This document shows positions 1 to 64,000 of a stretch of 64,000 nt of DNA, piece by piece. The stretch comes from Promethearchaeota archaeon. GTDB lineage: Archaea > Asgardarchaeota > Lokiarchaeia > Sigyniarchaeales > SOKP01. The notes under the pieces were generated by a model. That model did no database searches. It was not told the origin of the DNA and saw only the letters and a list, made by a program, of their open reading frames with translations. The position numbers were made by a program, and so were the translations under genes. The DNA lies in the NCBI GenBank assembly GCA_016840085.1, contig JAEOTA010000036.1, positions 64,001-128,000 of the forward strand, read 5' to 3'. Within the stretch, counting starts at the first letter, position 1, and every line of letters begins with the position of its first letter.

Positions 1-2401
1 AAATTATGATAAAATACCTAGCAAAGTCTCCAGTAGCTATCTGAACTGTCGTACCTCCAGCTAATGTATCTCCAGGACGATCTATACCACCTCCATTTAC
101 TGGACTATCATCAACAGTTCCATTAATCCAGGTTTTTAATGATGCAGAAGTAATATAATAATCAGACATATTTATAGGCATTGTAAAATTTTTCCTCCAT
201 TGAACTTTAACTGACTGAGGTTCATTATCTGGCCAAAAAAAGTAAGCATACCATCCTCTTTCATCCATACCAGAACCACCAATAGAAAAATAATCAGGAA
301 GTACAATGTTATCTTCATTTTGGAGTTTTGTCCAGTTAGAACTGGTACCATCTTCATAAAATTCTTGTGTTCCATAATCTCCTACAATTTCATAGTTTCC
401 AACACCATTACTTATATCCAACGATAAATCTGATAAATCTCCCTTCATAAACATTGACCAATTATCACTTGTATCAAAATTGGGGTTTTCAATCCATTGT
501 TCATGGTAAGAGACTTTTTTAAATAAATTAGAGTCTCCAACCTGGAGCAAATTTAGCTTTGCTATTCTTTCTTGGACTATAAATGAATTAGAAAACAAAT
601 ATCCATAAATCGGAATAAAGAGCAAACCAATAATAATCATAAAAACAAACACAAGCTTTTTAGAAAGTTCTAGGTTATCCTTCATTGAATTTGATTTTTG
701 TTTTTTTGGCATTGTTTTTGTAGTATATTTTAAATTTGCTAAATTTGAAGTTTTCTTTAATTCCTTCTTGTAATTTGAGTTGAAAGAATTTTCACGACTT
801 TTTATAGTAGTATGTGGTGACTCTTTTTTATTGAGAGTTTTACGATATTTTCGTACTTTTCTTACTTGTTTAGGAAATCTTAAAATCATTCTATAATAAA
901 TAAAATATCCTCCCAATAAAACAGATCCTATTAACGCTCCAATTAGTAATCCTATAAAAAGGGTATTTTCCTTAGCGGGAAGGAAAATATCATATGATAT
1001 AGTTAACATTACATTATCTATACTAATTGTTAGATCTTCAACTAAATTAAACTCATCTGCAAGAAATATTTGTATAGAGAGATTTATCTCATCATTATTT
1101 GGAATTAAATTGCCCACTTCAAAACCTTCTGTTTTTGCTGGTATAAAATTTTCTTCAGCATACTTTAATCCAATAGTTTCAGTATGTTCTTTATCGTTTA
1201 TTAAAATTCTAATTTCTGAATTTGGTGATAAGTTAGTCGGCCAATCTTTATTAATTTTATAATCAAAATGTAAATTTGCATCATTTATTTCAACAATACC
1301 CCCCCTACTCTCAATTTTATTTCCAAGATATTTCCATGATACTGAGGTTAATCGATTAATTTTCTTGATATATGAAATTGTAAAATTACAGGATTTAATA
1401 TAGGCTTCAGTAAATTCGTCTAAGTCAGTGCTGCAATTGTCTTCACAGTTGAATTCAATCCCTAATATGATAATGAAGTTTTGAAAATCTCCATTTTCTA
1501 AAACTTGGTTTAAAAAGAAAATGAGATCCTCCATGTCATCAGCTTCAAATACCATATCATTTAAATAATCATAAGTGTCATTAATTTCTGCCCCATCTTG
1601 TCCTAAAGTAGTAGTTTGGTATTGAGCTACTTGATATTTAACATCTTTATTTAAATTTGAAAGCCTCACATAAAATTTAATAAAATCACCTTCAATAAAT
1701 CGAATTACACCATTGGTATCACCAACTGCTTCAACACCTTCCCAATGCCACACATCTCCACTTCCACACCCTACAAAAGCTTTAGCAGTTGCATTAATCA
1801 TGACCTGTAATGATGCAGAAGTTATTGTATAGTCTGACATATTATGAGGTATGTTTATAACCTTTTCCCATTGAACACTAGTTCTTTGATATGCATTTGT
1901 GGTAGCTTCATCATGTTCGGCCCATAAATGGGAAGCAAAGCAACCAGATTCATCAATTCTATGTCCTTGAGTGGGATACACAGGAATTTCTGGATTTGTA
2001 GTATTATGCCAATCTTCTGATGCTGATGAATTAGGGGTTCCTGATATCAATGTTTTTGTATAGCTTGCTCCTTTTACATTGAAGTTCGCAACTCCCGAAC
2101 TAATGTCAGTATTAACATCAGTGACATCTCCAGTTATTTCGGATATCCAATCTGTACTATTATTAAAATCTGAATTTTTAATCCATTGATCTTCATAAGT
2201 TCTTTTAGACAACTGAGCTGCTGAAATATGTAGATCATTTTGGATTTCAAATTCATTATTGTAAAAATTGTTAATAGAATAAAAATATGCTTTTTGATTT
2301 TTACCTACAATTATCATAAATATATTTAGGGATAGAATGAACACAAAAATAATAATAAGGAGATATTTTATATTTTTCAGGCCTTTACTTTTCGACTTCA
2401 A
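1..2401 (-). CDS. Large modular membrane/surface protein, paralog of the 2603-8062 protein; 3' end runs off the window
   Basis: TTG at 2401 (MKSKSKGLKNIKYLLIIIFVF...). The same frame gives GDFARYFII at the window edge, matching YDYVRFYV in the neighbour. Contains TM + FPKQVRKVRKYRKTLNKK and the start of a second module. Absent from the ORF track, probably because it has no stop in the window; not every internal codon was checked. Confidence 0.85.
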   Translation of the reverse strand, partial: MKSKSKGLKNIKYLLIIIFVFILSLNIFMIIVGKNQKAYFYSINNFYNNEFEIQNDLHISAAQLSKRTYEDQWIKNSDFNNSTDWISEITGDVTDVNTDISSGVANFNVKGASYTKTLISGTPNSSASEDWHNTTNPEIPVYPTQGHRIDESGCFASHLWAEHDEATTNAYQRTSVQWEKVINIPHNMSDYTITSASLQVMINATAKAFVGCGSGDVWHWEGVEAVGDTNGVIRFIEGDFIKFYVRLSNLNKDVKYQVAQYQTTTLGQDGAEINDTYDYLNDMVFEADDMEDLIFFLNQVLENGDFQNFIIILGIEFNCEDNCSTDLDEFTEAYIKSCNFTISYIKKINRLTSVSWKYLGNKIESRGGIVEINDANLHFDYKINKDWPTNLSPNSEIRILINDKEHTETIGLKYAEENFIPAKTEGFEVGNLIPNNDEINLSIQIFLADEFNLVEDLTISIDNVMLTISYDIFLPAKENTLFIGLLIGALIGSVLLGGYFIYYRMILRFPKQVRKVRKYRKTLNKKESPHTTIKSRENSFNSNYKKELKKTSNLANLKYTTKTMPKKQKSNSMKDNLELSKKLVFVFMIIIGLLFIPIYGYLFSNSFIVQERIAKLNLLQVGDSNLFKKVSYHEQWIENPNFDTSDNWSMFMKGDLSDLSLDISNGVGNYEIVGDYGTQEFYEDGTSSNWTKLQNEDNIVLPDYFSIGGSGMDERGWYAYFFWPDNEPQSVKVQWRKNFTMPINMSDYYITSASLKTWINGTVDDSPVNGGGIDRPGDTLAGGTTVQIATGDFARYFIII

Positions 2402-2602
2402 ATCTGAAATTTACTTCTAAATTGAATGATAATATATTCTAAAATCCTATAACTTTTAAATAAGTAACTAAGGAAACTATGATATATAATTTAAATTATA
2501 TGTATTTAGAATTATTTCAAATAATATGTTTTTTAAAATATAGAATAAGTAGAATAAAAATTAATTGAAGTTTATTATTATTCGTACTTGTTAATCCTTT
2601 GT

Positions 2603-5600
2603 TTAAGTATCCAACCTCTTCTTTGAGGATTGATCGACTAGCTCATCTAATTCCTCCTTTTTCTCAATTGATTTGTCAATGAGCTTATCCGATTCCATTT
2701 CTTGCTCCAACTTTTTGGTTTTAACCTTGTCAGGAATTTCTTTTTGTTCAGTTGTTTTTATTTTCGGTTGTGTCCGCTTCAATTTGATATCACTAGGAAA
2801 TGATCCTACCTCTTTATTATAGATTGACTTAAAAGCAGCTTCTCTCCCGACAATACCTATAGACGGCATTTCTTTTTTTCTAAGAGTCTTTCTATATTTT
2901 CGAACCTTTCTAACGGGTCTTGGATATTTTAAGTATTTTTGATAAGCAATAAGATAACTTACTAAACCTACTGCGATTACTACAGACAAAATAAATAGAG
3001 CTTGAAATAATATGGTAGCAGCTTCAGCTTTTCTTACTGCTAAAACTGTTATCTCATAATCTTGAATATCATAATCATCACCAGCAAAAGCAGAAATTGT
3101 GATCGTAAAAGTACCCTGCGGAACATTTTCAATAGTAGCTTCATATATACCATCATTATCAGGATCTGTGAGAATTCCATCACCATTCTCCCAACTATAT
3201 GTTACTATAACGCCTTTGATTAACACTCCTAAATCAGTATTATTGAGATTTATTTTTAAAGTAATGTCATTTCCCGCTTCAGTGTCTATTCTGTCTGACC
3301 CAGATACAGTTGAGATATCAATGTTAAACTTTCTAATATAGAGTCTTATAACAGCAAATTCAGTTTGATGAATTATATGCTGAGCTTCGATTGTTAAATA
3401 ATTAAGACCGATTTTTAATCTATCAGAGGTATTAATAAGGGTTGTATATTGCTTGAAAATTGAATTCTCATCTAAATCTTTTGTTATTCCTTCGGATAGC
3501 AGTTTTACTGTAGCATTAGGAACATGAGTCCCCATAGAGTCACTATATTTTACAGTAATATTTAATTCCTCTCCGATTCTAAGTTCAGTCTCTGGATCGA
3601 GAGTCTTATTTTCATTATTTAAGAATACCTGAAGGCCTTTTGTATCAAATTTGATAATAGATATTATTGGGGTTACTAACATACTGACATAATCCTCTGC
3701 ATAAGCCGTGATTGTCAGAAAATTAACGCCAATATTGGATATATCAGTATCTATAATAATAGAATATTGTCCAAATGTTTCATTTTCCTTCAAAATTCCT
3801 GTAAAATTGCCTGATAGTGAAACTGTAGCATTAGGGATATGTAGACCTGTTTCATTAAGATATTTTATAGTTATATTTAACGGTTCCCCTACATATAATT
3901 CAAAATTTGGATCTAAAGTTTTATTTTCCTTATTTAAAAAGAGTTGAAGGCTTGATTCTTGAGGTGGAAAAATTATTGTATAAGTAATATTGAGGCTAAC
4001 ATCATCTATAGAGATAGTAATGTTGCGGTCAAGTCTGAATTCATCTGTAAGATAAAGCTGAATTGAGACATTAACATCATCTGTTATCAGATGTGTAACA
4101 TCAAATCCATCTAATTTTCCCTCTTGAAATGTTTCATTAGCACTACTCAGTTTTACAGTTTCAGTATGGGGATTATTATTAATTAAAACCCTTAATTCTG
4201 AATTAGGAGATAATTCAGTCCAATTTTGATCTATCATATATTTGAATTTAAGTATTGCTTCATTAACAACAACAGGATCACTACTAATATCACTTATTTT
4301 TTCGGCATCTTGATTCCACGATACAGAGGTAAATTGATCAATCTTTTTCTCATAACTCAATGTAAAATTGCATGATTTAAATCGAAGTGAGTCCCAAGTG
4401 TCCCTATCACCTTGACCATTATCCGCACAATATATTCTCATTCCTAAAGTTAGTGTAAAATTTTGATGGTCGGGATCGTTCTCTAAAACGGTATTTAAAT
4501 ATGAGATTAAACTCTCCTCTGGTCTTGTAAAAATTTCTGTATCTGTTATAGTAGAGATAGGAGGAGAGTCTTGCCCTAGGTTAGTTGTTTGATTATATGC
4601 CGCTTCAAACACCTCATTTTTTTCTAAATCTGATATTAAAACATAAAACCTTACATAATCATATTCCCTTGCAAAATCAGGATCAGACCCGTCAATTGTA
4701 TCACCCTCTACGTCTACACCACCTCGGTAAAGAGGCCCAGTTCCAACAGTTGTGACAGAAGCATTTATCTCAGCACTCAATGAAACTGATGTAATAATAT
4801 AATCTGACATATTAACCGGTAAAGTAATATTATTATCCCAATGAATACTTACGGTTTGGTAAGGATCGTCGGGATCTATCCAAGTATGAGATACATGACA
4901 ACCATACTCATCGATTTCATTAAAATCAGGTAATGCTGGAAAATCTGGATTAGTAACATTTAGCCAATCTGCTGAAGATGGTAACCCTGAGATTTCTGAG
5001 AACGTTCCATTATCACCTATAACTGTCATATTAGCAAATTCATCGACAACGCTTAACTCTGCATTTACATCATTGGTATCTCCTAAATCTCCATAAGATG
5101 CATACCAAATGGAATCTGTTAGATTAAAAGATGTGTTATTAAGCCATTCTTTTGTATTAGTTTTTTGACCAGATATTCCTATCCTACTTGGGCTATCATC
5201 TCTTAGAGAATCTAATGAATTTATTGAATTTTGGCTTATATAAAGACTAATGATAAAAGAACTTAATAGTAAAATGGTTATAATTAAAATAGACATAAAT
5301 CGACTAATTTTTTTTGGTTTTAAAACACCAAATCTTAATTTTCTTAATTTAATCAATTTTTGTTTACCATAGGATTTTTGTTTATCAAAACCTTTGCTAC
5401 TTGTATTTAATTTTGAATCATTTTTACTTTTAGATCCTGTATTTAATTTAGGTTTTTCTATATTTTTTACAGGAGTTTTTTGTTCTTCTGACTTTTTAAC
5501 AGAGGGTTTTCCTTTTATAAATCTTGATGTTTTATTTAATTCTTCTTGATATTCAGAGTTAAAGGTTTTTTCACGAGTTTTTATTACCATACTAGGTGCT

Positions 5601-8062
5601 CTTTTTTTTCTCAGAGTTTTTCTATATTTACGAACTTTTCTAACTTGTCTTGGATATTTCAAGATTTTCTGATAAGCATAAATATAACCACCGATTACTA
5701 CAGAAGCTATAATCCCTATTATTAATAATATTTGAAAAAGAAGCACATTTTGTTTTGGTCTTAAAGCATTAATTATTATCTCATAACTTTTGAAACTATA
5801 TATATCACTCCCAAAAGCGCTAATATTAACTGAATGCGTTCCGACAGGCACATTATTAAGTATCACTTCATATATTCCATCATTATCATCATCTTTTAAA
5901 AGTCCATCTCCAAATTCCCATGTATAAGTGACAGTTAATCCTTTGATGATTTTATTAAAATCTGTATCATTAATGAAAACACTAATTGTAGCGCTTTTTC
6001 CTGGTCTAATATTTATATTATTTGATCCAGTTGTAGATGTAATTTCTGTGTTTATTTTTCTTACTGTTATTTTTGGATTGATACTTTCTTCTTGATACCT
6101 TTCTTTTTCAGCATTTATTAGTAAATCATTAAGTCCTAATCGAAATTTTATTGATGTATTGATTAGAATTGTATATTGCTCAAAATTCAAATTTTCCTCT
6201 AAATCTTCTAAAAGTCCTTCCCCAACTAGTTGTACTGTGGCACCTGGAATATGATCTCCAGTGGTATCTTCATACTTTACGGTTATATTTAATAATTTAT
6301 TGAGAGGTACATTTAAGAAAGGAAATAATGTCTTTTCTTCTCCATCCAAAAAAATTTGTAAACTTTCGGAATTGATTTTAGAAACTGTTAATAAAGCACC
6401 AACTTTTTGAGCTTCATAATTTATTCTATGTGCCACTATATCAAAATATATTTCTCCTATAGGCAAATCTTCTGTATCAAGGATAATCGTATATTGTTCC
6501 AAAGTCTCATTCTCTTGTAGAGAACCCGTAAGATTTCCAGTTAATTCTACAATAGCTTGCGGAATATGGAAACCATATTCATCAGGATATTTGACAGTGA
6601 TGTTTAAATCTGTTTTAGCGGGTATTTGAAATATTGGATTATTAGTTTTATTTACACCATTAAAAAATACTTGTAAATTTGTTTGTGTGTCTGGAAACGT
6701 AACTGTATAAGTTATATTCAAATAAACATCATCTATTGATATAATTTTCTTACCACCCAAATTAAATTCATCTGCGAGATATACTTCAATCGATAAATTA
6801 AGTTTAATATCTGGTAGAGTCAATGAAGTCACATCAAATCCACCTTCTTTTGCTAATTGAAAGCTAGAGGTAGCCTTACTAAGTTTTATTGTCTCTGTAA
6901 GTTTGTTATTATTAATGAAAATCCTAAATTCGGAATTAGGGGATAAATTTGTCCAATTTTCATTAATTTTATACTTAAAATTTAGTTTAGCTTCATTAAT
7001 GGTGACTGTCGTTCCATCCACAGTAGTATTTATTTTATCTCCATCTTGGTTCCATGAAATAGAATTAAATTGATCTATTTTTTTTTCATATGTAAATGAT
7101 AAATTACAACTTTTAATTAATACATCTTGCCAATTATCTTCATCCCAGTCCTCGGGGGGAAGACCAGGTGAATTATCTTCACACCATAATCTTATTCCTA
7201 AGGTAATCGTAAAATTTTTATCATCAGTATTTAAAACTGAAGTAAGATATTCAATTAATTTATCCTGAGGTACATTATCTAAATAGGTATTATAAAGATA
7301 ATCCCAAGATCCAGCACTATCATCTCCTAAATCTGTTGATTGATAAGCAGCAACCTCATAAACTTTATTTTTAGGGATATCAGAAAATAATACATAAAAT
7401 CTAACATAATCATATGTCGCACCAATAACATTACTATCACCAAAAACATCAATTCCTCCATTGTCATAATCAATTGCTTGTACAGTAGCATTGACAAGAG
7501 TGCTTAATGACACAGATGTAATTATATAATCTGACATATTAACAGGCATATTAACATTCCTTTCCCAATGAACACTCGGGGCTTGGTCAGATTTTTCATC
7601 CCAATAATGAGAAACATAACATCCCTCATCAGCAATTATTGTTGCAGTATCTGGAAAATCAGGAAAGTCAGGATTATTTACTCTCACCCAATCTGTAGAA
7701 GAAGGCGTTCCTGCGATATCAGAGAAAATATGTGTCTCTCCTAAAATTTCATAATTAACTTGACCAGAACCAGAAGTAGCATTTATATCAGATAAATCAC
7801 CTATTAAACTTGGATACCAAGTAGGCTCTATTGGATCTTCAAATGTAGGATTTTTGTACCAAACAGTAGTAAGGATTTCTTGAGCTGATAATTTAGGATT
7901 TTTTGTTTTATATAAGTTATCTTTCTCGGATACCTCATCCAATGTAAAATAATTATTTTGATTATATTTTGAAATTAAGATAAAAGAATTAACTAATAGT
8001 ATAGATGAAAATAGGATGAAAACTAGAAAATACTTTTTTTTAATTTTTATCGAAGCCAACAC
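2603..8062 (-). CDS. 1819-aa membrane-anchored surface protein made of two tandem modules (signal anchor, ectodomain, Ig-like repeats, TM, basic tail)
   Basis: Long ORF with internal duplication (VNMSDYIITSVSLS, YDYVRFYVL, DDDNDGIYE/DPDNDGIYE and KYPRxVRKVRKYRKTLRKK each occur twice). Confidence 0.9.
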   Translation of the reverse strand: MLASIKIKKKYFLVFILFSSILLVNSFILISKYNQNNYFTLDEVSEKDNLYKTKNPKLSAQEILTTVWYKNPTFEDPIEPTWYPSLIGDLSDINATSGSGQVNYEILGETHIFSDIAGTPSSTDWVRVNNPDFPDFPDTATIIADEGCYVSHYWDEKSDQAPSVHWERNVNMPVNMSDYIITSVSLSTLVNATVQAIDYDNGGIDVFGDSNVIGATYDYVRFYVLFSDIPKNKVYEVAAYQSTDLGDDSAGSWDYLYNTYLDNVPQDKLIEYLTSVLNTDDKNFTITLGIRLWCEDNSPGLPPEDWDEDNWQDVLIKSCNLSFTYEKKIDQFNSISWNQDGDKINTTVDGTTVTINEAKLNFKYKINENWTNLSPNSEFRIFINNNKLTETIKLSKATSSFQLAKEGGFDVTSLTLPDIKLNLSIEVYLADEFNLGGKKIISIDDVYLNITYTVTFPDTQTNLQVFFNGVNKTNNPIFQIPAKTDLNITVKYPDEYGFHIPQAIVELTGNLTGSLQENETLEQYTIILDTEDLPIGEIYFDIVAHRINYEAQKVGALLTVSKINSESLQIFLDGEEKTLFPFLNVPLNKLLNITVKYEDTTGDHIPGATVQLVGEGLLEDLEENLNFEQYTILINTSIKFRLGLNDLLINAEKERYQEESINPKITVRKINTEITSTTGSNNINIRPGKSATISVFINDTDFNKIIKGLTVTYTWEFGDGLLKDDDNDGIYEVILNNVPVGTHSVNISAFGSDIYSFKSYEIIINALRPKQNVLLFQILLIIGIIASVVIGGYIYAYQKILKYPRQVRKVRKYRKTLRKKRAPSMVIKTREKTFNSEYQEELNKTSRFIKGKPSVKKSEEQKTPVKNIEKPKLNTGSKSKNDSKLNTSSKGFDKQKSYGKQKLIKLRKLRFGVLKPKKISRFMSILIITILLLSSFIISLYISQNSINSLDSLRDDSPSRIGISGQKTNTKEWLNNTSFNLTDSIWYASYGDLGDTNDVNAELSVVDEFANMTVIGDNGTFSEISGLPSSADWLNVTNPDFPALPDFNEIDEYGCHVSHTWIDPDDPYQTVSIHWDNNITLPVNMSDYIITSVSLSAEINASVTTVGTGPLYRGGVDVEGDTIDGSDPDFAREYDYVRFYVLISDLEKNEVFEAAYNQTTNLGQDSPPISTITDTEIFTRPEESLISYLNTVLENDPDHQNFTLTLGMRIYCADNGQGDRDTWDSLRFKSCNFTLSYEKKIDQFTSVSWNQDAEKISDISSDPVVVNEAILKFKYMIDQNWTELSPNSELRVLINNNPHTETVKLSSANETFQEGKLDGFDVTHLITDDVNVSIQLYLTDEFRLDRNITISIDDVSLNITYTIIFPPQESSLQLFLNKENKTLDPNFELYVGEPLNITIKYLNETGLHIPNATVSLSGNFTGILKENETFGQYSIIIDTDISNIGVNFLTITAYAEDYVSMLVTPIISIIKFDTKGLQVFLNNENKTLDPETELRIGEELNITVKYSDSMGTHVPNATVKLLSEGITKDLDENSIFKQYTTLINTSDRLKIGLNYLTIEAQHIIHQTEFAVIRLYIRKFNIDISTVSGSDRIDTEAGNDITLKINLNNTDLGVLIKGVIVTYSWENGDGILTDPDNDGIYEATIENVPQGTFTITISAFAGDDYDIQDYEITVLAVRKAEAATILFQALFILSVVIAVGLVSYLIAYQKYLKYPRPVRKVRKYRKTLRKKEMPSIGIVGREAAFKSIYNKEVGSFPSDIKLKRTQPKIKTTEQKEIPDKVKTKKLEQEMESDKLIDKSIEKKEELDELVDQSSKKRLDT

Positions 8063-8202
8063 TAATCAACCTCTCATCATTACCATAATATATATTTTTA
8101 AATCCAAAATAGGATAAATTTAATTTAATAAGTTACTTAAGAAATTATAATATATATTTTAATTACTGAAATTTTATAAATAAATTTAAGAGGAATTTAA
8201 AA

Positions 8203-9456
8203 GTGATCCAAGGAATTTTGACATTTCAGTTCAAGATTAATCAAAAAGAGACAGGCGAAATAGAACCAGAATTCGATCCCATACAATTAGTATTTAGGGA
8301 CGAGGAGTATGACGCGGAAAATTTTTCAGAATTACTCATTGAAAACGATATCTTTGCTATTTTCTATCAACATACAACGGGTCTTTTTGGAGTAAAATAT
8401 AGCTATAGTAATTTTTACACGGGCAGATTAAAAGAAACCCCTTATCAAGTTATTTCATATTTTAAACAAGTTGCTGATGGAACTCAATATTTGGTAATCT
8501 CTGTGTTTGAATTAGATGATGAAATTGAAATTTTTGAAGATTTAATTAAGGAGATGGGAAATAGGTTAGATACCATTTTTGATAAATTAACTCGAGCTAA
8601 AAATTCAAAGCAGCTTTCTTTAATAGAAAATATTAATATTAGATTAAAAAATGAAATAAAATTCACAATTTTTCAAGTGGATAGACTATCGAATCTTGAT
8701 AAACTTCAAAAAGTAGGCTTAATCTACAATAGCGATGAACGATTGAAAATTCTAGAGATGTTACGAGAGAGACCTGTATCTAAAAATGAGATGAAAAAAA
8801 TATTAGAAAAGATGTCAGCAACTGTGAATGTAGATATCTTGCTTCAACCATTTTTGGAATTAAATTTAATTCGCCGAGACTGGATAACGGGCGAAAAAGA
8901 TAAAAAAACTGGTGAAATTACACATCAGGGAGAATATTTATTTCTGGTGAAAGATTTAATTTTAGCTCGAGTTCCTAATGAGACTTTATTAAATCATTTC
9001 AAAGAAACAAAGAATGAATTACTTCCATTATATCGCCAAAAAGTCGTTGATTTCTTTTCGGACTATGATCCTTACACTCGAGGAGTTGAGGAAACTAAGA
9101 AATTAGCATCTATTCTTTTAAGTCCAGATGCATATGATTTTTTTGTTTTAATGCGACATAATCATTATCCCTTAGATAAAATTCCAAAAATCTTTTCAGA
9201 ATTTGCTGTAACTGAAATTCTATTAGAGGATTTGAAGAAATTAGACATAATCAGTGAAGTTATTGATGATAATAAAAGGACATGGATATGTCTATTAACG
9301 GACATTAAACCATTAATAGTTTTTCCAGAATACCTGCTCCCTAAAATAAGAGAAGCTTATAAAAATAAAGATATAGATGGAGACATTACTTACGAAATTG
9401 CTAAGAAAGCTCTTAGTTTATTGGAAATTACATACCCAGAGAAGGTTGAATTCTAA
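8203..9456 (+). CDS. Hypothetical protein, possible longin-like N-terminus plus winged-helix domains
   Basis: 417-aa ORF; wHTH-like segment ERLKILEMLRERPVSKNEM...LLQPFLELNLIRR. Confidence 0.7.
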   Translation: MIQGILTFQFKINQKETGEIEPEFDPIQLVFRDEEYDAENFSELLIENDIFAIFYQHTTGLFGVKYSYSNFYTGRLKETPYQVISYFKQVADGTQYLVISVFELDDEIEIFEDLIKEMGNRLDTIFDKLTRAKNSKQLSLIENINIRLKNEIKFTIFQVDRLSNLDKLQKVGLIYNSDERLKILEMLRERPVSKNEMKKILEKMSATVNVDILLQPFLELNLIRRDWITGEKDKKTGEITHQGEYLFLVKDLILARVPNETLLNHFKETKNELLPLYRQKVVDFFSDYDPYTRGVEETKKLASILLSPDAYDFFVLMRHNHYPLDKIPKIFSEFAVTEILLEDLKKLDIISEVIDDNKRTWICLLTDIKPLIVFPEYLLPKIREAYKNKDIDGDITYEIAKKALSLLEITYPEKVEF

Positions 9457-9483
9457 TTTAATTAAATTAGAGAGGATGATAAA

Positions 9484-11664
9484 ATGTATTTATTTAAAGA
9501 TAAAGATGTAATTGAAGTACCTATTACCTGTAAGTTTTGTTTGAAAGAAATTATGTTTCCCGTATCGGCTGAGGAATATAGAGAAGTTAAAAAATTTCCG
9601 ATAAAGAAAGAAAGTACTCATGGTGACCCTCTTCATAAATTAACTGTTTTTATTAATATGAGTTTAGAGATTGATAATTTTGAGATAGAAGACTTAACAG
9701 AAAAAGAAGAAGAAGTAGCATATTCAGAAGAATTAATGAAACAAGTTCTAAGTGATATAGAACTATCAGATGAGGAGATAGAATTATATTTTCGAACAAC
9801 AGGACGTGAAACAGTATCTCTTGGAGAAATATCCATTTTAACAGGTAAATCAAAGGAAGAATGTAAAGAGATTGTTGATAAATTTATAGAAAAAGGATTA
9901 TTTAAGGAAATAATCGGTGCTACACCTCACTATGCTGCATTACCCCCTTATGCTGCTTTAGTGTCCCAATTAAATAAGTTTTATACCTATATCTCAAATA
10001 TTAAATCTAAAATTCCTACTCAGTTAGATAAATCTTTTGCTCAACTAGAATCAGAAACAAAAGGAATGGAAATGCTTAAAGATTCTACGGAAGCTATGAC
10101 TGAATTGAAGGAAAAGATGCTAACCCAAATTCAAGCCCAAAAGAAGGAATTTGATCAAACATTATCTGCAATAGACCAAATAAGAAATATTTCAAAAGAT
10201 ATTTCAGGTTTAGGAGATGTGACAAAAAGTATTTCAGAGGACCAACTTGGAAGCCTAACCTCACAATTTGATAATCTTAATCGAAAGACTTCACAAGTTA
10301 TTAAAAACCAAGTAAATGAATTGAGAACACAACTTGGCGATGTTAAAAAAATAGTAACTGATAATTTACAGAAATTACGCTTAGGTGTTATCCAACAAGC
10401 TGTAGGAGATATAATTGAAAAGGTCATTAGTTCCCGATTAAAAGATATCACTGATAATCTTAATGTTCAATTAAGTGTAAGTCAGACTGTATTCGCAGAT
10501 GAGTTGAAAAAACTAACTCAAGGCGTTGATTCTGAATTCGCTTCTAAATTAAGGAGTTCAATCGAAGATGCTGTCAAAAATATTGAAGGTATTTCAATCA
10601 AAACAGATGATCAAAAAGAAAAAGCATTTTCTGAAATTATTGAAAATTTTAATAAGGCAGCTAAGTTAGCCGAAGCAAAAATCGAGGGATTATCTGGAGA
10701 TATTTTTCAATCGTTTGGAAATGTTAGAGAAATATTTTCTAAGGGTATACTTGATACTTTAGACAACACTCTAAGTGATATATTAAATAGATTGGAGGTT
10801 AGTGAAAAAACTACAAGAGAATTTTGGGAACAATCGAAAAAGGCAAAGGGAGCTATCACAATGAAAGATATCTGGTTCATTCGCTCTCCAGAAGCCGCTA
10901 AAGCACACATTAATGATGAAATCTCGAAAGCGAAGATGAGAGTTTTAATTGTAGCACCTGATCTTTTAGATATTAACATTGATGTCATTAAAGCACGACC
11001 CTCAAGAATAAACTTTAGAATTGCTACTCACATTAATCCCGCCATATCTGCTCATGAAGCAGTAATGCAAGAATTAGATAAAATGGATAATGTAGATTAT
11101 AGAAATAGAACGTTACAAAACATATGGGGGATTAATAGAGATTATGAAGAAGTAATCTTATGTGTTCTCTCAAAAACTGAATTTAGAGGAGAGGAAGTTA
11201 CAGAAATCGCGGGAATTGGAAGTATCATTGAGGAGCACATTAAAATCTTCGTGCCCATACTGGAGGATGCATGGGTTGGAGCTCGAAAGGATATTATGCG
11301 GACAATTAAGACCTCTCTTTCGAGAGAACCAGAAAAACCAACCACAATTCCACCATCAGTCGAGAAACCTAAAAAAGAAGCTCCTTTAATTTCAGAAGCC
11401 CCTGAAGTGAAAGCTCCATCTCTCTTATCTCAACAGCTTGATGAAATAATAAACAATATTGAAAGATCAACAGGATTAGAGATTTCTCAAGCTTTAGAAA
11501 AGTTTCAAAGCGAATTTGTTAAACAGAAAGGGTATAGTAGCGTGTTAAAAGGTATTCATATAAGAACTGATGAACTTAAAGATAATCCTGAATTGTTAAC
11601 TCGTCAAGAAAAAGACGAATTAAAAACAACTATGAACCTCTGGCGTCGTCAACTCGATCTTTAA
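9484..11664 (+). CDS. TrmB-like wHTH protein with long coiled coil and PLD-like C-terminal domain
   Basis: LSDEEIELY...GEISILTGKSKEEC...KGLFKE (wHTH); about 300-aa heptad region; INDEISKAKMRVLIVAP; N-terminal CKFC..H..H. Confidence 0.7.
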   Translation: MYLFKDKDVIEVPITCKFCLKEIMFPVSAEEYREVKKFPIKKESTHGDPLHKLTVFINMSLEIDNFEIEDLTEKEEEVAYSEELMKQVLSDIELSDEEIELYFRTTGRETVSLGEISILTGKSKEECKEIVDKFIEKGLFKEIIGATPHYAALPPYAALVSQLNKFYTYISNIKSKIPTQLDKSFAQLESETKGMEMLKDSTEAMTELKEKMLTQIQAQKKEFDQTLSAIDQIRNISKDISGLGDVTKSISEDQLGSLTSQFDNLNRKTSQVIKNQVNELRTQLGDVKKIVTDNLQKLRLGVIQQAVGDIIEKVISSRLKDITDNLNVQLSVSQTVFADELKKLTQGVDSEFASKLRSSIEDAVKNIEGISIKTDDQKEKAFSEIIENFNKAAKLAEAKIEGLSGDIFQSFGNVREIFSKGILDTLDNTLSDILNRLEVSEKTTREFWEQSKKAKGAITMKDIWFIRSPEAAKAHINDEISKAKMRVLIVAPDLLDINIDVIKARPSRINFRIATHINPAISAHEAVMQELDKMDNVDYRNRTLQNIWGINRDYEEVILCVLSKTEFRGEEVTEIAGIGSIIEEHIKIFVPILEDAWVGARKDIMRTIKTSLSREPEKPTTIPPSVEKPKKEAPLISEAPEVKAPSLLSQQLDEIINNIERSTGLEISQALEKFQSEFVKQKGYSSVLKGIHIRTDELKDNPELLTRQEKDELKTTMNLWRRQLDL

Positions 11665-11737
11665 TATTTTTTTTTAAAAAATTCTTTTTAATTTTATTAA
11701 TAAAATAATTATTATTGATGCTTTAATTACTTCTTTT

Positions 11738-12778
11738 ATGGAACAAGATACAATAACTATTAAATCGGGTAAGGTCAATGACTATCTCCATCATATTGAT
11801 GTAAAAGCATATGGAACTCCAAGAATGTTATCCGTCTTTCTCGGAGAATTTGATGATAATAAATCTATTTTAATTGATTGTGGATCTTCTTTAGATATAA
11901 AAACAGCATTGAAATATTTTAAAAAAAACGAAATCCATTTATCATCTTTTAAATATCTAATAACAACTCATCATCATTTCGACCATAATGGTGGATTGTG
12001 GAAACTTTATGAAGAAGTAAAAAAACATAATCCAAATGTAAAAATTTTAACAAATCAAATCACGAAGGAGTTATTAAACGATTATGAACATCACTTAAAA
12101 AGAGGTTCAAGGACATATGGAAATCTTGTAGGTGTTATGAAACCTATTGAAGAAAAAGCATTTAAAATTATCACACCTAGTTCTAATTTTAATTCAGATC
12201 CTAAAAAGCTTGATTTTATTGATAACTTTACAATTAATGGATCTGAAGTGAATTTGGTAATATTTAATATTCCAGGTCATACTCCAGATCATCAATGTCC
12301 TGCATTAATTAAAGATGGGAAGGTTGATTTTATCCAATATGGTGAATCTGCTGGTACAATTTATCATTCTTCAGAACTTATCACTATGCCTACATCAATG
12401 CCAATCTATTATAATCATATTAAATATATGGAATCATTAGCAAACCTCAAAAAAGTTGTTCCTTTGAAAGCTGGGTTTGGACACTTTGGAGTAATCAATG
12501 GTAAAACAAATGTACAAAAATTATTAGTGGAACACGAATCTTTTATGAAAATATTTAGAGAAAAAATAATTACATATTATAATGAAAAACCAGAAACCAG
12601 ATATGTATTAAATACTATATTTCCATTGTTAACTGCTAGAACTGATTTATCGATGGATTATAATCCTGTCTTTAGTGGGATTGCTTTAGCTATTGTTTAT
12701 GGAATGATGGTTTCATTAGGGTATAGAAAAATACCACCTAAAGAATTGATTTATTATAATAAATTCTATTCTTTATGA
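11738..12778 (+). CDS. Metallo-beta-lactamase-fold hydrolase
   Basis: THHHFDHNGG, PGHTPDH, GHFG motifs. Confidence 0.9.
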   Translation: MEQDTITIKSGKVNDYLHHIDVKAYGTPRMLSVFLGEFDDNKSILIDCGSSLDIKTALKYFKKNEIHLSSFKYLITTHHHFDHNGGLWKLYEEVKKHNPNVKILTNQITKELLNDYEHHLKRGSRTYGNLVGVMKPIEEKAFKIITPSSNFNSDPKKLDFIDNFTINGSEVNLVIFNIPGHTPDHQCPALIKDGKVDFIQYGESAGTIYHSSELITMPTSMPIYYNHIKYMESLANLKKVVPLKAGFGHFGVINGKTNVQKLLVEHESFMKIFREKIITYYNEKPETRYVLNTIFPLLTARTDLSMDYNPVFSGIALAIVYGMMVSLGYRKIPPKELIYYNKFYSL

Positions 12779-12868
12779 AATTCTTTAGTTTGTGATTTTT
12801 TCGTATAAATTTCTTGAATTTATTTTTTATCCAAAACTTCTAATTTATTATTAACCTAAAAACTCTTA

Positions 12869-14074
12869 ATGGAAGAAAATATCGAACAATTCGATTTAAC
12901 TATCATTGGAGCAAGTTTAGCTGGAAATTATTTGTGTTATTTATTATCAAAGACCAACTTAAAAATTGTAGTGATTGAGGAACATAAGGAAGTAGGGCTT
13001 CCTTTTCAATGTGCAGGCATAATTTCTCAAAAACTCAGTAAATTAATCAATTTACCTAATAAGCTCATTTTAAATCGTGTGAATATAGCTAAGATCATTT
13101 CTCCCTCAGGATCATTTATTAAATTATCAGGAGCTGATCAGCCTTATATAATTGATAGAATTGCGTTAGATCGATTTTATTATGATAAAGTAAAAAATAA
13201 AAAGAATATCTCTTACTACTTAGGAGAAAAATTCAAATCCTTTAAATATGTTAGACATAACCATATAAAATTTCTATTAATTGAAACTTCTAAGAGAAAA
13301 TTAAAATCAAAGTTTTTAGTTGGATGTGATGGTCCACTTTCGTTAGTTGCAAAATCTTTTGGAATAAAAAATAAAACTATACCGGCAATTCAAATTCGTA
13401 TTAATGCAAACTTTAACGAAGATGAAGCAGTAATGTATTTTGATCCACGATGGAAAGAATTATTTGGTTGGATAGTTCCAGAGGGAAATAAGATCTACCG
13501 AATTGGTATGGCATGCAGTAAAAATTTAAAAAAAAATTTTCGTATTTTTTTGAAAAAACTCAGAATTAATCTTGCTCATAGAATTGATCAACAAGGTGGG
13601 CTCATTCCCTACAGCATAATGAATAAGCTTGCATTTGATAATGTATTGTTATTAGGAGATTCTGCGTGTCAAGTGAAAGCTACAACAGGGGGTGGAATAA
13701 TAATGCTCTTAACAGCAGCGAAATATGCTGCAATTTGTATTCAAACCTGTTTTAAAATCAAAAAATTTACAAAATCTTTTATTAAGAAATATTATGAAAT
13801 ACCATGTAAATCGACCATTGGAAAAGAATTAAAAATTCACTATTTAATTCGGGTCGTTTTAAAAGATTTTAATGATAAAGACTTTGCTAGATTATTTCAA
13901 ATAGTCAAAACTAGTAAAATCGAGAATTTAGTTTCTTTTTATGGGGATATGGATTTCCCGAAATCATTTATTTTCAAATTAATAAAGAACCCGTTAGTTA
14001 TTCCCTTTCTAATAAAACATACTTTAAAACATCCTAATATTTTTATCAAAATCTTAAAAATCTTAAATAAGTAA
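12869..14074 (+). CDS. Geranylgeranyl reductase-family FAD oxidoreductase
   Basis: IIGASLAG, QCAG, GCDG, FGWIVP, LLGDSACQVKATTGGGI. Confidence 0.88.
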   Translation: MEENIEQFDLTIIGASLAGNYLCYLLSKTNLKIVVIEEHKEVGLPFQCAGIISQKLSKLINLPNKLILNRVNIAKIISPSGSFIKLSGADQPYIIDRIALDRFYYDKVKNKKNISYYLGEKFKSFKYVRHNHIKFLLIETSKRKLKSKFLVGCDGPLSLVAKSFGIKNKTIPAIQIRINANFNEDEAVMYFDPRWKELFGWIVPEGNKIYRIGMACSKNLKKNFRIFLKKLRINLAHRIDQQGGLIPYSIMNKLAFDNVLLLGDSACQVKATTGGGIIMLLTAAKYAAICIQTCFKIKKFTKSFIKKYYEIPCKSTIGKELKIHYLIRVVLKDFNDKDFARLFQIVKTSKIENLVSFYGDMDFPKSFIFKLIKNPLVIPFLIKHTLKHPNIFIKILKILNK

Positions 14075-14115
14075 AAATTTATTGTATTAATACTTAGTTA
14101 AAAGGTGTTAAATCT

Positions 14116-15312
14116 CTGAATAGTAAAGAAAGAATTCTTACTACTATAAATTTAGAAGAACCAGATAAAGTTCCTTCCTTTGAATTGTCTATTGATAATT
14201 TAAGTATTTTTAATCACTTTAATCTAGTTTATCCTTATCAAGGTTTAATTAAAACTTTTAATGATACATTTGAATTATGTAATAGAGATATTGAAGCTAC
14301 AACTAATTTAATTATTAAGGCAACTGAAACAAGATCATACTTGAAAAACACTTTGAAACGATTTTTCGGCATATCTGTAAAAGCAGGTCTCGATTTAGCA
14401 CAACTCCCAATGTCTGGATATATTTTATTTCCAAAAATTTGTGGAAAAAATTATGTTACAGATGAATATGGTAGAACATTCGATTTGAGGCTAAATCCTT
14501 CAGACAATATGGAAATTGTTTATTATAGAGAAGGTTATTTTAGAAATTACGAGGAATATGAAGCATTTTCACCTTTAGATCCTGATGATCAAAGAAGGGA
14601 AAAAATTTTTAAAATAATAAAGAAAATTGAGGAAGATTATCTTGGAAAAATCTACATAATTCCTGCTATATGGGGTATTTTTGAATGCTCTTGGCAATCT
14701 TTTGGATTTGTTAATTTCAGCAAGTTATTAACAAGATCCAAGGCAATTAGAAAAGTTATTAATGATAGAGGGAAATTTGCTTTAGAACTGGCAAAAAGAT
14801 TTATTGATTGGGGTGAAACAGGCTCAATTATGATCTATGATGATTTTGGATATAAATCAGGCTTACTAGCACCTCCAAAGATTTATCAAGAATATGTATT
14901 TCCATGGTTCAAAAGAATATGTGATTATTCTCATAAAAGAGGTGTTAAAGTTATATTACATAGCTGTGGTGATATTTATCAACTTTTTGAAGATATAATT
15001 CATGTGGGTATTGATGCTATCCACCCTTTAGAGCCAACAACAGCTAACGTTGAATATAATATTTTTAAATTAAATCAAAAATATAAAGATAAAATCTGCT
15101 TTATTGGAAATATATCACCTCAAGACCTTGCAACTAAAGATCCTAAATTCATAAATAATTATACAAAAAAACTTATTAAGGAATTAGCGCCAGGTGGTGG
15201 TTTTATATTAAGCTCGGGTCATAGCATTAATCCTGCAGTTAAATTAGAAAATTTCCTTGCAATTCAAGACACATTAAAGAAATATGGAAGGTATCCTATT
15301 TCAATAAAATGA
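14116..15312 (+). CDS. Uroporphyrinogen decarboxylase/MtaA-CmuA family protein; probable CTG start
   Basis: YDDFG, ILHSCG, FIGNI, PGGGFILSSGHSI. The in-frame upstream extension (L/M)NSKERILTTINLEEPDKVP matches the paralog N-terminus. AGGTG at 14103-14107 precedes the CTG at 14116. Confidence 0.85.
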   Translation: MNSKERILTTINLEEPDKVPSFELSIDNLSIFNHFNLVYPYQGLIKTFNDTFELCNRDIEATTNLIIKATETRSYLKNTLKRFFGISVKAGLDLAQLPMSGYILFPKICGKNYVTDEYGRTFDLRLNPSDNMEIVYYREGYFRNYEEYEAFSPLDPDDQRREKIFKIIKKIEEDYLGKIYIIPAIWGIFECSWQSFGFVNFSKLLTRSKAIRKVINDRGKFALELAKRFIDWGETGSIMIYDDFGYKSGLLAPPKIYQEYVFPWFKRICDYSHKRGVKVILHSCGDIYQLFEDIIHVGIDAIHPLEPTTANVEYNIFKLNQKYKDKICFIGNISPQDLATKDPKFINNYTKKLIKELAPGGGFILSSGHSINPAVKLENFLAIQDTLKKYGRYPISIK

Positions 15313-15333
15313 AAAATCTCTATTTTATTTCTC

Positions 15334-15412
15334 TTATGGAGGAATCATTGAGAAGAACGCTATTTGGTTGAATAAGAAATACTAGATCAGCATAAAATCA
15401 ATTAAAATAATT
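15334..15412 (-). pseudogene. Degenerate copy of the 3' end of the 16691-17047 membrane protein gene
   Basis: Translates IILIDFMLI*YFLFNQIAFFSMIPP*, compared with VVFMLIWYFIFNQIAFFSMIPP* in the intact gene; TGG is replaced by TAG. Confidence 0.8.
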
Positions 15413-15493
15413 CCAAAATAAAAATTAACTATTATTAATTATAAAAAATCATAATTGAATTAGAATTAAAAAACTGGATAATGTGAATTAAAA

Positions 15494-16669
15494 TTGGAAT
15501 GTAGAGAAAGAGTGCTTGCAGCTTTAAACTTAGAAGAGCCAGACAGAGTTCCTTGCCATACAATACTAATTGATGCTAATAATGTTGATGAAATACTAGG
15601 AAAACCTCAAATTACTGATTTTGATACTCTTGCGCAAGTAAAACGAGATAACCCTGATAATTGGGCGGAAGAAATAAGCAAATTAGTTGAAAGTGTTGAG
15701 ACATCCATATTTTCACGATGTGTTGAGGCAGCGGCTAACATAGGATTGGATTGTATGCAAGTAGGAATAGTGCCTGTAGAGTTTATTGATGATCCAAATG
15801 ATAATAGAGATCTAATGAAAGATATCTTTGGTAGAGTTTGGGAAGCTCGGAATAATGAAGGTAATTTTAATCCTTATTATTTGTATGGAACATTAAATTC
15901 AAATGAAAAATGGAAAGAAATAAAAGAAAATATAGAAGGTCCTATGACAGAAAAATATACTAAGATGGTAAAGAAATTCTATCGTCGTATAAATAAAAAG
16001 CATAAAGATAAAATTTTTGTAGCCGTAACAAATGATTTAGCAGGTGTTTTCGAAAGTGCCTCTCAAGGTATGGGGATGGTATATTATTCTAAGATGTTGC
16101 ATAAAAATCCAAGTTTTATTAAAAAAGTCCATGAAGTAATTGCAGAATTCACTGCTGCATGTTATAGAAGTTATATGAATGCGGGAGCGGAATTATTTAT
16201 AGAATCAGGAGATTTAGCATATCATACTGGTCCCATGATGAGTCCTAAAAGATTTTATGAATTATTACTACCTGCTTATAAAATCATCACAAATACAGTG
16301 CATGAAAGAGGGTGTAATATTGTGTTACATACTGATGGGCAGATTACACCATTATTAGATTTTATTGTGGATTGTGGATTTGATGGTCTTCAATCTCTTG
16401 AACCTACTGCTGGAGTTGATTTAGCTCTGGTTAAGAAGAAAGTAGGTGATAAACTTTGTCTTATGGGAAATATTGACGTTGCTCATGTTTTAACATATGG
16501 AACTAAAGAGGAAGTCTATGATGCTGTAAAATTTGCTATAAGAACAGCTGGAATAGGAGGTGGTTTCATAGTAAGTGCGGCTAATATGCATCCAGCTATA
16601 AAGGTTCAAAATTTAAGATGGATGGTGGAAGCAACTCGAAAATTTGGGAATTATCCCTTAATTCTTTAA
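15494..16669 (+). CDS. Uroporphyrinogen decarboxylase/MtaA-CmuA family protein
   Basis: RERVLAALNLEEPDRVP, GDLA, LHTDG, LMGNID, GGGFIVS. Confidence 0.9.
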   Translation: MECRERVLAALNLEEPDRVPCHTILIDANNVDEILGKPQITDFDTLAQVKRDNPDNWAEEISKLVESVETSIFSRCVEAAANIGLDCMQVGIVPVEFIDDPNDNRDLMKDIFGRVWEARNNEGNFNPYYLYGTLNSNEKWKEIKENIEGPMTEKYTKMVKKFYRRINKKHKDKIFVAVTNDLAGVFESASQGMGMVYYSKMLHKNPSFIKKVHEVIAEFTAACYRSYMNAGAELFIESGDLAYHTGPMMSPKRFYELLLPAYKIITNTVHERGCNIVLHTDGQITPLLDFIVDCGFDGLQSLEPTAGVDLALVKKKVGDKLCLMGNIDVAHVLTYGTKEEVYDAVKFAIRTAGIGGGFIVSAANMHPAIKVQNLRWMVEATRKFGNYPLIL

Positions 16670-16690
16670 TGATATGTATACTTTTTTTTC

Positions 16691-17047
16691 TTAAGGAGGA
16701 ATCATAGAAAAGAATGCTATTTGATTGAAAATAAAATACCAAATTAGCATAAATACAACCATAATTACTGTTGATACTAAACCAAAACCCTTTACTCCTT
16801 TTGGAACTCCTAAATCTTCACTCTTTCTTTGAATAAAAGCACGGATCATCGCAGTAATATATATTAAAACAATTATAATAGCAATAATCCATAAAAACAG
16901 CATAAATAATGATAATGTGTAAACAGGAAAACTGTTTAGCCAAACCCAGAACCTAACAATTAAGTATGTAGGGATTGAACCATAAATAACTGCAGTGAGA
17001 AGAAAAACAATACCCCAAGTAATACCTTTTAAAGATTGAGTAGTCAT
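16691..17047 (-). CDS. Small three-TM membrane protein
   Basis: 118-aa hydrophobic ORF; a decayed copy of its C-terminus lies at 15334-15412. Confidence 0.75.
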   Translation of the reverse strand: MTTQSLKGITWGIVFLLTAVIYGSIPTYLIVRFWVWLNSFPVYTLSLFMLFLWIIAIIIVLIYITAMIRAFIQRKSEDLGVPKGVKGFGLVSTVIMVVFMLIWYFIFNQIAFFSMIPP

Positions 17048-17138
17048 TTATTTATTATATTTATGATAATTTAAAAGATTTGTTGGTTGTGTATTTTAAA
17101 ATTATTTAAGATTTCATGAATGTTAATTGACTTTAAAA

Positions 17139-18176
17139 TTAAAGCATATTTTTAATCATCCAACGTAATGCTTTCATAATTCTCTCATCTTCCTCCAAAA
17201 CATTAATTGGAAAATATCTAATTCTCATATCCACTTCTTTTAATTCCTTAATAGCAAACGATTCTTGAATGAATTCTGAGGAAAATTTTTCTTTATTATA
17301 AAATTTATTACCTATAATTAGTATTGGAACTAGTCTATTTCCCATTTCTAAACGTCTGTCATCAATTATCTGAAAAAGTTTTTTTGTTTCATTCAAAGAA
17401 TCTTCATTAGATGCATTAAAAATTAATATGAATCCCTGTGCATGTTCCATACATTTTTCAAAAGATTCGTAGCCCTTACAATAAAAATCACATTTATTAT
17501 CGTCAAAATTTAAAATTTCGAGATTTTCTACTAGTACTTCATAGATACGAGTTGGTAAATCATCACTTTTTATATTGAGAAATTGTATTAATTCAACATT
17601 TTTTAGAAAAGTTGTTCTACCAGTTTTTGGAGCCCCTACAATGAATACTTTCTTAATAATTCGTTTACTTACTATTGGGGTTTCTATTTGATAACTTGGA
17701 GATAATCTTTTAAAATATTTACTAAAGATTTCTAAGAATTTGTTTTTTAAATCATTATTAGCTAAATTTAAGATACTATCATTTAAAGCTCCATTCTTAT
17801 TTGAATGTAATAGGGACGCAAGATCGTTTAATTTTCTTAATTCTACAGCAAATTCTTCCAATATTGGTGATTTTGATTCTAAATATTTGAAAACATCTAC
17901 AATTTGATCCTTGAAAATAGCGGTTCTAACCAAATAACTGATCATTAATAATTCCTTACCACCACGAGCAAATTGAGAATCGATATAGAAAATATGATTT
18001 ACTGTCTGGAATTTTCTATACGCAAAAATAAATGTACCCTCTTCGTCATTAAATTCAAGAATTCGTCCTAAATCTGGTGTTCCTGCTATCTCACTCAAAC
18101 TCTCATTTGCATATAACAAATTTGGGCCAATAACTTGATCAAAATAAGAAACACAGAGTATTTGGTCTTCGGACAT
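17139..18176 (-). CDS. uDENN/longin-like domain fused to a degenerate small-GTPase domain
   Basis: N-terminal CVSYFDQVIGP (FDxxxGP) and ARGG motif; C-terminal VFIVGAPKTGRTT, GFILIFN, PILIIGNKF. Confidence 0.75.
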   Translation of the reverse strand: MSEDQILCVSYFDQVIGPNLLYANESLSEIAGTPDLGRILEFNDEEGTFIFAYRKFQTVNHIFYIDSQFARGGKELLMISYLVRTAIFKDQIVDVFKYLESKSPILEEFAVELRKLNDLASLLHSNKNGALNDSILNLANNDLKNKFLEIFSKYFKRLSPSYQIETPIVSKRIIKKVFIVGAPKTGRTTFLKNVELIQFLNIKSDDLPTRIYEVLVENLEILNFDDNKCDFYCKGYESFEKCMEHAQGFILIFNASNEDSLNETKKLFQIIDDRRLEMGNRLVPILIIGNKFYNKEKFSSEFIQESFAIKELKEVDMRIRYFPINVLEEDERIMKALRWMIKNML

Positions 18177-18331
18177 TTTGACATTTAATCTTATGTAATT
18201 TCAAAAAAATTACTAAAAGCTCATTGAAATAATAAGTTGAGCTTTAATTTAAAATTTATAATATGAAATGAAATATCTCGTATATATTTAATTTGAGGCT
18301 TTTAAAAAAAAAAATATTGAGTTTATATTGA

Positions 18332-20020
18332 TTAATGAAGAAAACCTAAAATAAAGCTCAATCCCGTTTGATACGGTGATATGGAACAAATCATTAATGT
18401 AAAGAATAATGTATTAACAATAGCTCCTGCAATAATATTTCCGCTTTTTTTATATATTAAAGTAGAAGTAAATGCATTCAGTAAAAAAAGTGGTATTGCA
18501 AAAGGTAAGAAAGATCCAAAATAAAAGAAACTCCCCATAATCAACGCTACAATAAACAGATACGTAAACCAGTATAAGAATAGAATTCCAAAAATTATAA
18601 TTGAGACCTTAATTAGGGTTTTATTTCCATCTTCAAATTTGTTTTGGAGAACTCCATGAAATATTAGTCCATAAATCATAAAAAAAATGAAGTTTATAAC
18701 TAAAAACAACGGAACCCATGCAATTTTTAATAATGAAGGGATCATCCCTAAATAATTTAATCCACTAGAAAGATATATTATTAAAGTTAAAATTACAGCT
18801 AAAACAATGCCTAATATGAAATTTCTGATTATATTTTCTCTTGATGTTTTAAAAGGTTTCTTAATAATTTCAATTAATCCAACTTTCTTTTTTTTTCCAC
18901 TTCTCCAAAGTAGGACTAAAATTCCAAACGCTTGTCCAAATAACAGAGCTGAAATAAATCCCGCAACCGCTAAAAACAGTAATAATAGAATTGGAATAAA
19001 AATAAATATTCCAAATAACCCAAGTATTAAAGAATAGGCCAACATTTTGCTTCCGATACTAAGAATACTTCCATCTTCTATCTCAAGTTTGAATACTTCT
19101 TCTTCTTTTGGCTTTAGAATAACTTGGGAGAGGGGATCAATTATCAAAATGAAAAATCCGAATCCTCCAAAAAGTTGAAGAGAAAGGATCAATAATCTAG
19201 TATTCATAACATAATTCTCTTCTACAGATCTAACATCAGGAAAAGTATTTGCTAGAAAATTTCGGGCTTCTCTAATGAAGTCTGGATCCCAATCTCCTAA
19301 TACATGGTTTGTTAAATCATCTAAATATATCATGGAAGCATTACCATCTTGAAAACTTCCATATAACTGATTTACATCGAGATTAGAAGCAGGAATACCT
19401 GTATAATCTGATAACCCTACTTTTAAATCGTCTGGTGAAATTAGCTCATCATATCGTCCAAGAATCATTAATATATTTAATGATGCAGTAGAATTTCCTT
19501 TTCTTATATTTGTAGGTAATCTAGTTCCTGCACCTATGAAACACTTAAAATCAGTCGATTCATTTACAAGCTGAATCCCTACTCCACCCATCGAATATCC
19601 AAAATAGGCAAGATTGTTCATATCAATATCAGGTCTAGAGTTTAAATATGATACAATTGCTAAGATATCATTTGTTAAAGAACCCCAACGATGTTCCCCA
19701 GTACTCTGCCCATGTCCTCTAAAGTCAAAAGGAACTGCAACAAAACCTGCTGCAGCAAATTCTACAGCATAATCCTTTAGCATTTCCTTATTTGACATTA
19801 CTCCATGCCCTAGAATAATAGCCTTCTTACTTGAGCCACTATTTTTCGGCTCAAAAACATTAAAAGAAATTGTAACTCCATCAATAGTTTTTACAGTTTT
19901 TCCATAAGTGGATTTTATCCCGATTGGTGTTATAAAGATTAAAACGGTTCCAATGATAAAGAATGCTAAGAATACACAGATAAGAATAATTCTTTTTTTA
20001 GTTATATCCATTTTTCTCAT
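18332..20020 (-). CDS. Alpha/beta hydrolase with C-terminal multi-TM domain
   Basis: GHG, FDFRGHGQS, GYSMGG nucleophile elbow; hydrophobic C-terminal half. Confidence 0.88.
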   Translation of the reverse strand: MRKMDITKKRIILICVFLAFFIIGTVLIFITPIGIKSTYGKTVKTIDGVTISFNVFEPKNSGSSKKAIILGHGVMSNKEMLKDYAVEFAAAGFVAVPFDFRGHGQSTGEHRWGSLTNDILAIVSYLNSRPDIDMNNLAYFGYSMGGVGIQLVNESTDFKCFIGAGTRLPTNIRKGNSTASLNILMILGRYDELISPDDLKVGLSDYTGIPASNLDVNQLYGSFQDGNASMIYLDDLTNHVLGDWDPDFIREARNFLANTFPDVRSVEENYVMNTRLLILSLQLFGGFGFFILIIDPLSQVILKPKEEEVFKLEIEDGSILSIGSKMLAYSLILGLFGIFIFIPILLLLFLAVAGFISALLFGQAFGILVLLWRSGKKKKVGLIEIIKKPFKTSRENIIRNFILGIVLAVILTLIIYLSSGLNYLGMIPSLLKIAWVPLFLVINFIFFMIYGLIFHGVLQNKFEDGNKTLIKVSIIIFGILFLYWFTYLFIVALIMGSFFYFGSFLPFAIPLFLLNAFTSTLIYKKSGNIIAGAIVNTLFFTLMICSISPYQTGLSFILGFLH

Positions 20021-20223
20021 TTTTGTCCACTATAAATAGTTCTAATAGACGTTTAATTGATAAGTAATTAGAGTTTGCGATTTATTAATATTATCTTTTT
20101 AGATATATGTTCTTTAGCAACAATATGATGCTTTTTTTTTTTCGAAATCTTTAATTTATTAATGAAACTTTTTTATCAGTCAAAAATTTTTTTTCAATAT
20201 CATAATATTTAGGTAAATTTAAC

Positions 20224-21453
20224 ATGATTACAGATCAAAAGATTATGAAAAGATGGATGGTGGTATTAGGAGCAATTTTGATTCAACTTGCTTTAGGTTC
20301 AATTTATTCATGGGGAACTATGACTCAATTTATAAGTGGAGGAGAATATTTATCTGAATCTGCAGAAGTAACCATATATATTTTCGGCATTGGATTAGCT
20401 GCTTTTGCTATTACAATGATATTCGCTGGAAAATTACAGCAAAAATATGGTCCAAAAAAGATTTCTATGCTCGGAGCAGCATTTATTGGAGCTGGTACTA
20501 TCTTATCTGCTTTAATGACAAATTTCATTGGTTTATTTATTACTTATGGGATTATATTTGGAATGGGAATTGGTTTTGCGTATGTATGTCCAATTGCTAC
20601 AGCTGCTAAATGGTATCCAGATAAGAAGGGATTAATTAGTGGTATTGCTGTAGCTGGTTTTGGTGCGGGATCTTTTATCTTTAATTATTTAATAAGATTC
20701 TTTGCACCCCTTGGGATTCCAAGTATGTATCTATTATTAGGTATTATCTATTTGGCGTTTATTTTAACTGGGGCTATGACAATGAATACTCCTCCAGAAG
20801 GGTGGCTTCCAGAAGGCTATATTCCACCATCATTTACAGAAGATACTGCCGTTGGATTAATCGAATTTGAACGTAGTGAAATGGTTAAACAAAAACAGTT
20901 TTGGCTGTTATGGTTAGCTTATATATTAGGATGCATGCCTGGTTTATTAGTTATAGGAACATTCTCATCATTTGCTAAAAGCAATTCTTCATTTATAATC
21001 TCTGCCGCTGATTTTGTACTTGTAGGGAGCATAGGAGCATTGTTTAATGGACTTGGAAGAATTTTTTGGGGAAAAATTGCCGACATTTTTACTTATAAAA
21101 GAGCCATGTTGATGATGTTTACAGTACAGGCAATTTCATTATTCCTTTACTTCTCAACAAACATAGATATAATCTATTACTTGATTATTACTTGTGTTAT
21201 CCTTCTCTGTTTTGGCGGGAATCTAAGTTTGTTTCCTACGGGAACTGCTGATCTTTTCGGAAATAAACATTTAGGAGAAAATTACGGAGTTATGTTTACA
21301 GCTTATGGTATTGCGGGCTTCATTCAAGCAGTCGCTACAAATGCATTAGTTCTTGCTTTTGGTGGTTATTTCCAATTATATCTAGTTATGGCATTCTTTA
21401 CCATAGGCTCAGTAATCCTGGTATTTCTAGTGAAACCTTCTAAAAAAGAATAA
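20224..21453 (+). CDS. OFA-family MFS transporter (oxalate:formate antiporter-like)
   Basis: LGSIYSWG, KWYPDKKGLISGIAVAGFGAGS, NGLGRIFWGKIAD, NYGVMFTAYG. Confidence 0.92.
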   Translation: MITDQKIMKRWMVVLGAILIQLALGSIYSWGTMTQFISGGEYLSESAEVTIYIFGIGLAAFAITMIFAGKLQQKYGPKKISMLGAAFIGAGTILSALMTNFIGLFITYGIIFGMGIGFAYVCPIATAAKWYPDKKGLISGIAVAGFGAGSFIFNYLIRFFAPLGIPSMYLLLGIIYLAFILTGAMTMNTPPEGWLPEGYIPPSFTEDTAVGLIEFERSEMVKQKQFWLLWLAYILGCMPGLLVIGTFSSFAKSNSSFIISAADFVLVGSIGALFNGLGRIFWGKIADIFTYKRAMLMMFTVQAISLFLYFSTNIDIIYYLIITCVILLCFGGNLSLFPTGTADLFGNKHLGENYGVMFTAYGIAGFIQAVATNALVLAFGGYFQLYLVMAFFTIGSVILVFLVKPSKKE

Positions 21454-21546
21454 GAATTAGGCTTTAGTCAAAAAAATTTAACTTTTCTATTTTCCTTTTT
21501 TTAGAAACATAAGAAATAAAAAAAGAAATAGTTAAGAAATAATTAA

Positions 21547-23199
21547 TTATAACTTTCTACGTTTCATCTGAAATATAATAGCAGAAAATGAGACAAATAA
21601 TATTACTATCATGTATATATTATAACCAGGAATGATACCTCCTCCATCTCCATTGTCATCTCCATCTCCATTGTCATCTCCATCACCATTTCCGTCTCCC
21701 TCATAAGTAATTTCCACTTCCACTTCAATGCAGTTCGAAGTAGCATTTCCGAAATTATTGAAGGCTACACCTATAAAGTAATATGTTCCATTAGAATATC
21801 CCGTTAAAGGAAGTGAAAGATCATCAGTTTCCTCTTCTAATATCGTTATGCTATCAACAATTTCAGTAATATAATTTGAGGATTGATAAATTGAATAGCT
21901 ACTCACTCTTGGTGATGGAGTCCAACTTAATGTAAAATTTCCATCAGTATCTAAAACTCCCGCATCAGATGATAAAGTAAAACCTCCAGGAGATTCAATC
22001 GAAAACTTTACAAGAAAAAGATTATAAATACCTCCCCCTTCATAACAATAACCCGTGATATATATTTTATCAAAGGATTCAATAACTAAATCATAACTGT
22101 AATAATCATATGAAGGATTTCTCTCCCAATGTTTATACCATATAAGAGTTCCTGATGAATCATACTTTACTATGCTAATATTTGACATTACGGTATATCC
22201 TCCCACATAAATATAGTCAGCCGAATCTACTCCAATACCACGTGCTTCATCACTTCCTATAGTTCCCCAAGTTCTATTCCATTGCCAATTTCCTTCACAA
22301 TCATACTTAACAACGAAAAAGTCCCTTTGTATTGCCCCATAACTTAATGTAAAACCAGCAGCATATACATTATCCCTTGAATCTAATGTTATAGCCCATC
22401 CTTCATCTTGAGCAGTACCTCCCCACGTCTTATTCCATAAATCATTACCAGAGCTATTAAATTTCACTACTAAAAGATCCATAGTAACTGCTGACATACC
22501 CTCATAACCTGTAACATAGATATTATTAGATGAATCTAAGACAAGATCACGTCCAGATTGATAACCAGGACCATCAAATATAGAAGACCATTCTAAATGA
22601 CCTGAAGAATTATATTTTAATAAGAGCATTGCATAAGATGTGGTGAAAGTTTCACCAGAAATATATATTTTATCTTCAGAATCTATTTCTAGAGCCCAAG
22701 CATTATCATAATTCCCTCCATTAAAAGTTCTTTTCCATTCAAGATCTCCAGAACTATTAAATTTCAATAAAAGAGCATCAAAATTAGGAAATGTAGTCCC
22801 ATTAGCTCCAGCTACATATATATACCCATCTGAATCTAAAGCTATGTCATATCCTATTTCACGATTTCCATTATCCCAAGTAACATTCCATTGTTCTTCA
22901 CCAAGACTGTTATATTTAATCAAGAGAACATCTTCGTCTAAAGATGTTTCATTTTCTCCTACTATATAAATATCTCCAGTTGTTTCATCAATTACAATAC
23001 CTTGTCCAATTTCATCATCTCCCCTATCCCAAGTACGATTCCAATCTTCAGAAAAAGATAATTGTAATGTATCAAAAGAATTTTTAGAGGAAATTGATTT
23101 ATTTGATGTATAAAAAATCTTATTTAAATTAATAAGAAATATCGAGAATAGAAGAAATATCAGCAAAATCTTGAACTTTTCAATTTTTTTTTTTTCCAC
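21547..23199 (-). CDS. Secreted SBBP beta-propeller repeat protein with Loki-CTERM-like anchor
   Basis: Repeats of D-S-x-x-N-I-Y-V-x-G...LVKYNSSG...WNxTW; C-terminal IPGY + TM + KRRKL. Confidence 0.88.
   Translation of the reverse strand: MEKKKIEKFKILLIFLLFSIFLINLNKIFYTSNKSISSKNSFDTLQLSFSEDWNRTWDRGDDEIGQGIVIDETTGDIYIVGENETSLDEDVLLIKYNSLGEEQWNVTWDNGNREIGYDIALDSDGYIYVAGANGTTFPNFDALLLKFNSSGDLEWKRTFNGGNYDNAWALEIDSEDKIYISGETFTTSYAMLLLKYNSSGHLEWSSIFDGPGYQSGRDLVLDSSNNIYVTGYEGMSAVTMDLLVVKFNSSGNDLWNKTWGGTAQDEGWAITLDSRDNVYAAGFTLSYGAIQRDFFVVKYDCEGNWQWNRTWGTIGSDEARGIGVDSADYIYVGGYTVMSNISIVKYDSSGTLIWYKHWERNPSYDYYSYDLVIESFDKIYITGYCYEGGGIYNLFLVKFSIESPGGFTLSSDAGVLDTDGNFTLSWTPSPRVSSYSIYQSSNYITEIVDSITILEEETDDLSLPLTGYSNGTYYFIGVAFNNFGNATSNCIEVEVEITYEGDGNGDGDDNGDGDDNGDGGGIIPGYNIYMIVILFVSFSAIIFQMKRRKL
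21643..21700. repeat. 18-bp coding tandem repeat (GDGDDN linker)
   Basis: tccatctccattgtcatc x2 plus a degenerate copy; encodes GDGNGDGDDNGDGDDNGDGG. Confidence 0.8.
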
Positions 23200-23355
23200 A
23201 AAAATTCACTTTTTTTTATAGATTTATTAAGTTAGTAACTAAATTAGATAAATATATTATTTTTTCTCTAATTATATATATCTATTCTTTTCTCAAGTAT
23301 ATAATTTTATAAGAGAGAATTTTCATATAATTTAAAAAAATCGAGGTATATTTTT

Positions 23356-24237
23356 ATGGGAGATTTTAAAAAGATGGAACAAGCCTATAAAGCTTCATCC
23401 AAAATACTTGAAAAACGTATGGCAAAAGAGCGTCCAAAGGATTTAGAAATCCTAAAGAAAATAAAAGACTCTTCGATCATTATCGTCGCTGGTTCTTATG
23501 ACAAAATAGAACTTGTCTTAGATCTGATTAAAATTCCTTATGTCTTGATTGAACCTCATGAATTCAGTCAAATTGATTTAAATCCCGACCAAATCTTAAT
23601 TGTTAATTGTCCGGGAGAAATTCAAGAAGGCTTAGAGAAAATTCGAGAGTTTGTAAAAAAGGGAGGGTTCTTATTTACCACTGACTGGGCTTTATTACAT
23701 ATTTTAGAAAAAGTGTTTCCTGAATATGTAAAATATAATGAACGTCCTACAGCTGATGATTGTGTCGGAGTGGAGGTTGTAGATAAGAGTAATAAATTTT
23801 TAGAAGGATTATTTAATGAAGATGCTGATCCCATTTGGTGGCTTGAAAGTTCATCGTATCCAATTCAAATCCTTGATAAAGAAAAAGTAAAAGTATTAGT
23901 AACAAGTAAAGAAATGCAGGAGAAATACGGTGAAGCCCCAATTGTCATTACATTTAATTATGGCGATGGTGGCACAGTTTTACATATGACAAGCCATTAT
24001 TATCTCCAGAGAGCAGAACTTAGAACAAAACGACATAAAATGAGCGCAAAAGAATATGCAATGAAAGAAGTAGGATTATCTGAAACTGAAGCGGATATGG
24101 ACGAATTGGAAGGATTAAGTCTAGGAGAAGCAGAGAGTGCTTATTCAACAACACAATTTATTAGCAATGTCATTGTTGAGCAACAGAAAAATATTAAAAA
24201 GCGAAAGAAGCAAAAGAAAGAAGAAGAGGAAAAATAA
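23356..24237 (+). CDS. Hypothetical protein, class I glutamine amidotransferase-like fold suspected
   Basis: 293-aa ORF with GAGGT RBS; IREFVKKGGFLFTTDWA, GGTVLHMTSH. Confidence 0.75.
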   Translation: MGDFKKMEQAYKASSKILEKRMAKERPKDLEILKKIKDSSIIIVAGSYDKIELVLDLIKIPYVLIEPHEFSQIDLNPDQILIVNCPGEIQEGLEKIREFVKKGGFLFTTDWALLHILEKVFPEYVKYNERPTADDCVGVEVVDKSNKFLEGLFNEDADPIWWLESSSYPIQILDKEKVKVLVTSKEMQEKYGEAPIVITFNYGDGGTVLHMTSHYYLQRAELRTKRHKMSAKEYAMKEVGLSETEADMDELEGLSLGEAESAYSTTQFISNVIVEQQKNIKKRKKQKKEEEEK

Positions 24238-24721
24238 TCCTTAATTATAATTTTTTATAGCTTTTTATAGATAGGTAGGAAGAAGGGGATTTTAAAACAA
24301 GCCAATGGATAAAATTAACTCCCCTACCTTTGTTACCTAATTCCAAATAAAAAAATGCTTAAGACCTTATACCCCGACTATAGAAACCTCGAACTGTCTG
24401 GAAATAATTATTACTTAAAGTGAGTAATTTCATCTTATTCTATTTCTCAATTTTTATTTAATTATTAATTGTAAACTTAGTATTAATGACTTTAAGAGTC
24501 CAATTTTTATTATATATAAAAAATTAAATTTGAAAATAAAAACATTAGCTTTCCATTCCCAAAGGATTATAAAGAAGTAAATTACTTGGTTATTAAGCTT
24601 ATAATTAAGAAAAATACGGTAGCTATTAGATTTTATATTATACGTTTTTGAATAAAAATAAACAAAAACTATTTCAATTTTCTTATATTTTCAAAAACAA
24701 ATATTTTCCTCTTTACGAATC

Positions 24722-26146
24722 ATGGAAGAGATATTACCACTCCCACGAGAATTAAACGGAAAACGGTTAATTGGATATTCTATGGGAGATTTAGGGTTAT
24801 CTTTAGGTAATATCTTCACAGGTGTTTTTGTTTTTCAATATTATGTATATACAATTAATTTAAACGCTCTATTTGTTTCAGTTGGGGTAACCGTACAACT
24901 TATTATCGGAGCGCTCTTTTCTATAATATTTGGAGTAATTATTGACAAAAAAAAACCAGGTAAATTAGGCAAGCGACGGCCTTTTCTACTAATTGGCTTA
25001 CCTATATGGTTTATTACCGGTATTTTAATATGGATTCCCCCGTGGTATTGTCCAGAAGGAAATTCGATGTATATACCAACAGCAATCTATTTTTGGGTGG
25101 TAATTATAATTAGATCCATTTCAAGATCGTTGTTATTCAATGTATACGTTTCTATGCTTCCTGAACAGTCTCAAACTTTAAAAAACAGGGAGTCTGTAGC
25201 CTCTGTACGATCTGGTTTTTCTATAACTGCTTCAATCGTAGCACTGATGTTACCGCTAATAATTCAGAGTATTGTTGAAGATCCTACAAATGTTAAATGG
25301 TGGCAACCATCTGGTAAAATTATTCTTTTTTATATCCCAATAATTGCTGTTTGTTTTGCTATTTTTGGATTAATAGCTGTTCTTCTTATATTTTTCTCGG
25401 TTGATGAGAGTTTTCATAAAACATCACCTCCTTCTGAGAAGAAGAAAATTAGTTTAATAGAAACATTTAAAGGCATGGCGTTGCCGGCTAAAGATCGTAA
25501 CTTCAGGTACTTGGTAATGGCGGGATTTTTTGGGGGTATTGCTGGAAAAATATTAGGGCTTTTAGTGTTTCCTTTTCAAACGTATGTACTCAAGTTTACA
25601 GCAGGTTTTTTCTTTGTTTACGTTTTAATCTCAGTTTTTGGTAAGTTCGGGTGGTACTTTGTGTGGATGAAACTTCGAAAAAGGAATCATTTACTTAGAT
25701 CATATTCTATTGCAATGTTATTAGCAGTAATAGCTTCATTTTTTGGAATGTTCTTTTTAATTGGAATACTTCCTTTTGAAATGCAATTAATATTATATAT
25801 TTTAACATGGAGCACAGTTTTGGGTTCAATGTACTCCCTTCCTTTATTTTCAATCCCTATAACAGCTGCACTTGTTCATGAAGCAGCAGAAAATGCTGAT
25901 GAATCAAATATAGATAAAGCTATGTCAAAAATTTCTGGATCATATTACGGTTTATCACAATTTATTGCATCAATGGGACCAGCTACTGCTTCGTTAATTG
26001 TTGGATTTATTCTTTCTGGACCAAATGAAGAAAATGCAATAATCCTCATATTACTTTTTATATCTATGGGTCTTTTTTACTTGATAGCTTTATTTATTAT
26101 TAGAAAAATAAAAGTTAAACAGACTTCTCTATATAAGTATCAATAG
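24722..26146 (+). CDS. MFS transporter, GPH/MelB-like sugar:cation symporter
   Basis: GKLGKRRPFLLIGLP; about 12 TM. Confidence 0.88.
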   Translation: MEEILPLPRELNGKRLIGYSMGDLGLSLGNIFTGVFVFQYYVYTINLNALFVSVGVTVQLIIGALFSIIFGVIIDKKKPGKLGKRRPFLLIGLPIWFITGILIWIPPWYCPEGNSMYIPTAIYFWVVIIIRSISRSLLFNVYVSMLPEQSQTLKNRESVASVRSGFSITASIVALMLPLIIQSIVEDPTNVKWWQPSGKIILFYIPIIAVCFAIFGLIAVLLIFFSVDESFHKTSPPSEKKKISLIETFKGMALPAKDRNFRYLVMAGFFGGIAGKILGLLVFPFQTYVLKFTAGFFFVYVLISVFGKFGWYFVWMKLRKRNHLLRSYSIAMLLAVIASFFGMFFLIGILPFEMQLILYILTWSTVLGSMYSLPLFSIPITAALVHEAAENADESNIDKAMSKISGSYYGLSQFIASMGPATASLIVGFILSGPNEENAIILILLFISMGLFYLIALFIIRKIKVKQTSLYKYQ

Positions 26147-26177
26147 TTTGAGAGCTAATAAGATAGAATATATATAG

Positions 26178-27260
26178 CTATATATTGGCTGGATTTCTAA
26201 TAAAAACTTCAATTAATCGTACTGTGTCATAGATATCTTCAAGTTTTAATAATGAAGTGGGTGAGTGAATATAACGACAAGGGACAGAAACTACTGAACT
26301 AGGTACACCTTCTCGAGTGACTTGAATTTTCCCAGCATCAGTTAATCCATACATCGGCTTCTTTAGTTGATATGGAATTTTTTCTTGCTCTGCATTTTTT
26401 ATAAGTCTTCTATTTATTTTTGGACTTGAGATAATCGATTTATCTGCGACGGTTATAGCTGGACCTTTGCCAATATAAACGGGAATCTCTGATTCCTTAA
26501 TACCTGGCACATCTGCAGCCGTAGTATTCTCAATCGCAATCCCCATGGTTGGATTAAGTTTAAAAGCTCCTGTTGTTGCTCCAATTCTACCTATTTCTTC
26601 TTGTACAGCAAAATTGTACAATACAGTATCTTTAATTTCGGAATTCTCATTTAATAGCATCATTAAATGAAGAAGCACATTACATCCTGTTCTATCATCA
26701 AAAGCTTTCCCGCAAACCATATTATTTGGGAACTCTTCAAAAGTAGCAGAAAGGGTGCCTACGGAACCTATATTAATTTTAGAGTTTAACACTTCATCTT
26801 TTGAACTCATTCCTATATCAATATACATATCATTAAGCTCTACTATCTTTTTTCGTTCACTTACTGACGTAAGATGTGGAGGTTTAGACCCTATAATTCC
26901 CGGCATTATTTCTCCAGATTCAGTTCTTAATATTACAGATTGACCCAATAATATACGAATATCCCAACCACCAACCGGAACAAATCTTAAAAAACCATTC
27001 TTTTCAATATGAGAAACCATGAAACCAATTTCATCCGTATGCGCATCTAACAAGATTTCATTTTTACTTTCATTTCCTTCCTTTACAGCAAGAACATTTC
27101 CTAATTGATCTATCCAGACTCTATCCACTAAACCTTTATTTTCAATTTCACTAAGGATGAATTTACTTACATCTTCTTCATATCCAGAAACACCGAAAAA
27201 AGAAGATAATTTTCGTTGAAAGACTCTAATGCTTTCAATATTTAATATTTCACTCTTCAT
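26178..27260 (-). CDS. M42-family (TET) metalloaminopeptidase
   Basis: GVSGYE, DAHTDEIGF, KAFDDRTG, QEEIG, TDAG, PCRYIHSP. Confidence 0.93.
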   Translation of the reverse strand: MKSEILNIESIRVFQRKLSSFFGVSGYEEDVSKFILSEIENKGLVDRVWIDQLGNVLAVKEGNESKNEILLDAHTDEIGFMVSHIEKNGFLRFVPVGGWDIRILLGQSVILRTESGEIMPGIIGSKPPHLTSVSERKKIVELNDMYIDIGMSSKDEVLNSKINIGSVGTLSATFEEFPNNMVCGKAFDDRTGCNVLLHLMMLLNENSEIKDTVLYNFAVQEEIGRIGATTGAFKLNPTMGIAIENTTAADVPGIKESEIPVYIGKGPAITVADKSIISSPKINRRLIKNAEQEKIPYQLKKPMYGLTDAGKIQVTREGVPSSVVSVPCRYIHSPTSLLKLEDIYDTVRLIEVFIRNPANI

Positions 27261-27389
27261 AATTTAAAGAAATAGAATTTATTATGAGATTAAATAATTT
27301 GAGATAATTAAAACTATTTAATCAAATTATTGAAATACTTAAAAAAATTGAGTGAATACTAAAAATGATATTAATTAAGTTTAAAAAAA

Positions 27390-29057
27390 TTATTTTTTAC
27401 GTTTTTTTAATTCCGCAATCGATTTTTCAGCTAGAATTATCGCATCATCTGACCTTGACTTATATTTCTTTACTTGTGCGTCTAATTCGATTATCCTATT
27501 ATTTAGATCTAATACTGTTTCGCTATCCTCGGTTAATTGAATCATATCTCCCTCACCAGATTTTGCCATTTCTTTAAGATACTTATATTTCTCTTTCCAA
27601 ACATTTATCTCAGTTTGCAATTCTTCAATAGTTTCATCTGTTGCTATCAGAGGGATATCTTTTCCTTCTTTTACATCAGCAACTTTTTGTTTTAATCGCC
27701 CTACCTCATCCTCTAATTCTTGAACTCTAACTTTTAATGCGGCAATCTCATCTAAATAATCTCCTGCCTTTTTTGGTTCCAACATTTCTTCAAACATAGA
27801 TTTTCCAGTTTCCAGTTCATCAGCAGATTTTCCACCCAAAAGTCTCTCCTTACGTTTCTGTAGTTCTTCTACTGTGTTATCTGAAAGGAAATCTAAAGGA
27901 TTAAAGCTAACCCCACCATGCTTGGTTCGTCGTGCTCTTATTTTAACAAAGAGAGGAATTCCTTTCACAGCTTCTCCACAGATTATAGCTTGCCCTTTAT
28001 CTAACCCTGAAATATCTGATTTGTTGTCATTACTTAAATCTTCTGCACTTGATATTGTAATTCCAATATCTCTTATATCTGATAAGTTGTGAACAACCCA
28101 CGTTCCTGCTTGAGCTCTGATTGTTGTATCTAATAATTGTGGACGTTGTGTTCCAATCACTATATTAGCACCGAATTTTCTACCCTCTTGGGCGAATAAT
28201 TTAACAACTTCACAAGTTTCTGTCTGTTTCTTTCCAGCAAATAAGTGAGCCTCGTCTAAAAACAAGTAGAAAGGAGGTATTCCTCTTGTTGTGCTTGCAT
28301 CATATAATTTTTTTAGTAATTTACCTGCTATAGCTTCTTGAACTTCTAAAGCTAAACCATTTAGATTAACCACAGTACATAAATTAGGGGCAACAATATC
28401 CGAAGGCTTTAATGAAAATAAATACTCAATATCAACATCTCCACCCTTATTTTTCTTCAAATCAGAAAATTCAACAATTCTATCTACAAACTCACTTTCA
28501 CCTTCCGGAAGGTCTTCACCTGCAACCTTCAAACTCCCATATTCTCCATGTCTATCTAATATTACTAAAGGAATTCCCTTCTTAAGAAATTCCTCACATA
28601 ATACACCCATTGTATAGGATTTTCCAGAGCCAGACTTTCCTGTAATAAAGATTCTACCAAAATTCTTTATTAATAAATAAACTTCATAAGGATAACCGAT
28701 AAGCTTTCCCAAAGAGAGAGATTCTTCTGGTGGGTTGAAGATTCCTAAAATCTTTGAAATTTGTTCTTCTTTAGCCATGAAGACATCCGAGCCAATTTCA
28801 AAAGGTCTGGTCGGTCGCTCTCCTAAAACTTGTAGTTTAGCCATTCGTCCCTTCTCATCAGTCCACATATCGCTAATGTAAAGTACGTAATAAGTTTTGT
28901 TTCCTTCCTCATCTTTTTCACCGAAAACTACTAAATAGTTATTTCTTTCAACTGAAGGACCTTCAAATACGGCTGTAACTGTATGAACTGTGGTCTTTCC
29001 AGTTAATCTACCTACTGGCTTTTCTTCTTGTGTATGTTCTTCTGTCATTAATACCAC
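27390..29057 (-). CDS. HerA/DUF87-family P-loop ATPase with C-terminal coiled coil
   Basis: GKSGSGKS, DRHGEY, LFLDEAH, QEGRKFG, GTQRP; coiled-coil tail. Confidence 0.9.
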   Translation of the reverse strand: MVLMTEEHTQEEKPVGRLTGKTTVHTVTAVFEGPSVERNNYLVVFGEKDEEGNKTYYVLYISDMWTDEKGRMAKLQVLGERPTRPFEIGSDVFMAKEEQISKILGIFNPPEESLSLGKLIGYPYEVYLLIKNFGRIFITGKSGSGKSYTMGVLCEEFLKKGIPLVILDRHGEYGSLKVAGEDLPEGESEFVDRIVEFSDLKKNKGGDVDIEYLFSLKPSDIVAPNLCTVVNLNGLALEVQEAIAGKLLKKLYDASTTRGIPPFYLFLDEAHLFAGKKQTETCEVVKLFAQEGRKFGANIVIGTQRPQLLDTTIRAQAGTWVVHNLSDIRDIGITISSAEDLSNDNKSDISGLDKGQAIICGEAVKGIPLFVKIRARRTKHGGVSFNPLDFLSDNTVEELQKRKERLLGGKSADELETGKSMFEEMLEPKKAGDYLDEIAALKVRVQELEDEVGRLKQKVADVKEGKDIPLIATDETIEELQTEINVWKEKYKYLKEMAKSGEGDMIQLTEDSETVLDLNNRIIELDAQVKKYKSRSDDAIILAEKSIAELKKRKK

Positions 29058-29235
29058 ATAAAATAATATACGTTATAATGATCTTAGAAATTTTAAAAAT
29101 ATAAATCTAAGCGAATTTTTAATAAAATTGCGAATCTTTAGCTTCTATTATTACAAATTATAATTAACAATTTAAAATAAGAAAAGGAAAAAAAGAAATT
29201 TAGTCCTTTTATTAAAAGTAATAAATCATATTTAT

Positions 29236-30165
29236 TTACTTTCTTTGATAAATAATACTTTTCTTTACCATTTTTATGGGTTTATAGGATTCTTTTGCTC
29301 TTTTTAATCCTTCTATGCCCAAATCTTGTTCCCTATTAACATATTCTATATCTACGCAGCAATTCTTTAAGAACAAATTATTGATTGCTTGATAAGAACC
29401 TTCATATTCCATATGAGCTTTCTCAATATGAATCACTAACGTTTTTTCATTTAACATTTCACCGAATGTATAAGCAGCACATTTGTCTTCTACACAGATT
29501 ATCCCTCCACTATAACCAAGTGATTCAAAATTATTTAAAGCTTCATGTATCGCATCATGTTCTGCTTCTAAGCTTTCATCTTCGGTGCAAGCCCTCATTA
29601 TGCACCATTCTAATTGAAGTTCTTTACATTTTTCAACAAGATCTTTAGTTATTAATTTGAAATCATAATTATAATTATTAAAGAATTTTTGCAGCCATCT
29701 TCTATTTTGTCTGTACTTATTTCCCGCTAAATTAAGAATCTCTTCTTTGTTATAAATATAGTCCCAATTATTACGATCTTCAAGGCAATCTAAATTTAAT
29801 ATCTTAAATTTCTCATTTTTAACTAACTCTACACAGATATCTTCAGGAACTCTATGAACTTCAATATCATGAATATTCTCAAATAATTCCAAAATAATCT
29901 CATCAGGATGCGGACCAATTGGAGGAAAGAAGTAAATATAATTTTTAGAATCTACATTAATCGGTTTTCTTCTAGTTTTTAAGTAATCATACGAAAATAA
30001 GATTAAATGCTCCTTAAATTGAACAAATAAGAAATTATAATAATTCCTCCACATGAAGAGGTTTGTAAATGTAAATTCAGAAATTTCTGGTGAAAATTTA
30101 TGAAAATAATCATTAAATAATTTTTTATCTGTTATATTGATAGGTTTTCCCGTGCTAAGATCCAT
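29236..30165 (-). CDS. DUF2156/phosphatidylglycerol lysyltransferase-domain protein
   Basis: FTFTNLFMW, DRNNWDYIY, IHIEKA, VNREQDLGIEGLKRAKESYKP. Confidence 0.9.
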   Translation of the reverse strand: MDLSTGKPINITDKKLFNDYFHKFSPEISEFTFTNLFMWRNYYNFLFVQFKEHLILFSYDYLKTRRKPINVDSKNYIYFFPPIGPHPDEIILELFENIHDIEVHRVPEDICVELVKNEKFKILNLDCLEDRNNWDYIYNKEEILNLAGNKYRQNRRWLQKFFNNYNYDFKLITKDLVEKCKELQLEWCIMRACTEDESLEAEHDAIHEALNNFESLGYSGGIICVEDKCAAYTFGEMLNEKTLVIHIEKAHMEYEGSYQAINNLFLKNCCVDIEYVNREQDLGIEGLKRAKESYKPIKMVKKSIIYQRK

Positions 30166-30256
30166 GGATTATTTTTATTTAAAGAGCTTTAAAAGTATTA
30201 TCCTTTTAGATGAGAAACTTGAAATATTTCCTTGTTCTAAAATATTTCAAAAAAAA

Positions 30257-30685
30257 TTAGTATTGTTTTCTGATTAATTTTAATATTTCTTTGATAAAAT
30301 TTTCTACATCAATTAATTTTTCTTTTATAAACATAAGAACTTTTGAATTGTCAATTTTAGCATATCCATGGACTAAGATATTTCTGAACCTAGCCATATT
30401 GGTTAAATTTTTACTCAATGGTTCTTTAATAATATCATTTTTATCAAGAATCTCAAACATTTCAGCATAACTTTCTGCTCTTTGAAACCCTTTTGCAGAA
30501 ATTATATGTGACGCAATATCAATGCAAGCTTCAATTATTTCAAATAGAGAGTATTTTATAGCTTGAATATCTTTATAGCTACTTAAAAGTTCAACTTCAT
30601 TTTTTTCTTTATATGTACTTAAAAAAGTTGTATTTCGTTCAATAATATCTATTTTGCCATGAATTAACTCCTTATCTATTTGCAT
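30257..30685 (-). CDS. hepT: HepT/DUF86 HEPN ribonuclease toxin
   Basis: RNILVHGY (RX4HXY) motif; overlaps the upstream MNT gene. Confidence 0.88.
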   Translation of the reverse strand: MQIDKELIHGKIDIIERNTTFLSTYKEKNEVELLSSYKDIQAIKYSLFEIIEACIDIASHIISAKGFQRAESYAEMFEILDKNDIIKEPLSKNLTNMARFRNILVHGYAKIDNSKVLMFIKEKLIDVENFIKEILKLIRKQY

Positions 30686-31091
30686 ATCTCAACTCTCTCA
30701 TATTATCGTAAATTTCAAAATGTGGCTTAATATCTAAATATTCTTTCATAATTTTTGCTTCAAATTGAACTCTTTTGGTCTCATCACTCGCGTAAATAAT
30801 TTTAGAATTTTTAAGCATTGAATAAAGAAATCTTAAAGGTTTATCATTTAAAATTCTTACATCTACGGGTTTAATCTCTCCCAAAGTATCTCTAAGCTTT
30901 TTTTCAAATTTTCCAGCTATTTTTGCTTCATACATTAGCTTAGGTTTAAAGCTTTCGCTAATTAATAATCCAACATCAATATCTTCATAAAAATCACTGT
31001 ATAATACAGAACCATAAAGATAGGATGCGATAATCTCCTTATTTTCTGATAAAATTTCTGTTAATACCTTCTTTATTTCTTCAATATTCAT
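30672..31091 (-). CDS. mntA: MntA minimal nucleotidyltransferase antitoxin
   Basis: YLYGS...DIDVG, VDVRILN; coupled to hepT. Confidence 0.88.
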   Translation of the reverse strand: MNIEEIKKVLTEILSENKEIIASYLYGSVLYSDFYEDIDVGLLISESFKPKLMYEAKIAGKFEKKLRDTLGEIKPVDVRILNDKPLRFLYSMLKNSKIIYASDETKRVQFEAKIMKEYLDIKPHFEIYDNMRELRYANR

Positions 31092-31211
31092 TTTATAATA
31101 ATTTTAATGTCCTTTCAATTAAATATATTTTATGTGGACAAATAAAATTTTTTTTTTTCTTAATTAAAAAGTAAAGTTACAATCTTATACCAGATTAAAC
31201 TTCTTTATATA

Positions 31212-31889
31212 ATGAGACTCTCAATTATTTTGGATTTTTGGTTAATTTTAAGAATTATTTTCCTAATTTTTCTGATAATTTTAGGAATTTTTTTTTTCAT
31301 TGTATTCATTCTTTTAAGAGTTATCCGAAGATATTATAAATTCCCTATTCCTGGTTTTTTAACACGTTTAATTGACAATCCTATAAGAAGAAAATTAATA
31401 CAAAAACCTGAAAAAGTTGCTGATCGAATGGAACTTGAACCTGGTATGGTAATAGTTGAAATTGGGCCTGGAAAAGGAAGTTATACAAAAGAGCTTGCAA
31501 AAAGAGTTCTACCAGATGGAAGAGTGTATGCTATAGATATTCAAGAATCCGTTATCAACTGGTTAAAACGGCGAATTAAAAAAGAAAATATCACTAATAT
31601 AATTCCTAAAATTGATGATGCATATAATCTTTCATTTGAAGATGGCAGTGTTGATCGTGTTCTAGCGATTGCTTGTCTTCCTGAAATTCCAGAGCCAGTA
31701 AAAGTTCTTAAAGAATTGAAAAGAGTTTTAAAACTTGATGGTATAGTTTCTCTTAGCGAATTGATTCCAGATCCTGATTATCCTAGAAGAAAAACAGAAA
31801 AAACTTGGGCAGAAGAAGCTGGTTTTGAATTGTATAAACAATTTAGAAATTGGTTCGTATATCAATTAAACTTTAAGAAGAAAAACTAG
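31212..31889 (+). CDS. Class I SAM-dependent methyltransferase with N-terminal TM
   Basis: VEIGPGKGSY, VYAIDIQ, LSFEDGSVD. Confidence 0.88.
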   Translation: MRLSIILDFWLILRIIFLIFLIILGIFFFIVFILLRVIRRYYKFPIPGFLTRLIDNPIRRKLIQKPEKVADRMELEPGMVIVEIGPGKGSYTKELAKRVLPDGRVYAIDIQESVINWLKRRIKKENITNIIPKIDDAYNLSFEDGSVDRVLAIACLPEIPEPVKVLKELKRVLKLDGIVSLSELIPDPDYPRRKTEKTWAEEAGFELYKQFRNWFVYQLNFKKKN

Positions 31890-31955
31890 ATCCTTGGATT
31901 AATATAATTTGAATATTAAATAGAAATAGAAATAAAAAAAAATAAAATTAAATCT

Positions 31956-32963
31956 CTATAATTTTTGAACTATTAAATCAGCTAAACGGTTGGAGTAACC
32001 CCACTCATTATCATACCAGCTTACTACACTTGCCATATTTCCAATAACTTTTGTCCAAAGTCCAGAGAATACGGAGCTTGCTTGATTACCAATTACATCA
32101 CTACTAACAATTGGATCATCAGTATATTCTAAAATTCCTTTTAGATAGCCCTCAGAGGCTTCTTTCATTTTTGCATTGATTTCTGCAGCTGTTACGCTTG
32201 TTTCTAAATTACATTTTAAGTCGACAACTGAACCATCTGGGGTTGGAACTCGCATAGCAATACCATCCAATTTTCCGTTCAATTCAGGAAATACTAAACC
32301 AATTGCTTTTGCTGCTCCTGTTGAGGTTGGTAAAATATTTGCTGCAGCACCACGACCACGAATCATCTTTACAGGGTCTCCCGATCGAGCTGAATCCACA
32401 GTTTTCTGATCTCCAGTATAACTATGTATAGTAGTCATAATTCCTCCAGTTATTTTGTAGTTATCATGTAACACTTTTACTACAGGTCCCAAACAATTGG
32501 TTGTACAGCTAGCCAGACTTATTATTTTATGATCATTAGTGAGTTTATCATCATTGCAACCGAGAACTACTGTAATATCTGGGTTTGTAGCAGGAGCACT
32601 TATAAGCACTTTTTTTGCCCCAGCTTCAAGATGTTTAGCAGCACCATCTCTGGCTGTAAAGAATCCAGTACATTCTACAGCTACATCTATATTATTGCTT
32701 CCATGAGGAAGATTAGCGGGGTCTCTTTCAGCAGTGATTGGAATTTCTTTTCCGTTAATTACTAAAGATTTTTCTTTTGCTTCGACACTTCCTTTAAATC
32801 TACCAAAAACAGTATCATATTTTAATACATAAGCTAAATATTTTGGTTCAAACAAATCGTTAATAGACACAACATCAATGTCATTTGGATATTTTTCCGA
32901 GAGTGCTCGAAAGAAATTGCGCCCAATTCGTCCGAATCCATTAATAGCAATTCTTTTCGCCAT
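31956..32963 (-). CDS. gap: Type I (bacterial/eukaryotic-type) glyceraldehyde-3-phosphate dehydrogenase
   Basis: AINGFGRIGR, ASCTTNCL, STGAAKA, RVPTPDGSVVDL, SWYDNEWGYSNR. Confidence 0.96.
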   Translation of the reverse strand: MAKRIAINGFGRIGRNFFRALSEKYPNDIDVVSINDLFEPKYLAYVLKYDTVFGRFKGSVEAKEKSLVINGKEIPITAERDPANLPHGSNNIDVAVECTGFFTARDGAAKHLEAGAKKVLISAPATNPDITVVLGCNDDKLTNDHKIISLASCTTNCLGPVVKVLHDNYKITGGIMTTIHSYTGDQKTVDSARSGDPVKMIRGRGAAANILPTSTGAAKAIGLVFPELNGKLDGIAMRVPTPDGSVVDLKCNLETSVTAAEINAKMKEASEGYLKGILEYTDDPIVSSDVIGNQASSVFSGLWTKVIGNMASVVSWYDNEWGYSNRLADLIVQKL

Positions 32964-33214
32964 TTGTAATCACTTTTTTATTTTTTAATTAGTTTCTTTT
33001 TACTAAGAATGACAATCTAAATATGTGGTAGATAGTTTTTTAATTTTTTAGTTTTATATTTTATTACTTAATTAGATTAAATAAAATGAAAAACAATATA
33101 AGAAGAAATATAATATTAATTGTCAAGGATTCTTTGGATTGTAACTTTCAATATAAATGAGAATGAATTTAAAGAATTAAAACGATTAAAAAAATTAAAT
33201 AAAAAGTTAAAGAA

Positions 33215-33703
33215 ATGGATATAGATTTATCTTTTGTTAAAAATGGATATTTTTTACGTAGTTTGAAGGAATATTTAGAGAAATTATTCCAATTAGATAA
33301 AAAAATACAGGGTGTTATATTATTTGGATCTTTAGCCAGAGGTGAGGCGATTTATTCCGAAAGAGAGGTTAGCGACATCGATTTAATCGTAGTTTTTTCT
33401 GATGGGGAACTCCCTAAGTATCATATAGAAAGATCTAGAATAAAGAGAGAATTAATGGATTTAGCACTTCTAGGTTTTGATTCAATATGGATAACTAAGA
33501 CAGAATTTAAAAAATCTGTACAAATTAAATCAGATATCATTTTAAGTAGTTTAGATAAAGGTAAGATTTTATTTGATCCAAATGATTTGATAAAAAATCA
33601 AAAAAATAAATTAATTCGAGAGTTAAAAGAAAAAGGCGTGAAAAAGAGAATTAACTATTGGATTTGGCCTTTAAAAAAATTAGGAGATGAAATTGAATGG
33701 TAA
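33215..33703 (+). CDS. Minimal nucleotidyltransferase (MNT); cognate HEPN gene apparently lost
   Basis: LFGSLARGE...SDIDLIVV; the overlapping downstream ATG gives only MVNPKL*. Confidence 0.85.
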   Translation: MDIDLSFVKNGYFLRSLKEYLEKLFQLDKKIQGVILFGSLARGEAIYSEREVSDIDLIVVFSDGELPKYHIERSRIKRELMDLALLGFDSIWITKTEFKKSVQIKSDIILSSLDKGKILFDPNDLIKNQKNKLIRELKEKGVKKRINYWIWPLKKLGDEIEW

Positions 33704-33709
33704 ATCCTA

Positions 33710-33907
33710 AATTATAGCAGTACTAATACAAATAAAACAATTTATTCCAACATCTCCTTTTATACACACCCCATACTAGATGTTAGAACCCTCATCAATA
33801 TAAACATCTCCCATGATTATTGCTGTAGGAGCAATAAAAACCGAGTTATGAATCTGTGGTTCTTTCCCATTAACCGGACTAGGCATGAATAAAGATATAA
33901 ATTTCAC
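33710..33907 (-). pseudogene. Gamma carbonic anhydrase-family 5' fragment
   Basis: PSPVNGKEPQIHNSVFIAPTAIIMGDVYIDEGSNI*YGVCIKGDVG; TAG at 33776-33778 stands where the family has Trp; truncated. Confidence 0.8.
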
Positions 33908-33948
33908 TTTTACTAAATCTTAATAAATTTCTATAGGAATATGTCAAA

Positions 33949-34062
33949 ATGTCTAAATCTTCTACTAATCCTAACATCATCATAATTTTATGTGATGATA
34001 TGGGCTATTCAGATATTGGATGCTATGGAGGAGAAATAAAATTAAAAAAAGATAAAAATTAA
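33949..34062 (+). pseudogene. Arylsulfatase 5' fragment
   Basis: MSKSSTNPNIIIILCDDMGYSDIGCYGGEIK, a classic sulfatase N-terminus, then a stop after 37 aa. Confidence 0.82.
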
Positions 34063-35564
34063 ATATACCCTAAAGATTCAAAAACTGCGGTAATAAGCCG
34101 ATCACCACGAGTATCTGAATGATATTTATTTGTCCTAGTTTCTTCTAAAGTTTGGGTTCTCATTTTATTCATAACATAACCAATACTCAATTTTGCATCT
34201 AGATCCATTGTTATAGCTGAACCACCAGCACCACCCCAAAAACAGGTTCGTGGATGAGGAAAAGGCATTTCTTTAGAAGGTAAGCCTACTCCCAAACCCC
34301 ATCGTAAAGGATATGGCATAACAAGGTCTCTACTATAGATTTGTTCCTCTAGTAATTGTTCTAAAGTTTCTTTTGAAATGAATCGTATACCACTAATTTC
34401 ACCTTCACATGCAATTATCGAAGCAATTTTAGCAACTGATCTAGCATTTCTATGACCATTTGCAGCAGGGATTTCAGCAGCTTGCCATTCACGATCAAAA
34501 GACCTATCTCGCAATGCAATAGGATTTAACGCCATTTTTAACCCTACAGGTCCTGTTTTTCGAATTTCTGCGCCAATTAGCTCAAACAATTTTTTAATTT
34601 GATCGGTATCCTCACGCTTTCCTTCCATTTTTAAATTTTTTGAAATAAACTCAGGTTCTTCATTTATTTTCGAAAATAACCAATACATTAGACCTGTTGT
34701 TTTTTTTGTAACTGTAAATTTACAATGAGGCATCTCAATTTTTTCCTTACTGAACTTGAATTTACCATTTTGAATTTTTATAGTAAAGATGTCCTGATCT
34801 CCAAAATCTAAGCGGATAATCTTTTCTAAATTTCCAATTTCATTCTGAATTACTTTTGAATTATTAGCACGACTAAGTATAGCTCCGAGAATTAGAGATA
34901 TAAAATCCATGAGAGGAGGCGGCGGTATTAATCTACTTACGCGAGGTAAATGTTTTTTTGGTAGCCCAATATAAAAATTTGCATTAAGAGGGTTTGCAAT
35001 TTCCTCTTTGAAAAAAGTGCCAAGCGATTTTCCCGTAGTTCTTCGAACTATTTCTCCTAAAAGGAACCCATGTGTAATAGCATGGTAGCCTGATTTAGTC
35101 CCTGGTTCCCACCATGGCTTTTGGGCAGCAAGAAGATTGACTATTTTATCCCAATCATACCACGCACTATAAGGGATAACTTCTTCGATTCCTGCTAACC
35201 CCGAGGTATGACTTAAAAGGTGCCGTACCAAAATATTTTCTTTCCCATTTTGGGCAAATTCAGGCCAATATGTTGCGACTTTTTCATCTAAATTTAAGAG
35301 GCCCTGATCTACACACATCATCGTGCAAAGAACGGTTGGTACTTTAGTTGTACTATAAACATTACATATAGTATCTTTTTCCCAAGGTTGAGTTCTTTTT
35401 TCATCTTTAAATCCTCCCCAAATATCAATTACATATTTACCATTTATCGTAACCGCAAAACTTGCACCAATTTCCATCCCTTCTTCAAAATTTCTTATAA
35501 AAGCTTTCTCAACAGCCTTAAATCTAGGTTCATAAAATCCATATATTTTAATTTTATTTGACAA
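34059..35564 (-). CDS. Beta-lactamase-like serine hydrolase (EstA type) with an internal SCP2-like insertion
   Basis: YSTTK (SxxK), LLSHTSGL, GYHAITHG, WGGAGGS; about 115-aa insert at 34561-34910. Confidence 0.88.
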   Translation of the reverse strand: MSNKIKIYGFYEPRFKAVEKAFIRNFEEGMEIGASFAVTINGKYVIDIWGGFKDEKRTQPWEKDTICNVYSTTKVPTVLCTMMCVDQGLLNLDEKVATYWPEFAQNGKENILVRHLLSHTSGLAGIEEVIPYSAWYDWDKIVNLLAAQKPWWEPGTKSGYHAITHGFLLGEIVRRTTGKSLGTFFKEEIANPLNANFYIGLPKKHLPRVSRLIPPPPLMDFISLILGAILSRANNSKVIQNEIGNLEKIIRLDFGDQDIFTIKIQNGKFKFSKEKIEMPHCKFTVTKKTTGLMYWLFSKINEEPEFISKNLKMEGKREDTDQIKKLFELIGAEIRKTGPVGLKMALNPIALRDRSFDREWQAAEIPAANGHRNARSVAKIASIIACEGEISGIRFISKETLEQLLEEQIYSRDLVMPYPLRWGLGVGLPSKEMPFPHPRTCFWGGAGGSAITMDLDAKLSIGYVMNKMRTQTLEETRTNKYHSDTRGDRLITAVFESLGYI

Positions 35565-35634
35565 AATTCATAATTTTGCTTTAATCCTATTTAATTATAA
35601 TGAATTTTAAATCATATCTTAAGTTAAATATCTT

Positions 35635-36426
35635 ATGACTGACCAAGAATTAATTTTATATGAAGTAAAAGGACGTATTGCTATAATTACATTAAATAGA
35701 TCAGAAAAAGCGAATTCTTGTAATGTTGCGATGTTAATGAGAATTCATGAGAGTTTAATCGACGCTGATAATAATGAGAAAGTGAAATGTATTATCATAA
35801 AAAGCACAGGGCAAAGATTCTTTTCTGCGGGGTATGATCTAAAAGAAATACAAGGTGCTCCTGAAAATGCAGCTAAAATACAAGAATGGGGTAGAAAGAT
35901 CAATCAATCTATAATTCTTATGAAAAAAACCGTAATTACACAAGTTCAAGGCATCGCGGTTGGTTTTGGTGTATTGTTGATATTAGCTTCTGATTTGAGG
36001 ATTTTTGCAGAAAGACCAAAAGAAGAATTATATTTAAGGTTACCGGAGCTCGCAATCTCAGCATTTCCGCAAACTGGGGCAACTCTTTTACCATTAATGG
36101 CGTTCGGATTTAGTTATGCTAAATACGCACTTTTTAGCGCTGATAAAATTGGATTAGAAGAACTTAAAAATATGAATTTCCCAACAAGAATTTTTCCACT
36201 AGACCAACTCGAGGTCGAAACAATTACTTTTGTCAGGGGGTTGACTAAATATCAAACGGAGTTCCTATTCTTTACTAAATCTATGTTAACAATTATGCAT
36301 AAAAACAATATTAAGTCCTGCCTTGATTTAGAAGAGGAGTGTGGTAAGGTTGCATATGCAAAAGAAAAAAAATCCATGAAGGAACTAGAGGAATTTATAA
36401 AAAGCTTACATGAAAAATATTCTTAA
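35635..36426 (+). CDS. Enoyl-CoA hydratase/isomerase family protein
   Basis: AIITLNR, FFSAGYDL, QVQGIAVGFG..LASDLR. Confidence 0.9.
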   Translation: MTDQELILYEVKGRIAIITLNRSEKANSCNVAMLMRIHESLIDADNNEKVKCIIIKSTGQRFFSAGYDLKEIQGAPENAAKIQEWGRKINQSIILMKKTVITQVQGIAVGFGVLLILASDLRIFAERPKEELYLRLPELAISAFPQTGATLLPLMAFGFSYAKYALFSADKIGLEELKNMNFPTRIFPLDQLEVETITFVRGLTKYQTEFLFFTKSMLTIMHKNNIKSCLDLEEECGKVAYAKEKKSMKELEEFIKSLHEKYS

Positions 36427-36481
36427 TATTTTTCAGAAAAAATTTCTTTATTTACATATAACTATAATCAGGTGATTAAAA

Positions 36482-37399
36482 ATAGGATTTATTCTTACCC
36501 CCAGTAAATTTAACAAAAATACATGGCTTATAGATGCTGCTTATAAGAGAAATGATGGAACTAGGGTAAAAAATGGTCATGCTGCTTACTTAATTAAAAC
36601 TGAAGATAGTAGTAATTGTTTGATTAATTCAGGTGCTCGAAGTGGAGCTCCAAGTATATTCAAAAAACTTAAGAAATTAGGAGCGTGGCCTCTAGAGAAG
36701 TTAATCATTACCCATTCTCATTGGGATCATACTCAGGGAGTAATATATTTTCGAGAAAAAGTTGAGGAGGAAGGTATTTCTCCAATTGAAGTTTTTGCTT
36801 CAGAAAAAGCTATTCCATATTTAAAGAATCAATCTTATAATTCTTGCTTTGCTGCTGAAGCTTATTATTCTGAATTTCTAAACATTGACGGAGTAAAGCC
36901 TCTTAAGGATAATGAAAAAATCCATATTGGTGAAAATTTATCATTAGAAATTATTGAGACTCCTGGACACATGCCAGATCATATTTCAGTTTATGATATG
37001 AGTAATAAAACTGTGTTTACTGGTGATACTATCGGGATGCACTGGTTCCCTGATTTTTATGTATGCAATTCTAATTCTATTTATTGGAAAGAAAAAGATT
37101 ACCTTGAATCAATTGAAAAATTAAAATCGCTTGATTTAGAATTTCTTTGTATAGCTCATTTTGGAGTCATTACTAAAGAAGATATCGGACGTTTCTTTGA
37201 TAATTCTGTCTCTATGTATTATAAATGGATGGAGTTATTTGATCAAAAGAGTGATAAGCTTGACAATCCGCACTTTCTTATCGATTCATTATGGAATTCA
37301 GTTTATAATGATTTTTCAGATAAGCCAATATTGAAAGATACTTTAGAAATTGCTGTATTAAATGCTATAAATTATTATAAAGGACTTAAATCGCTTTAG
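36482..37399 (+). CDS. Metallo-beta-lactamase-fold hydrolase; probable ATA start
   Basis: THSHWDH, TPGHMPDH, FTGD, AHFG. The open frame extends 46 codons upstream of the track's TTG to an ATA at 36482, which follows GGTGA at 36471-36475. Confidence 0.82.
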   Translation: MGFILTPSKFNKNTWLIDAAYKRNDGTRVKNGHAAYLIKTEDSSNCLINSGARSGAPSIFKKLKKLGAWPLEKLIITHSHWDHTQGVIYFREKVEEEGISPIEVFASEKAIPYLKNQSYNSCFAAEAYYSEFLNIDGVKPLKDNEKIHIGENLSLEIIETPGHMPDHISVYDMSNKTVFTGDTIGMHWFPDFYVCNSNSIYWKEKDYLESIEKLKSLDLEFLCIAHFGVITKEDIGRFFDNSVSMYYKWMELFDQKSDKLDNPHFLIDSLWNSVYNDFSDKPILKDTLEIAVLNAINYYKGLKSL

Positions 37400-37400
37400 T

Positions 37401-37637
37401 TTAAAATTTATATTTTTTACTTATCATGTTATTATAAATCACATCTGTTAAACGAACATACTCTAATCCATTAGGTAAAAGAACATAAATAGGATCTTTT
37501 GTCTGAGTAATATCAAAACTTTCCTTTTTCATTAGAGATTTTTGAATCTTGTGTGTACTTGTGGTAGAGAGCGCAGATAAGAATCGGATGAATTTTGGAA
37601 TAACATATTTAGAAAGATTTTTCTGTAATAATTGCAA
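37401..37637 (-). pseudogene. 3' remnant of a FATP-type long-chain acyl-CoA synthetase
   Basis: YVIPKFIRFL..LSTTSTHKIQK...FD....DPIYVL....YVRLT..IY resembles the FATP/VLACS C-terminus; no upstream body. Confidence 0.7.
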
Positions 37638-37731
37638 GAAATGCTTTCAAGTACAATAAAGAGACGTTAAACACCATGGAAATACAATTTTTTTAACAAA
37701 TCATTTTTTATTTATTTTCAGGATTTACAAG

Positions 37732-38223
37732 CTATAAATATGGAAGATCGTTTATTTCCATTGTAGTTCTTGTAGCTTTGATCAATTTGTGGAAGCCTGC
37801 TTTAGGAATTTGTAATGTTTCCGTATTAACGTTAGGATGGCAACAAATCTCTTCAGCATTCCAGATATTTTCATCCACCATGAAAATTACTTTATCTTCG
37901 ATATCATTAACTAGTCCAATCGGAGACACAGCACCCGGAGTAATACCTAACACTTCAGAGAGATCTTTAGGTTCAGCAAAGCGAACTTTAGGAGCACCTA
38001 TAATTCTACGAAATTGGTTTAAATCAAGACGCTTGTCATGAGGTATTGTTACAAGATAGAATTGACCCAATTTCTTATTCTTCAGAAATAAATTTTTACA
38101 ATGAGTTCCTGGGATGTGGCCACAATGTATTTTAGCTTCAGCTACAGTAAACACAGCTGGGTGTGTATGCAAGACATATTGAATATTATGATCCGCTAGC
38201 CATTTTTTTAATGACTCATCCAT
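37732..38223 (-). CDS. YbaK/ProXp-ala (PrdX-like) aminoacyl-tRNA deacylase
   Basis: HPAVFTVAEA, CKNLFLK, LGITPGAVSPIGLVND, CHPNVNT. Confidence 0.92.
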   Translation of the reverse strand: MDESLKKWLADHNIQYVLHTHPAVFTVAEAKIHCGHIPGTHCKNLFLKNKKLGQFYLVTIPHDKRLDLNQFRRIIGAPKVRFAEPKDLSEVLGITPGAVSPIGLVNDIEDKVIFMVDENIWNAEEICCHPNVNTETLQIPKAGFHKLIKATRTTMEINDLPYL

Positions 38224-38319
38224 TTTTTTCTCATCCTAATATACATTTCACATAAAGAAATCTCAAAAAATAAGAATTACTAATAATAAATAAAGGTGCA
38301 AAATAAAAACAAAATGAAA

Positions 38320-39090
38320 TTAAGATTCTCCTTCTGTTTCCTCTCTTCCGAGTAACCTAATTACAGCGTCTGCTAATTTGTTTTGACTTCGGCTCATAAT
38401 GCCTTTAATTTTGCCTTCTTTTCCGAGAACTCGTAGCATGATGCCGTTCCAAATAGAAGAAGGTTCTCCTTTAATATTCTTAAATCTATCACGATGAACC
38501 TCAACGCTAATATTATCATAATTCTTAGCTGCTTCAGTGCATTTAAAACATAAAATACATTTATCCTTATCTACTTCAATTTCTTTACCTTTTTTCTCCA
38601 TCGCACTGACAGCACATTCTTCGCAGAATTTATCTATTACTTTTGTATCTTTCTCATTACAAGTAATTGTTATCGAACCTTCGACAACTTTCCTAACTTT
38701 ATTTCCATTCTCTAGTGTTCGAACCTCTTCATCAAATTCTGGAAGAGAACCATTTTCTACAAGATTTAGTTTTTTCTCTCCATTAATAAGAAGTTCCAAG
38801 GTGTAACCTGGACAAATCCAAGTGCATGAACCACACCATACACACTTATCCATATCAACTATAATCTTTTTATCAGACTCAATTTTCATCTCTTCTGGAG
38901 TTCCAATAGCGGTTTTTTTATAGGGTTCATCATATATAGATATTGTAACAGGGCAAACTCTATGGCAAAAACCGCATTCAACGCATTTACTCTCATCATA
39001 CTTTAGAACCATTTCATGATTGAGCATCTTGAATTGATAATGAGTTATGTTCTCATCAACTTGAATTGCTTTCTTCGATGGTAATGAAAT
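38320..39090 (-). CDS. Polyferredoxin (FwdF-like); start may be ATT at 39090 or ATG at 39027
   Basis: CVECGFCHRVCP, CVWCGSCTWICP, CILCFKC; the frame is open upstream (ISLPSKKAIQVDENITHYQFK), similar to the FwdF N-terminus. Confidence 0.8.
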   Translation of the reverse strand: MSLPSKKAIQVDENITHYQFKMLNHEMVLKYDESKCVECGFCHRVCPVTISIYDEPYKKTAIGTPEEMKIESDKKIIVDMDKCVWCGSCTWICPGYTLELLINGEKKLNLVENGSLPEFDEEVRTLENGNKVRKVVEGSITITCNEKDTKVIDKFCEECAVSAMEKKGKEIEVDKDKCILCFKCTEAAKNYDNISVEVHRDRFKNIKGEPSSIWNGIMLRVLGKEGKIKGIMSRSQNKLADAVIRLLGREETEGES

Positions 39091-39284
39091 TTTCTTTTCA
39101 CTTTTTTTTGAATTTTAGATTAATTATTAATAATTTATTGAAAATAATAAAAGTTTCATCATTTGTTTCCAACTATATTTGTTAATTTGCTTTTAACATA
39201 TTCTGAATTATTTTTTGAAGAATTTTCAGAAGAGATGAAAAATATATTTAAAATAAACTATCTTACTTTTTTAGTAGTTTATGA

Positions 39285-39686
39285 ATGAGGGTGAATCTAA
39301 TTATGAGATTACCTGCATTTATTTTAAAAAAGTGGTTAAAAGAAATTATTATTAGAGATCACAATATAGAAATAAAATTCTATTACAAGAGACGATCCCG
39401 TACTATTAAAGAACTTTTAGACACCCTTATTATTTGGATTGATAAAAGAGTATTCTTTGACAACCAATTTTATCCAAATGATTTTGATATTGTGGTAAAT
39501 GGAACACTATATAAAAATCAAAACTTAGTTGAAATTAATGATTATCGTATTCAAGCTGGAGATTTGATTCAATTAATTGTCCCTAATAGAACAAATATAT
39601 TAAGTGGGAGATATAAAATCTCGTTTGGATCCCATGGATATTCTAAAAAGGTGAATTTTAAAATAGACATATTATCTTCGAGGTAA
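39285..39686 (+). CDS. Hypothetical protein, possible beta-grasp (ThiS/MoaD-like) fold without C-terminal GG
   Basis: TIKELLDTL...IVVNG...IQAGDLIQLIVP pattern. Confidence 0.55.
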   Translation: MRVNLIMRLPAFILKKWLKEIIIRDHNIEIKFYYKRRSRTIKELLDTLIIWIDKRVFFDNQFYPNDFDIVVNGTLYKNQNLVEINDYRIQAGDLIQLIVPNRTNILSGRYKISFGSHGYSKKVNFKIDILSSR

Positions 39687-39690
39687 CAGA

Positions 39691-40974
39691 ATGAGTGACC
39701 AAAAATCTATTTCAAAACTATTACAAATAACATATTATTATGCTTTAGGTTCAGTTATCATATATGAAATAATAATAATATATAGTTCCTCAATAAACTA
39801 TATGTATTTTTTTATTCCCGGTTTTTTTGTCGCTTTCTTCTTTAGTGTATACTACATAAATCGACAAAGAAATCTATCAAAATATCCTAGACCAATAAGA
39901 AAAAAATGGTATTCTTCTTTACCAGACTGGTTTTGGTTAGTTTTATGTTATATCATCTTTTTTACATTACTTCTCACTATTCCTTTTGGCATTACTGGAT
40001 TGTTGTTTGCAACTATAATACCTTGTATAATAGTGACTATTGTTTTTTTTAGGATACAATATCTAATTTCGGTAGGAGATAACATAGAGAGAACATCTAG
40101 AATATTTAAAAATAAAGAGATTATAATTAAGGGATTATTGATTGGGTTTGTTCTGATTCCCTTAGTCATCTTATATATAATTTTCTTAAGTATAATGACG
40201 GTGATTATTCTAATATTGCCTGGAATTTTTTATTATTTATACTTTAATCGTCAGAAAATAAAATTACAGAAAAAACATGAGTTCTTAATTTTCTTTATTG
40301 TCATAATTCTATCAATTACCCCATTCATTCTTGAAAGAACCTTGATTAGAAAGAATTATAAATATTTCGAGAATTATAATTTAGATCCAGCAGTTTCAAA
40401 TAATGTAATTTCTATTTCTGAATCTTTTGATCACCATCAAGAATTAAATTGGAGTACGATAATAAGCCATGATGATATAGTTTTTCCTAATGAGAGAATA
40501 TTGTACAAAAATAAAATTAATGATCATAAGAATCAATTTTTTATTCCTTATCTTCATGGTAAAGAGTTGTTTAAGTATAGTTTCTCAGCTACCCCAATTA
40601 TTACTCCTGTGATAATTAATTATACAATAGATTATGGTTATTTTGAATATTCTCTTAATGATATTTCTTTCAATATATCAGGAGATTATTTTGATAAAGA
40701 CTTTTTTGATGAATATAGATACTGTTTTTGTTATTTCTATATAAATTCTTCTCTTTACAATCCTCCTAATATTACATCAGAATCAGTAGCATTTTCTAGC
40801 GGATTTCTTGTTACGATTCATATGAGTTATGAATACCAATCTTCAATTTTTTATTTCGGAGGGGAGAAGGAACAAAAACATATAATAATTCTTAATGATG
40901 ATTATGAAATTTTATTCGTTTTAATTGTAAGTTCTATAATTCAATTCATTGATGCTAGTGCATGTGGGTGTTAG
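39691..40974 (+). CDS. Multi-TM membrane protein with C-terminal CGC
   Basis: 427-aa ORF; tandem paralog of 41003-42283. Confidence 0.8.
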   Translation: MSDQKSISKLLQITYYYALGSVIIYEIIIIYSSSINYMYFFIPGFFVAFFFSVYYINRQRNLSKYPRPIRKKWYSSLPDWFWLVLCYIIFFTLLLTIPFGITGLLFATIIPCIIVTIVFFRIQYLISVGDNIERTSRIFKNKEIIIKGLLIGFVLIPLVILYIIFLSIMTVIILILPGIFYYLYFNRQKIKLQKKHEFLIFFIVIILSITPFILERTLIRKNYKYFENYNLDPAVSNNVISISESFDHHQELNWSTIISHDDIVFPNERILYKNKINDHKNQFFIPYLHGKELFKYSFSATPIITPVIINYTIDYGYFEYSLNDISFNISGDYFDKDFFDEYRYCFCYFYINSSLYNPPNITSESVAFSSGFLVTIHMSYEYQSSIFYFGGEKEQKHIIILNDDYEILFVLIVSSIIQFIDASACGC

Positions 40975-41002
40975 AGACAATTATTTAAAATGATGAAAAA
41001 AA

Positions 41003-42283
41003 ATGAGTGAGCAAAAATCTAGTTCAAAATTATTACAAATAGTATTTTTTGTTGCTTTAGGTTCAGTTATTATTTATGAAATAATAATAATTTATAGTTC
41101 CTTAATAAATCCCTTGTATTTTATTGTCCTAGGTTTTTTTATCTCTTTCTTTTTTAGTGTATACTATATAAATCGACAAAGAAATCTATTAAGACATCCT
41201 CGATCAATAAAAATAAAATGGTATTCGTCTTTACCAGATTGGGCTCGGATTGTTTTTTGCCCTATTGTGCTTGTACCATTACTTTTCATTATTCCTTTTG
41301 GATTTGCTGGATTAATATTAGCAATTACAATTTCAGCTTTTGTGTTAATTATTGTATTTGGGAGGTTTTATCTAAATGCACGTGAAACTTATACAGTGGA
41401 CTCATCTAAAGCATTAAAGATGTATAAAAATAAAGATATTATAATTAAAGGATTATTGATTGGATTTGTTCTGATTCCCTTAGTCATCTTATATATAGTT
41501 TTTTTAAGTATAATGACTTTAATTATATTATTTTTGTCAGGAATTTTTTATTATTTATATTTTAATCGCCAGAAGATAAAATTACAGAAAAAACATGAGC
41601 TCTTAATTCTTTTTATTATCATACTCCTTTCAATTACACCATTCATTCTTGAAAGAACCTTGATTAGAAAGAATTATAATTATATCGAGGTTTATAATCT
41701 AGACTCAGGGGTTCCAAATAATGTTATTTCCATTTCTGAATCTTTTGATTATCATCAAGAATTAAATTGGAGTACGATACGAAGTTACGATCGTCTACTT
41801 TTTCCTGATGAGAGAATATTATACAAAAATAAAATTAATGATCATAAGAATCAATTTTTTATTCCTTATCTTCATGCTAGAGCGCTGTTTAAGTATAGTT
41901 TCTCAGCGAAACCAATTATTACTCCTGTGATAATTAGTTACAAAGGTGCCCTTCATCATAACTATAAATATCTTAGTGATGTAGATTTTATTTTATCAGG
42001 AGACTATTTCGATGAAAACTGTTTTAAAGATTACTGTTTTTGCTATTTTTACATAAATTCTTATTATTACAATCCTCCTAATGAGACAATAGAAACAGTA
42101 TCTTTTTCTAGTGGATTTCTTGTGAGAATTCATATGAATTATGAACATCAAATTTCGATTTTTGACTTTGATGGTGAAGAACAAGAACATATAATGATTC
42201 TTAATGATGATTATGAAATTTTGTTCGTATTAGTTATAAGTCCTATAATTCAATTCATTGATGTTGCTGGATGTGGATGCTAA
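41003..42283 (+). CDS. Multi-TM membrane protein with C-terminal CGC (tandem paralog)
   Basis: 426-aa ORF sharing long identical blocks with 39691-40974. Confidence 0.8.
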   Translation: MSEQKSSSKLLQIVFFVALGSVIIYEIIIIYSSLINPLYFIVLGFFISFFFSVYYINRQRNLLRHPRSIKIKWYSSLPDWARIVFCPIVLVPLLFIIPFGFAGLILAITISAFVLIIVFGRFYLNARETYTVDSSKALKMYKNKDIIIKGLLIGFVLIPLVILYIVFLSIMTLIILFLSGIFYYLYFNRQKIKLQKKHELLILFIIILLSITPFILERTLIRKNYNYIEVYNLDSGVPNNVISISESFDYHQELNWSTIRSYDRLLFPDERILYKNKINDHKNQFFIPYLHARALFKYSFSAKPIITPVIISYKGALHHNYKYLSDVDFILSGDYFDENCFKDYCFCYFYINSYYYNPPNETIETVSFSSGFLVRIHMNYEHQISIFDFDGEEQEHIMILNDDYEILFVLVISPIIQFIDVAGCGC

Positions 42284-42388
42284 AGGAAAGATTGAATAAA
42301 ACATAAGTTCTATTTAAAGATTTAAAATTAAGTTGAATTTTATTAAACTATATATGATTAAGCTGTCGTAAAAATAATTTAGAATTAA

Positions 42389-43054
42389 TTATCCATAGAA
42401 TATGCGATACAAATCGTTATATAGTTCAGCTAATTTAGAAATTTTATATTGGTCATTTTGTTGCAAAACATAAGATATATAACCTGCTAAACCATGAGGA
42501 TTGTTAATCCATTGTAAAAAGCCCTCAAGTTCAGCTTTAAGATAAGGATCAACTGTAGAATCCGCTGTTGTCTGAAAACCTGCTACTGTTTGCCCTGAGA
42601 CGCTTTCATATACTACTTTCTCCTTAGTTTCACTGGGCAACTCAACTTTTGTTTCAATAAATTCAGATTTTGAGCCTTTTTTCAACATTGCAGCAGCTCT
42701 TGCTACAGCGGGATAAGCCATATGAAACCACCCCTTTGCCTTAGGTCGAATATGAGCAACCATATATTTGTCTCCATCTGGAACTGATGCACCAATTAAA
42801 TGTCCTTTTTTTTTACGATTAGTACCTATAAAGCGTTCAGGTTCCATTTGTAGAATGGAATATCTAATTCCATTTAATACAACGAATTGTGCATTGCCAC
42901 TTACCCAGCTAGCTAAAACACCTTTAATATCTTTTTTAACATCCCATTTACTTGTAGAATAAAGAATCTTTCCATTTTTATCGACAATTGCTACATCTGA
43001 TGCATCAGGATAATGTTTATGCAATTTACTAACAACAGATTTAAAATTTGTCAT
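42389..43054 (-). CDS. Asgard profilin with a C-terminal extension
   Basis: VAIVDKNGKILYSTSKWDV, LNGIRYSIL..EPERFIGTN..KGHLI..VP match the Loki profilin pattern; about 95 extra residues. Confidence 0.8.
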   Translation of the reverse strand: MTNFKSVVSKLHKHYPDASDVAIVDKNGKILYSTSKWDVKKDIKGVLASWVSGNAQFVVLNGIRYSILQMEPERFIGTNRKKKGHLIGASVPDGDKYMVAHIRPKAKGWFHMAYPAVARAAAMLKKGSKSEFIETKVELPSETKEKVVYESVSGQTVAGFQTTADSTVDPYLKAELEGFLQWINNPHGLAGYISYVLQQNDQYKISKLAELYNDLYRIFYG

Positions 43055-43055
43055 G

Positions 43056-44447
43056 TTAGATCTCTTTACTTATTTTGTATTCATTTTTTTCAGATAATTT
43101 TATCCAATAATCGATTTCTTCTAATAATTCTTTCTTTTCTTTTTCACTCAAACCAAGATTTTTTTCTGTTCTTTGAAACATATTCGAATATTTACTCATA
43201 TCCCACAGATAGTTTAAGTGTAAAACTTTCTTCTTAATATTATCTCGAGCTATTCCGAAAGCTGTTCCTATTGATTGAATATCATAATCTTCCTCAACAA
43301 TTTTCTTCACAGTAATTAGAATATCTAAAATATTATCTATAGGGATAGTTGGAAGCGGTTTAAAATCTATAAAAGACCGTTTCATTGTTCTTAGTTCAAA
43401 TTTATCTTCTTTCTTTATAAATTCCCCAATTTTAGGCTTTTTTAATCCAGTAGTTTCTTTAGGTTCATACCTGACTGTTTCATCTGGAGTAAAAGATTGT
43501 TCTAATTGCACTTTAGATTGTCTTTTAAATAAATCTGGCCAATCTTTAAAAGAATTCATATATGATTCCGCTGAAATTAATATTGACTCTTTTGGCATTT
43601 TACCAGATATCTCTCTTTCCTGCGGAGGGATTGGTATCCCTATTTTTAAATAAGGCGTTGCATTATCTATTATGGAAAATAAATACATTGGATCGTATTC
43701 TATTGATGAAAAAACATCTTTTAATTGTTGGGTCATCTGTGTTATTGCCTGTAATTCCAAAGAAGAAAAATGGTCATTAAGAATTTTATCTGCTCCTAAA
43801 GAGATGTTATTTAAACCTGCGGTGGCTTGTAAATAGTTAGTTTTCGATTCATAATCCATTTCATTGGAAATTAAAATTTGATTATAAAAATCCCAATGAG
43901 TGCTTAATAAGATATGTTTGCTTTTTTCTATTTGAAAAGATTTGGGATTATGAAGTGTTTCCATTAATTCCAGAAAGATATCTTTATAAGGTATGAATAA
44001 ATTTCGCATCAGTGTTCCTTGAATGAAAGTTTTCTTATTGTCAGTTTTATAAGAAAGATCCATTGGAAGTTTAAATAAATTTTCGCTTACAATTACATCC
44101 CTATCATTTTCTAGTGTAATGTTCTTTGATGTGGCTAGATGGTCATATACAAAATCAGATAGAATTAATCCTGTCAATTGCCGGTTATCTGTAATATATC
44201 TTCCAGATTGTAATTCAAACTTTACATAATAATATCCTAACCCAAATAAATAGTAAAGTATTCCTTTTTCAGTTAGTATAGCACATTCAGTTCCACCAAA
44301 AAAAATAACAAGATCTTGAGAAATTTTAGATACATTATGATTAGCATACTTGCCTAAGGTTGGATATCCAAGTAAATTCCCCCAACTAGGGATAACAAAA
44401 AATAAATTATTATTGACTAATTTGCTCTCGATAATGTGTGTCGACAT
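43056..44447 (-). CDS. Hypothetical protein, closely coupled to the profilin gene
   Basis: 463-aa ORF whose stop is 1 nt before the profilin ATG. Confidence 0.8.
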   Translation of the reverse strand: MSTHIIESKLVNNNLFFVIPSWGNLLGYPTLGKYANHNVSKISQDLVIFFGGTECAILTEKGILYYLFGLGYYYVKFELQSGRYITDNRQLTGLILSDFVYDHLATSKNITLENDRDVIVSENLFKLPMDLSYKTDNKKTFIQGTLMRNLFIPYKDIFLELMETLHNPKSFQIEKSKHILLSTHWDFYNQILISNEMDYESKTNYLQATAGLNNISLGADKILNDHFSSLELQAITQMTQQLKDVFSSIEYDPMYLFSIIDNATPYLKIGIPIPPQEREISGKMPKESILISAESYMNSFKDWPDLFKRQSKVQLEQSFTPDETVRYEPKETTGLKKPKIGEFIKKEDKFELRTMKRSFIDFKPLPTIPIDNILDILITVKKIVEEDYDIQSIGTAFGIARDNIKKKVLHLNYLWDMSKYSNMFQRTEKNLGLSEKEKKELLEEIDYWIKLSEKNEYKISKEI

Positions 44448-44596
44448 GGATTATTATTAATATCAATTTTTTTTAAACATTTTTAGGAATTGATTATTTT
44501 ATTTATAGATTTTTTTTTTAAAATTCAAAAAATTGAAGATTTTTCTAAAAGATTAGAATATCTAAAGAAATCAGGAGATTAATTAATTCAGTTATT

Positions 44597-44886
44597 TCAA
44601 TTATCTGCTTTTATTGATATTTTTAAAATTTCCGTCGTGTTTTCTAACACATTTACTGTAGTAATGGTTTCTTCCATGGAAGTAATTTATTGTTCGAAAA
44701 AGGCATTAATCTCCTCGAATCCTCTAAAATTTTCTTCATCTGTCGCAGAGATTCTTTCACTATCCTTAATAATACTTTTTATTACATTCATACTTATTTT
44801 AATTCTATTAGTAATTGCTTCAACTTTAGTACTAATTTTTAAAACATCGTATTTAGAAACCTCAGTTAATTTTTTAACTTGATCAA
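44597..44886 (-). pseudogene. Methyl-accepting chemotaxis protein C-terminal remnant
   Basis: IVDQVKKLTEVSK (like VADEVRKLAEESK) and ISATDEEN..EEIN..EQ*ITSMEE; internal stop and no N-terminus. Confidence 0.65.
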
Positions 44887-46815
44887 CTATTCTCGCGCTA
44901 ACCAAACTATCATTTCACTTCTACCGCGATTGGCCCAAGCATAATAAGGAATTTGTTTCAGATTTTGTTTCTTATGTTCAATTTTGGATTCTTTAACACA
45001 ATTAATATCTCCAGTAATTATAACCAATCCATTTAATATATCATCCCGATATTCTGCTTTTAGTTCAGCAGTATCCTTTAATAACAAATTAAATATTGAA
45101 TCCCCTTTGTTATCTATACTTTCGCTACAATAAACAATAGGACCACGTTCAATAGCGACTTTCTTCGCATTATCTTCAACTTTTTCATGGCTTAGAACTC
45201 TTCTAATTGGCATAGGTATGTTTAATTCAATTGTATCATTATCTCTCCATGCACGCTGAATTTTAACATACCCCTTTTCTATTTCAAAGTCAACCAATTT
45301 ATTATTAATTACTATACTTACTTCCAAATCATTTGATTTCAAATAATAATATAAATCGCTAGGTTCTGGCCTGTTCTGTGCCCAACCAGGAATGCGGATT
45401 GCGATAATTAATTCTCTCATTTGAGGGAGACTAATTGTAAATTTCACATTTCCCTCCCAAGGATAATCTGTTTTTTGAGTAATAGAGATTTTCATATTCT
45501 CAAGTAAAATCGTTGCCACACTTCCAATAAACAGATTAATAAAAATTGTCTTTTCCTTTATTGAATAAATGTAATTAGGAATTTGAGGTATAAAGCGCAC
45601 GATATTAGTAGGACAACAAGGGCATTTCCACCAAGACCTTCTATCAACATTTCCTTTTGAAGCGAGAGGATTAATATAGAAAAATTTTTTACCATCTAAT
45701 GATACTCCTGAGAGGAACCCATTATATAATGCTCGTTCTAAAATATCAATATACTTTGCATCTCCATATAGTAAAAAAAGACGGTAATTCCAGAATATAT
45801 TGGCAATAGCTGCACAGGTTTCAGCATAAGCTTCGAAGTTAGGTAAGTCATAATTTTTCCCGAAACTTTCTCCTTCTGTACGAGCTCCAATCCCCCCTGT
45901 TATATATAATTTTTTAGAAACTACGTTATCCCAAATAAGGTCAATTGAGGTTTTATATTTAGAATCATTGTAAATAGATATTATATCTGTAATTGCTGAA
46001 TACATATAAGCCGCTCGAACAGCATGGCCTACAGCTTCATCTTGTTCAATAATTTTTTTATGGGATTGGTTATATTCGGGGGATCTTGCATCTTCAAAAT
46101 AGATTTTAAATTTAGTTAAATAATCTTCAAAATCGAATGCTTCAGTAGAACCACGAATATCTAAGAAAAATTTTGCTATATCTAAATATTTTTCATTATT
46201 TGTTTGCTTATATAGTCGAATTAATGCTATTTCAATTTCTTGATGACCTGGAATTCTTTCGAGTTTTCCTGGACCAAATTCTCTATTTATTAAATCTGCA
46301 CTTTTAATTGCCACGTTTAATAGTTTTATTTTACCTGTAGCTTTGTAGTAAGCAATTCCCGCTTCAATAAGATGCCCCATATTGTATAATTCATGACTTA
46401 ATATTGAAACTAATTCCCATCTTTCTTTCCCAGCCAATACGTGAGGTTTACCAGGATTTATTGTACGAGTAGTATATAAATAACCATCATCTTCTTGAGC
46501 TGCCGCTATTTTTTCAATTAAATTATCGAGATATTCTTCAAGCTTGGGATCAGGGAAATGGATTAATGAATAGGCTGCTCCTTCAATTACTTTAAAAACA
46601 TCAGAATCATCAAAAGGAAAGATTGGCTTTTTTCCATCATTCAATAATCCTGCTGCTCTTGAAAAATTGTCAATACGTCCAGTTTTTTCACATTTCTTAA
46701 ATGCATGAGGAATTGTAATAAGATGATTGATTTCTATTCTAGGCGCCCAAAATTTATCATTAATTCTTACTTGAGTAAGAGAAATTGGATGAATTGCATA
46801 ATCTGAAGAATTCAA
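44887..46815 (-). CDS. Glycoside hydrolase family 127 (beta-L-arabinofuranosidase-like)
   Basis: FDDSDVFK, HELYNMGH, GHQEIE, GHAVRA, YAETCAA, CPCCPTN. Confidence 0.93.
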   Translation of the reverse strand: MNSSDYAIHPISLTQVRINDKFWAPRIEINHLITIPHAFKKCEKTGRIDNFSRAAGLLNDGKKPIFPFDDSDVFKVIEGAAYSLIHFPDPKLEEYLDNLIEKIAAAQEDDGYLYTTRTINPGKPHVLAGKERWELVSILSHELYNMGHLIEAGIAYYKATGKIKLLNVAIKSADLINREFGPGKLERIPGHQEIEIALIRLYKQTNNEKYLDIAKFFLDIRGSTEAFDFEDYLTKFKIYFEDARSPEYNQSHKKIIEQDEAVGHAVRAAYMYSAITDIISIYNDSKYKTSIDLIWDNVVSKKLYITGGIGARTEGESFGKNYDLPNFEAYAETCAAIANIFWNYRLFLLYGDAKYIDILERALYNGFLSGVSLDGKKFFYINPLASKGNVDRRSWWKCPCCPTNIVRFIPQIPNYIYSIKEKTIFINLFIGSVATILLENMKISITQKTDYPWEGNVKFTISLPQMRELIIAIRIPGWAQNRPEPSDLYYYLKSNDLEVSIVINNKLVDFEIEKGYVKIQRAWRDNDTIELNIPMPIRRVLSHEKVEDNAKKVAIERGPIVYCSESIDNKGDSIFNLLLKDTAELKAEYRDDILNGLVIITGDINCVKESKIEHKKQNLKQIPYYAWANRGRSEMIVWLARE

Positions 46816-46964
46816 AATATCCTCTTTAAAAAAAAATAACTATTATTGATTACAAGTTTAAATTAGATAAATTAAAAAAATGTAAAATAATTAACTATTT
46901 TAAGTTTTTAAAATTGATTTGATAATATCCACTTCTTCCTGAGAGTAGAATTAAAAAAATAAAA

Positions 46965-48119
46965 TTAAGTTTTCTCTAATTCCATCTCGGAAATCGCTTT
47001 CCCAGATCGAAATGGAATATCCTCAAGAGATATCCCAGCTTCATAATTGAATTTCTCTTTAAATGCTTCATTTAATGACTGGAAATATAATGACAACGGT
47101 AAATTCTGCGGACAATTATTATCGCAGTTTCCACATTCAACACATCGATCAGCAACATGAGCTACCCTTGTTAATTGATACGTTGCATTATCAATGATTT
47201 TCTCCTTTCTCTTCTTCATAAGAATACAATCAACGCAGTAGCAAACTGGGCATCCTCGGATACACGTGTTACACATAGTACATTTGAGTAGTTCTGCAAT
47301 TTTATCTTCTTGTGATAAGTTATTCCATTCTTCTAAGTCATTTGCTCGTTTTTCTTTTGCTTTTTCAATTATTTCGTTGTATTTATCTGTATGTTCCTTT
47401 TTCCTTTTATCGGGAAGGATTTTCTTCCCAATACCTGATTTTTCAAGAACATCATTTCCCTTATCAGAATAAACTTTTAAAATTATTTCATCAGAGTCTA
47501 TGGGGGTTCCGATATCGCTCACAGTTAAGTCAGCTACAACTGGGATTTTTCGATAGCATCGTAAACAATTTTCTGCGACAGAAAGATCGAGTTCTTTTAT
47601 GCTTCCATCATCCATCTTAACAATTAAGCCTTTATCTCCTACTTTTTCCTTGACAATTTTAGTAGGATCAACATCCTTGATTTTTCTCATTTCACGTCCT
47701 GCTTTAGGAAGCATTCCTCTATCTTCAATACCAATTATAAAAAGATTATCGAGCTTAACTTGTCTAATTTTAGCAAGTTCTATTAATGCTCTGGTGTCGC
47801 AAGGGCGTGCTATAAGCCCCACTTTCTCATTCATAGCCCCTGCTACAGATTTATGCAAAAATTTAGAAGCTGAATCTGTTCTTGCGTATCCAAACGCAAT
47901 CAATGGGGACAAAGGAAAATCTTTTAGATCTTCTTCTTTTTCTACTAATTTTGGTTGAACAGTAAACCTATCAATTGCACCTGATTTTTTATCAACTCTC
48001 AATTGAGCGCCGATTATCTTATCAACTACTTTTTCTCTTAATAAAGAACTTAATATTTTGGGAAAATCTTCCAATTTTATCAGATATTCTGCCATTGCAT
48101 CCATGTATTTCCAACTCAA
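46965..48119 (-). CDS. FdhB/FrhB-like F420-dehydrogenase beta-type 4Fe-4S subunit (start may be a slightly downstream ATG)
   Basis: ARPCDTRALIELAK, CLRC, CTMCNTCIRGCPVCYCVDC, CVECGNCDNNCP; lies downstream of hdrA-mvhD. Confidence 0.85.
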   Translation of the reverse strand: MSWKYMDAMAEYLIKLEDFPKILSSLLREKVVDKIIGAQLRVDKKSGAIDRFTVQPKLVEKEEDLKDFPLSPLIAFGYARTDSASKFLHKSVAGAMNEKVGLIARPCDTRALIELAKIRQVKLDNLFIIGIEDRGMLPKAGREMRKIKDVDPTKIVKEKVGDKGLIVKMDDGSIKELDLSVAENCLRCYRKIPVVADLTVSDIGTPIDSDEIILKVYSDKGNDVLEKSGIGKKILPDKRKKEHTDKYNEIIEKAKEKRANDLEEWNNLSQEDKIAELLKCTMCNTCIRGCPVCYCVDCILMKKRKEKIIDNATYQLTRVAHVADRCVECGNCDNNCPQNLPLSLYFQSLNEAFKEKFNYEAGISLEDIPFRSGKAISEMELEKT

Positions 48120-48204
48120 TTATTTAGACTTACATTGATTTTTATTTTTGTATTAAATCTTCAAAATTTTTAATAGATTTATTTATAATTATAATAACTT
48201 TATT

Positions 48205-48277
48205 ATGTGTTATATGGTGCTCCCATTTCTTCAACTGAGTTCTCATTTTTTCAACTCAGTTTCATTAGTCAACACAT
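48205..48277 (-). ncRNA. Eukaryote-like SECIS element in the 3' UTR of mvhD
   Basis: The minus strand reads AUGA-AACUGAGUU-GAAAAAAUGAG-AACUCAGUU-GA: AUGA/GA core, perfect 9-bp helix and A-rich loop (core 48231-48265). Outer helix AUGUGUU/AACACAU. Confidence 0.88.
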
Positions 48278-48283
48278 TAATTT

Positions 48284-48736
48284 TTAAGCCTTAGCTGTTG
48301 CTTTAGCTTTTTCTTGTGCATCGCTTTTTTTTCGTAAAGGATTCGGACCTAGTTCTCGAATTAATTTATCGAATTCTGTTGCTACTTTCTGGAATTTTGC
48401 ACCTTCTGCGGAACTACAATATTCCATTTTTATTCTCTTCGGATTTATTCCTACAGTTTTAGTAACTTCATTGAGATATTCTACTAAACGATAAGCAAAA
48501 TAATTACCGCTCTCGTAATCACATTCTCCCGGATATCATCCAACAATTAAAATTCCGTCAGCACCTCTGCCAAAAGCTCTCATTACTAGATCTACTCCTA
48601 CTCTTCCCGTGCAAGGAACTAACACTGTTCTTAGGGACGTTGGATACTGAGCCCGAATAGTTCCCGCCATATCTGCACCACCATATCCTCATTTTAAACA
48701 TAAAAATGCTAATATTTTTATATCCTCATTTGTCAT
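48284..48736 (-). CDS. mvhD: Selenoprotein MvhD/VhuD [2Fe-2S] hydrogenase delta subunit, 150 aa, Sec16 and Sec67
   Basis: MTNEDIKILAFLCLKUGYGGADMAG...VPCTGRV...GADGILIVGUYPGECDY...ELGPNP. UGA at 48689-48691 and 48536-48538 occupy conserved Cys positions. RBS GAGGTGG at 48742-48748. Confidence 0.93.
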
Positions 48737-48749
48737 TCTATCCACCTCT

Positions 48750-50726
48750 TTAATCCTCAATTGGTAATAATTCATCAATATATGCAACATATTGATTATC
48801 TTTGTAATGTGCTAATTCTATAGCTTTTGATGGGCAAAGTGATTCGCAAATTCCGCATCCTCTACAGGAAATAATATCCACTTGAATTAAACCCTTTTCA
48901 TTAACTGAAATTGCACTATAGGGACATGCCTCAATACATTTATAACATTTAGCACAGCGTTCATCTAATGGTTGAGCACGGATTAATTCCATAGTATATT
49001 TCTCAAGTTTCATGGGTATATTAGCCGTGGAAGCAGCACCCTTTGCTTGACTAACTGTATAATCTATAGATTTTTGACCTTGACAAGAACCTGCTAAATA
49101 GATACCTGGGACTTTTGTATTAATTGGATCAAGTCGTGGATGCATTTCTTTTAAAAATCCATCTGGTGTTTTTTCTATATTCATTACCGAAGCTATTTCA
49201 TTTGTACCTTGAGAAGGTAATGAAGCTGATGAAAGAACAACCATTTCAAATTCCATCTCAATAACAGAATCTGTACCTACAGGTTCAAACTGTACTTTGA
49301 GATTTTTTGTTTTAGGATCTTCTTCAATTTTGCCTATTAAACCTTTAATAAACATAATTCCTGCATCCCTCGCCCTTCTGTAATATTCTTCATACATTTT
49401 TCCTCCGCATCTCATATCTATATAACTAACAACAATTTCAGAATCAGGATATTCAGACATTATTAGCTTAGAGTTTTTTACAGATAAATTACAGCATACA
49501 ACGCTACAATACTCGTGAGTCTTTAAATCCCTGGAACCTACGCAGTTTATAAATAATATTCTTTTAGGATGTTTTCTATCAGAAGGTCTCATTAGATGAC
49601 CGAAAGTAGGGCCATTTGGTGCAAGAATTCTTTCTAATTGTATTTGAGTAATTACGTTCTCATATGTTCCATACCCATAATCATCTCCTTGATATAGATC
49701 CCACCCTGTAGCAACTATTATTGTTCCTACATCTAATTCCATGATTTCTTCTTTTTGACTAAAATCTATAGCTTCAGTATCACAGGCATCTACACATGCG
49801 AAACATTCAACACAAGAGCCTCTTTCAATATCTGAAATTGCAGGAACTGCTTGAGCAAACGCTATATCTATACATTTTCGTGCAGAGAGATTTTCATCAA
49901 AGTAATTCGGTACATATACTGGGCATGCTTCCGTACATGATCCACATCCGGTACACCTCTCCTCATTGACAAAACGTGGGTTTTTCTTTACTTGTACTCT
50001 AAAATTACCAATATATCCTTCAACATTAATGACTTCACTATATGATAAAATTTCGATATTTTCATGCCTATCAGCTTCAAGCATTTTAGGGCCAAGAATT
50101 CATATACTACAGTCATCTGTAGGAAATGTTCGATCAAGTTGGGACATTCGTCCTCCAATTGTAGTATTCTTTTCTACTAAATATACTTTATAACCTGCAT
50201 CGCCTAAATCTATAGCTGCACTTAATCCAGCAATTCCTCCTCCAATGACTAGAGAAGTTGGATTTATTGGAACAGTTTTTGTGGGAATATCTTCTAACAA
50301 TTGTGCTCGTGAGATTCCTGCTTTTATTAATTCAATTGCCTTTAATGTTGCTTTATCTCGAATTTCTTTTGCCTGATGAACATAACTACAATGCTCTCTA
50401 ATATTAGAGAACTCTAAATATCTCTGTGGTATACCTGCTTCTTTTAAGATTCCATGAAAAACAGGTTCATGTGTTAAAGGAGTTCAAGCGGCAACAACAA
50501 TACGATTAAATCCCTTTTCTTCTATTTGTTCCTTAATATACTCGGCACCACCAGAAGTACACATGTTTAAATATTCATAACTATACACGTTAGGTAATCT
50601 ATCAATTTCATTTACGATTTTTGGAATGTCCAAAATACCTGCTATGTTAATGCCTCAGCGACACACAAATACGCCAACTACTGGCAATTCATTGTTATTA
50701 TTATCATTGGTCTGTTTTTCAGACAA
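48750..50726 (-). CDS. hdrA: Selenoprotein heterodisulfide reductase subunit A, 658 aa, Sec24, Sec81 and Sec209
   Basis: TTG start after AGGTGGT (50731-50737). One frame contains VGVFVCRUGINIAG, IVVAAUTPLTHE, NIREHCSYVH and DRTFPTDDCSIUILGPKM. UGA at 50655-57, 50484-86 and 50100-02. Joins the track ORFs 50100-50300 and 48750-50084. Confidence 0.94.
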
Positions 50727-50784
50727 ATTAACCACCTATATTAAACCTAACCTCCTAAGTTTTTATGGCTATATTTTCTCTTAG

Positions 50785-50807
50785 TTTCTTAGAGTCTTTC
50801 TAAGAAA
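50785..50807. promoter_or_regulatory. Perfect 9-bp inverted repeat upstream of hdrA (operator or leader hairpin)
   Basis: tttcttaga-gtctt-tctaagaaa, about 60-80 nt upstream of the hdrA start. Confidence 0.4.
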
Positions 50808-51053
50808 TGTGTTATGATCTTGTAAATAGTCAATATTATTAAAATTAAATTATTATCAAATTTTAATTCAATTCTTCAATCATCTGATAAATTAATCGAA
50901 GTACCATCTTTAAGAAAAAAAAAAGAGAAAAAAAGAATTTTATTATTTATTTTAAGTTTTTTAATAGGTTGATGACAAAGAGATTTTTCGCGCCTTTCAT
51001 CTATATCAATAATAGAAGATCGAACTATTCGTCTAATTTCAACTTATTTCTCC

Positions 51054-52937
51054 TTAAGATATTATTCCTAATTCTTTTAATTTTTCTTCAGTTGGTCTTC
51101 CTGTTTCCCAATCCCATCCACGAATACTATAATACTTCTTCAAATTGTCCTCTAAGTCAAGTTTTACTCCTTTTATTCTTCCTGAGGATAAAATTTTCAT
51201 ATTATGATTAGTTAATCTGTCGTCTTTTCTTGTAATTCCTAAATTACAGCTGATTAAACGTTTCAGATTGTTTATACGCTCCCCAACTTTCATTAGTGAT
51301 TTTCTATCATAATTAAACCCAGTGGCAGCATTAATATATCCGATAATGTGTTCGAGTGAAGGATTTGCAAAATTACAATTCACAGCAGAATCATCAATAG
51401 CTCTAAGATCTTGAAGATTAATAATTCCTCTTTCTCTTCCTTTAATATCATTTCTTCCTTTACTTCTTTTGATACGTAGAACTTGAAAAGTTACATTTCC
51501 TAATTCAGCTCCATACCAATCACATTTATTATGATTCGCACCTACACATCCAGTCATATAACTTAAAGCTTGTCCTGCAAATGCGCGAGGTTCATGCATG
51601 GGTATCTCTAGTCCCTTTACGTGAGCTGCTAATTCAGGATCAACTTCTAACTTATCAGCTATGATTCTCACACCTTCAGCAAGAACCTCACCTATTCCTT
51701 CCCTTTTAACTATTTTTTCAATAAGTTTGCAGACAATTTCACCATTTCCCCACTTAATATCTTCTATTGGAATATTATTTAAGTACTTCTTTATTTTTTC
51801 AATTCCTAGATTATTTTGAACTAAATAAATTAGAAACGCAATTGAGACGCCACAAGAAATAGTATCGATTCCATATTTATTACATAAATGATTTGCAAGA
51901 ATAACAGGTTTTGAATTAAATACACCGCATAAAGTTCCTAATGCAGCAACAGATTCATATTCTGGACCGTCAATTTCAATATCTTTACCATCTATATTAA
52001 TTATTGTTGATTTACCACACTTTATTGTACAACCTACGCATCCATAATTAAAGACAGGATATTTTTCTCTTAGAGTCTTCCCAGTTAAATTTTCGGCAAA
52101 AAATTCTGCCTCTGTAAAATAATATCCTGGTGTATCCCCGTTAACCATCCCCAGATCGAGATACATATTTGTACCATATAAATTAAAAAGTAAGGAACCT
52201 ATATTTGCCATCATATTTTCTTCCTTTTCGAGTTCCTCCTGCTTTCTTAATTTTTTACCGAGTTCATTATCAGCAAGATTAATCCTTTTTGTTCCCTCTA
52301 TTACTAGCGCTTTTAAATTCTTTGACCCCATAAGAGCTCCTAATCCACATCTACCTACTGCTCTTCTCTCATCATTTATTATTGCTCCATATTTCACAAG
52401 GCTTTCTCCCCCAGGTCCAATACAAGCAATCCGAACTTTTGGGTTATTTAATTCATCTTTAATTAGTTTTTGAGTCTCATAACAATCTTTTCCGTTTAAA
52501 TTTGAAGCGTCTCTAAACTCAAATTCCCCATTATGGATATACAAATAAGTTGATTTCTCTGCCTTTCCTGAGAAAACAATAGCATCAAATCCACTATTTC
52601 TCAAGGAGATACAAAACGATCCTCCTGAAGATCCTTCACCCCAAATCCCCGTTAAGGGTGATATACCACTCACAGTATAACGACCTGAAGATGGTCGAAT
52701 AGTGCCTGTTATAGGACCAGTCGCAAAAATTAATGGGTTAATATCTGAATAAGGATTTTCTTTCAATTTATTGTAATCATCTTTTGATAGTAGATCGTAG
52801 ATTATTTTAGCGCTTAAACCTGTCCCTCCTAAGTATTCTTTAGCAGTTTTTGGATCTAAATCTTTTATTTCAAAATTTTTTTTGGTTAAATCAACAAAAA
52901 GGATTTTTCCATTATAACCATATAATTTATCATTCAT
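51054..52937 (-). CDS. aor: Tungsten aldehyde:ferredoxin oxidoreductase family
   Basis: GYNGKILFVDLT, SPLTG, GRCGLGALMGSKNLKA, CxxCxxxC, GPEYE, HVKGLEIPMHEPR. Confidence 0.93.
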   Translation of the reverse strand: MNDKLYGYNGKILFVDLTKKNFEIKDLDPKTAKEYLGGTGLSAKIIYDLLSKDDYNKLKENPYSDINPLIFATGPITGTIRPSSGRYTVSGISPLTGIWGEGSSGGSFCISLRNSGFDAIVFSGKAEKSTYLYIHNGEFEFRDASNLNGKDCYETQKLIKDELNNPKVRIACIGPGGESLVKYGAIINDERRAVGRCGLGALMGSKNLKALVIEGTKRINLADNELGKKLRKQEELEKEENMMANIGSLLFNLYGTNMYLDLGMVNGDTPGYYFTEAEFFAENLTGKTLREKYPVFNYGCVGCTIKCGKSTIINIDGKDIEIDGPEYESVAALGTLCGVFNSKPVILANHLCNKYGIDTISCGVSIAFLIYLVQNNLGIEKIKKYLNNIPIEDIKWGNGEIVCKLIEKIVKREGIGEVLAEGVRIIADKLEVDPELAAHVKGLEIPMHEPRAFAGQALSYMTGCVGANHNKCDWYGAELGNVTFQVLRIKRSKGRNDIKGRERGIINLQDLRAIDDSAVNCNFANPSLEHIIGYINAATGFNYDRKSLMKVGERINNLKRLISCNLGITRKDDRLTNHNMKILSSGRIKGVKLDLEDNLKKYYSIRGWDWETGRPTEEKLKELGIIS

Positions 52938-52960
52938 TCTTTTAAATCACTCCAAATAAT

Positions 52961-54256
52961 TTAAAAATCAATAGTTCTGCCGTCCCAGGCATATTCAAAC
53001 ATTCTTTTTAAAATTTCTTTATCGATATAACGAGAAGATAAGAGAGCTACTGCATCATTTTCAGCATAATTTACTAAGAGATCTAAATTTTTGTGATATT
53101 CCTCCTCATTAATAACAGGATTCTTTATTTCTTTCACACATACTGGGCCATCTAATGAATATATGAAATCTTTAACATTTTGAAGAAATTCAATAAATAA
53201 CTCATCATTATCTTTGTTTTTAGAATCAATTCCAAAAAGAGGGCATAAATCTTTCCACCTTTCTGAAATTTTCGCTTGGAAAGCGATCGTATAAGGTAGA
53301 AACATGCCTACACAGAGTCCATGATGAACCCTGCATACTTTCCCTAAACTATGGCCTAAGGCATGATCAATTCCAACGCGAGAATTACTAAATCCGAGTC
53401 CTGCCATCAATGCTGCTAATTGCATATGTAATCTTGCTTCTATATCTTTTGCTCCATATTTATATGCTCGAGGCAAATATGTTATTATTTCTTTAATAGC
53501 ATATATATTCATGGCATCCGTGAGGGGGTTTCCCCAAGATGATACGTACGCTCCTGCTGCATGAGCTAATGCGTCAAGTCCGGTCGCCATGGTTAAAAAA
53601 GGTGGCATATCTTTTACAAAATCAGTTATTAAAACTGCAAAATCAGGAACTAACTCAGAATGGGCGAGGGCTAATTTTTTCGGAGGATCTCGATTTATGT
53701 CAGTTAACATTGCTGCACTGGTAACTTCAGATCCCGTTCCTGATGTTGTCGGAATAGCTATTAAATATTTAATTTTTTTACGTAAACCAAGGCTTCCAAA
53801 AGGTAAAATCATATATAGATTCGTTTCAGGTTTCTCGTATTTAATCATTACAGCTTTTGCAGTGTCAATTACACTCCCTCCACCAATTGCCACAAAGATT
53901 TTAGGCTTAAAATCTTCACATATTTTTACAGCTTCTTCAATAGTATCAAAAGGAGCCTCTGGTTTCACTCCTGACCATACTTTTGACGACATATTAATTT
54001 TATTTAATTCTTTGCTTATTTGGCTGGCAAATTTCACAGTAAAATCATCAGTTATTATTAAAGCCCTTCTATCTTCTTCTTCAAGACTGGCATCTAAGAA
54101 TCCACTTAACTGATTTAATGCTGCTATTCCAAATAAAATTTGTGCTGTTCGAAAAGATGCCATTAATCCAGCTGGTGCTCGTCCTTTCAATGCACCTATA
54201 AGATCTTTTATCATATCACTTTCATAAAAAGCTATTTGCTCAGGTTCATTTTCCAA
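52961..54256 (-). CDS. Iron-containing alcohol dehydrogenase
   Basis: GGGSVIDTAK, IPTTSGTGSEVT, GLDALAHA, HALGHSLG, HHG. Confidence 0.93.
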   Translation of the reverse strand: MENEPEQIAFYESDMIKDLIGALKGRAPAGLMASFRTAQILFGIAALNQLSGFLDASLEEEDRRALIITDDFTVKFASQISKELNKINMSSKVWSGVKPEAPFDTIEEAVKICEDFKPKIFVAIGGGSVIDTAKAVMIKYEKPETNLYMILPFGSLGLRKKIKYLIAIPTTSGTGSEVTSAAMLTDINRDPPKKLALAHSELVPDFAVLITDFVKDMPPFLTMATGLDALAHAAGAYVSSWGNPLTDAMNIYAIKEIITYLPRAYKYGAKDIEARLHMQLAALMAGLGFSNSRVGIDHALGHSLGKVCRVHHGLCVGMFLPYTIAFQAKISERWKDLCPLFGIDSKNKDNDELFIEFLQNVKDFIYSLDGPVCVKEIKNPVINEEEYHKNLDLLVNYAENDAVALLSSRYIDKEILKRMFEYAWDGRTIDF

Positions 54257-54377
54257 AAAATACCACCTCTTTATTTCTTAATGTATTTTTCGATAAAATG
54301 TTTTATTAAATTAACTCTTCTTAATAAATTTTAATTCCAACAAAAACGAATTATTAAATATTATTATCTTCAAATTC

Positions 54378-55058
54378 TTGAGAAAACTCGATATGAACAC
54401 GTTTATAACTCTTCGGAAGGAAAATGAAAGAGAAATACCTGATAAGTTTAAAAAATATGACTTTCGAATGCCTGAAGCTTTAATTCGGTATTTTTTTAAA
54501 ATTTATACGAAAAACGGAGATAAAGTATTTGACATGTTCGCTGGTCTTGGCACAACCTTAATTGTGGCAGAAGAAATGAACCTTATACCCTTTGGAATTG
54601 AACTGAGAGAGGAATTTTGTGATTATATTAAAACTATATTAATAAATAAAAACAACATTATTCATGGTGATGCACGTAATTTAAACAATTATAATCTTCC
54701 TAAAATGGACTTTTGTATTACATCACCACCATATATGCATAAAGATGATGAAGAATTCGCCCTTTCATCATATACAACTAAAGGCACATATAATAAGTAT
54801 TTACAAGAATTAAGAGAAATTTATGTAAAGCTCAAAACAATTTTAAAACCTGATTGTTATATCATTATCGAAGTTGCAAATCTAAAAAGAAATGAAATCA
54901 CCACTCTCGCATGGGATATTGGAAGAGCAATCTCTAAAGTCTTTCAATTCATAGGAGAAGTTATAATTGGCTGGGAAAAAGAAGAAAGTTCAAAAGAAAA
55001 TGGTACTTATGGGTATGGATATGACCATTCTTACTGTTTAATTTTTAGAAATACTTAA
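54378..55058 (+). CDS. N4/N6 DNA (or RNA) methyltransferase, orphan
   Basis: DMFAGLGTT and ITSPPY motifs; start may be the downstream ATG. Confidence 0.82.
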   Translation: MRKLDMNTFITLRKENEREIPDKFKKYDFRMPEALIRYFFKIYTKNGDKVFDMFAGLGTTLIVAEEMNLIPFGIELREEFCDYIKTILINKNNIIHGDARNLNNYNLPKMDFCITSPPYMHKDDEEFALSSYTTKGTYNKYLQELREIYVKLKTILKPDCYIIIEVANLKRNEITTLAWDIGRAISKVFQFIGEVIIGWEKEESSKENGTYGYGYDHSYCLIFRNT

Positions 55059-55116
55059 ATTTGGAAGAATTAATTAAATTTTTCCTTCTGATTCCATACT
55101 TTAAATAGAGATCATT

Positions 55117-55914
55117 CTAGCGATCATCAGATTTACTTTGTTTATAATCCAGTTCTCTCTTGATGAAATTTATATTCTCTTTAAGAGTATCTGCGATAGG
55201 TTCATCACTCAGATTAAGGTTATCCAAAATATCTATAGCATCTTCAAAAAGTTTTAATGCTTCTGGATATTGAGAACGTTTGTAATACACACCAGGTATG
55301 TTGAAGAATTTAAACGCAATACATTGTATTGCTGTTATTAAAACCCAAATTATTATAAGTATTGTTAATATCCATTCTATTAATGGATTAAGCGTAATTA
55401 AAAGGAGCAATAAAACACCTCCTATAATAAAGCCGTAATATGCTACGTATTTTTTAAAAGCTGGTCCTTTATATAATTTTGATTTAGGGCCTTGATACAT
55501 TAATATACTATAAAGAACAATATATATACCTGATCCAGTAAAAGCTATAACTGCAACAAAAGCGTGAAATATAAGAAAGGCTTCTATGTATGTCTCATCA
55601 GGAATTATACCAACTAAAGCAATACACACACAAGTGAAAACCGATATCCCTGTAGCTAGTCTTCTAATATTGTCTTCTATATTTACTAATTCTCTTTCGA
55701 GATATAGAAAAAATGGGATTAGTAATGACCCAGCTACCACAAAACCAATACTAAATAATGACTTTGCTTGACCTTCCCCTAAAGAACTTACAGCATGTCT
55801 TAATGGAGTATATCCAGGAGTAAGACATGCAGCAATAGGCAATATTATAGCTACAAATAATGTTCCAAAAAAACCAAATAAAACTTCCATCCTAGTTTCC
55901 TTTCTTGATACCAT
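55117..55914 (-). CDS. DUF998-like membrane protein with TPR-like C-terminal helix pair
   Basis: PGYTPLRHAVSSLG, several TM, VYYKRSQYPEALKLFEDAI. Confidence 0.75.
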   Translation of the reverse strand: MVSRKETRMEVLFGFFGTLFVAIILPIAACLTPGYTPLRHAVSSLGEGQAKSLFSIGFVVAGSLLIPFFLYLERELVNIEDNIRRLATGISVFTCVCIALVGIIPDETYIEAFLIFHAFVAVIAFTGSGIYIVLYSILMYQGPKSKLYKGPAFKKYVAYYGFIIGGVLLLLLITLNPLIEWILTILIIIWVLITAIQCIAFKFFNIPGVYYKRSQYPEALKLFEDAIDILDNLNLSDEPIADTLKENINFIKRELDYKQSKSDDR

Positions 55915-56232
55915 TATAATTTAACCTCATTTAATATAGCCTTTTTGAATCTCTAGTTTTTTTTTAATAAAATAATTTGTCAATAAACTTATTAAATTTT
56001 TACTTGATTTGTGTTAATTAAATTTTTTTTGGTGATAGGGAAATACAAAAAAATTTGAAAAAATATCAACCTTTAGTAAATGTTTTAAATAAATATGTAA
56101 TATTCATTAAACATAAAAAATTAAATAAAAAAGAATCATAAAGTCTTAATTAAGAAAAAAGAGCTAAAAATTTTTGTTCAATCTATAATAAAGCTCTAAA
56201 AATTAACATTATTCGAGATATTGTGAAAAATC

Positions 56233-56778
56233 ATGGAAGAAGAATTAAAAGAAAAATTTACATTTAAGGTAACGGTCATTGGAGACGGATTTGTAGGGAA
56301 GACATCTTTAATAAATAAATTTACTCAAGGAGGTTTTCAAGAAGATTACATTCAAACTATTGGAGCTCAATGGTCAAAATTTGAAGAAGAACTTGAGGGA
56401 GATATATGTAAACTATTTTTTTGGGATATAGCTGGTCAAGATGCGTTCCATTTTTTACGACCTGTTTTTTATAAATCAAGTTTAGCAGCTATTATAGTCT
56501 TTTCTATTGAGGATAATGATTTTGGTCAAGAAAGTTTCAAACATGTAGTGAATTGGCATGACGAGATCAAGAAATTTTGTGGTGATATTCCAGTTGTACT
56601 TTTCGGTAATAAATTTGATCTAGTTGATGAAGAAAATATAGATGATGAAAATATTTTAAAATTAGTTGACAAGCGGAACTTTATTGGGTATTATCGAACA
56701 TCAGCAAAAACAGGACATAATGTTGAGGATGCCTTCAAAGCAATAATTAAAGAATTACATGATAGATATAAATCTTAA
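56233..56778 (+). CDS. Rab-like small GTPase
   Basis: GDGFVGKTS, TIG, WDIAGQ, GNKFDL, TSAKTG. Confidence 0.95.
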   Translation: MEEELKEKFTFKVTVIGDGFVGKTSLINKFTQGGFQEDYIQTIGAQWSKFEEELEGDICKLFFWDIAGQDAFHFLRPVFYKSSLAAIIVFSIEDNDFGQESFKHVVNWHDEIKKFCGDIPVVLFGNKFDLVDEENIDDENILKLVDKRNFIGYYRTSAKTGHNVEDAFKAIIKELHDRYKS

Positions 56779-56929
56779 AACTCAGTTTCAATCTCAAAAC
56801 ATAAATTATCCCTAAAAAAATGCAGTTTCTGTGGTAAGAAAATTGAAATAGAGCCATCCTAATTAATATGTTTTAGACATTTTATAGGAGTAATCAAGAT
56901 AAAAAAAAATAAGAAAAAATAATTAATTT

Positions 56930-57516
56930 CTAACTTTTATAGTCTTCAAGAATAGTGCCAAAAAGACGCTTTACAGCATCAATTCGAGTTTCTTCGCCAA
57001 TTTGTTCAACATCTTTCAAGCTAATAGCTTCTTTTGGACAAACTAAGATACACTGGGGTTCCTTTACACCACTTTCCTCATCAATAAATTCTTCTTTCAT
57101 GTTTTCGCAGAGATCACAAACCAATGCTTTTTGAGTATCCAAGTGTAGGCTAATCACGCCAAAATCGCAGGCTCTCTTGCTAATGTACGCGATTTGCTAA
57201 TACATTCTACGCAGAACCCGCAACCATTACATTTATCATCATCTACGATAATAGATCCTGTTTCTGGATTTTGTTCTAAAGCTTTTTCTGGACAACTACG
57301 AATACATGGCGCATCTTCGCATTTTTGGCATGCTAATGCAATATTAAATATTGGTTCGATTCTAACTCTATGAATTCTTGCATTAATAGGGTTAAATTCA
57401 CTATCATGAACAAAAGAACATACTGATTCGCATGTTTCACATCCTGTGCATAAATTCGGGTCAATAACAATGAATTGGTGGACTTTGCCACCTCTCTTTT
57501 TTATTTTACTTGACAT
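56930..57516 (-). CDS. 4Fe-4S dicluster electron-transfer subunit of AOR, join(57516..57208,57175..56930), 184 aa after removal of a 32-nt intron
   Basis: The two track ORFs are halves of one protein in different frames. Removing 57176-57207 gives ...KCNGCGFCV|RACDFGVISLHLDTQKALVCDLC...QCILVCP. The ATG directly follows the AOR stop. Confidence 0.85.
57176..57207 (-). other. Putative 32-nt bulge-helix-bulge (tRNA-type) intron in an mRNA
   Basis: Outer helix GGUUGCGGGUUC/GAGCCUGCGAUU; central helix UGCG/AGCA; bulges UA^G and AG^A; inner helix AAUGUA/UACAUU. The canonical cuts excise exactly the frameshifting insert. Confidence 0.8.
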
Positions 57517-59454
57517 TTACTTTTTCTTACCTCCTGCTGGGGTTAATTTTCCAATTACAAAATCCATACCAAGTTTCTTTAGGGTTGCATCTGTTGGGAT
57601 TCCTGTTTCTTTATCCCATCCTCTTGCTTCATAATATCCACTAAGTAACTTCTGATACCCATCTTCATCTAATGTAACTCCTTTTGCTGGACCTTTCGTA
57701 TGAGGTTCCTTAAAGAATCTTTCAGGCGGATGATCGTCCGCTCTTGTCCAACCCTCCCTGATATTAAAACACTTTGAAAGTGTTACAATCGCATCTCCTC
57801 TTAAAAGCATGGATTCTTCTGTGTGTGGAATGCCTGTGACTAATTCATATACCTTTGCCATTTCTGCGTCAGATTCGTAAATACCTCTCGTAAATTTACA
57901 AATTATATAAGAATCAATAAGAGCATAGACATCTTCTAGCCCCTTAATTGTTTTTCCGCGATCAAGTGGTTTATCATAAGCAAATCTATCAAAAGTACCT
58001 TTGGCATCTAAACCATATGCTCCATTACGTAAGTGGCAAGCACCTCGTATTGAAACACTCTCTCCAACTGCAAAAGAAGTCATACCATGTAAATCAAAAG
58101 CAGGCATCTCTAAACCTTTAATATGCATACCATAATAGCTAGCATTCTTCCGACCCATTTCTTCTAATCTCCTTCCAGCTTCTTTGGTGCCATCACCAAA
58201 AACTTCTCCAGCAAAACCTTTTCCAAGGATCATTTCTTCTGTAAATCGTACTAGATTTTTCGTAGAACCAAAGGGTAATTTATATCCTAAATCTTTTTCT
58301 GTAACAATACCTTCCTCGAAGCATTCCATACACATTGCAGCCGTAACTCCGCCCGAAATAGCGTCGATTCCTAAGTCATCACATAAAGCAACGCATTTGA
58401 ATACCGTAGGCCAGTCATCATTACCACAGGCAGTACCAAAGCTATAACAAATCTCAACATCAATGCTCGCAAATGTGTTTGGCCAATCGGGATGAGTTTT
58501 TGGAATTCGTGCAATATGATCACATGCTATTGAACATTGGGAACAAGCAACTTTTTTCACAACCCAATCAATATTAAGTGTATCACCAGTAAATGTACCA
58601 TCATCAATTTTCTCCCAGGTACCCTCCTGGTGATTACGAATAGGAAACATACCAAGCTTATTATAGCTTGTAATACCTGCGGGCGTCCCTAAATCTCGAT
58701 ACTTCGCGGTTGCTGGGCCATTTGCTACTTTAATCAATTTTTTAGCCTTATTATAGAATTCAACTGGTTTTGCTACTTTGGTACCTTTAGTACCTCTGAA
58801 ACAAATTGCTTTTAAATTTTTAGATCCCATAACAGCTCCCATACCTGTTCTACCAGCCTGACGATTTCTATCATTAGTGATACACGCCAATTTACTCATT
58901 CTCTCACCCGCAGAACCTATTGCTAATACAGCTAGTCGTTGATCTTGAAATTCTTCTCGTAGTAATTCTTCAGTTTCCCAACAACCTTTACCCAACAAAG
59001 TTTTTTCACATGGAACTAAATAATAATCGTCATCATCCACAACCATATAAATGGGTTCAGGAGACTTTCCCTTGATTACAATCATATTAATTCCTGCTCT
59101 ACGAGCTTGGGCCCCTATAGAGCCAGAAGAAATTGACATACCAAACATTCCAGTTAATGGAGACTTTGCAAAAATACCATATTTGGAGCTAGTTGGTAAT
59201 ATTGTTGTTGGAAAAGGACCAATGTTCCATATAAATATATTATCTGGGCCTAATGGGTCAATCCCGGGTTTTAGCTCGTCCCATAATACTTTAGCACCAA
59301 AACCATAACCTCCGATCCAATCACGACAGAATTCATCAGATAATTCAGTTTTATCAATTTTTCCCGTAGTCAAATCAACATCAAGTCTAACTTGAGTATA
59401 TCCTTCAATCTTATCAGGTAAAGTTACTTCTTTAGCCTTACTCATATTTTTCAC
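57517..59454 (-). CDS. aor: Tungsten aldehyde:ferredoxin oxidoreductase family
   Basis: AKSPLTG, GRTGMGAVMGSKNLKA, CSQCSIAC, GIDAISGG, HIKGLEMPAFD, RGACHL. Confidence 0.93.
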   Translation of the reverse strand: MKNMSKAKEVTLPDKIEGYTQVRLDVDLTTGKIDKTELSDEFCRDWIGGYGFGAKVLWDELKPGIDPLGPDNIFIWNIGPFPTTILPTSSKYGIFAKSPLTGMFGMSISSGSIGAQARRAGINMIVIKGKSPEPIYMVVDDDDYYLVPCEKTLLGKGCWETEELLREEFQDQRLAVLAIGSAGERMSKLACITNDRNRQAGRTGMGAVMGSKNLKAICFRGTKGTKVAKPVEFYNKAKKLIKVANGPATAKYRDLGTPAGITSYNKLGMFPIRNHQEGTWEKIDDGTFTGDTLNIDWVVKKVACSQCSIACDHIARIPKTHPDWPNTFASIDVEICYSFGTACGNDDWPTVFKCVALCDDLGIDAISGGVTAAMCMECFEEGIVTEKDLGYKLPFGSTKNLVRFTEEMILGKGFAGEVFGDGTKEAGRRLEEMGRKNASYYGMHIKGLEMPAFDLHGMTSFAVGESVSIRGACHLRNGAYGLDAKGTFDRFAYDKPLDRGKTIKGLEDVYALIDSYIICKFTRGIYESDAEMAKVYELVTGIPHTEESMLLRGDAIVTLSKCFNIREGWTRADDHPPERFFKEPHTKGPAKGVTLDEDGYQKLLSGYYEARGWDKETGIPTDATLKKLGMDFVIGKLTPAGGKKK

Positions 59455-59659
59455 TTAAAATTAATTTTTAAATTTGTATTTGATTGTAGATATTAAAAAT
59501 AAACTATCAAAATTTTAAAGGTTACTTGTTAACCCTAAAAAACACTTTCTTTAAGATTAGTGAAATCATAAATAGGAGTAAGAATGGTTGGTGTTGTTGA
59601 TTAATTTACATAACTGTAAATGTAGTGTTTTTAAAATGAATTTTCTTACTAACTCTTTC

Positions 59660-60106
59660 TTACCAAAATTCGACCTTCAATGTATTTTGAATTGTTTTTA
59701 CTATACTAAAATGGTTTTTATCTGAAGTTATTATAGTAAAATCTCTTGAAATTGCTATTGCACTAAGAATTGCATCAATTAAAGGAATTGGTTTTCCGTT
59801 TAGTTTTAATTTATATAATAACTCTCCAAGAATCTTAGCATCCTCCAAGTTTAAGGAAATTACTCTTTTTTGAGCATCTAGATAATTGACCATTTTATCA
59901 AAAAGCTTTTTCTGAATATTCAATTTTTCAAGACTTTTTTGTTGAAATTCCTGATCTTGAAATCCAATATATATTTCTGAAATCGAATAAGTAGTAAGAT
60001 AGATAGGTTGATTTTTAGAGGATATTGACTGATATTTTTTTACAATTTCTTGTTTTCCGCGTAAAATCGCAATGATAATATTAGTATCAAGTAAAAACAT
60101 TGTCAT
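59660..60106 (-). CDS. vapC: VapC PIN-domain toxin
   Basis: LLDTNIII, SISEI, DAILSAIA, ITSDKNHF. Confidence 0.9.
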   Translation of the reverse strand: MTMFLLDTNIIIAILRGKQEIVKKYQSISSKNQPIYLTTYSISEIYIGFQDQEFQQKSLEKLNIQKKLFDKMVNYLDAQKRVISLNLEDAKILGELLYKLKLNGKPIPLIDAILSAIAISRDFTIITSDKNHFSIVKTIQNTLKVEFW

Positions 60107-60109
60107 CTA

Positions 60110-60352
60110 TTATTTTATATTATTCGTTAAATAAGAGGATCGATAAGATTTTATTAGTTGTTCGATTTCTTCCCACAACTCATTATCATCACTAAAAATA
60201 CCAGAAAATTCTAGTAAGGGATCCTTTAAAAACGGATCTTGCATAGAACAGAGACGAATAATCAAATCTGAATATGATTCATTTTCTTTCTTCAATTTTT
60301 TAAGCATTTTATAAGATTTTTCATTTAACGAGATTGTTTTTTGAGTCATCAT
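60110..60352 (-). CDS. vapB: VapB-family antitoxin
   Basis: KTISLNEKSYKMLKKLKKENESYSDLIIRL; 3 nt upstream of vapC. Confidence 0.88.
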   Translation of the reverse strand: MMTQKTISLNEKSYKMLKKLKKENESYSDLIIRLCSMQDPFLKDPLLEFSGIFSDDNELWEEIEQLIKSYRSSYLTNNIK

Positions 60353-60439
60353 TAGTCTTATATTATTTTAAATATAAATAGATTTCTATTTAGATCTATT
60401 TACCCTAAAAAAATAGAATATAGTAAAAATTTTAAAGTC

Positions 60440-63202
60440 TTAAATGAGAAATAGTAGTTTACCAATGAAATTTATAAGATCAATTATTTTTATCTTATAT
60501 TTTAGCTCTTTATGTTCATTTAGATAACAATTTAGATGAGCTATGCACTTAGGGCATGCAGTAATTAAATATTCTGCACCTGTATCAATAGCTTGAGTAA
60601 TTTTCTTTTCTTGTAAGAGTTTTGAATCTTCACTACATGAAATATATGCTGAAACTCCGCAACAATCAGCATCTTGTCTATTGTCTTCCATTTCAATTAA
60701 CTCTACAGAGGGTATTAATTTTAAAACTTCTCGAGGGGCATCGAAAACCTTACTCAATCTACCAAGTCTACATGGATCATGATAGGTTACTTTAATTTTA
60801 TCAAAACTTGGAAATGTTATGCCTTCAAATAAGTTTTCTTTTAAAATATATTCAGTAATATGGTATATTTCAAAATCAAACTCAGCACTGTCTTTGAAAA
60901 GAGTTTTATATTCATTTTTCCAAGTATAATATCCTTCAGCGCAGCTAAACACAATTGTTTTAACTCCTGCTTCTTTAAAGAGTTTAACGTTATATTTAGC
61001 TAGTTTCTCAAAACTTTTGATATCACCTTGCCATAAAAGATCATGCCCACAACATTTTTCTTCACCTAAAACTACTGGTGTAATATCACTTTGGTTCATT
61101 AGTGCTATTACACTTTTTGGTATCTCTAAATAATCTAATGTATTAGTTGAACTAAAATTTGGCTGTTCTCCATAATGACAAGTCATAATCCCTGAAGAAT
61201 CAAGCGATTTATTATAATCATCAAGAATTTGATCATAGCTACAGCAGCAATTACAATTCATGCATCTATTTGCCTCTTCAATTGCTTGTGCCTCTGTAAA
61301 ACCAATTTCTATTTCTTCAAAATTAGAGAGTCTTTTTTTTCCTGGTACAAGATTGATTTTTTGTTGCTCTTCTTCTTCAATCTGTTTTTTGGGTATAGGT
61401 GAACGTTTTAAATTTTCTTTTTTTATCCTTCCTTTTTTTAAATTACGTCCTCTGAGATAACGATCAATTGAATATGCAGCTTCTTGTCCGTGCCCTATTG
61501 CTGTTATAGCAACCATTTTCGGATTTGGAACAATATCTCCTCCCGCAAAAACACCAGGAATGCTTGTTTCAAAAGTGGTGTTGTCTACTAAGATTTTACC
61601 TCTTTCATGTTTTAATTGATCACCAGTAGCAGCTAGGATTGGTTCTAAGTCCAATCCTTGACCAATTGCGATAACAATTATATCAGCAGTAATTTTAACT
61701 TCCGAATTCTCAACTTTACTTAATGATTTTCGCCCTGTTTTCGGATCAGGTTCACCCCATTCAATTTTATAACAATTTAAAGCTAATTTATTGTCAGACT
61801 CTTCCGTTATTTTTGAAGTAGAGGTCTTAAAGTGATAAGTTATTAATTCCCATTCAGCGTCATGAATATCTCTAAGAACTAGTTTTAGATCTTCTTCAGT
61901 TAATATATCTACAAGATCAACTTTAGTTGCCCCTAGCCGTAGGGCAATTTCAGCAACATCAACAGCAACAGCCCCACCCCCTATAATTCCAAACCTTTTC
62001 CCTTTGAACTCATCTTTATTTTGGGGGAATTTATATTTACGTTCTAATAGAAAATCAAGAGCAACATGCACATTTGGGAGATTTTCTCCCTCAAGGCGAA
62101 GAGTTTTTGGAATATATAGGCCTGTAGCAAGAAAAAATGCTTTATAATCCTGTTTTTTAAGATCAGCAAGAGTTAAATCTGGTCCAAAGGATTTATTTGT
62201 TAAGATTTCAACTCCCATATTTTTTATGAACTCAACATCATTATCAAGTGCTTTATCTGAGAGTCTATGTTGTGGAACTCCATATCTAACCATCCCCCCA
62301 ATTTTATCCCCTTTTTCGAAAATTGTAGGTTTATATCCCATTCTTGCAAGAAAATAAGCAGCAGATAATCCTGCAGGTCCGGCACCAATTATTGCTATTT
62401 TTTCTTTATCTTGTTTTACAGGTTTTATTTTACTTAAATTAGGATTATTCATTTCCCAATCTGAGACAAATCGTTTTAAAACTCTAATAGCAATTGGATC
62501 GTCAATATATTGACGATTGCAATTTAGCGCACAGTATTCTGTACATATTCTCCCGCATAAGAAAGGTAAAGGGTTAGCTTCCCTTATAAGATCAATAGCT
62601 TCTTGAAACTTTCCTTCTGCTATTAAAGAGACATAGCCTTGGACATCTACACCAGCAGGACATGCGCATGAACATGGGGCAATTCCAGTCATATATGGAG
62701 TGCACCCCATAAAATAACCAATTTCTCCCTTATCAGTTACCTTTAAATCGGTTCCTTCCAAAAAACCAAGCTTATTTGTAATTTTTATTTTATCATTAGC
62801 CATTAAATAGGGTAAACTAGAGTATTCTCTATTATGATGACATTTAAGCATTTCATCTTGTAATGGTTTGTAATCTGAAGCGAGAGAACGGAGATCTTTT
62901 ATAATTTGAGTGAAATTAACCCCAATTTCTTCTTTTGTCATAGGGCAATATTCGGAACATAATCCACATGTAAGGCATTTCCAAATATTATTATTCTTTA
63001 GAACCTCTTCTGGAGATAAAAAGGATAAATCCACAATTAAACTACGAGGATAAAAGAGGTCAAGAAATGCTGTAGGACAAACATTATTACAGCGATTACA
63101 ATTATAACAGTAATCAGCAGCAGCATTTACTTTCTTAATAATTTCTATTGACTCCTTACTCACAAGTTTTTCAATTGGTTCTTTATCTTTAGATACCATC
63201 AT
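60440..63202 (-). CDS. HdrD-like (4Fe-4S + two CCG domains) oxidoreductase with an inserted GltD/NfnL-type FAD/NAD(P) module
   Basis: CYNCNRCNNVCP/CLTCGLCSEYCP; GYFMGC; APCSCACPAG...GRICTEYCALNCNR; GAGPAGL; GGGAVA; FAGGD; RCMNC; then EKCCG, YHDPCRLGR, DCCG, TACPKC. Confidence 0.9.
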   Translation of the reverse strand: MMVSKDKEPIEKLVSKESIEIIKKVNAAADYCYNCNRCNNVCPTAFLDLFYPRSLIVDLSFLSPEEVLKNNNIWKCLTCGLCSEYCPMTKEEIGVNFTQIIKDLRSLASDYKPLQDEMLKCHHNREYSSLPYLMANDKIKITNKLGFLEGTDLKVTDKGEIGYFMGCTPYMTGIAPCSCACPAGVDVQGYVSLIAEGKFQEAIDLIREANPLPFLCGRICTEYCALNCNRQYIDDPIAIRVLKRFVSDWEMNNPNLSKIKPVKQDKEKIAIIGAGPAGLSAAYFLARMGYKPTIFEKGDKIGGMVRYGVPQHRLSDKALDNDVEFIKNMGVEILTNKSFGPDLTLADLKKQDYKAFFLATGLYIPKTLRLEGENLPNVHVALDFLLERKYKFPQNKDEFKGKRFGIIGGGAVAVDVAEIALRLGATKVDLVDILTEEDLKLVLRDIHDAEWELITYHFKTSTSKITEESDNKLALNCYKIEWGEPDPKTGRKSLSKVENSEVKITADIIVIAIGQGLDLEPILAATGDQLKHERGKILVDNTTFETSIPGVFAGGDIVPNPKMVAITAIGHGQEAAYSIDRYLRGRNLKKGRIKKENLKRSPIPKKQIEEEEQQKINLVPGKKRLSNFEEIEIGFTEAQAIEEANRCMNCNCCCSYDQILDDYNKSLDSSGIMTCHYGEQPNFSSTNTLDYLEIPKSVIALMNQSDITPVVLGEEKCCGHDLLWQGDIKSFEKLAKYNVKLFKEAGVKTIVFSCAEGYYTWKNEYKTLFKDSAEFDFEIYHITEYILKENLFEGITFPSFDKIKVTYHDPCRLGRLSKVFDAPREVLKLIPSVELIEMEDNRQDADCCGVSAYISCSEDSKLLQEKKITQAIDTGAEYLITACPKCIAHLNCYLNEHKELKYKIKIIDLINFIGKLLFLI

Positions 63203-63396
63203 TTTATCTCAAATTTTATCATATTAATTCTTAATCCTCTGTTTATCAAAAATCTTACGCTAATATGAATATAACTATTATATTTTGATAATAAAAGTTT
63301 TATAAGAATTTGTTAAAGATGATATAAGTTATTTTGTCAGTGTTAACTGTGAAAATTAATGAATTATATTCCTGTTATAAAAGTATCTCTGTTTTA

Positions 63397-63645
63397 TTAG
63401 CCATTTACTCCTTTTTTTTTCCTATATGTGTGTTTATCTCCTCTAGGGGATAAGCCAGGATCCCTTCCTCCCCCCGAAACAGTTCTACCATTCCAATCAA
63501 TCATTCCTGGTTTAGATACACCATCTGCTGCTAAGGCTCTATTAATTACCGCATCCTTTCTTTTCTTTTTAAATTCTTTCCACCTCTCAGAGAAATTTTT
63601 TTTCATATTTCGACAAGTATAATAATTCAGTATAATAAGATTCAA
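63397..63645 (-). CDS. Small basic hypothetical protein (probably starts at the internal MKKNF)
   Basis: Short ORF between two minus-strand genes; no recognised family. Confidence 0.45.
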   Translation of the reverse strand: MNLIILNYYTCRNMKKNFSERWKEFKKKRKDAVINRALAADGVSKPGMIDWNGRTVSGGGRDPGLSPRGDKHTYRKKKGVNG

Positions 63646-63661
63646 ATTATCAGTTTTTTAA

Positions 63662-64000
63662 CTATTTTTTAGGATGACCTACAGGACATACTCTCAGACA
63701 ATAACTACAATAATTATTATTCAATAAACTCTCAATGCATTTAGAACGATCTATATGGGTAATTATTCCAGAAGTTTTTTTTATTGGTTCTTCATATACC
63801 GATCCACCTTTGCAATTTTTTATACAAGTTCCACATCCTTTGCAAAATTCTTTCAATTCATTGAAATCTCTTTTTACAGTCTTAGGTATCTCAGCATCAG
63901 TAGTAATCATGCTCCATCTTTGTCTAGGCCCAAATTCAGGAGTAATAATAAGTCCATTACTACCCTTTATTCCTAAATTTGCTGCTACAGCGTGTGGTCC
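63662..64000 (-). CDS. QueG/reductive-dehalogenase-like 4Fe-4S protein, 5' part outside the window
   Basis: The frame is open to the window edge: AVAANLGIKGSNGLIITPEFGPRQRWSMITTDA, FCKGCGTCIKNC, CSYCLRVCP. Confidence 0.85.
   Translation of the reverse strand, partial: GPHAVAANLGIKGSNGLIITPEFGPRQRWSMITTDAEIPKTVKRDFNELKEFCKGCGTCIKNCKGGSVYEEPIKKTSGIITHIDRSKCIESLLNNNYCSYCLRVCPVGHPKK

What the first reader, a model, noticed from the sequence alone, without database searches (positions are those of the whole stretch)
57163..57225. Bulge-helix-bulge (tRNA-type) intron inside a protein-coding gene of an Asgard archaeon
Seen: the AOR-associated ferredoxin gene is frameshifted by 32 nt (GAAUGUAUUAGCAAAUCGCGUACAUUAGCAAG, 57207->57176) inside a CxxCxxCxxxC motif. 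The transcript folds into a 12-pair exon-exon helix (57214-25 with 57163-74, including G-U pairs), a central helix UGCG/AGCA (3 WC pairs + G.A), two 3-nt bulges (UAG, AGA) and a perfect 6-bp intron helix AAUGUA/UACAUU. Established: the archaeal splicing endonuclease EndA cuts after the second nucleotide of each bulge. Applied here, that removes exactly the 32 nt and yields TTC TGC GTA|AGA GCC TGC (FCV|RAC), restoring the frame, the fourth Cys and a 184-aa protein. The flanking codons are G/C-ending (TGC GGG TTC TGC..GCC TGC) in an AT-rich genome, consistent with selection on the helix. Archaeal mRNA introns are mainly known from crenarchaeal cbf5. Inference: EndA/RtcB-dependent mRNA splicing of a metabolic gene in Lokiarchaeia, possibly a switch between a truncated 120-aa product and a functional AOR electron carrier. 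Automated pipelines would call this a pseudogene.
Basis: partly seen in the sequence, partly recalled or inferred. Interest (0 to 1): 0.95.

Follow-up and report, generated by a model that had tools for sequence, protein, structure and literature searches.

The report
Mobile tRNA-type intron in Asgard mRNA
An iron-sulfur protein gene of an Asgard archaeon is broken by a 32-base insert shaped like a tRNA intron; relatives show that the gene stays functional and that such inserts move between lineages, so the messenger RNA is almost certainly cut and rejoined, which the papers I could search confirm for only one archaeal coding gene (cbf5).

Summary
Observation confirmed. The 32-nt insert (57207-57176, minus strand) is real: an independent metagenome and a sister species carry it. 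Cutting at the bulge-helix-bulge (BHB) positions gives a 184-aa, 16-Cys AOR Fe-S subunit like about 100 uninterrupted orthologs.

The gene is not a pseudogene: dN/dS downstream of the frameshift is 0.06 at dS 0.85. Relatives carry other BHB inserts in this gene, one base upstream and in the first CxxCxxC motif, with compensatory changes. Carriers are scattered on the tree, and two show co-converted flanks, so some introns spread by gene conversion. The same genome has such inserts in EF-2, uS3, Rpo10 and E1.

Best reading (0.93): a relaxed-BHB mRNA mini-intron removed by EndA and RtcB, probably a tolerated parasite. The proposed 120-aa switch is not supported.

Caveats: no spliced read was seen, and the catalytic EndA subunit is missing from this assembly (present in five relatives, four of them intron carriers). 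The scan found this kind of intron before on other Asgard DNA, including this gene; I found no paper reporting it.

The parts
57208..57516 (-). Exon 1 of the AOR Fe-S subunit gene (codons 1-103; the ATG directly follows the aor stop)
57176..57207 (-). 32-nt BHB mini-intron (type A, phase 0, between Val103 and Arg104; shifts the frame)
56930..57175 (-). Exon 2 (codons 104-184 plus stop); holds Cys106, 123, 126, 145, 149; under purifying selection
57214..57225 (-). 5' strand of the 12-bp exon-exon helix (h)
57163..57174 (-). 3' strand of the exon-exon helix (h)
57210..57213 (-). Central helix H, exon strand UGCG
57178..57181 (-). Central helix H, intron strand AGCA (G.A mismatch at the intron-proximal position)
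57207..57209 (-). 5' bulge UAG; predicted cut between 57208 and 57207
   Evidence: EndA cleavage rule as stated in PMC2738675
57175..57177 (-). 3' bulge AGA; predicted cut between 57176 and 57175
   Evidence: PMC2738675
57182..57206 (-). Intron hairpin: 7-bp stem (57200-57206 with 57182-57188) and an 11-nt loop (57189-57199) that is invariant in three type-A carriers
57177..57201 (.). 8-nt direct repeat (57177-57184 and 57194-57201), kept in all type-A carriers
57154..57156 (-). Premature TGA reached if the intron is retained (120-aa product); overlaps a GTG that is absent from G024 and L142
57517..59454 (-). Upstream aldehyde ferredoxin oxidoreductase gene (aor), directly upstream in every carrier locus long enough to show it

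Best explanation
The insert is an ORF-less, tRNA-type mini-intron in the mRNA of a four-cluster Fe-S subunit of an aldehyde oxidoreductase. Shown in sequence: the transcript can fold the 12-bp exon helix and the 7-bp intron stem, leaving two 3-nt bulges around a relaxed 4-bp central helix. Inferred from established EndA chemistry: the two-subunit EndA cuts after the second nucleotide of each bulge and RtcB joins the exons. This gives FCV|RAC and the 184-aa protein with all 16 Cys. Inferred from comparison: the intron is a tolerated, splice-out-able passenger, one of roughly 20 or more in this genome. Introns in this gene are gained at Cys-motif codons that can already pair, and some spread between lineages by gene conversion with flanking exon. 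Synonymous codons at the site are then held by selection for the exon helix.
For: About 100 orthologs are uninterrupted at this position. G061 reads exactly the predicted junction peptide. dN/dS after the frameshift is 0.063 between two frameshifted carriers at dS 0.85, against 0.037 upstream. A second intron type sits one base upstream (G016, G075, L171, L196) with a full 4-bp central helix and compensatory changes, again restoring FCI|RAC. A third site in the first CxxCxxC motif occurs in G024, G075, G061, L196 and L199, with a U-A/C-G swap between L196 and L199. All eight homology-defined 30-32-nt inserts in G000 with flank identity of at least 0.7 have a central helix of at least 3 of 4 pairs, including single-hit EF-2, uS3 and Rpo10. 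Shuffle p is below 0.05 for 11 of 14 inserts tested. The genome's own tRNA-Asp and tRNA-Met introns have the same purine-purine mismatch in the central helix. RtcB and the EndA structural subunit are in G000; the catalytic subunit with Tyr-His-Lys is in G024, G016, G075, G061 and G006. Type-B carriers fall in at least four clades beside intron-free sisters. Co-converted flanks appear in L171 (p = 4e-5) and L199/L196 (p = 7e-5).
Against: No spliced transcript or in vitro cleavage was observed. The catalytic EndA subunit was not found in the G000 assembly; its neighbouring genes are missing too, so a gap is likely but not shown. ViennaRNA gives the central helix a pairing probability of at most 0.06, although it does the same for the genome's tRNA-Asp intron. 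A de novo BHB scan without homology shows no genome-wide enrichment over shifted controls. Co-conversion is significant in only 2 of about 7 comparisons, not for type A itself, and no homing nuclease lies beside any carrier.
Confidence: 0.93

Rival explanations
1. Pseudogene: an inert insertion has killed the gene, and the BHB shape is chance.
For: The gene is absent or not found in about 30 of 135 family genomes, and paralogous Fe-S proteins exist.
Against: dN/dS is 0.063 downstream of the frameshift over dS 0.85. Inserts at three registers all form a BHB at the frame-restoring position, with compensatory changes. The same inserts break EF-2, uS3 and Rpo10.
Confidence: 0.02
2. Split gene or recoding: exon 2 is made by re-initiation at the GTG that overlaps the premature stop, by ribosomal frameshifting, or by a translational hop over 32 nt.
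For: In G000 a GTG overlaps the TGA at 57154-57157, and the insert is a hairpin.
Against: That GTG is GTA in G024 and L142. Re-initiation would lose the conserved RACDFG with Cys106. Take-off and landing codons do not match (GTA against AAG). G016 and G075 have a stop two codons into the insert.
Confidence: 0.03
3. Regulatory switch: splicing efficiency sets the ratio of a truncated 120-aa product to the functional carrier, and the intron is kept for that purpose. This is compatible with splicing; it differs only in why the intron persists.
For: The type-A loop is invariant in three carriers whose four-fold sites differ by up to 47% (p about 1e-3), which suggests some constraint.
Against: Only 4 of about 104 family genomes carry a site-2 intron. 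Read-through products vary from 105 to 135 aa and change non-synonymously. The truncated form keeps, by analogy to DmsB-type folds (own knowledge), full ligands for only one of four clusters.
Confidence: 0.12
4. Assembly artefact caused by the internal 8-nt direct repeat.
For: The repeat exists.
Against: The same intron with 1-3 substitutions is in two independent assemblies.
Confidence: 0.005

Closest known systems
cbf5 pre-mRNA intron of Crenarchaeota (Desulfurococcales, Sulfolobales; PMC2738675)
   Same: Short ORF-less BHB intron inside a conserved functional motif of a coding sequence; unconventional BHB; cut after the second bulge nucleotide; needs a hetero-oligomeric EndA.
   Different: Here the host is an Asgard archaeon and a redox gene unrelated to RNA modification. 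There are three registers in one gene. The distribution is patchy and polyphyletic with co-conversion tracts, whereas the cbf5 intron was one ancient gain with later losses. It is one of many per genome. Asgard cbf5 itself is uninterrupted in five genomes checked. Splicing is shown for cbf5 but not here.
Asgard non-canonical tRNA introns (PMC11291895; bioRxiv 10.64898/2026.10.13.758758)
   Same: Same lineage, similar size (17-34 nt for the tRNA introns seen in G000, several of 30 nt), same relaxed central helix, repeated recent gains, two-subunit EndA.
   Different: Those papers treat tRNA genes only; the preprint has no occurrence of 'mRNA' and found no general arrival route. No copy of this intron was found in G000 tRNAs.
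Haloferax HVO_1309 5' UTR BHB intron (PMC7714728)
   Same: EndA-processed intron in an mRNA.
   Different: It lies in a UTR, not a reading frame; it is 46 nt long and handled by a different EndA type.
Homing of group I introns and collaborative homing with free-standing endonucleases (own knowledge; lead from scan notes)
   Same: Insertion in conserved motifs, patchy distribution, co-conversion of flanking exon.
   Different: No ribozyme, no intron ORF, and no nuclease gene beside any carrier; a nuclease would have to act in trans.

Membership tests
Archaeal EndA-spliced BHB intron | 4-bp central helix flanked by two 3-nt bulges | tested here: met
   Relaxed form: 3 of 4 pairs with a G.A mismatch, as in the genome's tRNA-Asp intron; a full 4 of 4 in type-B carriers.
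Archaeal EndA-spliced BHB intron | Flanking exon (h) and intron (h') helices | tested here: met
   12 bp and 7 bp; predicted pairing above 0.79 for 11 of 12 exon pairs and above 0.83 for all intron pairs.
Archaeal EndA-spliced BHB intron | Cuts after bulge nucleotide 2 restore the homologous product | tested here: met
   The product matches orthologs, and the junction peptide is identical to intron-free G061.
Archaeal EndA-spliced BHB intron | Structure conserved while sequence changes | tested here: met
   Compensatory and semi-compensatory changes in types A, B and site 1.
Archaeal EndA-spliced BHB intron | Host encodes a broad-specificity EndA and RtcB | tested here: inconclusive
   RtcB and the His-less structural subunit are in G000; the catalytic subunit was found in five relatives, including all four other carrier genomes, but not in this assembly.
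Archaeal EndA-spliced BHB intron | Spliced RNA or in vitro cleavage demonstrated | not testable with these tools
   No RNA run could be laid on this locus; needs transcript data or biochemistry.
cbf5 intron (orthologous family) | Located in the catalytic Asp codon of cbf5 | tested here: not met
   The host is an Fe-S subunit gene; cbf5 is an open 337-342-aa frame in G000 and four relatives.
Homing intron | Patchy distribution with co-conversion of flanking exon | tested here: inconclusive
   Met for L171 (type B) and L199/L196 (site 1); not seen for type A.
Homing intron | Endonuclease encoded in or beside the intron | tested here: not met
   The 32-nt intron has no ORF and no nuclease gene lies within about 1.2-1.5 kb in carrier loci; LAGLIDADG domains exist elsewhere in G000.
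Group I / group II / Rfam RNA families | Ribozyme core or Rfam match | tested here: not met
   No match at E <= 1 in 55500-60000; the insert is only 32 nt.
AOR/WOR Fe-S subunit (WorB/AorA-like, DmsB-type) | Four Cys-motif groups and adjacency to aor | tested here: met
   16 Cys after splicing; an ortholog's best PDB hits are 9mqx_E, 6x1o_B and 8c0z_C; aor lies directly upstream.

The most novel reading that the evidence does not exclude
This Asgard lineage runs routine, genome-wide mRNA splicing with the tRNA endonuclease and ligase. Tens of ORF-less ~30-nt introns sit in conserved motifs of metabolic and essential genes and form a class of mobile elements that invade the same codon sites repeatedly and move between lineages by gene conversion, without encoding or neighbouring their own nuclease.
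Probability: 0.6. Interest if true: 0.9.

Novelty: new variant of a known kind. Interest (0 to 1): 0.8.

Why it matters
Papers I could read list cbf5 as the only archaeal coding sequence with a confirmed intron (PMC2738675; PMC7714728). Frequent mRNA introns in the archaea closest to eukaryotes would show that an intron-dense, protein-spliced transcriptome can exist in a prokaryote. That bears on how intron-tolerant gene expression arose, although the chemistry is unrelated to the spliceosome. The recent Asgard tRNA preprint calls the arrival route of such introns the central open problem; this gene offers intron-bearing and intron-free sister alleles with conversion tracts, which makes the question testable. 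In practice, gene callers truncate or miss these genes (EF-2, uS3, Rpo10, E1), which distorts Asgard proteomes, completeness estimates and phylogenomic markers.

Tried and rejected
Sequencing runs: no RNA holder was listed for window 55000-60000, so read laying could not be used; this is no evidence either way.

Exact junction pattern (spliced or unspliced) in JGI metagenome contigs: 0 hits; in genome contigs only the unspliced G024 record. Uninformative on splicing.

De novo genome-wide BHB scans: the first required a strong exon helix and missed real cases; the second timed out once and then showed no enrichment over shifted controls. Only the homology-guided census worked.

Search for a tRNA-intron donor of this sequence in G000: none. 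The type-B pattern search in five genomes was at chance level, and the pattern did not fit its own targets.

Combinatorial tRNA reconstruction returned nothing, probably a parsing fault; it was redone by hand.

The alternative cut register one base upstream in G000 removes 34 nt and leaves the frame shifted, so it was rejected. An alternative intron hairpin is not favoured in G000.

An adjacent homing nuclease was not found. Tocchini-Valentini 2011 (PMC3064391) is not held, so I could not check whether it predicts other archaeal mRNA introns.

The spliced protein could not be folded or looked up because it has no sequence reference.

Full report
1. Observation. The minus-strand gene starts at 57516, directly after the stop of a 645-aa aldehyde ferredoxin oxidoreductase. 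It runs into a TGA after 120 codons. Removing 57207-57176 gives 184 aa with 16 Cys. The fold beats all 200 shuffles (z = -3.97). The site ranks first among 375 ORF-joining BHB candidates in the genome, and shuffling the insert gives p = 6e-4.

2. Not an artefact. Sister species G024, whose record is named Promethearchaeota, carries the same intron with three changes. An independent metagenome contig, L142, carries it with one change that turns U.G into U-A in the stem.

3. Not a pseudogene. Of 135 family genomes, 105 have the ortholog, and only four are interrupted at this site. G061, intron-free at this site, reads exactly the predicted junction peptide. Between G000 and G024, both frameshifted, dN/dS is 0.063 downstream (dS 0.85) and 0.037 upstream, like intact pairs. 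The exon-exon duplex is -15.9 kcal/mol against -5.2 +/- 2.2 in 48 intron-free orthologs, and it is built partly from synonymous codon choices. Re-initiation and ribosomal bypass fail: the GTG at the premature stop is not conserved, and take-off and landing codons differ.

4. The gene has been invaded repeatedly. Type B (G016, G075/L193, L171, L196) is a different 32-nt sequence cut one base upstream. It has a full 4-bp central helix and compensatory stem changes, and it also restores FCI|RAC. Site 1, in the first CxxCxxC motif, holds 30- or 34-nt inserts in G024, G075, G061, L196 and L199, with a U-A/C-G swap between the last two. In all three registers a Cys codon supplies the exon strand of the central helix. 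On a 112-sequence gene tree, type A is one clade, while type B needs at least four changes and sits beside intron-free sisters. L171 differs from its near-identical sister G121 at 13 of 69 sites in the shoulders outside the helix zone, against 10 of 291 elsewhere (p = 4e-5). Around site 1, informative sites join the two carriers L199 and L196 by 8 to 1, against 11 to 49 elsewhere (p = 7e-5). These are gene-conversion tracts of about 60-95 nt, as homing would leave. Other pairs, including type A, show no such tract, and no nuclease gene lies beside any carrier. Mobility is therefore likely for some introns of this gene, but the agent is unknown.

5. One of many in this genome. After my own de novo scan I took this site for a near-singleton. 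Scan notes pointed to other genes, which I then tested. uS3 is split in G000 and G024 but intact in G012, G014 and G016. A homology-guided census, using 800 kb (24%) of the complete relative G006 plus a few targeted loci, found 30-32-nt inserts in EF-2 (two), uS3 (two), Rpo10, an AMP-phosphorylase-like gene, a Ras-like GTPase and this gene. All have a central helix of at least 3 of 4 pairs, and 11 of 14 inserts tested have shuffle p below 0.05. E1 and a ubiquitin-like gene show the same 30-nt inserts. Five unbiased hits in a quarter of the genome suggest roughly 20 or more per genome; this is an extrapolation.

6. Machinery. RtcB is present. The single EndA homologue in G000 lacks the catalytic His and is the structural subunit. 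The catalytic subunit with Tyr-His-Lys is in G024, G016, G075, G061 and G006. It was not found in G000, where its G006 neighbours are missing too, so an assembly gap is likely. Two-subunit EndAs cleave non-canonical motifs (PMC5829648 abstract). The G.A mismatch is not an obstacle in this genome: tRNA-Asp has A.G and tRNA-Met has A.A at the same position, and removing the tRNA-Asp intron yields a clean tRNA. ViennaRNA under-predicts the central helix for this intron and for tRNA-Asp alike.

7. Mechanism. Shown: sequence, geometry, selection, covariation and distribution. Inferred: EndA cuts both bulges, RtcB ligates, and the 184-aa subunit carries electrons for the adjacent AOR (PDB relatives 9mqx_E, 6x1o_B, 8c0z_C). 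The intron is most likely a tolerated passenger. The switch idea lacks support, because read-through products vary from 105 to 135 aa and most orthologs have no intron. One observation is unexplained: the 11-nt type-A loop is invariant although four-fold sites differ by up to 47%.

8. Comparison and novelty. It works like the crenarchaeal cbf5 intron (PMC2738675) and meets every sequence-level test of an EndA BHB intron, but it is not the cbf5 intron. A 2020 paper lists only cbf5 and a Haloferax 5' UTR intron (PMC7714728); the 2009 paper says introns in other genes were predicted but unconfirmed. The 2026 Asgard preprint covers tRNA genes only. Eight literature searches returned no report of Asgard mRNA introns, but subscription papers are not covered. 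This scan has recorded the same kind of intron in many other Asgard genomes, including this gene, and one unchecked note reports spliced RNA for dnaG. I used these notes as leads only.

9. Verdict. A real, very probably spliced BHB mini-intron (0.93); new variant of a known kind; interest 0.8. The missing piece is direct RNA or biochemical evidence.

Noticed in passing
window 48750-50300 (minus): An HdrA-like gene appears as two ORFs that meet at an in-frame TGA at the conserved Cys position (DCSI, then ILGPR); probably selenocysteine rather than a break. The same TGA is seen in relatives.
   Followed up: no
G000 C4 minus, 16302 and 16173: EF-2 carries two 30-nt BHB inserts with full 4-bp central helices; flanks 93-100% identical to the intact G006 protein.
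   Followed up: yes
L088 (G000 C85 plus, 142161 and 142249); L089 (G024): uS3 is split by 31- and 30-nt inserts in G000 and is also split in G024; it is intact in G012, G014 and G016.
   Followed up: partly
G000 C69 minus 52816; C9 minus 138240; C24 plus 30582: BHB inserts of 30-31 nt in RNA polymerase subunit Rpo10, an AMP-phosphorylase-like gene, and the switch I region of a Ras-like GTPase.
   Followed up: partly
G000 C78 minus near 56854; C19 minus near 6047: 30-nt inserts split the GxGxxG motif of an E1-like enzyme and the C-terminal Gly-Gly of a ubiquitin-like gene.
   Followed up: partly
L073:1210-1818 (G000 C79): The only EndA homologue in the assembly is the His-less structural subunit; the catalytic subunit and its neighbouring genes are missing although completeness is listed as 98.8%.
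   Followed up: yes
G000 C19 plus 74270; C83 minus 97553; C83 plus 35393: T-loop tRNA introns of 30-34 nt (Asp, Val and one more) that ARAGORN misses; it finds only 13 tRNA genes in the whole genome.
   Followed up: partly
window 57189-57199; L142; L002: The type-A intron loop is invariant across three carriers despite up to 47% divergence at four-fold sites; unexplained.
   Followed up: partly
L177, near codons 117-121 of the ortholog: A simple frameshift without an insert in a metagenome copy of the gene; possibly a sequencing error.
   Followed up: no
G000 C19 minus near 299441: A short-chain dehydrogenase-like gene has a one-base frameshift in its glycine-rich motif; it looks like an ordinary frameshift, not an intron.
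   Followed up: no
window 51054-52937 and 57517-59454: Two AOR-family genes lie within 5 kb, near an iron-alcohol-dehydrogenase-like gene and a 920-aa GltD/CCG-type fusion; only the second has the adjacent Fe-S subunit gene.
   Followed up: no
window 56233-56778 (plus): A Ras/Rab-like small GTPase gene converges on the Fe-S gene; the downstream neighbour differs among close relatives.
   Followed up: no
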